Source: Pocillopora damicornis
Lineage: Eukaryota
Reading direction: 5' to 3'
Assembly (NCBI RefSeq): GCF_003704095.1
Contig: NW_020845038.1
Coordinates: forward strand, 1 to 64,000
Length of the DNA stretch: 64,000 bases
Shown here: positions 1 through 64,000 of the stretch, one piece after another
Position numbering within the stretch: position 1 is the stretch's first letter
How the letters are laid out: each line of letters starts with the position of its first letter
Made by a program: the position numbers and the translations under genes
Notes under the pieces: model-generated
Told to the model about the DNA's origin: nothing
What the model saw: only the letters and a program-made list of their open reading frames with translations
Databases searched by the model: none

Positions 1-12600: not shown

Positions 12601-15600
12601 CAGGTTGCAGCAGCTTGGAGTAGTAACTAAAGCTGTATACTTTTGGGAGCTTGTTTAGTGGAATGGTGTTTGAAATTTAACCAGATTTATATGACTACAA
12701 AATAAACATCAAAGTACTAAACTGGATAAAGTACTAACATTCCCCTCCCTCTCCCCCTTATATTGGGATTCAGACTCATTATTTTATGCCATGAGCAATG
12801 GTTTGCTACAAGTGGAAAGAAGTAACAGCTAAAGATTAAACTTTTTGAGGTCTTTTCTCTTTTTAATATTTTCTTGGTATGTTTTATAGAAAGAGGATAT
12901 TTATCCTGGGTCCATCTCATCATATGTACCTGCCTGGCTGTGCAGTAACAAGTTTATCACAGTATGAAACTCCATTGTACAATCTTTCAATTGACACAGA
13001 GGGTAAGAGTTTTCTTTGAAATATCACTTTTGAGAAACTGTTTTAATTAATCTACCAGCTTGATTAATTTATGTGTCTTCAGTTATAGTTAATTAGCACA
13101 ATTTAAGCAAAAGCCAAGGTTTCCATGGCAGCAGAGTGAATTGAACAAATCAAGAGTGGTCAAAGCCTCTGCTATGACAAATGATGTTGTTGATAAGAGT
13201 ACAGACCACACAAAACCACCGTTGATTTGTTTTTTAACAACAATATTAATTTTAAAGCTGATTCTTTTAGTGCGTGACCATTGCATGAAACATTGATGCC
13301 TGTAGTGTGGTTTGTATATATTTTGATCAACAATGTCAAATTAGCCAATGTGATTAGGACATCACTGCCAATTGTGGTAAAAATCAATGTTTTAAATTTC
13401 TTTTTCAGTAAATAGAGAACTATTGGCAACGGGAGAGTTTGAGAAGCTTAGTCAAGCTGATGATGAAAGAGAACACAGTATCGAGCTTCATTTGCCTTAT
13501 ATTGCCAAAGTTATGGAGAGGTGTGAACATCAAGCAAATTATTACACTCTACTAATTGCATCTTTTGTTCAAAGTTCTAAGGCCTATTATCAGGGTGGTG
13601 ATCCTTCATAGTGGCTGCAATGTGATTTGTTTTAATTTAGCTTCGTGAATTTGATTTGACATCAACTCAACACCCAACAGCTGATTGCATAAATACATAA
13701 AAGCCTCCATTTGGCACAAAAATATATGGATATTTGTCCACAGAAATAATCTGGTCTGAGAAGCTTGCTCTGAGAAAACTTTTCCCTTCTCAGAGCAAAT
13801 CATGTTTGCAGACAAATACTCGGGCATATTTTGGTGCCAAATGGAGGCTACTGTGGTTATTATCCTCTAAACATTTTGCAGTGTGTAGACAAAATGTTTA
13901 CAAACAATGTACTATTTACTGTACAATGACATTTCCTTTTTAGTGTTCTTTGGTACAATTTTATAAACATAGAAATATATCATATTGGCTTGAAAACTGG
14001 GTAATATTACTGGATACTTTCCAGTTTAGGTGGGAAGTTTTTGGTTGTATGACACATTTAGACCAATCACATGCGAGCAAAAATATTTGATGGAATGGAT
14101 TATAAGTATGTATATTCACATTATCTGTTTGCTACAAGAGTGCATCTCAATTGGGTGTCATAAAACCAAATGCAAAGTTATCACTACCACTAGCCAATCA
14201 GAGCAAAGTAAAACATAATAATGTGCCAAAATAAATTCTCAATAAAACCAAGAAAATTGCTCTTAGTGTGGAAAAATGTAAATAGCCAAGTGGCAATCAT
14301 TTTTAGATTTGAATCTGATTATTCCAGAAAGCAGGACAACTTTTCGAGATCAATCACATTGCAAAATTAAGCAAAAATAAAGGAATCAGAGGTTACTTTT
14401 GATGGTGAATTGAAAATTTCTTTGATATATGGGGACTATGAGGAAAATCACTTTTTAAAATATCTTCAGAAGTTAAATGGTTTTAAGAATATTGTTCTTT
14501 TGCTGACAGTAAGAAGGACCAATTTAAGATTGTTCCAATTGTGGTTGGTTCATTATCAACAAGGAGTGAAGTCACATATGGCCGGCTTCTTAGCAAGTAT
14601 CTGGTCAGACCAGAGAATTTGTTTATCATCTCTTCAGACTTCTGTCACTGGGGTTAGTACACTGAATATAGTTTTTCAAATGTTAATAAAAATCAGTGAT
14701 CAAGAGTTGTCCATAAAGCATCACATACAATACTTTAATGTGTTGATAAGAATTCTTATGAAAAGCTAAGTGAATGATGATTCAGGAAAAAGAAAACATA
14801 CACAAATGTGCTGACTGAATCTAACTTGAAATTTAACCCTTTAATTCCAAAGATCTGATTATTAATTCTCCCCTCTAGCTGCTACACTTATCCTTGTAAA
14901 TTAGGCACAAGAATTTGGTTTTAGATCAGGACAACAACTTTGACTTAGCAAGTTTAAGTATTCTTAGTACCTGTTTGGTGGATAACATATGGATGTTATA
15001 TAGAGAGGTTACTTGTTGATCACTTCTGGAAGTTAAAGGGTGAAGGAAAAAAGTCTAGAATACTTCTGCAGCAAATTGTTGCTATCCTCACCATAAAGAA
15101 GATGTGTGCTTTCCATAAATTGATCATGAACTTGAGATCAAGAAAATCATCAAATTAGAATTTATAACATTTTGGAAGATTCTTTGTAGTTAAAGTGGCC
15201 GGTAATACTGAACATGAATTTCCCAGTCTGGCTGAGCAAGCTGTAACAAATTTGCGCAGTCTATGTGTGGTTTGGGGAATGACGGTAATATTTATAATGA
15301 TGATAATAATGATTATAACCAAAACAATAGAAAGCTGGCATTATTACCTTCCCAAGTTAGCCTGAAGGAGTTAAACTGGTAAGAGTGATCTTTCAAGACA
15401 GTAATGGCAACTGACTGTAGGATACCCTTGGCCATGTACAGTGTACATGACTTTTTAATGCTTTTTTTCTTTCAGGATCTCGATTTAGTTACACAGTTTA
15501 TGACAAAAGTTGTGGTCCCATTTATAAATCTATTGAAGCTCTAGATAGAAAGGTAATCTATGACTTAAATGTAAAGATCACAGTTTTTTTATATAGAATT

Positions 15601-16983
15601 ATCATTATCATTAACTAGATGCGTTGTCTACTGAGTTGCAGAAAGTTTGTTGACAAGCTAGGCTGCTCTGCATGATTTATATGTGACACATATGGCAAAT
15701 TACCACATTTCCTCAAATAAGCGCTTAGGTGCTTATTTAAAATTTTGTCTAGAAAGGGGGGGGATAGAAGAAGGGGCATCGTTTATTAAGAAACTTCTCA
15801 GCTGTACTGATCCCACTGAAGTTAAAACTTACAAGGTTTTAAATAAAGTAGCAGTAGAAGCAGGTTTTTTTCTTTGTATCCCTGTTATTAAGAAAGTGAG
15901 GGAGAAAGGGGGGAGCATCTATTTGGCCTCTGGGGGTGGGTGCAAAGGGCCCTTGTCAGAGAGTGGTGGGTGCTTAATCAAGGAAATATGGTAATCACTC
16001 TTTTTTTCTTAAAGTAGGAGGGAAACAAAATGTTTGCCTGTCAATTCAATGAAAGCACAGAGGTTTTATTAGTTATTCTTTCAGACATTAAGATAGCTAA
16101 GTTTAATTGTTGTGCAACATTGTTGTATCCAAATCTTAGGGTATGGATGCCATAGAAAAGCTTGACCCTGCCTGTTTTGCAGAATATTTGAAGAATTCCA
16201 AAAACACAATATGTGGTAGACACCCCATAGGTGTCCTACTCAATGTAAGTATTACAATAAAACCTCAAGTATCCAGACCTTGATTTTCTATATTTTTCTT
16301 GATTATCAGGACTTGTTTCTTTGGTCCCATATTGTTTGTGAATTTTAATTAATCGCATTTGAGATCTGTAACAACTTTTTTCCATGCATGTGTAGCAAAA
16401 CTACCATTGGAACTGAATTTGTTCCACTTCCAGAAGTGTTTTAGGAAGTGTTAACATACTTTAGGTGAAAAGACAAACCAATGTTGACACTATCCCATGC
16501 AGCTTTGCTATTCAACTCAGTCCCTAGGAGTCTGGATGATTGAGGTTTGATTGTGCAAATCATTTAGATTCAAGCTTTTTTAAATATCAGCCCCAAGAGC
16601 CTCTGGAGAACACTGCATAGCTTGCACCTCCTTTACCCTTAGATATGCCCTTAATATCTTCCAAATCAACCCTTACTAATCCAGATTAAGAATCTCTGCT
16701 ATTCAGTAAGTTAAGAAAACCTGACATAAAGCACCACAAAATGCTAAAATCCCTCTGAATTGTGAAACATTTATAAAATATCTTAAAACCAGTGTTGATA
16801 GATAATAACTTGATCTTTGCCTCTTACTCCTTACAGGCAGTAGAGGTCATGAAACAAATGAATGGTGTAACCCATCCATGGGCATTGGAATTCATTCACT
16901 ACTCACAGTCTAATGCATGTTTTCGCATGGATGAGAGTTCTGTCAGCTACGCTGCTGGTGTGCTGCATCAAAAAGCACATTGA
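9643..16983 (+). CDS. MEMO1: Protein MEMO1, 9 coding exons
   Basis: Approximate exons: 9643-9691 ([13 protein letters not shown]), 9818-9899 ([18 protein letters not shown]), 10000-10068 ([15 protein letters not shown]), 12889-13002 ([10 protein letters not shown]), 13410-13521 ([13 protein letters not shown]), 14510-14652 ([10 protein letters not shown]), 15476-15552, 16140-16243 ([14 protein letters not shown]), 16837-16983 ([12 protein letters not shown]). These are the characteristic MEMO1 motifs. Confidence 0.95.
11331..11953. mobile_element. Three adjacent ~200-bp TTAA-flanked MITEs (piggyBac-type ends)
   Basis: TTAA|CCCTTTAACTCCC...GGGAGTTAAAGGG|TTAA termini; TTAA at 11331, 11535 (shared by two elements), 11738/11743 and 11950. 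Confidence 0.85.
12211..12421. mobile_element. TTAA/piggyBac-type MITE
   Basis: Same internal sequence and GGGAGTTAAAGGGTTAA end as the 11331 element. Further family members at about 14833-15042, 24973-25193, 31637-31835, 36250-36450, 44048-44257, 46706-46910, 53200-53301, 56298-56514, 57045-57270, 59227-59441 and 61398-61609. Confidence 0.75.
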
Positions 16984-19900
16984 CATTAGTGACAAGAGTA
17001 CAGTGAAAAATCTAGCTTCTTTGTAAAATATTCCTTTTATTTTTCTCCTTAATCTAGAAAGCTTTCTCTTTTACAGCAGTTTCTTGCTCAGAACAGGCAA
17101 TGATATCAGTGTTCAGGACAGGCAAATATATCAGTGTTCAGGAGGAAGACGTTGTGACATTCTTTGGTACTCTAATAAGAGCTCTTTCTTTGCCGAGGCC
17201 TGGTCTTGAAATGTTTTAGCATCAAACTTTCCCAGCTCTTATTTCTATTGTTAAGAGCCCAGGAGTGGGTGAACAACCAAGTATCTTGTTCACGCCATTA
17301 TGTGTAATATCTGTTACAATAGTAACTCATGTCTGGAGCTTCATATTTAGCTTCCTGAGTAAAGTAGACTGAATCCAGTGCTATCAGGGTTTTACAGTGA
17401 TTTTTTGTTGAGTGAGGCACTGCGGAAGTTTGGCAGGCATGTTTTGATGTTAAAATCTTGTTGTTCATATGAGTGACTAGCTTGGTTTCCAGTGGTAACC
17501 ATGACTTTTTTTGGTGGTCTTCCAATTTTAAAGATCAATGACAAAGGACTTTTGAGATTCTGTTACCACTCAGAAGGAGAAAGGTTGCCCAAGACAACAC
17601 CCTTATTTTATGGTCAAAACTTTTTCTATGCCTCAACTGATAATTGTAGTACCAACTGTTGGTGCCAAAATGTCACATATTCCAATTCCTGAACATGATC
17701 AAGACTGTGAAGAACTGCATTTGCTGCATTTCCCGTTTTCATATATAGTTCCTTAAATAAGCAAAATTATTTTTTCTCGGCTTCCTTGTTTATATCTTAC
17801 TGTGCTCTTCTGCTTTGACCAAATGTTGTAAAAGGTTGTTGAAAAAGTTAATTGAAAGAATTGAAAGAGCTATAGGGAAAAAAGTTATTTTCTTGACCAT
17901 TATCAAAGAAATTTTTGCACTACTGACTTCTTGGAAGTCTTAGTATTTTTGCAACTTTGCTATACTTGATTTTTGGTCATTTTTGGGTACCTAATATTTT
18001 CCTTGGTTTCCAGAATACTGCTCAGTTCTTTGTTGTCAAGACAGCATCCCATTGGATCTCACAACTGATTAGAGAGTAGTGGTTAGAACTGGTTCCTAAT
18101 GCGTGATCTTATTGATATGGCCAACATTTTTCAATAAAACCAGCTCTGACGAAGGGATAACATTAAAAATGTCAGCTTTAGATAATCTTTACAGTGGCTA
18201 ATTTACATTATCAAATCAGTTGACAAAGCCAAATTATCTCATAATAAGACTGGATGAGGAGATGACTGACACAGAATAATAAATAACTTTCAAGTCATTC
18301 TAGAAAGTACTCTGCGCTATGCAATTCACCTCAGGTAAAAGAAGGAAATATGTGGTGCACAATAATGGCTGAAAATCAAACTAGATTTTGCTTAAAGAGA
18401 ATTTGTTAGGGTATTTATGCACATGGAAATAAAGAGCTTCAGAGTTACATGATGTGTATCATGCATGACTGTGTGTACCCTTTCAGAAATAATCCCTTCG
18501 TCCAGTGGATGAAAGAAATTTATGGAGTTTTCGTTTCAATATTTGACAAACATGGTTCATTCTCAATGTGTGGCAGACCTTCACAGCACTTCCCAAAGTT
18601 TGGTAGGCTTTTTATACTCACATTTTTATTTGATCAGATATCTCTAATTACAACAAAACAACATTAATCTTATGCTTGTTAGTAATTACATTTGGGAACT
18701 GCAGCTTTCACTCAGCACACTATCAAGGTGAATCCTAGCCAGAAAGGTCATTCCCGGAAAGATACACAAGGATTTAAAAGTTATTTCCAGGCAGGAAAAT
18801 TTTTCATGAACACACAAAATGAGAATTTCTAAGTTGAATTATCACATTCCATGAATGTCCTTTCATTAGGTTTGTAACTTAGTTATCAGATGCACAATTG
18901 ATAACTTCGGTCTCCCAAACAAAAAATCCATTCTGTCAATTTCTGTTTCTTTAGCTATCAGTTCAGACCAGTTCCTTGATGATTATTTACTTTTAAATCT
19001 CCAAGGAATTCAATGGCAAAAGCATCACAGAATCTTAAAAAAAGGATAAACTGATCAGACCTTAATTTTCTTGTACACTATGCCAAGCTGGAACTTTTGA
19101 TAGAGACACAATGTTCCCGAGTTTCCATGTAACTTTGTTGACTATTTTACTGGCTAGTTTTACCATGAACGTACACACTTTAACCAAAATTGATTTTAAA
19201 ATGATTACCTTTCATCACTGGTGCAAACCCAACATCCAAATTAATAATACATATTCAATTTAGTGGAACTAAACTTGTGGTTTTGGTAACGTAAATGATT
19301 GTAAAACACATAACTAGCTACCAAGGATAAAATTCTACTTAAGTATGTAGGAACTTTGCATAAGATAGCATGTTTCACAAATTACAAAATGATTTGAATG
19401 AATTTTTCTTTTAATAGTACCAAACTCCTTATAAAACTATGCATCCTACCCTTACAGAAACAATTCTTCAATACACAAAAAAATCTACCAAGACTCTTAC
19501 CGCAGACTGTTAATGATCATGATGGATGCTCTGGGAATTCAAGATATTCATATAAATAAAGTTGAATTATATTTTGCAAAAGTCTTCTTAAACAAGTGTG
19601 ACCTGAATCAACACTCTATAAATTCAACAATACTTTATTTTTTATTTGTGATACAGCAAATTCTATTGTACACACCTAACCAGTGTTATCAATTAACATA
19701 CAATGCTTTGGTACCAGTTTGCTCTTTAGTAAATCCAAAACTACATCGGAGTTTCAAAAAAAAAAAACAAAACAAAAAACAAAACCAAAAGGATTATTAA
19801 ATTGAAGCAAAAATAGAAAGAAAAAAAGACAATCTGAAATTTTGCATCTAATATATGCTGCACCATAATGTCATGATGTAAGATTGCAGTGACCATCAAC

Positions 19901-20081
19901 ATTTTAATCATCGGGACTCCCACTTATAGACCCTTTCCCATGATGAAAAGTCTGCGTAATTTGAAAGCTGAAAAGATGTATAAAATGGGAGAGGTTCTTA
20001 TCATTATTTTTCAGAAGTATTAAGTAACTCAAACCAAGTGGTTTGCATCCAATGTTTTTTTTTTGTTTTTGTGACTATTTA

Positions 20082-23253
<3,172 letters not shown>

Positions 23254-23447
23254 GTTAGGCTGTCTCGCTCCCAGTTGATTTGGTCGTTGATTCAGCTTCG
23301 TGTCAAGCTAAACTTTAAATGAAATGATGTTCAAATACCGGCAATTTATCTTGCTTTTTTGGTGAAAGAGGAAGCGAGCCACTAAGCTCAGCTTGGCGTG
23401 GTGCTAACAATAATCCTTAGAGGGGGATGAACAAATTGCCCTCCTCC

Positions 23448-23478
23448 ATGACGTCATGATGTTGTAAGACGACGTGGC
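23448..23478. promoter_or_regulatory. CRE (ATGACGTCAT) plus GACGTGGC (XBP1/CREB3-type) upstream of Rab1
   Basis: Perfect palindrome at 23448-23457 and GACGTGGC at 23471-23478, about 200 bp upstream of the Rab1 ATG. Confidence 0.5.
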
Positions 23479-25313
23479 AGGTTCACTCGTAGAATTCTCG
23501 TATGTTGTTCGGAACACGTCGGCTTATCTGACGCTTTCCCTCACGGAAGGGAATTTTTTAAGCCTTACGTAACTTTCAGATCGGTTATTTTTTTAATTTG
23601 GAAAAGCAGTCCTCAAATTTTTTTAATTCTCCTTTTTTGTTTTAGCGAAATATGGTAAAGAGAGCTGACATGGCAGGATAAGATATCAACAATTTCCCAA
23701 GTACCCATTAAACATTGTACGTTAATTGATCACAATCAGAAGCTTGCGTTTCGATAAAACAAAATATGCTTCATTGTCGCCAAATTCTGTCACAATATCG
23801 GGAAGGACAAAAGATTTTGTCATTTCCTCTCTAAAAAATTCTTCTAATTTTTTTATTTATTAACCAGTTGCTAATTTATGCCTTTCCGAATCATGCGTAC
23901 AAAATATGCTCACTCTTTGTCATTAAAAGGCCTTCTCCCGTGAGACGGCAGCCTTGAAATTTGCAAAATTTGTAAGTCTTGTATGAAGGCTTTATGTCTT
24001 ATGGCGATGAGGATCAAAGTATTATCGATATTTTATGATGTATTGTGACGTACTGTTAAAAGTTATGTCATATCAAGGTCCATGGTTTGCATCACGCGAT
24101 AAAAGGAAGGCCGAACAAAATAAAACTTTATTGTAGAGGGTCTGAGATATAACATACGTTCCTAATAAGCAAGAAACCTTGCATCGTTCTTTAGTGCCAC
24201 TCCTCCTCATGAAAAACTAAATTAATTTAAAGTCATTTGATAGAAATATAAATCTGCAATGTTTGTTTGTCGGTTTGACGCCATTATCTCTCGCTCGGAA
24301 TGTTAGGAGATTTAACACTCAAATGGCTTCTGAAATCACGAGTATTTGGCTTGTGATTTACAAATTTCTCTCGTGTTCTTCTCAGTCCCAAGTCACGTGG
24401 ATTACAAAAGCATTTAAAGCGATGGAAAATGCGTTCAATGGCTTACGTATTTTATCAGTCACCTCTCTGAGTCACTGGGGACGATGCAATTATTCTTCAA
24501 CTGAGTTAGTAAATTCATTTTGGATGTGCAAAAGAAACTAGATCAAAGGTCGATTAACACTTTCAAAATTAGAATGATTTGTCTCAGATAATTTAGAATT
24601 GATAATAAGTCATGGACAGTCTTCCTGATATATCATCGAAACGGAAATACCTCACTGTGATTACATGCGAACTATACTCTCTTGTTTGCTTTATTACCAG
24701 AGAGATTGAAAGTTATTTCGCTTCAGTTCCCTACAATAATTAGCCCTCAAAATCTACTCGTATCACAATAGTGCGCTCTGGTTCTAAAAAGAACTGAAAT
24801 ATTCGAAATATTTCGAACGTACGAAGACGAAAGTTTCATAAGAAAAGATATCGATCAAAAGTACAACGGAAAATTTACTCATCAAAATGGAATAAATACG
24901 CTGACGCACAAATATTTTTTTTCCCGTAAATGTATATACGCGCAAAGGCTATTGTCGAGTAACTTTTTCGCATTAACCTTTGACACCCTCTGATCAATAC
25001 GTGTATTCTCCGTACTGCTCTCTATTCATTTCCTATAGTACTGGCTTGGAGAAATTGTTTGACAATGACGATCTTCTTTAGTTGGTGATCGGGTTCCTTA
25101 TCCTCACGACCTTAGTGTTTGATTCAGCAGTAATGCTGTAATGAGAATTTAGATCCCAGTCACTAAAGGGTTTAACATTAACCAAATTTACTGGAGGGGT
25201 ATGAACATGATTATTTGTAAAGCGGTGCCTAAATATAGAGACACGAGTAACAGATGCACAGTTCCGCTCCCTAATCCAGAGTGCTGTCCTGCTCGCAAAG
25301 TCGAAGCTTTCTC

Positions 25314-26684
25314 TCACTCAGTCAACTTTTTCACCAGCGCCTCTGCCTCGCTAACCGCACTGCCGTCGACAATGTACCTGTCGACGAACGAATCATCAAA
25401 GCAGCTCGTTAAGAAGATCCTTGAAGGTTCCTCCTCCACTCTGTGGACCCTGAACACCTCATATGGTGGAAGCAGTACTTCATCCTCCTCGGGAAAAGCC
25501 GAAAGCATCTTAATGGAAGCTCCTATCCTAGTGACAATGACAAACTGACTTCCGTTCGATTTTTTCTGGAAGTCCTCTGCTACTTTGATATTACCGGTGG
25601 ATGAGGTGTAAGAGCCAAATCGTACTATTTGACTAGGTTTTGCGGTAAATCGTATGTTAACACCGCGGTAAACGATTCTTGTGCGACTTTCTTTGGGCGT
25701 GGCCGCGAGAATTTTCCGGCAAGCCTCTCGGAGAAGGTACGATAGAATTGGAAAATCCATGCCATCGCCAGTGTAACCTCTCCTGGTGTCGCTGTTGAAA
25801 TAGCGATACACAGGTGGATTCTCCAACGTGTAACAAATGACAGCGAAAATCTCGTCATCTGTCAGACCAGCGCGGCCAGAATTGATTTCAAGTGTTTCTT
25901 TCATTTGAGGCCATTTCTTCATGGCTTCTTCATATCCAGCGTGAATAAGAGCGTTCTTTTTACCCTCGTATGCCAATCCCCTCCTCATCATCGTCACCAT
26001 GATTTCACCGGGAAAGGACACAGCGAAGCTGCTTTCTGCAAGCCCCATTTGTATAACGTTCGCAAAGGTGGAGAACCTATTATATTCAGTCTCTGAAACT
26101 GCGGCTGGATGTATCACTTTCAGAGGAAAGAACCCTTCCGGCGGGATGTGGACGAAGGGATTCGTTTCAGTGCCTAAGTTAATCTGTACCCTCTCTCCTC
26201 TCATGAGGGACAAGCATGGATAGACAGCCCCCTCGAACGTTACTCCTGAAAAGGCGCAGCCCATTTCTCCTTCCCAATCACCGTTCAAACCGAAGCTAAC
26301 CTCTCCGTCTTCCAAATTGACAGCCATGCTAATCACATCACCAGCCTTCCACCGTCGGCCATATTGTTTTTTCTTATTATTGTGCCACTTCAAACCCCTC
26401 ATTCCGTCGTAGGCCCACGAATGCTGATCATCCCCACAGCCTTTGCCTTCGTCAGCTACGGCCGTAAAGCTTTCGTCTGCCCACCCAAGCTGCATGTAGC
26501 CGCCTGTATTTGTTTTGCATTCAAAATAAAACTTTCCTTGTGTTTGCCGAAGTGGTTTCAGCACTACAGTCGGAGCGGCGCGCTGCGCAAAGATTTCTAT
26601 CGGCGGGCCCTCCAGAATGACGGCTGCCTCTTGGTAGCTATCAGCTCCTTCGACTGTTGCCAAAGCTTTGTAGTCCATATCCAT
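25314..26684 (-). CDS. Intronless SPRY-domain + NAD:arginine ADP-ribosyltransferase (ARTC/R-S-E type) fusion, 456 aa
   Basis: N-terminal half: GKFYFEC..GYMQLGWA..GCGDDQHSWAYDG..W..GDVI..AVNLE..VSFGLNG..AF..VYPCLSL..INLG..PF (SPRY, RNF123/RSPRY1-like). C-terminal half: AVICYT..VYRYFN..R, VYRG (R340), VRFGSYTSST (S361), SAFPEEDEVLLPPYEVF (E400-x-E402). No N-terminal signal peptide or C-terminal hydrophobic GPI signal is visible. Confidence 0.92.
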   Translation of the reverse strand: MDMDYKALATVEGADSYQEAAVILEGPPIEIFAQRAAPTVVLKPLRQTQGKFYFECKTNTGGYMQLGWADESFTAVADEGKGCGDDQHSWAYDGMRGLKWHNNKKKQYGRRWKAGDVISMAVNLEDGEVSFGLNGDWEGEMGCAFSGVTFEGAVYPCLSLMRGERVQINLGTETNPFVHIPPEGFFPLKVIHPAAVSETEYNRFSTFANVIQMGLAESSFAVSFPGEIMVTMMRRGLAYEGKKNALIHAGYEEAMKKWPQMKETLEINSGRAGLTDDEIFAVICYTLENPPVYRYFNSDTRRGYTGDGMDFPILSYLLREACRKILAATPKESRTRIVYRGVNIRFTAKPSQIVRFGSYTSSTGNIKVAEDFQKKSNGSQFVIVTRIGASIKMLSAFPEEDEVLLPPYEVFRVHRVEEEPSRIFLTSCFDDSFVDRYIVDGSAVSEAEALVKKLTE

Positions 26685-28510
26685 GGTTCAGCCACTGTCT
26701 TTCTATATCACTAAGTTGAATGCTGCCAAAAGATTATTTCCACTTATCGCTCTATTGAAAGTTTGATGTTGCACGGAGCTCAATATTGAGTGCTCGTAAC
26801 TTTTGCGTGCATTATTTCACGCGCTTAACTATATAGGCAAAGGCCGTTTGCTCGATTTTCCCCGTAATTAGGAAGACTTTGTCTCTTCAGCGTATTCACG
26901 AGAACTCGGTGCGCCATTTATTTTTTCCTTATTTTGATACATACTCAGTATACCCTTTGATCCTTTGTTTTGGTATCTACGAGTCGCTAGTTATTCCCTT
27001 CGCGATTATAGGAAACGACGCGTAGCTAATCTGGTAATTGATGCATCTTTATTCATATATTTAAATTACAATTAAAATATTTTATCTTCTGTTAACAGTC
27101 AGTTATGTGCATACTTTAGTGGGGTTTATTTATGGTCACGACATTCTCCGGAACGGTTGAAAAAAAAAACCCACTGAAATGATGAAAATTATTATTATTT
27201 GCTCTTTATCATGCAAAATAGTTTCATTTGTGACTACTACTTCCTACCATGGAGGCGAAGCCACAATTAATGTTACCGAAATGAGTGAGTGAGTTACGGA
27301 GTCCTGGATGGTAAAGTAACAGTGGAAAGCAGAACTTCACCCGATTTTGACCCATGTCACTTAATGTTTATTTCGGAGTATCCTCTTAGATCGACATTCG
27401 CACTGGAGATCGTTATGCGCAGCATATACTAAAGAAAGAAGAATGCCTTCGAAACAAATTATTTTGTGCATAAGACAAAACAAGATGACATCTTGTCAGT
27501 TCTTGCCGTGACACTGCAGAATACGATAAACATCTCACTATCATTTCAGGATGCTGCGTGATTTAAGACAACATTTCCATGCAGGAATATCTGAAAAGGG
27601 GCGGTCAGCGCATCATGTTAAATTTTTTGAAAATTTATTTCTTTAAAGAATGAGGGTTTTACCGTTTGAATTAGCGAATTATGCCTGGTTGATTTCACAA
27701 ATAATTTCGGCGCGTAATTTAAAACAAACCTGCGAGGATCTCTTAAATTTGTTTCTTCACCGCAGTGCAAATATATGAATTTCATATATCTGAAATCATT
27801 AAAACAAACTTTTTCACTTGCAGTAATATCTACAAAGGTGTGATCTGCACATCGTGAAACCTTTGAGGGAAAATTTTTCTTTTTCGAAGAGAGAGCACTT
27901 TGCCATTTGAACCAGCGACTATCATTGCCCAAAAGAGGCGCTAAATAGGTCCGAAGTACCATACCTCGAGTATATTCGATGGAATGATGGAACGGTGGAA
28001 TGGCGGAATGACGGAATATCATAACGCACAATGCCTTGTTGTATGAAACAAACGTCCCACAAAAATCGAATTGCAATGAATTAAGAAAGTCATTTATGAT
28101 GTAAAGGGAAAATTAAAGAAAGGGTAGTTTACAACATGTAAGCTTTCATGTGATGTAAGTTTCATTAGATTTGGTTTCGAATTTCGCCGGATGAACTCAC
28201 ATTAAATTCATCTTTCGTTGTGCTTAACATAGAGAAAGGACGCTAAGCCCCTTTCTGTAAACTTTCGCCGTTTTTGTACGCGCCTAATTTTGCAATATAC
28301 TACTACATATAAGCTTGTAAGTTTCATTCGATTTCATAAATATCGACCAATACCACTCAGCAAAATTCACTCTGGTTTCGCTACACGCAAACTGACCATG
28401 ATCTTCGTGATATCAACATGTTTTATTTCATTTCATGCAACACTGAAATTCGCTATTCTTCTTGCATTTAACGGTTAACATTTCCTATACAATAGGATAT
28501 ATATATAATA

Positions 28511-28587
28511 GTCAATTCGTCACTGGCGGGGAGTTGACTCACCTTGGTGGTGGCGAATTTGTTATGGTGGCGAGTTGACCAGATACC
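28511..28587. repeat. Short remnant of a subterminal-repeat MITE (GGCGAGTTGACC...GATACC end)
   Basis: Repeated GGCG(A/G)(G/A)TT motifs ending in GGCGAGTTGACCAGATACC; end architecture resembles the neighbouring element. Confidence 0.4.
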
Positions 28588-28710
28588 TTATAAATTATCC
28601 TTATTATCAGTATTGTTAATGTGATATTTGTTGTTGGTTGAATATCAATTAGTCACTGTATTCTTGAATTACCTTTCTCAGGTGGAACAGGATACTCATA
28701 AATATGTGGG

Positions 28711-29469
28711 GTATTCGGTTAGATCGCACCATGGTTAGATCGTTCCCAATTAGATCGCTCCGACCAAAAGTTGGATCGCTCCACTCGAAAGCTAGATCGC
28801 TCCATCAAATAAGTAACTTCGTTACCAACATGAGTTACTTCGCTCCATGCAAGTTGTAAAGCGAAGTATTACCAATGATCTTTTAAGTCTATAAGTGATG
28901 ATGTTTCTTGCGACGATTCGAGTACATCGTATTCACTCTGTCCTTCAGATTAGTCACCGAGCTGCCGATGTATGATGTATAGCGATGATGGAATAAATGG
29001 TCGTGGAATAAATTATAACGTTATAGTCTGAAGTGTATTGAAAAAGATCATTCAAATACCAATACTGTCCAGTGTGGCCTTTTTTGCTGTTTGATGTGAG
29101 GAAACTGATATCCGCCATCTTCAATTAATAAGGTGGATTACACTTCGTGAGTCCCTTTCATAAGGCTTTATTTTTTCTTTCTGCGTAGCTCGCATTTAAT
29201 TTAAGCGCGCGCGAGCGATATTAATCGATTGTTCGGTAAGATATGCACGTCATTCAATGAACTATCAATTTAGATACCTTAGTTTTGTTACCTTTACCTT
29301 AGTTTTCTACATGGAGCGAAGTAACTTATGCTGGGGGCGAAGTCACTTATTTGATGGAGTGATCTAACTTTCGAGTGGAGTGATCTAACTTTCGAGTGGA
29401 GCGATCTAACTTTTGGTTGAAGCGATCTAACTGGGAGCGATCTAACCATGGTGCGATCTAACCGTAATT
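28711..29469. mobile_element. Non-autonomous DNA transposon with ~140-160-bp TIRs and a 10-bp TSD (Mutator-like)
   Basis: Left TIR CGGTTAGATCGCACCATGGTTAGATCG... mirrors the right ...CGATCTAACCATGGTGCGATCTAACCG; TIRs are built of AGATCGCTCC subrepeats. AATATGTGGG flanks both sides (28701-28710 and 29470-29479). Confidence 0.85.
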
Positions 29470-30121
29470 AATATGTGGGATGCGGTAAGTTTCTGTTTTA
29501 ATTTTCATGCAAGACAAATATTCCGCAACACTACCTTCTAGCGTCATAACGCAACCTTTACTTCTTTCAATGTTATAAGATCGCTCCATCAAATTTACTT
29601 TTTCAATGTTATAAAAATTACGCTACATCAGTTACCAAATGCAGTCTCACGCCTAATTTCTTCATTTGCCTTCGCTCGCGTAAAGCTTGATTAAATAGAG
29701 GAAGAGTAACGAACGATTTTCAGCTGTTTCGCAACAACCTCAGCGAAAGTGGGTGGTCTGGCTTCATCTGTGTTGGCTGCACAGAAAATTGAATCTGATT
29801 TTGTCTTCAGTTCAAGTCTATTACTACAAAGATGAGGTATCTAACAAGAGATGTTTAAGCTTGGTCCTTTCGACCATAGTCCCCTCGATTAACTATGTTT
29901 CGACATTTACAACATTTTTTGCAGATAACATTAACTGAATACAACTTTTATTGTGATACTTATTTACAGGAAAGAAAACTGCTAAAATTTCCATGATTTC
30001 TTCGACACGGTTTAAACTAAAGCATGGGCTGTATATCTATAAAAACGAACAGCAATGAAGAGTTTCCTTTGCCATCCAACTGTACAAAATTTTTATCGTT
30101 GATTGGATCTTCCCCGCTTGT

Positions 30122-33100
30122 CTAATCAATCTGTGGATTGTTCTTGAACAAATACTCAGCCTAAAATAAAAGTAAGAAAAAAAAGAAAGAAAGATGTGTC
30201 ATTGAGACAAAACAAAATAAATCCCCACGACCGATCAGATCAAAGGGAAATGTCGCGATTCATTGATTCATTTGGCATCTGATTGGTTAGGAATTTGACA
30301 CGTGGTCCTTAATCACTGACTGATTACAAACGCAGAGAAGCAAAACTAATACAAGTTTGGAATACATACTCAGTGACACTATATCTGGCTCAGAACTTAC
30401 CAAGTAATCGACTGGATCATCAGGGCGCATTTTACAGCATTCTATGAGGCCTTGGGCCAGTGTCGGCATAACGTGCTTCATGAGATAGTTCCTCAGGGGA
30501 ATGGACTGGTTTTCTAATAACTCCTGTTCCTGACGTTTCACTTCTGACAATTGGACACGCTAAAAAAAATCCATTACTTAAAACTAAGTAATTCCGGGCT
30601 GTGGAGGAGTTTTTTAGAGGTACGATGCTAGTGTAAGCTCAACCACTGGCATATGCAGATGAACATTTTTCGAGTAGGCCGTCATTATGAGTCGGCTTCA
30701 ATACAAGCGTGTCTTCGCACACGAATAAGTTTGAGGCCTTTAGTAACACGAGTCGGTATGAGGTCTGTAAGTGATATAGCACTGATGCATATTACTATTG
30801 CCAGGCTCCCGGTAGACCTTCCCTCGACTTGTCTTAAATCTTCCGCGTTCGGTGTTACACTCGTCGTGCAGCGTTGGTAAAGAAGGCCAGTTCGCAAACG
30901 AGCAGACAAAGTAAGCGAAAACGAAAAGGTGGGAAGGGGACTTGTGTAATCATAATTAAATTCTCACCGCTAGGAGGAGCTTTCTTGTGCACGTGACTGG
31001 CACATAACTATCTCCTTATGTTAGTTAAGCAAGGGTAACTTTCTCACTTGACTGACAACGACGTACATGTAAATGTCCCAGTCTTAAAGCTAAATACAAA
31101 AAAAACATCAACAACAGTTATAACTCGTACCCATTCTTCCTCCCGTCGTTGTCTCTCAGCCGCTTCTTCTGCATCTCGTTTTTCACGTTCTTCTCGTGCT
31201 TTTCGTTCCTTTTCAAGCTGCACGAACAAAAAAAAAAAGAAAAAGAGACTGAATTTTAACAATATTGTAAACTCCCCCTTGAAAAGACTGCAGTCCCACT
31301 CTAAAAATTCAACCACTGCATTAACATAAAGAGCGCAAAAGTACAACTGCTGCGAGAACATGTAAAGTGGTTGCCATAGTAATTGACAATACGTTCACCC
31401 TTTCTTCTCAATAGATTTAATTTCTCCAAAGGCACTCAAAATGTGAACAACGTACCCGCTTCTCTGTTTCAATTCTTTCCATCTCTGCCAACTCTTCTGG
31501 TGTTGGACCTAAATAACAATAATAATAAAAACAATAATGCAATAAACATAAGGACAAATGAAGTAATGCTTCACTGTTGGTCTTGTGTAAACTCCTATGC
31601 AGTTTATATTTCTGTGCCCACATAGTTGCCTAAGCTTTTCACCCTTACATCAGTATGCATATTCTCTATACTGTCCACCGTACATTCCCTAGGGTGCTGA
31701 TAAGGAGAATTTGTTTGACAATCAAGAACTTCGAATCCTTAGGTTGGTTATCATTTCCTTTATTCTCATGACCTTGATGTTTGATTCAGATGTGATATTG
31801 AAGAGAGAAATAAGATATTGGTCACTCTAAGGGGTCTCGAGTAAAACTACTGTTTCTCTCCCTGAATGGCATACTTATCCATCGCAAGTTACCCCCAGCC
31901 CCTCCTCCCCTAAAGGAAGTTTGTCACGCTTCAATAACAATTCACCGTCATCAAATTTCTGATTCCATAAAAAATATTCCACAAAGAATTACTATTTTCT
32001 GATTTCTATCCTATATTTTTCATTTAGGATGATTTCACAGTTATGTTCTTACCATAATTTCTTGGCGTTCCCATCAGCTTTTTGATCTGCTCCACTACTT
32101 TGGTCATTTTTCTTGTTTTATCCAGAGTTATGTCTAGCAAAGGATTAAGTTTTTGATGGTAAATGAGAGCGAAAAACTTATCTTCAGTACTGTACAACCG
32201 TTATTTATTTGTGTCCTATTCATTTTAGCAGTAATCAACTCCAGAAGGCATGTATTGTTTGAAACGTGTTGGCTAAATGCCTGCTAACTCTTGAACTTCG
32301 ACGATCTGATTATCAATCCTCTAAACTTGCCTATACATTTCTTTTAAAATAAAAAAATAGAATTTAGTATCAGATCAAGAAATCAACCCTTTAATTCATA
32401 TTTTTTTTCTATCAGATCTTCTCCACAAGAAATACATTGTACATAGATTGTGAATAGAACTCCACTTTATTATTTACGACAAGGTGAATACTGCACTTCT
32501 CAAGTTAAATATTTCAACGTCTTTCCTTGAGACAACATACTATGATCGACTCACCGATGTGGTCTGGGTGGATTTCCAATTCATCAAAATAATTCAATAC
32601 TGTCTCGTCCTCGGTGTTTGTAGCGCGAAACTCAGCCAGTCGCCGCATCAAACCTTAAATTGCACGGGGAAAAACAAACCGTAAGAAAAAAAAAATAGTT
32701 GAAAAGTCCTTACGGCAAACAGAAATAAAACATAATCAATTCTTCGTTTACTAGATAACTTGGTAAAAGTGGAAAACAATGATTTTCGGGTCTCTTCTCT
32801 TGTTGCCACCTCATGTTAGAGCGCTTTTCGATCGAGTGTTGCATTATTAAAATCAAAGTTATCACAAAGGCCAACAGAAGAAAGGAAAGTGCCCTCAAGA
32901 GCCAATGAGAACTCAGAATAAAACCAACCAAACTTCCTAAAGCGCGGGAAAACGCGGGCGAACAAGTCGTGATTGGTTTTAATTTTGCACCTGATTGGTT
33001 GAGAGAGGGGCGCGAGTTTCTGGACCAATCATGGAGCGAGGTACAGCAAATCAAAACAATCCCGGATTACTTAAGACACTCAATTGAAAATTGCTTAATT

Positions 33101-36100
33101 CTTTGATCCGATAGGGATACTTAATTCTAGTTTCCACGGTGGTACCTTCCGTACCTACTACGGTCGTTCTGAGGCGAATTAAAACTACCTCATTGGCGAA
33201 TTTACCCCACAAATGAGCGCAACTGTGCAACAAAATTGCAACCTTACTATATAGCCAACGCGCACTTAGCTTTTTTTCTTAGCTGTTATTATCTCACCTT
33301 CCTCTGTATTGTGTGTACCGGCGACGACACTTTCAGGTAAGTTCATCACTCTGGTTTTTAAGAATTCGTCTGGGGCATCAAGTGAAACCACCACCTCTGC
33401 ATAGACGAAAAGAAAAAAAAAATCTCGCTCAGCATAAGACACCACTAACCAGGTTAAATTTGGTAAATAGACAGTTGTGCTGGTTTGCCTTTCTCCCCTA
33501 TCCCGCGAATGGGGCGGAAAAATTCCAGACCGTGGCAAACATTGTTCAAAGCGGGACCAATTACGAGCGCGAGATTTGATAAGCCGGTAAGATTTAAGGA
33601 TTTAAGATCCCTTCCCGCTGAGATGCTTCAATGACCGAGCCCAAATTTGGTATGTTTCTTAATACATTTATGCCGCTCACTTTACCTGGCATGATGAGTT
33701 TGTCGTAACTGAGTGGTGAGTCCTCCTCGCCTTCTTCTCCCTCTTCAGCTGAAAAAAAAAAAAAACAGAACAAGAATGTTGAGTGTTCTATAATTGACGA
33801 GTGTCGTAAAAAACAATACCCAAGTAGTCCAACGGTCAACCAGAATAAAGGGGAATGTCACAACGAGCCAACAGAAATTCAAAGTGACACCATATAAACT
33901 GAATGAACCGCGGGAAAACGCTAGCGACGAAGACATGTTTGGTCTCAGTCGTGCATTCGATTGGTTGAGAGGGTAGCACGGGATTTCTAGACCAATCACG
34001 GAGCATGGCTAGAAAATCCAATGCAATCACTCGGTTGAAAATTGTTCTGGCCAACAAAAAACACCAGTTTACATAAAAATACAGTTATGGCTGAGAAAAT
34101 GGATTGAAAAAGGTCTTGGGAGGGTTGTGCGTAGACTTGTCAATAATAAAAAAAAAGCTGAGGTAAGAAGCCAAAAGTAAAAGATATCTCCCTTATAATA
34201 ATAGAGTTTTGTAAAGGTTTATTGTGAGTTTGCCAAATTACGTTGATTGCTGTTCTGGTACATTCAGCGATATAATGAAATTTTGAATGACTGTTGCAAT
34301 GCAGAAAATTGTTTTCACTCACAAGGAAATCAAGAAATAAAAATTTCCCAAGGCGAGCAAACAATCAAAAGAAAAAAAAATTACACGAAGGAGGATGATT
34401 TGAGATGAAGGATTTCAAGTTAATACAAGCGCCTTGAAAGAATGGCATCAGCTCCTGAGAGGCACTTTTAGCTGCATTCTTAACAAACAACAAGTATTGC
34501 AGACATGAAGTGCTAAGACAAGATATATTTCCTAATTCAGGCTATACCTGCAAATAACTCTTTGGCTTGTTCATATGTTTTTGGGTATCCATCCAGGATA
34601 AAACCCTAGTTATAACAGAAAACGACATTAGCAGGTGATCGAAACAAGAAACAAATTAAAACAAATGAAAGCAACAGTTGTTAGTGAAAACTGTAAGTAG
34701 GATACCATAGGGTGGGTAGAATTGATTATTTGACTACTTGGGTGCGATGTAAGTCTATCGGACCACATCTCTAACTTTTGTAAGGGAAGTTCATACAGCT
34801 AGACACACAATGTAATACAACGAACCTGGTTTTGACAAGGCATGGAATGCAATTTGTCTTTGTAGAACCTGATTATGTACTGATCTTCATAACGAGCTGA
34901 GCGGAAAGACGAAAAAAAAATGAAAATTAGTTTCATACAACAAACCAACGAAAAAAAAGGGAGAAACTCTAAACAATGATTTATTGTGCACTCCTGAGCC
35001 ATCATCCCGATGAATTTTTTTCATTGCGTTCTCATAGCCTGCTTAAGAGCGTCTTCTTCTTTCGTTTTGTTTGCGTTTTTCGTCGAGCAGAGGCAAGCAC
35101 GAGGCGCGCGCAAAGGGCATGTCATGCGCGAGAGGACGACTGTTGACTCGCCTTTCGAATGCGCTTACTCCTTGACTAATCCCCTCCATTATGTCGAGTA
35201 GAATCAAGACGAGGCGCGCGCGCCGTACACGTCATGCATTGATCCCCACCATACAGTGTCGAGCAAAATCAAGCAGGAGGGATGCGTCATGTGCGAGAGG
35301 ACGACCGTTTGACTCGCATTTCGCACGTGCCTCGCACGCCTTCTTGACTTATCCCCGTCATTATTCGCTCTCCGCTTTTTCGCATTTCCANNNNNNNNNN
35401 NNNNNNNNNNNNNNNNNNNNNNNNNNNNNNNNNNNNNNNNNNNNNNNNNNNNNNNNNNNNNNNNNNNNNNNNNNNNNNNNNNNNNNNNNNAAAAATTACA
35501 ATGTTACAGATGAACATATATGATTTCCATGAAGCCTTGACCTTACCAGTTTATCCACAGCTTCGTCAATCACATCTTGAATTTTGATGTGATGAAGTTT
35601 GTAGTGTTCACAAAGCTGTTTGATAACCAGAGTTTTTCCTGATGCAGGGGGGCCAATGATGCATGCCCTGAGAGGCTAAAATGCAAATTGAAATATAATC
35701 TGAGATTCAGCAAACTTTCCGGTACAGCAATGATACAAATGACACTGAATTGTTAAAAAAAATGCAATGTTGGCTCTACAAATCCTTCTAGGAAGATAAT
35801 AAATAATGGTAACAGGACTGAGTGGAGTCCAATTCTGTCTGTAACTATACAAGTGATTATTAAAAAAGACCCAGAGTTCAGCTCACTAACCATTTGGACA
35901 CTGTATCTCCTACATGAAAGTACTTACATGTAAATTAATTGTATATGTGCAAGAGACCTTACCAAAAGTCCCCTTGTTTCTTTATACTCTTTAATGACAC
36001 CATCAATGTTCTCTGTAAGTCCAGTCTGTGGATTTAATAAATGGGAAATCTTAACACTTCTAAGTTCCTGGTAATATATGTATGTTTCTACATCTTTATA

Positions 36101-39100
36101 GATGGTTGATCCATTGTTGTGTAATTCAGGCAGATTGCTTCTCTGTACATAACTCTCTTAGCTAACTAAGAGCCACTCTACAGCCACCCTCCTAATCTCC
36201 AAAAGAAAATCAGGAATTGATATTCTTTTGGAGGGTAGGGGGATTTTGAGAGTTAATCCTTCAAATCTGTCATTCTCCTTACTGTCAAACATACAATTCT
36301 TATAATGTTAGTTCTAAGAATTTAGGATTATCTCAACTGATTCTCCCCAAATTAATATTTTTCTTTATTCTCATAACTCATCTGGTTGATATTGTATTGA
36401 TATTGTAAGGAGAAATTATGTCTTGATCACACATGGGGGTTAAAGGGTTAAGAGAAAAAAGAGTGAGAAGAAAAGATATCAAGACAAGAACCTTTACTAA
36501 AAACATCAAAGTTGCATACATGTGTAGCGACTTTGCTTCTCTTAATAGAAAGAGGAATACCATTTATCAGCACTGGTATAATATTGTAAGGAGAAATTCT
36601 GTCTTGGTCACTAATGGAAGTTAGAGGCTTATAAAGGTTACATGAATATTTCTTACTTCTGACACCCAGTTGATATTCATTCCCTCTTTTATGTAAGTGG
36701 CATCCATTCTCAGATTGACTAGGAGCAAGTCAAAGTCAGCTTGCTTCAAAAGGAAGGAAATTAAAATAATATTAATTAAATAATAATTACTAGCACTTAA
36801 ATCAACAAAAAATTGTTCACAGTAGCAAAAAAAATTCATGTGAAAAAACGTGATTATAATACCTCAAGTTCTTTAATAAGAAGTGCTTCCTCCTTTGTGA
36901 TGTTCTTTACTCTTCCATTTCCAAGGTGTAAACTAACAGCCTGAAACAATGCATCAAACAATTTAAAAATAACTACCTACCATTACTTTTTTCTCTCTAA
37001 AGTCATATGATGATGAAAAAAAAACCAGTTATTATAATAACAATAACAAAAATGGCTCTTTTGTCCACTTTTCCATGGTAAAATCAGAAAGTGGAAAATT
37101 GGTTTTGAGAAGGGGAGGAGGTAACCAAGGGAACCAGAGAAAAACTCTCAGAACAAGGACAAGGCCCATCAACAAACTCAACCTGCCTCTGATGCCAAGT
37201 CTAAGAATCAAACCCTAATGGTAAGTTCCCATTTCCTCATTTCCTCAATCCTCATAGTAATTACTCAGAGGTCATATATGAACCAAAATGGAACAAAAAA
37301 TGACTCGACAAAAAACTACGCAAACAACAGTTACCTTGACAATTTCTTCAAGAGTGTTCTTAGACTCATCCACTGCCACCAGATAGCGTACTTTGGGATT
37401 CTGATCACAAATATTCACAATTACTGCTGCCAGGTCTTTGATGTGGATGGTGGGTACAATATTTTGGCCATTGCCAAAACACTGCAATGCAGGTGCCTGA
37501 CCATGCCATGCTGTTTTAAACAGAAAGTGAAAGATGTCCTCTCCTGATCCATATGTTAAACCTGCTGCCACAACGTAAGTGATAAACTTGGACTTGTTTG
37601 TTTTTCCATGTTTGATGACAAGCTTCTCTGCACTGATGTGGGATTTGAAGTTTGGATGGGCTCTCCTGCGGCGGTAGTCATCCTCCGTGAATGATATCTC
37701 TGGGTCATCCTGTGTGAATGCAAATGAAAAATTATTACTGAAAATTAACATATTGTCATTATTTCCTTCACGATTTTGCAAGAATATCATGGTCTCCAAG
37801 GTGAAAAACAAAACATCACAACCAAGAAATAGATTGTGTGGTCAATAGTCCATTTTACAGTTGTGTGCTTGGTTGCCAAGCCTTTGAACAGGAATGAGGC
37901 TAAGGGTGACCTTGTTATGATACAAACCTTGCTGCTTTTCAAATGCAAATTACTTTGTTATCATGCTAACTAGATACTGGTCTCTATCACAACAAGGTCA
38001 CCTTCAGCCTCACTCCAAATCAAAGGCTTGGCAACTAAGTAAACAACTGTAAAATGGCCTATTAGTTGACAGGAAACTTTGAATTTGTACAATGAATATA
38101 GTAGTGCCAAGGGAAACAGTGAACTTCCTTTGGGTAGAGTGTACATTTTTTTTAAGTTTGTACTTTTCTTGAAGGTTTCAATTAAATTGTAAAAGAATAA
38201 GAGCAAGACAACCATGAAAACTCACAGGATCAAGTGGTTTGCTTCTTGCCCATGTCATCACAGTTGATAAACAAATGAATACTTTCAATGTGTTAAAATT
38301 CTCCAGTTCTGCATGAAGGGCTGCAAAAGGATCATATATATGACACTATGAATGCTTCATTCCCAAAGTTTTGAAAGAGTTTTCTTCTAACTTAAATAAC
38401 AATGAATTTCTTGAATAACTTAATTGAGTGTTGTGAATTTGATGACATATCTAAATACACCAAAGATCAATTTGATAATTTTCTTAATTCTTATTTTCTG
38501 TGTGATAAAAGTTCTAAAATTATTAGGATAATTAAACTGCTGATCACTTCTGAAGGAAAAGGGTTAAGCTAAATTATTCAGAGGCAATGTAAGTCATCTG
38601 AGCAGTTTTAGATTGAATTAAGGATGACAACTTTTTGTTCTACAGATGCTGCTCAATTTCTGGTACTTCAAATAAGATTACTGATTTAAAAGAAGATGAG
38701 AGTGGTCATTGTAGTTATGAACACCACTAAAGGAGTGATGAAAACAAAACTTGAAAGAAAAAAAAATAAGGCCTGTACAGAAGTTGAACCCAAGACTGGC
38801 TGTTTAAAACCTAGATAACTTGTTTTAATCACCTGAGTTGATAATGTACATTGACCAATATAAAATGTTTTTGAAGCTGACAATTAGTGTTAGTCCCTGG
38901 TCATTTGCTCTGAAAGTAATAAAACTACCAAGGCAGCATTTTGACAGAGCTGTGGTACAGTACCACAGCTCTGTCAAAAACTAACCCTCTTTATCCATTC
39001 ACTGTTTAAAACTTAGCTGGGCTGAATTTTAATTCAATTGATTGAAGGTTAGTCAGAAAAAAAAACATGAATAATGTAGAAACCAATCCCCTGCCTAGCC

Positions 39101-40397
39101 CCAATCCATGTGGCTATCCCTATGAGTTTGACCTTCGTGCAGATCATGCAAATAAGAGGTGTGAGCTTGAGTTGAAAAAATTATCAAGAGTATGTTCTTA
39201 AGCCAGCTGTACTCCAAAGTTGTCTCATAAATTGCCCTTTCATAGAGTGTTTTGCATTTCCTATGTTATTCATAATTCCTATGTTTTTTGTATTTCCAGT
39301 GTTATTCACATATTATTTCCAATCTTGTAATTGTTCTGTTCTTGATGAGTAAAGAAATTAAACTCCACATAAATTTATTGCTGGTGCATTGGTTACAAAT
39401 GAAAAATTACCTGACACAGCCCAAGTAGCCTCATCTACCTGATCAGGACTCCCAGTTATGTCATACACAATAATGTCGCACTCCAGTAGATGGGGAAGCA
39501 GATCTTCTTTTGTATTGTACTGCAGAGTAAACATGAGAGTTATCCACTGAAATCACTTTACAGGTCAGGCCCCAGTTGTTGAAAGGGTGGATAAAGCTTT
39601 CTACTGGATAAACCACTATCCGCTGAATAACGCATTACGTCTTCTTGACACTTATCCGCTGATTACCCTCCTTTTATGTCAGTCAATGTCAGATAACTCC
39701 ACAGTATAGTCTGATCATTTAACTTAACAGATGATAAGATGGACAGATCACAGAAGTATACATAGATCCAAAAGTGTAATAAAACATAAATCATTATGAC
39801 TGAAAGTTAATTAGCAAGGTTTTAGCTAAGAAATAAGGCTGACGTCAATTCATATATACCTCGAAGACTTCATCAACCCACTTTGGTTTGTTTTGCGTTG
39901 GATCCTGTAAAGTACCAACTACTTTGTAACAATTTTCCTTTGGAATTTGGGGCTGTCCACTAGCTTGAGACTCATCATCATTAACTTCATCTTCTTCTGC
40001 TGTAGCACCAACCACAGACTCTGTCAATATCTATGAAAAGTAAAGAAAGATATCAAGACTAAATTAAAGCTACGGGGATTGATTGGAAACTCGACTGGTA
40101 AAAAAAAACAAAAATTTTTTTCCAAACTAAAGCGCTTATTCATAAGCAGAAAACCTGCACCACAACACATCTAAGTCAGATCTGTTTGATAAAAGGACCA
40201 AAGAGTTCTGTGTCTTAAAATCCAGAGTTGAGTTGCTGCTCCAGATGCTTCAAGTTCCGGTTCTTCAGACGAAACAGATATAGCAACAGCATGTCCCTCA
40301 CCTTGCTTATACTTTTTCCAGTATATAAATCCACATGATTCACAAATACTAGTGTCCTTTTAGGATTCTCTCCATCTACGTTCGGTAGGTCCGCCAT
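30122..40397 (-). CDS. AK7: Adenylate kinase 7 (N-terminal Rossmann-like domain, AK domain, C-terminal Dpy-30 motif); one exon probably lies in the gap
   Basis: About 19 visible exons from 40302-40397 ([27 protein letters not shown]) to 30122-30160 ([12 protein letters not shown]). [15 protein letters not shown]; P-loop [10 protein letters not shown] at about 35635-35665; [11 protein letters not shown]; [33 protein letters not shown] (Dpy-30). Confidence 0.93.
30664..30968 (+). ncRNA. Candidate structured non-coding RNA of unknown class, antisense within an AK7 intron
   Basis: About ten mutually compatible stems found by eye; seven contain G.U pairs that work only on the + strand. No known-family consensus recognised. 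Confidence 0.4.
38939..38979. repeat. Perfect 20-bp-arm inverted repeat with a 1-nt spacer
   Basis: TTTTGACAGAGCTGTGGTAC-A-GTACCACAGCTCTGTCAAAA. Confidence 0.9.
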
Positions 40398-40538
40398 TTT
40401 TGCTCTTTTTGCTTTTCTCCCCGAGAAACGTTGCTATGGAAATTGAGCGGATGAAACCTGGGGAGAGCTTCCCATGATTCTACTCGCCCCACCCCTTCAC
40501 TCGTAAATTTCACAATAAGTGAGTTACAACAACTGTAG
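40398..40538. promoter_or_regulatory. Bidirectional promoter AK7/senju-like with an RFX X-box-like site (40430-40443)
   Basis: Divergent ATGs are 141 bp apart. GTTGCTATGGAAAT matches the X-box GTYNCYATRGNAAC except at the last base. CCGCCATTTT (YY1-like) overlaps the AK7 ATG. Confidence 0.65.
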
Positions 40539-43500
40539 ATGGCTTCGTCAACGGACCAAAGCTCAGTGAAAACGATGCCGTCTTCTCGAGGACTTGGATC
40601 TATTTCAGACCTCAAAAACCTCTTTCCTACGAAAACACACTTTTTGATTTTCGTAGGGTACATGGCCCTATTTATAAGCCAAGGTCTGTGGGCTAACTTA
40701 CCACACTTAATTCGTTTCCTTATTCTCAATAAACAAAAAAACCTCGTTAATTGATTTCGCAGTATTGGCTTTTTCTTACTTGATATTTGTGGTATAGTAC
40801 AATATATTCTTTGTTATGCTCGACATGTGTCACAGTAATTAATATTGGCCGCTTTTTTTCCGACAGGCATCCTTGTTACAGCAACTAAAGACAAAAGCAA
40901 CCACTACTCTTATAATACTGTCACTGTGGTTCTACTGACGGAATTCGTCAAACTCATAATTGCCGTAGGAATTCAGCTTCAAACGTAGGTGTATTAAAAT
41001 TATAATTAAACATATCGTGTTTTAAAGCAGTTTTACATGCATATAATATCTTGCAAGGCTTGTATATGTTTGTATATTGTGATCAGCTGGATGTGTACTG
41101 TGAAGGTGTTGTTGTCAGCGTGAAAGCACACACTTGAAAAGCACCATAAAATTGAAATCGCTTTGTTTCTGTTTAGATCTACCTTCGGGGAGTTCTTGCA
41201 GCATGTCCGATCTAATGTTAAAGGTATTTTTCTGTTTTTTTTCTTATCCTTACAATTAAAATAGTCCTGTTGTGGCTAGAAGTCCCCTAAAGTTCAAAGT
41301 AAATGATTAAATTTGAGATTATTTGGTGATTGTGTGAAATCAGTGTTAAAGGTAATTGAAAATTTACCTGCACACGAGTATTTTCTTTGATTTTAGACCC
41401 TTGCCTTGACACTGTAAATTGGGCATCTTGAAATCTTGTAAATTGTCAAATAGACATCAACTTGTTTTAAATTAATTAGCAAAAAATTTACTTGTTAACC
41501 TTTTTCCCTGAGATCTTTCCCATCTGATGTTAATATATACCACTCACTATGGCACTTTCTTGGAGATAAATCTATTTGTCAAGGAGAAATATAAAGATGT
41601 AGACTAGCTTTATTTAAAAGATATACACATGCTTAATGTTGCCTCTTTTCTCTGATTTTGTCTCTAGTGCTGGTACTTTATGTGGTGCCTTCTTTCATGT
41701 ACTGTCTCTACAACAACTTGGCTTTTGTGAATTTAGCCAACTATGACCCAACAACTTACTACCTCCTGCTGCAGTTTAGAGTTGTGGTAACTGGAGTTAT
41801 CTTTCAGGTAATAATGCAGGCAATAACTCTGTTTAATCTATTATAATCTCTTTTCTGTTTTATTTTTCCAGGCAAAGCTGATAAGTTTTGGACACCTCTG
41901 ATTAAATTTGTTTTGCTAATCTTACCATCACATTTTTTAAAGTCAGATAGGGAAATTTTTCTTTGGGGAAATTTTAAAAAATCTGACAAATATGGTTCTT
42001 TTGCTTAGAAATCAGAAATTGAGCATTCTTTAAGATTTCATATGTAGTCATGGGAAAAACCACCTAATTAGCATTTCAAATTTTGGAAGAATTCTTCTAA
42101 TATTGGATGGTTGCTCTGCCAATTTTTTTGGAAATGATTTAGTCAATATTAGTTTTAACACATGTTCCACATGCATATTTGTTTTCAGATAAGTTTTAGA
42201 GTTTTACACCTTTCAGTGAAACAACAAATCAGTGAAGTTACTCCCTCCTTAAGGGTTTTCTGCCCATAAGCAATTAGTAATGAAACTATAGTGCGGAAAA
42301 TCAAGATTTTGATTTCACTAATAGTGAAAGCTTTCCTTTGGAACACCTCAACTCATTAATTTTTTTTTCCGGTGATTAATTATTAACAAACTCCAGCCTA
42401 ACATCAATCCATTAGACTTCTCTTTTCAAAGGACACTTGCCAGTCCCTGAGGGCATCCCCTTCAGGGGAGTTCCACTGTGATTTCATGTCTTGTTTAGGG
42501 CAGTGCCTCTTTTCAACCAAGAGATGCAAGTCCTGATTTTTTTATAAATGAGACATTGTTATCCATGCCTGTCAGGATATGTTCAAATTCTCATTTGGTC
42601 CTTCACCTTACAAAAGGAAACTTATGCCACAATGTGTTTTGGGATTTAGAAAAAGTTTTTCTTTTGTTTCCAAATTTTTGCTACTAGTCATGGTGATCAG
42701 AATGGTAACAGCTCGGAGCTCTGAACCTAAATGTTCATCTTACTTAACCCTTTAACTCCCATGAGTGACCGAGACAAAATTTCTCCCTACAATATCGATA
42801 CAATATCAAGCAGACAAGTGATGAGAATAAAGAAAAATACCAGTTAATCAGTTAAGGGATAATAAGTTGATCCAATACCAAATTCTCCAAACTAACATTA
42901 CAAGAACTGTATGACAGACAGTAAGGAGAATTACTAATGAGATCATGGTAGTTAAAGGGTTAAACTTAAAACTTGGTGATTCAGTAAATGGAACTCTTAA
43001 TTTATTTATACTATGCAAACTGGGATCAGCTTGAATTGCAAGAGCTGCTGGGCTTGAGGATAGATTTGACCTAATCCACTAAGAAGAGAGAATTATTGAT
43101 CAGATCTTTTGAATTAAAAGTGTTTAAGAACTTACCTGTATTTTTTTCTTGCAGATATTGTTTAGTAAAAAGCTGAGTGGGCTTCAGTGGGTATCTTTGC
43201 TGTTGCTAACATCTGGTTGTATCATCAAGCAGATCAAATTTGAGAACCTTGCAGCAGGAAGTAGCTCTTTCTCCATACAGTTTGACATTCATCTTCTGTT
43301 AATCCTTGTCCAAGTGTTTTGTTCCTGTTTTGCTGGTGTTTATAATGAGTATTTGTTAAAGGGTAAAGGTGGTGATGTGCCATTTATGGTTCAGAATTTT
43401 TTCATGTATGTAGACTCAGTCTTGTGTAATTTTGCCGTTCTCTGGTACAATGGCACATTATCTGATGCATTTACTGGAGAAAGCCTAGCATCCATTGCCA

Positions 43501-43781
43501 GAGGTAAAGTTTTGGCCATTATTTTCAATAATGCTGGCATTGGCATAACCACAGCATTGTTCCTGAAGCAGCTGAATTCTATTCTTAAGACTTTTGCTAG
43601 TGCACTAGAGATCATGTTCACTGCTGTATTGTGCTGGATTATCTTTGGAATTCCAGTTGATATTTTCACGTTCGTTGCCATTGCTATTGTTTCTTACGCA
43701 GTAATTCTTTATGCTCATAATCCTGTAGATAACACACCTAAGCCTGTAGAGGGCAATCAGAAATCAAACACTAGTGTTTAG
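40539..43781 (+). CDS. senju: SLC35A-family nucleotide-sugar transporter, senju-like (UDP-galactose), 5 exons
   Basis: Approximate exons: 40539-40683, 40867-40984, 41177-41223, 41669-41807, 43155-43781. LFPTKTHFLIFVGYMALFISQG, YNTVTVVLLTEFVKL, LYVVPSFMYCLYNNLAFVNL..DPTTYYLLLQ.RVVVTG, CSCFAGVYNEYLLK and LNSILKTFASALE resemble Drosophila senju as I recall it. Confidence 0.88.
42744..42963. mobile_element. TTAA/piggyBac-type MITE (intact ends)
   Basis: TTAACCCTTTAACTCCC...GTAGTTAAAGGGTTAA. Confidence 0.8.
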
Positions 43782-44912
43782 AAGCTAATTTCTTTTTAAA
43801 ATCACACACACATACCTAAGAGAGGAAGATACCCAAAGAAATAAGTTTTGGCTGTAGGTATTAGATACCAGGATAGTGGGTTACAGGTGAACTAGCTGAA
43901 CTTGAATAAAAAAATATCCAGGATATGTCAGTTGAAGTTTTGGAATGGAAAAGATTTTAGAAAATGAATTCAAGGTAGAAGGTAGACTTGAAGGTGGAGA
44001 TGACAGTCAGGTTTTCTCCAAGTTTTGTAGTGAGGAGACAATACTTAGCCCTTTGACCAAAAAGAGTGATCACCATCTAATTTCCTCTTACATTATCATC
44101 CCTAAGTCACACATGTAGATCACAAGAAAAAGGGAAATGATCACCAACTAAAGAAGTTTTTGATTGTTAAACAAGTTCTCCTTTTCAGCACCCCTAGGAA
44201 ATTTATAGAGAATAGTATGGAGATTATACATACCAATGTTAGGTGGTAAGGGATTAAAAGAAGGCTAGCTAGTATCTAGTTTATTAGATTTAATATGTTG
44301 TCTTTAACGTCTTCAGTCAATGACCAAAGTGACCAATGAAGTTCACCACTTCTGACTTAAAGGGAAAAGCGTTTTAATTTAATATATTAATTTATTCGTT
44401 TTCATAAAGTTATTATCAAATTTAGGTCTGTGTCAAGATCAATTTATACTGCGCACTTATTGCTTGTGATTTTTGCATGTAAACACCTAAGAAATGAGAG
44501 AATTGATGAAAAAGGGAAAGTAGTTTGACCAACAAATCACCCGTGACAACATCAGAGGTAAAAAAAAAAATTAAGGGTGTAAATTGGTCTTGAATTGCAG
44601 ATGAGCTAGTACAGAACACATTCATGACGCTAATTTTAGTTAAGTATTACCAAGTAAATATTTCTTTCTTTAAACTCTAAATCTCCAGTTAACAACTAGC
44701 TTTTCAGACATAAGAAATTGTTTAACAAGAATCACATGCATCCACATCTACTATTGGAAAAGGTTAATAAGGTCTTAGTTATGTCTTAGTACAGTACTGA
44801 ACTGTTCAGGAACACACTTACCATCCACATGTCAAAATACACTTTCATATTTTTATCTGTGATAAAGTAGATTACATAGTCTAAATAGTTGAAGTTGGTA
44901 TTTTATTAGCCA

Positions 44913-45056
44913 GGGCCCAGTTATTCAAAGGGTGGATAATGCTATCCAACAGATAAATTGCTCTCCTGTACATCAGTGCTAACAAAATATACTGTGCTAT
45001 CCACTGGAGAGAGATTTATCCATTGGATAGTATTATCCACCTCTCCAACAACTGGG
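44913..45056. repeat. Short inverted-repeat element (GGCCCAGTTGTTCAAA/GGATAA-TATCCA family)
   Basis: Ends are imperfect inverted repeats; partial copies at about 7051, 39568 and 51465. Confidence 0.6.
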
Positions 45057-45573
45057 GTAGGGTTTTTTAAGTTTTCCATTACTTTTATTCATTTGGGTTA
45101 ATTTTTCTTCCTTTTCCCCATGCTCAAGAGGAATATATTTTTCATTTTTTAAGGGTATGATCACCTTTAAGTAAGGACATGAAATGGTTAAAAGCGTCCT
45201 GAATTGTGTGTCCCACATTAAGTCTTGGCACAATTTCTTTAATGAGAAATAAAAAAACTATTTCTGAATTTTTCAATTTGATCCACCTCAAGCTTTTGTT
45301 AAGGAAGTGTTAGATTCCATTCAAGGTAATTTTATTAGACACATACTTTAAAAAAAAACCTTGTCAATTAAATTATTGAAAGTTTGTCAACAATAAATTC
45401 AGAAGAAAGAAATTCAGAGACATAAGTGTTTCACTTTATATTAGCAGAGTTTAATCTATTCATAATGATGGTGGACAACAGAAGCCTTGAGCCTGGCTGT
45501 CGGGGAAACCTGACAGGGTTTCCAGCTTATTTGCTTCCATGTATGTCGTTTGTAAACCCCATCAGAGCTACCT

Positions 45574-45784
45574 TTAACCCTTTAACTCCCAGATCAAATT
45601 TGTCATTCTCCTTACTGTCAACCATACAATTCTTATAATGTTAGGTCAGAGAATTTAGTATTGGATCAACCAATTATCCCCAAATTGATATTTTTCTTCA
45701 TTCTCATCACTTATCTGGTTGATACTGTAATGATATTGTAAGGAGAAATTCTGGCTTGGTCACTCATGGGAGTTAAAGGGTCAA
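45574..45784. mobile_element. TTAA/piggyBac-type MITE upstream of presenilin
   Basis: TTAACCCTTTAACTCCC...GGGAGTTAAAGGGTCAA. Confidence 0.8.
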
Positions 45785-46009
45785 GTTATTTCCTCATCCT
45801 CTTCCCAGTCACGCATGTAACGCTCTTTCTAGTTACCAGCCTTCTTTCGGTCTCAGGCTGGTATCGAGGGAAAAGAGGAATGTCGTCACTGTTTTCCGCC
45901 ATGATGGTTTTACAAAATCGCTAAGCCTCGTGCAGTTGAGGAAATTTTACGGCTTTCGTGAAAGGAATCTCTGCTTGAAGTCAGTGCCGATGTTTGAGAT
46001 AACAGATAC

Positions 46010-49000
46010 ATGAACGAGGACGACGTGGATGAAACAACCAGTCTAATGTCGGGCGAAGTAGTCACTCAGAGTTTTCGTGATAACAGAAACAGTGACCGCC
46101 GGAGTCGAAGAAATGGACAAAATAACCAAATAACAGATACGGTAAGTACTTTTTGATGCTGAAGATTGTAATGAGAGATTTCAGTTTCTGTCCTGATTTC
46201 TGAGTTTTCTTTGGTTGTTGTTTACACCCAGAAATCACCTAAATATCATCATTAAAAATCATATTTTTCCCTCTTCAGTTTCGCGTTTAATATTCAAAGA
46301 TTGCTCAGTTTCAGGACTTTATCAGTTACATTTAGACACACCTAGTGTTGTGCTGTCAGCCCGCGTCCCTTGTAAACTTCCAATGTACTGAAAAGAAGAG
46401 AGTTCGAGCCTCTTTCGAACGAAAACACGTCTGTGCTTGATCATGATAACTTTGGAAACAGAAATGGTTACACTTCTGTCATATCCCGTAAACGCCTATT
46501 CTAAGCTCCCCTTTCTTGAAAATCAGCGAAATGTTCACTCAGAATTTCCTTACATCATTAAGCTGGCTTATTTTGGAAATAGATTTATGAATAGTGGGAA
46601 ACAGTGGGTGTAGGGTAAAACTAAACAGTTGACGTGAAATGTTAGAGTCCAGGCTTAGTTCAAGAGAATGTGTCATCACTTTCCCCCACTCCATCCAGGA
46701 GTTGATTAACCCTTGATACCCTAACAACAGTTTTCATATTCTCCATACTGTTCTTTGTACATTTCCTAGGATGCTGATAAGAGGAATTTGTTTAACAGTC
46801 AAGAGCCTCCTTCATTGGTGATCATTTCCTTTATTCTCATGACCTTAATGTTTGATTCAGGGATGATATTGTGAGGAGAAATTAGATGCCAATCTTCTGT
46901 AGGGGTTATTAGTGATAACAACTATGGTGTCCACTGTTGTAAAGTAATTTTGATTAACTCTCAGAACCTTAAGAGTAACCAGCTTCCACTTTCCCTTTGC
47001 AGTAATACTGCTGAATCATTCATTCGTTAAAATAAAGGAAATGATTAGCAGAAGCTTTGATTGTCAGTACTGAAATAAATGTATAGGGAACAGTGTAGAG
47101 AATATGGATACTGATATTAGAGTTTAAAAGGTTCAACCAACATACTTATTTGTTTTCCTGTCAGAATGATGGGCCTGAACTGTTTGAAGAAGGTGGTAAT
47201 GAAAGGCCATCAAGGGCACGTCAGAGAAATCAGGGCAGAGAGCAAAGGGTACGAGATGTATCGCCCAATGATAGTGAAATGGATGAGGAGGAGATGCTCA
47301 AATATGGAGCCAAGAGTGTTATGATGTTAATAGTTCCTGTTTCAACCTGTATGTTGGTTGTTGTGGCAACTATAGCATCAGTCACATACTATACACGGAG
47401 AGAAGGCACATACCTGTAAGTTGCCCACAGCTTTCTCTTGTATACTTTCTTTCAGAATATAGGGAAGGGAATGTCAAAACCTGTAAAAGGTTTTCTGTTG
47501 GTCATTTATTTGCCCCTTATTCTTGGTTTATTGAGGGCTGTATATAACAGAGTAATTTAGTATTATCAACTGAGTTGATAACATAAATTGGCCACCAAAA
47601 AGAGTTTCAAAGCTGACATTTTGAGAAGTAGCCCTTTGTTAGAGCAAATGGAGGAGTTGTGGGTTGTGTTTGTGTTTATATGCAGAAAATGGGGCTATGC
47701 CACTGGCGAAAGAAAAACAAATAAATTAGTTGAATGGAAAGCACTTGTTGATACCGTGGAGATAAAGAGTGCCGATTTGAAAGATTCATTTTTGTTCTAG
47801 AGTTTGGTGGCTTTCCAAACTGCCTAGATGTAGGAAAATATAATAGCCTTCCATTGATCATTTTTCTAATCATTCAACCTCAATGTTGATCTATTAGTGT
47901 GTACACACCATTTCATGAGGATGGAAACATAAGCCAGGCAAGGAAGGCTGGAGAGGCAATAGCAAATGCCTTCATAGTGATTGGTGTTGTTCTGGTTCTC
48001 ACCGTTTTCCTTGTGCTGCTTTATAAGTTCCGATGCTATTGTGTGAGTACAGTAATTTTGCTTCTTCCCACATGTAGTTAAAACTTGTTACTCATATTAC
48101 GTGAGCCTGTTATATCTCAAGATTCCCTCTGAACTTAGAGTTTTATCTCCACATCGAGACCACTCTGCAATAAGTTTACCATAATGATTGCTCGCATGAT
48201 CTCCAAGGTGACAAAACATTTTTTTTGCTGTATGAACCTAGGTTGAAAGTAGCTTTAGTTAACTCCAGTGTTCTTTTTGTACCTGTTATGTAGTAAAGTT
48301 AGTAACATCATATGGTAAAGTATCACTAGATAATGAATGATTTTCATAGGTGAGCTGCAATTTTAAGCAATTGCAGAAAAGAAGCCTGAAAAAAATTGTA
48401 TCATTTACACAGCCATGCATTGGAAGTGGGAACATTCTAGAGGGTTTGTGTAAATCATGAAATTCTAGCAGCATGCTGGTATTCATCAGATAATGCAATT
48501 GACTGGTTATGGATTATTATTTCTCTGTAAAGACTTGTAATATTTATGGGAAGATTGTACTAATCTGCCTCATTTAACAAGGGACTGGATTGTGAGACAT
48601 ATATTGGTAATAATACCACAGTGCCACACCTTCCTTAAAGCAAATTTGTTAGAGTGAGATTCTCAGATCTTTTTAAAAGGGAAATTAAGTTAGTGAAATA
48701 TAATAATTAATTACCTTAAAACATTCACAGGAATGCTCTGGTTGTTTCCTAGGTAATATCAGGATGGTTGGTGCTATCGTCTTTAATGCTGTTATTCTTC
48801 TTTGGCTACATTTATTTCCAGTAAGTCATCCATACTTCACACTCACTTTACCAGCTTTGCTTTCCCCATTAAATAAAACAATTGGAACTTGTCATTGTGT
48901 GACTTCTTAGAATGATGGCGAATGTTACTGTTTGTGTTAGACTCTCAGTTTTATTGAGTATGTAGCAAGTTTTCAAAGCCTATAAGAGATCTCAATTAAG

Positions 49001-52000
49001 TAAAACCCAATTCAATCACAAATTAGATTTGACGCCTATTAAAAATATCTCTATTTACTCTATTTTCCTTGCCACACCTAGTCTGTTTTCCTCAGTTGTC
49101 ATCTATCCTAGGCTTGCCTTTGTTTTTGGCTAAGGTGCTTTGTATGTCAGTGACAAAACTCTTTTTTAATGTGCAGTATTTGTCCTTGTTGTCAACAGAG
49201 AGGTGCTGAAGGTGTACAATGTAGCAATGGACTACTTCACATTATCATTGATAATCTGGAATTTTGGGGTTGTAGGAATGATTTGCATACATTGGAAAGG
49301 ACCTCTTAGATTACAACAAGCATACCTTATCTTAGTTAGTGCTTTGATGGTAAGCCATAGCTTTGTTTTTTGTTTGTTTGGTTGTTTTTTGTTGTGAGAT
49401 GTGTACTGGTTTGAAAGCATAAGATAAAATTCTTAAACTAATGAGTCACTAACAATACTTAGTGAGGCCAAAACACACTAAGTTTCATGTCCTTATTGTT
49501 CACTTCTGGACACTTAATTGCCACATTCCCATACATATCAGTGAAGCCTTTCACTTATAATTTTAGATCTAAAAATGTGCTAACCAATCAAACAATATTC
49601 CCCCAGTTGATGAGTTTTTCTCTTCTTGTCCCATTTCTGCTTGAGAATGTATGGATGTTTAGAAGATGTGGGGCTCAAAGCAAAGTTCAGCAGATGTAAA
49701 CGTACTCAGGGGTTTCAATAGATTGTCCATAAGAGGCTGTGGGTGCTGTACCAGTAATAGGCACGTGTGTTCAGAAAATGGGGTGTAAGGCAGAACCCTA
49801 ACAGGAGAGCCTGTTTGAAGGCTAAATGGACCTGAAGTCTTACATACAGTGGTAGACTTCTGTTAACAGCTTTCATACTTTTTTTTTTTTTTTTTCAATT
49901 GGTGATGCAAAGCTTGTTTTACTCCATAGGCTTTGGTTTTTATCAAATTTTTGCCAGACTGGACTACTTGGGCAATATTGGCAGCTATTTCACTCTATGG
50001 TAAGCAACAACACCCTCTCTTTAGTCTTACTGTGGATTTATATTGCTTGTGAAATACCTCAAATAACAGTTGCAATGGTTGATTTTTTTCCTGTAGATTT
50101 GTGTGCTGTTCTATGTCCCAAAGGGCCTTTGAAGATTTTGGTTCAAACTGCACAAGAACGAGATGAGCCTCTCTTCCCATCATTAATTTACTCCTGTAAG
50201 TTTTTTACATTGCAGCTACAATTCAACATGTGAAATATTGTCTAGAAGCGCTCCTCCAACAAGAGATTCAGGCATATTCTGAAAAATAAAAATCCAATTG
50301 TTTGTTGTGTTTCCAGCCACCATGATGTGGTCAATTGGCATGGCTGATAGAGACAACAGTGAAGGTGCAGGAGCAAGAGTGACATCAGTCACACGAGTTG
50401 ATTCAGAAGACGAGGAGGAATTACTAGAGTCTACTGAAGGGGAAGGACCCACAAACGAGACAAACGAGGCTGCAGAAAATGCTGTGAGGGCCCTGGGTTC
50501 ACGAGAGGAAGAACAACAATCACCAAATGATGGTCAAGATAGTGAAGAAGAAGAAAGTGAGTTCACTTATTGTATACTTTGGAATATTTGATCATTTAGT
50601 GTGAATTTCTTCTAAGAGGAACTCTGAAAGAACTGTTGATGGTGAAAATGAACAAGTTGTTACCAGAGTCCCAAAGGATATAACGATCTGTTACTTTTTA
50701 AAATACTCATCCACACATAATCTTGATAGTGCTTGTATGATTTTATGCTTTTTTATTGAGTGTTTCAATTTATTGCTGTCTGAGAAAAGGGTGTGTTTTT
50801 AAGTGGTTTTTTTTTTTGTTTGCCTTAGTTAAAACTGCTTCAGGGTTTCATTCCCATAGTGTTACCTGTATTTTCCATTGTTTGGAGAGTTCTTCCTCAA
50901 GTTTTGACTGATTGACCAGTTGTTCAACATAACCATGTATGATTTCCTCAGCGTAAATTTAATTTAAATGAATTCTAAAGAAACACAGAGTTTAATGTGT
51001 CGCTTTAAGGAATATTAGTGCTATTTGTATTTTTTAAACAGTAAGAATCATGAATCATTCAGTGATATATGGTAATTTGCAAAGCAATCTTTTAAATTTG
51101 ATGTTATTTATCATTATTTTTATCACCAGAGGGTGTAAAACTAGGCCTTGGAGATTTCATATTCTACAGTGTTCTGGTTGGCAAAGCATCCTCCTACAAG
51201 GATTGGAACACAACAATTGCTTGCTTTGTAGCTATACTTATTGTAAGTGCTGAAAACTGGTTATTCCCTAATCATTAACTCCTTTTTATTGCCTTGTTGT
51301 GAGATCTGTGATCTGCTCAATGATGATTCGCATTATTATGATGTCAAGATGTACTGAGAGTACTTTTTGACTATTGAAAGGGACCAGTTTTGTTTTTTCT
51401 TTTTTTTTGCTAATTCTGGTGTCTGAATCTGACTGAGCAGCCAGTTTTAATTTGGGAATCTACTGGGCTAAGTTGTTCAAAGCTGGGTTAAGATAACTCA
51501 GGGCTAGTGTGAAATCTAACTTCTGATCTGAAATCTTAAAAAAAAAAAATTCCGTATACTACTTTCTGTCTACAGTTTGATGATTGCAAAAATATCCCTG
51601 TAAATCCTCTGAGGGCCTCTTCAATTCTTTGACAAATTTCTAAGGTTGAATGAATATCAGACCAGCATTTCCCATGGTCCCTAAGCAATTACCAGTTTCT
51701 CCCTTTCTATGTATTTTTGAGACTTTAGAGACACACTTTGGCCATGATGGCTACCAATGCCTTTGGGATCATGGTCATTTTTATCAATAACTGTTTTTTT
51801 TTTAATTAAAAAAATCACCTTGATCTTTATTTCTGTCATCAAGACCTTCCTTGACTTCAAACACAGAATCCTAATGTAGGGTTTTCAACAAGAATTTTGC
51901 AAGAATCTTGACCATCATTCAGTGATTCTTGTTCTGCACTATTCTAAGTGCTTTCAATTTTAACAACATTCATACTTTGCCCACTCACCATGTTTAACTG

Positions 52001-52442
52001 TGGTGGAACTTATTTCAGCTACTTATTTACTTCTAAATGGATTATCTGGTTTTATCAACTGAGTTGATAATACAAATTGATCAACATAAAGAGTTTCCAA
52101 AACTGAGGTTTTGAGTCTTAGCCCTTTGTTAGAGCAATCGATGAAAGGCTAATGCACAAAACTAAGTTTTAGAAACTCTTCAGAATGGGCGATTTCTATT
52201 ACCAAATTATCTTGTAATACCCGTCACTGCTGAAGCGCCACAGTTTCTTCAGAAAATTAATAGGCTTTGTTGTTTGTTCCTTGCAGGGTCTGTGCTTAAC
52301 ACTCCTCCTCCTGGCAATCTACAAAAAAGCTCTACCTGCCTTACCAATATCAATTACTTTTGGACTCATTTTCAACTTTGCCACAACTGAGCTGGTTAAA
52401 CCATTCATGGACAGCTTGTCAAGTCAGCAGGCCTTCATTTGA
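46010..52442 (+). CDS. PSEN: Presenilin (gamma-secretase catalytic subunit), 10 coding exons
   Basis: Approximate exons: 46010-46141, 47165-47415 ([21 protein letters not shown]), 47898-48042 (YTPF..LYKFRCY), 48753-48820, 49199-49349 ([24 protein letters not shown]), 49930-49999 with 50097-50195 (catalytic YD, LCPKGPL), 50317-50556, 51130-51243 ([12 protein letters not shown]), 52287-52442 (ALPALPISI). Confidence 0.96.
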
Positions 52443-54270
52443 GCTTTTGGAACATAAACAATATTATCATATTTTGTATTAAAAGCTGCAGAGAGAAATG
52501 GCTATTGAATTAGAATGCTTGTTATTTTGGGGGCAATCCGTGTTAGTAATGAGGCTGTATTACTGTTATTTCAAACATATTTTTCTTTTCGTAAAAAAAA
52601 AAAAAAAAAGTGAGAAAGGAAAGAAGCATGGACATAATACATTTTCCTTCACTCATGACAGAAATTTCATCTCCAAATTTCATTGTTAAATTTGAAGTAT
52701 TTAATATGTACCTATCTTGAACAAACTTTTGTGAACTTCGCTTTTAAACTCTTCCAATTAATGGTAACAGCATCTAAATAATAGTTCTTCAGAAATCACA
52801 ACACAGGTGGTAGTTTCTGAATTAATAATGATGATAACAGTAAAACATGGCATCATATTCTATAATGCTACCACTAAGGGTGTACAGTATTTTTCCTTTT
52901 TTTTCCAAATGCCTAAATACACAGCCATTTGACTGGCTTTTGTGGAAAAATCATTGTTCTGGTATTGTTTTGGAACATCAATTCTGGTCCCTTAATGATT
53001 GCCTAGAACTCAACATATGATTGCTATTTTTTTAGTGGTGATTAACATTTTGCCTTCTCCTTTGTCTCCCTTTCTGCAAACTTAATTCCTTATATTTTGT
53101 TGATAATTAACTTTTGTATTGATGTACCAGTCATGAAGTAGTTATCTTTTGCTGAATTGAATCAATCGAAGCTTTAGTTGGGACAATCTTGGAAAAAGTT
53201 TTAACCCTTTAATTCTTAAGATCTGATTGTTACTTCTCTCCTTTAGCTGCTACACATTTCCTCATAAATTAGTCAATTAATTAATTAATTAAAAGGGTTA
53301 AAAATAATGAACAAACTTAGTGGGAAAGCAAAATGTTCTTGTAAATACCAAGCAATGAGTTCAAATCGAAATCATTTAGTTTCCTTCAATAAACTTAAGC
53401 GAGTAGTTTATGCAGTAAATTATTTAAAAATGAATCCAATTATTATTCTCACCAAAATAGATAGCACTTTTGCAATTAAGACTACTCTGTTTCCTAATAC
53501 TTGTGATTTATTTTTTCTGAAGCATCTTAGTCTGGTGGAATCCTATTGGCTAATCGCATGCTTGCAAACCTGTTATCCAACTTTATATACCAGTAGATCA
53601 CACATTGAATTTTTTCTGTGCCATTGCTGGGAAGGCAGAAAGAAGCAAACAACAGAAAAAAAAAATAAAAGTAAAGAGGTTTTATACCAGTCTATGTTGG
53701 TCCTTAATGGTAAAAACTATGCAAGACTTCTTGAGTAGAATTTAAGGAAAACCAAGAGAACAGTGTACCTACCTGTACAGACCCCCCCCCACCCAGTATA
53801 TAAAACATATTCATTACAATATTACAATTATAGTGTTCGGAATTTAAAAAGGTGAGGTTGTCCTTATTTTAAATGGTGGGCAATCAAAATTCTTGAATTT
53901 GGTTGTCCTGATGAATCCTCGGTTGCCTGTTAAAAAACAAACTCCACATATTAAGAACAATGCACAAAAGGAAATCAAGAACACTTGTCTTTCCATGTTT
54001 GTTGCAAATATTAGATGTTCCCAAATGTTAGATGGGCCTAGATTCAACAAAAAAAAAACCAATACAGGCCAGCAATTTCAGGCAACATTTGATCTCTTTA
54101 TTTGAATGATAATCTTTCCTACACCTCAATCTTTAAAATTTAATTGCTAAGCAGTAAATTGTTGTCCAGTTGCAGAAATGAAATGACAGTCCATGAGCTA
54201 ACTGATTTTGAAACATATTTGTATGCCTGTAGCCATCATTTATCTTTTATTTACAAAGTAATTAAGAGTG

Positions 54271-57200
54271 TTAGAGCTCAGAGAGCCAGTCCCTCATGTA
54301 AATACATTTGCTTGGAGATATGGGCCCACCACTGCAACATTGGTTGGATACCTGTAAAGGGATGAAATATCCATGTCAATGTTGGAAAGTAGACCCTTGT
54401 GGTCCCAAGGGGGGAGATAGTTACCTTGAGTTCCTTCCTAGTTTTAGCGCACTAAGTAGAGATCTTATACACTACCTGTTATGCACCAGTTTAAGTAAAC
54501 CCTAAAACATCCCCACCTTGAGTATATCAGCTTTGGAGGGCATTGAGTCATAGGTCTTATGTCTCAAGTGGGTGGGGGATTTGGGTATTTTTGTTTCCTC
54601 TCTGCTGGAAAGTGAGGCATTGGTCTGGATCCCAAGGGGAGTGGGGCTTCCCAGACCTGAGTTGAGTTTGTTGTTGGTTCTCCCTTGCTCTGTGGGTATT
54701 TCTCTGATTCCTCTGGTTTTCCTCCCTTCACAAAAACAAACATTCCAAATTCCAATTTGACCTGGAAACAGTGGACAGGAAGAGCCACCTCATGGAACTT
54801 TCACCCCTAAATCCCCTCATCAATATGATGGCAACTACTATTCCTTTGCAAATTTATGGGGATTCTTTGTGTTTTGCTCAAAGAACATGAAAGGAATGGT
54901 GAGTTTTTGTTCACATCATTCTCAGATGGCCACAAGATTGTTCAAGGAGTGTTTCTCCTCCTGTATTTGTTTCATTGTGCAAAAACCTCATGATTATTTA
55001 TGATAACATTGCTATGTTACCAGTAAATCAAGTATTAATCAAGCCTTACTGGACAAACACCGCATGGTGTACTCATGAGTCCTGCTGCTGGCAGCAATGG
55101 AGCAAGTGCTCTATAAAGTTTCTTCTGACCATTATCTGATGATCTGCTCAAGCTGTTATCAACAACCAATGACATTTCCGCCTTTCCATCAAAGACTAGT
55201 GTGTTTAAAATTGTTTCAATGTCCCCTTCAGCCAGTTGAACCTACAACAGTAAAAAAAAGTTGACACCATTATGCTAGAACATGACATGGGTAGAGCAAA
55301 CTTTTACCTGTTGATTTTCAAGAATTCCAAGTGATTTTAGGGAGTAACAAGAGTTACTCCAGGTAGTAAATATTACTGGCTCCTGGGTTACCCCTTCAAA
55401 AGGAGAACAATGCTTTTCAATGAAGTTTACCTTGCTAATCCCTAATTCAGAGATATACTTCCATACATCATAACATGATGAATAAGATGCATTCCTCTTG
55501 GCCAGTGGATCTACATTCATTTGTTCAACTTGCAAAGCCTGCAATGAAAAAATACCAATTTTTAACAGAGATATAAATGACAAATAGTTAGTAAATAAAC
55601 CATTCTCCCTCTGACAAATTCTGTTAATTTTGCTACCTTGTATGAGATGAAAAATTCTATTTATTAAGGCATGTCAACCTTGGGAGCCACATCCAGCATA
55701 TTGAGAAAGGATTTTAGGACTCTTTTACACTAACTATCAACTATCATACCCTTTGTTCCAGATACTTGTGACACTGTTGATTAAGCACTTCCACAAATTC
55801 TGATTCAAAATCCTGATCACTGTACCAAGCTCCTCCAGTCACTGTTATATCTGGTTCCAAATTGAATAACATGTATACCTTCTTTCTGGAGGCCTGAAAA
55901 GATTGTCATTAAACATGAAACAATATCCACTGAAAAAAAAAACCCTTTTTACCCTAGTTCCTATCACAAAAGAACTAAAGCAGGTTTTCAATGACATTAT
56001 TTGAGTGGGTTTGTAGAAATATGTCCTCTCTTAACTCACAAATCAAGATTTTTTGGACTTTTGGCATAAAGAATCACTGAAGTGAATGATGTACCAGATA
56101 TCGGAAAAGAAGCAGGATGAATGAGCACAAACTTGCCCAAAGGCAGCTGTTTCAAGATGTTTGAAAGCCAGAGATGAAGCAAACTGGCGTCCATCTTGTC
56201 TTTTCTCAACTTGTAGGCAAACAGATGTCTGGTAATGACTTTCAACCCAAAACAGTCAATGTTAATTTTCTTTGGGGAAACTTTAACCATATCAACATAA
56301 CCCTTTGACTGCCAGAAGTAATTAGCACGTTTATTTAGTTATCCCTACAATATCCATACATTATTCAGCAATCGGGTAATGAAAATACTTAAACTTATTA
56401 GGTAGAGTATGTTATCTTGATTCAACACCAAATTCTCATCACCAATTTAAAAGGAAATGTGCAACAGCTTTGGGGGAGAATTAACAATCAGACTGGGGAG
56501 GCTAAAAGAGTTAAAAAACTGTGCATAACTGAAATGGTTCACCCACATTGAACACAACCACATTGTGTCACTTTAGTCAACAAAATACCTTGTAATACTT
56601 ACAGCAACTGATTTAACAGCTTTAATAAGCTTCTTACTTTCCAAATTTTTTACAATCTTGTTAACTTGTGTCATGGGTAGATTACTTTTGAATCTAATGT
56701 CCCTGATCCAGATACCTAATAAGTAATGCAACATGAAACAACAGAATTTTATTCCCAGGAATGACTGAAAAGGAACTTCTCCTCGCAATATCACTAAATG
56801 CTTGAGCAGAAAGGTGATGAGAAGATACTGAATGAATTAACACCAAATTCTCTCAACTAAAATTATAAGAAATACACTGCAGAAAGTGTGGAGAATTAGT
56901 GTATTAGATCTTAAAATAGAAAGGAATAACACTTTAATCCCTAGCTTAGATTAGCATCTAATTTCTCCACACAGTATCACCCCTGAATCGCACATTAATG
57001 TCATGAGAATAAAGGAAATGATCACTAAATGAAGAAGCTCTTGAACCCTTTGACCCTTAAGAGTGACTAGCATCTAATTTCTCCTCACATTATTACCCCT
57101 GAATCGCACATTAAGGTCACGAGAATAAAGGAAATGATCACCAATGACATATTAAGCTCTTGATTGTTTTAACAAGTTAACAAAAACAAGTTCTCTTTGT

Positions 57201-58473
57201 CAGCACTTTAACAAATGTATAATAAACAGTATGGAGAGTGTGCATACTGATGCTAGGGTGTGAAGTGTTAAAAGTGATGCCATATAAGAGGTAGCCAGAG
57301 CCCTACTACCGGAAATTGATAAAAAAAAACAAAAACAACAACAAAGCAATCAAAGACATTTTCAATTACCTTTTTGATAAAATATGAAAACAAGCAACAG
57401 TGTTAATACATGTACCTTTGTTTTGTGCCTCTTCTATGATCTGATAGACAACCTTCTCTTCTAATTCAAATCCTTTAGTTTTCCTGTTGAAGAAAGGTCA
57501 TAATCTATTATATCGATCTATATAATGTTGATAACTGGTTACAGTTTTAACATCATTCTGAAAGTGAGCTAATATTTCAACCTGATGAAAAACGTATTAG
57601 CTCATTTACAAAGATGGGCAACTCCATAACTTTAGAGATCTTCCTATCTGCTACACTGGGGAAAATTGGAAGAACAGGTGTTTCATTCTGTTCCTGTATC
57701 GTTTTCTCGCACTCTATTGATCTATAAAAATATTGCTCAGGCAAAGAAAAGAGAAAGTATTACTAAAAGTAACTATTTACAGATTACAGGCTGCGTTTTG
57801 CAGATCTCAACCTGTTCTCTCTACATGGCTAGACATTCAAATCTTCTAATTTTCAGGAACACAACATCTATTTTTGGCCCCAATGTTGTTGCCTTGCGAA
57901 TGGTGAGCTACAGCTTTCTTTAATTTGCCGCTGTTATTTGGCCTTATTTAATTGGCTCATACCCTTAGGAAATGTGGAAACTGAGAGGTTAAAACTTACG
58001 TAGTTGATTGGGCATCTTTATATCTGTATAACAGTTGTGTGCCACTTTTAAGAAGTTCAATCCTACCCTATGGACACAAGTTAGAAAAACAAACTTGAAA
58101 ATAAACTAACATCTTTAGAAAAATTATGCAGCCCTACAAGTAGACAGAAATTCATCTAGCAAAACTTTTACTTTAATTATTCCATTGAATTACCTTCGAA
58201 ATAGTTTAGCTTTTCAATGTCAAACATGTCTGTTGAAAATAGGAAATAATAAGGATAAATTCTGAGACTCAGCTGAGCGATACTATGACTCACCATTGAG
58301 AGAAGTCTGTTTATGGCTGTGACTCTTTGCTGAGGTGGAATATTTGGCATACCCTGCGAAATAATCTGATCTGTTATTCCTTTAGGATTCTCTTTGCAAA
58401 GTTGGACAACTCTCGCTTCTAAATCCACGGCATCTACAGCCTCTTGCTTGATAACAACATCGGCGACCGCCAT
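54271..58473 (-). CDS. POLR3F: RNA polymerase III subunit RPC6/C39, 8 coding exons
   Basis: MAVADVVIKQE..QQRVTAINRLLS; GIWIRDIRFKSNL..NKIVKNLESKKLIKAVKSV; VYMLFNLEPD.TVTGGAWYSDQDFESEFVEVL; ELGISKV; last exons TPCGVCP | VSNQCCSGGPISPSKCIYMRDWL (about 54271-54351). Confidence 0.93.
54585..54810 (+). mobile_element. SINE-like repeat
   Basis: GTTGAGTTTGTTGTTGGTTCTC...GGTTTTCCTCCCT..CAAAAAC..TTCCAAATTCCAATT; a related copy in reverse at about 37085-37215. Confidence 0.5.
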
Positions 58474-58658
58474 GTTACTATTTACTTCGTGACCACGCGA
58501 TGTTGTGGCTTGGAAACCAAGCCTAACGCACGTGCAACTTACTAACCTGCAACTCGGCGAGAACTTTTGCACATCTTTAGTTTTACGGTTCACTTTGTTC
58601 CTTTATACCCTAGCCTAGCCGGCTTTTGGTTTAGTTTAGCGCGTCGTTTTTGGATGTA
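58474..58658. promoter_or_regulatory. Bidirectional promoter POLR3F/methyltransferase
   Basis: Divergent ATGs are 185 bp apart; E-box CACGTG at 58529-58534; CCGCCATGTT (YY1-like) overlaps the POLR3F ATG. Confidence 0.6.
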
Positions 58659-61600
58659 ATGGAAGATAGTGACACTTGTCCTTTCTCCCTCGAAGAAGCA
58701 AAGTCCTCCTTTCTTCGCACTCTATCAAAACTTGACCCAAAAGATTCTGAAGGTTTTGTTGAATGGGTTACGGAACATTGTTCCAATGCATATACCTGTA
58801 AACAAAGTGGAGAAAATATTGATTACACTTTTAAATGGGCTGAGAAAAGGTTAAAAAATATTACAAAGGACATAAAAAGGATAATTCCACTTCAAGGAGT
58901 CCTGGAGACAGAAAAAATCAGACACCCGGAAGAAGGAAAGGTAAAGATTCCTTGGAAGTAAAAGAGGAGGACTGAACATTTTGATTAAGGAAAAAAAAAA
59001 TCACAATTTTTATATCTCTTGGTTTGTTTATTCACTTCAGGGCCTGGCATGTGAACGTTCAACCACAGTCCATGTAGACTCATTCCTGTATAATGATGAA
59101 GACATCGATAAACTTTGCGATGAAGGGAGAATGAGCCGTAACTACTGTAAACAATGTGGATCTCACAACACAGCCCCATTAAGTATGTAATGTTTAATTG
59201 CTATTGATTATTATTTTTATCAATATTTAACCCTTTGACCTCAAATAGTATGCGAGTAGCATCTAATTTCTCCTTACAATGTCACCCTTGAATCATACAT
59301 TAGGGTTTCGAGAATAAAGGAAATGATCACAAACTAAAAAAGCTCTTGATTTTTAAACGAAGTGTCCTTGTCTGCTGCTAGGAAATATGTATGGAAACAG
59401 GTATGGAGAAAATGTATACTGATGCTTGGGTGTAAAGTGTTTATTTACTTTAGGCAAAAAAATGACTGAGACAAAGAAACAAATTAAATTTGATGCTATT
59501 TACTTTTATTTACAAATATTTACTCTGCTACCATTGGTACCTTGGTCATTTGAACACCAATCACTGTGTAGGGAATGAACAATTGTTTGAACTGAATTCA
59601 ATTGTGTCAATCCCCACACAAGACCAAAGCAAGCATGAATGGCAAGGAATTTATATAGAATATATTTCTCATTTACTCTTAACAGACTGATCAGTTTTCT
59701 GTAAGTGATCCCTTCCAACAGTAATTGCACTGTAGGCACTAAATTGTCAATTGAAGTTGTGTGTGGTTTTCTTTTTACTACTTTGGAATTTGCAAAAAGC
59801 TTCATTTAATTGGTATAGGGTAATTAAAGTGTTTGGAAATTTGTGGAAATATGTAAGAGCACCTTGCTATTGATAGGTGTCTTACAAAATGTCAATAATT
59901 ATTAATACTGTTCTATTAACGCAAAAGAGGCGTTATTCATTTTAACAATATTGTACTTAAATTACAGCTTTCATCTCCCATTCATCATCACTTGTGCAGT
60001 TAAAATTCATTTTTCAAGCAGCCCTCTCTTCCATCGCAACAAATTTTGCAGACAAGTTGTTAGTGGATGTTGGCTCCAGACTGGGTGCTGTTCTCTATGG
60101 GGCAAGTGTTCTCAGGTGTTTTGTTTTATTATAAGTATGAAGTAAAGAGAGGCACTTAGAAAATAGATTTTCTTGCCCAAAAACACAAAACAATTACCCA
60201 GCAAGGTCTACAACTTGGGCCTCTCAACTCTAAGTTTAGTATGCTAACCGTTAGTTGGCCACCATGTCTTTCACCAGTATGGTACCCATGATTAATGAAA
60301 GGTGTTTGTTTTTTTTCACACAGGCATATCACTTCAGTCCAATAAAGAAGATTGTTGGAGTTGAAATAAACTCAGAGCTGTGTGATTTACAACAGAAAAT
60401 AACAGAAAAGTATAGAATGCATGATCGTGTTGAGGTGAGTTTGTTGAACTTAAAAAAATATATACTTTTAGATAAAGATATGGTAGCATTCACATGCTAG
60501 CTTCCACAAAGGCCATGAGATTCACAACCCAATCGCATTATCAGTTACATAGTGTTTTACTCTGAGACTGTATTTTCATTTTTNNNNNNNNNNNNNNNNN
60601 NNNNNNNNNNNNNNNNNNNNNNNNNNNNNNNNNNNNNNNNNNNNNNNNNNNNNNNNNNNNNNNNNNNNNNNNNNNNNNNNNNNGTCATTTGATAGACAAG
60701 CCTTTTCCACCCTCAGTTTTACATGGCTTACAAATCACAATGTCTCTAGCATACATGTATAATACTACATGTTACAATCTTAGTGAATAAGTACAAGAAA
60801 CTCGTCAGTAAAAACTAATGAAAAATATTAAATAACTACAATTAGTTTACAGTAAATATTCAGCAAAGTGAAGGGGAATAGTGGTGGATATTTACTGAGC
60901 CACAAAGCAGTGAGGTAAATATCTTCCATATATACCACTCAGATACCAAAAAAATGGTTTATTTCTTTCAGTATACCCAAAAAAATGGTAAGAAATTATA
61001 ACCCTGATGGATTATTTTGTCACATTGGCTATTCAAAGGGTGATACTGCACCTTCAATGTTATTCACTGTTTTAGTATCTATGAGTAGTTATTTCTAAAA
61101 TTTCAAAATAATTTTTTTGCAGCTGACATTGTGGTTCTCAACAATGTGTTTGAGTTCTTTTTATCAATGAATCAGCAAATAAGGTAGGAGAAATTAGTGT
61201 GATCAAAGGATGTGGGTTACTCTACATCCTTTTCAATACATGCTGAGAGAATTTCAGTAGTAAGAGTAAGAGATTCATTTTCTTTGTGCACAGAACTTGG
61301 AAATTCATCCGAGAGCATGTGACTAAACCTGGATGTATTTTAGTCACTGTTCCAAGTCTTGAAGAAGCCACAGAGTTCAACAACAAGGTACATGGTGTTA
61401 ACCCTTAAACTCTCAGAAGTGATTCACATGTAACTTCTCCCTACCATATCTGTACACTATCCAGCAAACAGGTAATGAGAATACTCAAATGTATCAGGTA
61501 GAAGTTGTTATCTTGATATAATACCAAATTCTTGCAACTAATTCATGAGGAAATGTGCAGCAGTGAGAGGGAAGATGTAACAATCAGATCATAGGAGTTA

Positions 61601-61901
61601 TACGGTTAATTGATATGATTGCCTTTTTTTGCAAACTGTTTGGCTAAATGTTGGGATGTCTAATAGACACTCTTAAATTTAGCCAAAAGGTTTGCAAAGA
61701 AAGCAATCATATTATTTTTTTACTGAGATGAGAGTGGTTTCATTGAAATAATTTTTTCTGTTCTCTTACTTCCTATAGCCATGTATAGATGTCAACAGTT
61801 GGGTAAAGCCATGCATAGTTAACTATGATGTACTAGAAATTCCTCTTTTAGAAGAAGACTTGGATGAATTACAGAACATTTTCTTTTATCAAGTGAAATG
61901 A
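58659..61901 (+). CDS. Uncharacterised class I SAM-dependent methyltransferase-domain protein; one exon probably lies in the gap
   Basis: Approximate exons: 58659-58940, 59041-59182 (HVDSFLY..MSRNYCKQCGS), 59968-60101 (FISHS..LVDVGSRLGAVLYG, motif I), 60324-60434 (IVGVEIN, motif II), [gap], 61123-61183 (ADIVVLNNVFEFF), 61294-61387 (PGCILVTVPSLEE), 61779-61901. Confidence 0.8.
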
Positions 61902-61944
61902 AAAAAAAATTGTCTGATTTACTGGTACCTGTTGATAATAGGAG

Positions 61945-62245
61945 TCCTACTACCCTCATGGTTAGTATGCTGGACTCAGAGTTGAGAGGTCTGGGTTTCA
62001 GACCTGGTTGGGACATTGTGTTGTGTTCTCTGGCAGAACAATTTACTCCCTGTCCTTGTCCATCCAGTACTATAAACAGGCACTAGTGAGTGGTCAAGGG
62101 AACCTGATGAAATGCTGAGGGGTAGCCTTGTAATTGACTGGCATCTCATCCAGGGGGGAGTGGTAATACTCCTAGTCACTTCATGTAGAGGGAACCAGGA
62201 TAAGCTATAGCTGGATAGGCCACTTGGCCTTAGTGCAGACTTTCA
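61945..62245 (+). mobile_element. tRNA-derived SINE (Deu/Nin-like central domain)
   Basis: Head TGGTTAGTATGCTGGACT..GGTTTCAGACCTGG followed by CATTGTGTTGTGTTC..CCTT..GACTGGCATCTCATCCAGGGGG..TACTCCTAGTCACTTCATG..AACCAGGATAAGCT; partial copies at about 8040-8510 and 60170-60260. Confidence 0.6.
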
Positions 62246-63816
62246 CTATTGAAGTTATTGTTATTATTTAAATAACAAAATCCAGCTTATAAGTTGACTC
62301 TTTCCATTCACAATTATTGTGCAAGTCATTTGAGTCACATTTATAATAACTGTTAACTGTCCAAGCAAGAGGAAATGCAATGGGGAATATTTTGTGTCAA
62401 AGGATCTTGAAAACTTTGAAACTTGAGGATTTGGAGAACAAGTTTTAATTTTTCTTTTTCATTGGTTAAACTGCATTTTATCAAATTTGTAATGAGTAAT
62501 TAATAAGCACTTCATGACTGGCCCCAAAAGAAAAATTAATTTTTTTCCCCTGAGACCCTCAAGGTTGCATAAGGTGTTTCACTTTGCCTGAGTGAATTTA
62601 TTTTATTTTGCATTGTTATATCTATGAATTGGTTAATCTCTTTCTCATAAGTTCAACAGCCTGTATACAAAAGATAAATGCAACATTATTTTTTTATTAT
62701 TATTTGGATCTTGTGTTTCATGAAGTCTACAGTAAACACTGAACAGTCTATGCAGTTAAGTTACAGAAATTTTTGTTTCTTTAGTTACACTTAGACTTGC
62801 TTGGAACATGAATGATGTCTGACTTTGTAAGGTATGGCATATGTACAGCAAAGAACATTAATTCATAACAGATATGATAAGTAAACACTTTGTATAGCCT
62901 AACAAAATTCCAGATGTCTAAAATTTCATTTGCCACACATAAGACATGTACCTCCTAGCAAGGTAATAAGTTAGTGCAGTAGGATTTGTAATATCCTAAT
63001 GGGAACACAAATACTTGATTAAAAACACTCCAGAATCACCTCTTAGCAGAACAGTCTCTTTCAAAAGTAATGAAGTAAATGTAATGTAATGAAAGTAATG
63101 AAATGAATGGACTTCATGTGGAAACAACAAGTCAGATCACAGCTACTAACAGTGCAATATGTACAGAATTAATAAATATTGTGGCTCAAATCTTACTCCA
63201 CACAACCTCTCCCTAACAAAACTAAAGACATGAAAAAAGATTGTGAAAAATAACCTCCTTGGAAGATTAAGATTGCCTTAGAGTTTGTATATCATAGCTC
63301 TTCAAAATGTTTGAAACACTTCAGAGAAAGTAAGAAAAGCCTTTAACCAGCATTTCATCTGAAGAACTAAAAAAAATGTGATTAACAATTTTAACCACTG
63401 CAACCATGTGCCTACTCAATTGAAGACTGAAAAACAACTTCTCCTTGGGCTAATTAACCAGTTTGCCATCAATTACCCAAAACATCTATTGATAGAGCTA
63501 CTTTATCTTAGCAGTACCATGATTCAACCAAAGTAAGTTGCCTACTCTAATACAAACTTGACAGGCAAACCCCCTTTTTGTCAAGACAAAAGGATAATTT
63601 ATAATTGCAGCAAAACCACCTGGCACCCTTGGATGGCACTAAGCCACTGACCTAAGACTCCCTTGAAGAAAATCCTGTCTACACCCAAGATGTAATGATC
63701 ACTAGATCTTATTTTCAACTTAGCAGGCTATTGGAAGCATGAAAAAATTAAGACTCGGTTTGATCCTCATACATCCTCCTTCTCCAACCCTCGCTCTGTT
63801 GTTCACCCTTTTTTGG

Positions 63817-63999
<183 letters not shown>

Positions 64000-64000
64000 T

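Follow-up and report, generated by a model that had tools for sequence, protein, structure and literature searches.

An intronless gene of Pocillopora damicornis encodes a SPRY-ART fusion protein

The window analysed here, a stretch of 64,000 nucleotides from Pocillopora damicornis (contig NW_020845038.1), contains an intronless ORF of 456 aa on the minus strand (25314..26684) that joins an N-terminal SPRY domain (Pfam PF00622) to an ADP-ribosyltransferase (ART) domain at its C-terminal end (Pfam PF01129), just as an initial annotation of this DNA had read it. The DNA around the gene is low in GC and rich in introns. A spliced Rab1 gene adjoins it downstream (21025-23374, minus strand), and adenylate kinase 7 lies upstream on the same strand (37272-37790, with exons down to about 29540), to which the nearer upstream exons would also belong. 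Exons of a flavin amine oxidoreductase (2609-3076, minus strand) and of a nucleotide-sugar transporter (43386-43781, plus strand) are ordinary content of the same window.

An in-frame TGA stands two codons 5' of the ATG (26688..26690, minus strand), ruling out an unspliced N-terminal extension, and a sequence scan found no strong splice acceptor near the start codon. The SPRY-ART stretch was present in 20 of 21 sequencing runs among the matches listed, 12 of them recorded as RNA, and eight were compared; the kind of run X15 is unrecorded, and it may be source DNA. In X1, X5 and X6, from three studies, a single co-linear stretch of contig takes in the whole ORF and 241-357 bases upstream of it; in X7, from a fourth study, two overlapping pieces do so. 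The ORF is covered in a single piece in X9 and X13 and in three pieces in X2. Co-linear contigs, which show neither strand nor true ends, span 24479..27041 at their widest (minus strand, as taken from the ORF). Hardly any RNA contig cover reaches the flanking bins 23672-24005 and 27012-27345, and none of the RNA joints listed touches the gene. The initial annotation had allowed that the gene might be silent or might acquire a signal peptide from an upstream exon; it is transcribed, with unspliced RNA contigs from four studies, and no such exon was seen. The region 26685-27200 upstream of the ORF is rich in CpG (observed/expected 1.36, versus 0.48 in the window and 0.93 in the ORF), and a short block within it at about 26962-27031 was also matched in the related loci L002 and L007.

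The ART domain retains an arginine-type catalytic centre

The ART match of PF01129 covers aa 239-428 (E 1.4e-30, far above the cut-off), and together with the alignment and the predicted fold it delimits an ARTC-type ADP-ribosyltransferase domain, with a helical lobe and a beta core, at aa 217-449 (25338..26036, minus strand). In an AlphaFold2 model built from a 40-sequence alignment (pLDDT 83.3, pTM 0.74), the best match of this part among 48,161 solved chains was rat ART2.2 (Z 19.9, rmsd 2.7, 203 residues aligned), ahead of the bacterial effectors Tre1 (Z 16.0), HopU1 (15.8) and ExoS (14.2). The R-S-ExE signature behind the earlier label of a toxin-like ART is real, but the label itself is loose, since the fold is nearer to ART2.2 than to the bacterial effectors. 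Likewise, the two domains proposed at aa 30-190 and 265-430 are both present, but the fold places their limits wider, at about 1-195 and 217-449.

The catalytic residues lie exactly where the initial annotation had put them. R340 in VYRG, the arginine of R-S-E (25665..25667, minus strand), and S361 in YTSST, the first serine of the STS-type motif (25602..25604, minus strand), correspond to R126 and S147 of ART2.2, and both are invariant in 40/40 members. The ARTT loop S395-A-F397-P-E-E400-D-E402 (25479..25502, minus strand, from the alignment of 40 members) matches the X-X-aromatic-X-X-E-X-E pattern of arginine-specific members, with E400 and E402 invariant and phenylalanine or tyrosine at position 397 in all 40, and the full catalytic motif pattern was found in all 44 homologs tested (P0002-P0045). 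When aligned with rat ART2.2 (1gxy), E402 falls on E189, the residue altered in the 1og4 chain, and E400 falls on Q187. C121 and C173 of ART2.2, which lie beside the strands of the active site and which we take to be a disulfide pair, align to T335 and R386, the latter position being lysine or arginine in 40/40. NCBIfam gave a weak XopAI stretch alone, far below its cut-off. In the Atlas, chordate and rotifer PF01129 clusters were matched by the ART part at 0.94, and the whole protein gave no usable match; in view of the rotifer clusters, ART2-like enzymes that act inside cells may be more widespread, which would make SPRY-ART less surprising. By these features SPRY-ART is a member of the arginine-type ARTC, or R-S-E, catalytic class, with predicted enzymatic activity.

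Rat ART2.2, the closest solved relative, is mostly an NADase, and many ARTCs hydrolyse NAD+ without an acceptor. SPRY-ART might thus be an NAD+ glycohydrolase or a self-modifier, yielding free ADP-ribose or lowering NAD+ at the site where its SPRY domain is anchored. We consider this a rather poor prospect, because the position held by Q187 in ART2.2 is E400 in 40/40 members, a glutamate that goes with transfer to arginine by the ARTT rule (an arginine acceptor is marked by a glutamate in position 6, according to the available part of PMC7827354), and the aromatic ARTT residue for substrate contact is also retained in 40/40.

The SPRY domain is closest to the RyR/DDX1/Ash2L/RanBP9 type

The N-terminal half forms a SPRY beta-sandwich at aa 1-195 (26100..26684, minus strand), as supported by Pfam, sequence and fold, with the Pfam core at aa 51-172 (26169-26534, E 4.9e-25, far above the cut-off). 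Its nearest relative by sequence is RyR SPRY2. By fold, Ash2L and DDX1 come first (Z 22.7), with Ash2L, DDX1 and RyR at 20-23 and TRIM67 at 19.4, whereas pyrin (13.1) and TRIM5alpha (13.0) are far lower, and Pfam found no PRY domain in the protein. Sequence and model thus both place this SPRY closest to the RyR/DDX1/Ash2L/RanBP9 type, distant from that of TRIM5 or pyrin. The Foldseek list for the protein was filled by SPRY domains. Between the two domains lies a variable linker (aa 191-222; 26019..26114, minus strand) that evolves roughly two times as fast as SPRY or ART and has low model confidence, mainly at about aa 205-217. A complex prediction of inter-domain packing scored 0.00 with the alignment unused, and is evidence neither way.

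Seven residues, F32, Q34, R35, K81, N103, R162 and R165, are kept here and not in related SPRY domains, as judged against a comparison set chosen with the family motif; their conservation is as expected for a fixed partner. Among 20 long related-SPRY ORFs, taken by length from 72 loci and so not a random sample, Pfam found HECT in four, UBA in four, SDE2 in five, DUF3638/3645 in two, Arm, Vps62 and WWE in one each, and SPRY alone in two. In the SDE2 cases (L016, L019, L023, L028 and L032), which are splicing regulators, the SPRY domain lies inside the protein.

The basic members of this set (R35, K81, R162 and R165) are also what one might expect if the acceptor were a nucleic acid, a nucleotide or another small molecule in place of a protein arginine, and R-S-E enzymes such as ScARP apply the same ARTT loop to guanine (PMC7827354, as far as its available text goes). 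Position 6 is, however, a glutamine in ScARP and a glutamate in SPRY-ART (same source, same part), and the fold is closest to the arginine-type ART2.2, so that we rate a non-protein acceptor as very unlikely.

SPRY-ART is a single-copy family of patchy distribution

A first homolog search returned 46 proteins at 47-99% identity, 43 of which carry both SPRY and ART, the nearest named one being from Oculina patagonica (83% identical). The named members span corals (Oculina and five Acropora species), anemones (Nematostella and Actinia), jellyfish (Rhopilema and Sanderia) and a brittle star (Amphiura filiformis), and are annotated as uncharacterised or with an automatic enzyme name. A profile search added fragments and one SPRY-only protein, nothing more. 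Three more proteins came from the best 150 matches of a wide search of 1.84 billion representatives: P0087 at 44% identity, P0088 at 34-47% depending on the segment, and P0102. All three retain an R-S-ExE pattern. P0102, a metagenome protein (1484 aa, Ank-DEP-SPRY-SPRY-ART), represents a second, larger design combining SPRY and ART. No vertebrate, insect or nematode SPRY-ART was found among the named matches (the best 150 in the wide search), and the named ART-only matches of the family profile were bird ARTCs among the matches listed. Longer fusions of the ART half were sought in 642 candidates of 799-2280 aa and none was found, which is weak evidence as the distant P0102 is one.

A quick, unrooted tree of 41 rows set medusozoans and anthozoans apart from each other and from a group of three Amphiura sequences, a topology compatible with vertical descent; rooting by P0087 and P0088 failed on their long branches. 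A break at T60/G61 is common to an old Nematostella model and the ORF pair of a medusozoan-clade contig, and would reflect a shared intron later lost in corals, as judged from protein models. Recent transfer from bacteria or viruses was confirmed for none of 66 prokaryote-genome and 27 viral-contig candidates from pattern scans, which reach solely relatives retaining both patterns.

P0087, at 44% identity and on a long branch, is a divergent member. P0088, P0134 and the locus L009 (1-914) make up a divergent subfamily, in which P0088 is intact with low-complexity inserts and the L009 copy, carrying in-frame stops, frameshifts and a lysine replacing D/E between the loop glutamates, has likely decayed. 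At about 8340 in L007 lies a syntenic ortholog with one frameshift in the SPRY part, either an assembly error or a broken allele.

In its own genome the gene gave one match by the ART half and one by Pfam family, and the SPRY half matched itself and one SPRY exon at 39%, the copy counts being lower bounds for intron-split genes. L002 and L007 show the same gene order, adenylate kinase 7 - SPRY-ART - Rab1; of eight family loci, these two alone gave flanking matches. The Acropora cervicornis gene also has a Rab1A neighbour. The Acropora model KAK2567321.1 fuses the back half of Rab1A to SPRY-ART; no listed RNA joint links the two genes, and the fusion is probably a gene-model error that still displays the shared gene order.

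Both domains evolve under strong constraint

For six coral coding sequences, the whole-domain omega (dN/dS) was 0.077 in SPRY and 0.084 in ART, against 0.086 for the complete sequence; two of the eight sequences were left out of the codon model, L007 for its frameshift and L008 for saturation. Over 34 full-length rows of 40, the linker reached a protein tree length of 14.17, compared with 6.98 in SPRY and 6.91 in ART. RNA-run variation comprised 13 differences in three runs, nine of them silent. At window position 25501, one X2 RNA contig (depth 6) reads S395L in a residue otherwise kept in 40/40; this might represent a rare allele or simply an error. Two changes within SPRY, S119C and G147R, are carried by two near-identical database variants.

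The initial annotation had envisaged a sensor-effector whose SPRY selects a pathogen, symbiont or host target, citing TRIM5 and pyrin among SPRY proteins of innate immunity, and had proposed a paralog count and dN/dS as checks. Neither check favours an arms race: no expansion was seen, the own genome giving one match, and SPRY is as constrained as ART. Expression data are compatible with this. Supplement 3 of a cyclic-dinucleotide study (PMC8713801) has 8 differential-expression sheets, with 6,394 rows for cGAMP-treated polyps, and its cGAMP tables show strong induction of PARP12 and PARP4; the Nematostella ortholog (GeneID 5504108) is in none of the 8 sheets, which represent one stimulus class and from which a gene may be absent through low expression. 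Single copy, synteny, low dN/dS in both domains, a SPRY distant from those of TRIM5 and pyrin and absence from the cGAMP tables together weaken the arms-race reading.

The sensor idea may survive in a form in which the molecule recognised does not vary. The protein would then be a constitutive immune sensor-effector: once an invariant molecule of microbial origin or released by damage is bound by SPRY, the ART domain would be licensed to act on a protein of the pathogen, or on one of the host that sets off cell death. An invariant ligand would likewise yield low dN/dS, Tre1, HopU1 and ExoS are neighbours by fold, and the patchy range with broken and fast-evolving members fits conflict genes, which are often lost, and counts against a core housekeeping enzyme. 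Nevertheless, the gene is not expanded, the SPRY rate is no higher than that of ART, none of the four non-silent RNA-run changes falls in SPRY, the domain is distant from those of TRIM5alpha and pyrin, and the ortholog is missing from tables that list PARP induction. We regard this form of the sensor idea as unlikely.

SPRY-ART is likely an intracellular protein

Hydropathy gave no hydrophobic leader, membrane span or tail: the best 19-residue window scored 1.19 (at most 1.60 across 40 members) and the C-terminal 30 residues 0.64 (at most 1.22 across 40 members). The absence of a signal peptide and GPI tail claimed by the initial annotation is therefore upheld by hydropathy, the upstream stop and the unspliced RNA. 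Lack of an export signal makes intracellular action likely, and with the missing ART2.2 cysteines added, the evidence supports the earlier placement of the protein as likely intracellular. Eukaryotic ARTCs are defined as extracellular in the available part of PMC9027952, which leaves open the identity of an intracellular arginine writer, and animal enzymes of the arginine-ART class are not normally intracellular.

Stinging animals are most of the named carriers, and R-S-E enzymes are common as toxins (PMC7827354), which raises the idea that SPRY-ART is a toxin or part of the venom, released by a route that needs no signal peptide. This is extremely improbable in our view, as the protein has no leader, its gene is single-copy and under strong purifying selection, the brittle star carrier has no stinging cells, and no link of such a protein to venom was found in the literature searched.

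A predicted cytosolic writer of arginine ADP-ribosylation

The explanation that we favour, and to which we would give about an even chance on sequence evidence, is that SPRY-ART is conserved as a writer in the cytosol, placing ADP-ribose reversibly on arginine in a host partner that is conserved as well. With neither leader nor anchor and lacking the ART2.2 cysteine pair, the protein would stay in the cytosol or nucleus. The intact, invariant R-S-E triad and ARTT loop would bind NAD+ and cleave off nicotinamide with the help of E402, and E400, at ARTT position 6, would hold the guanidinium of arginine as the acceptor. The SPRY domain, on its variable linker and with its family-specific basic and polar residues, would bring in a scaffold or the substrate itself; the SPRY domains most closely related to it are often found in ubiquitin-system proteins. 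Finally, an ARH1-like product would remove the mark, completing a reversible writer-eraser pair.

A candidate for this eraser lies at G000:C593, where an exon resembles ARH1 (E 4e-32 against human ADP-ribosylarginine hydrolase) and carries SDD and DSDS motifs. Loci of the ARH family number at least four in this genome, including one ARH1-like and one ARH3-like. Those at G000:C538 (L086, L090) and G000:C881 (L087, L089, L091) have their best match in neither ARH1 nor ARH3, and show weak matches to DraG-type and archaeal MJ1187 proteins. The ARH1-like gene lends weak support to the pairing, since it is unlinked to the SPRY-ART gene and ARH1 is widespread in animals. The patchy range and the broken or divergent members (P0087, L009 and L007) count against the writer as we describe it, and so do the SPRY changes S119C and G147R of the database variants.

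No description of the SPRY-ART protein or its architecture was found in the non-subscription literature searched, and a search by accession returned 0 matches, so that the earlier impression of a family not yet characterised stands within that literature. Two coral papers mention SPRY, both on other genes as far as their available parts go; SPRY partner domains are catalogued without ART in the available part of PMC8195603, the word SPRY is absent from that of PMC3482391, and the text supplements of PMC13319465, small and uninformative files, contain no SPRY-ART match.

A more far-reaching proposal, which we hold to be doubtful, is that SPRY-ART is an ancient cytosolic arginine-ART family of animals that predates the cnidarian-bilaterian split and is perhaps older, with ARH1 as its partner, a target in the ubiquitin system, and the precursor state of the ecto-ARTs. 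If this were true, vertebrate ecto-ARTs would have been exported later from an intracellular state that SPRY-ART kept. The mammalian signal would not be explained by SPRY-ART alone, because no vertebrate member was found among the named matches. SPRY-ART offers a clear candidate for an ARTC that animals would use inside the cell. It lends itself to study, being single-copy, having a targeting domain of its own, and having an ortholog (XP_032228268.1) in Nematostella, a species in which genes are routinely knocked out. It would let cytosolic arginine ADP-ribosylation and the ARH1 eraser be tested as a pair in an early-branching animal.

Comparison with known systems

The B30.2 domains of TRIM5alpha and pyrin share the beta-sandwich superfamily with the N-terminal domain (Z about 13, 14-17% identity, with TRIM67 as high as 19.4), but SPRY-ART gave no Pfam PRY match, has neither RING nor coiled coil, and showed no sign of expanding or evolving fast. 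The SPRY adaptors RyR, DDX1, Ash2L and RanBP9/10 are the best sequence and fold matches of this domain, yet none of them is joined to an ART, and the family-specific residues differ. On the ART side, the bacterial effectors Tre1 (6drh), HopU1 (3u0j), XopAI (6k94) and ExoS (6gn0) have R-S-ExE and act inside cells, with Z of 14-16; their identity to SPRY-ART is 14-18%, and SPRY-ART is encoded by the host, in a gene for which an old intron position is predicted. Vertebrate ecto-ARTs, as represented by rat ART2.2, have a signal peptide and a GPI anchor or secretion, neither of which was detected here by hydropathy, and are single-domain enzymes with the C121/C173 pair (in ART2.2), whereas SPRY-ART has an N-terminal SPRY domain and no such pair. 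Judged from its predicted protein, SPRY-ART thus departs from the vertebrate ecto-ARTs in four defining features, although it shares with ART2.2 the fold including the helical lobe, 29% identity and the R-S-E geometry.
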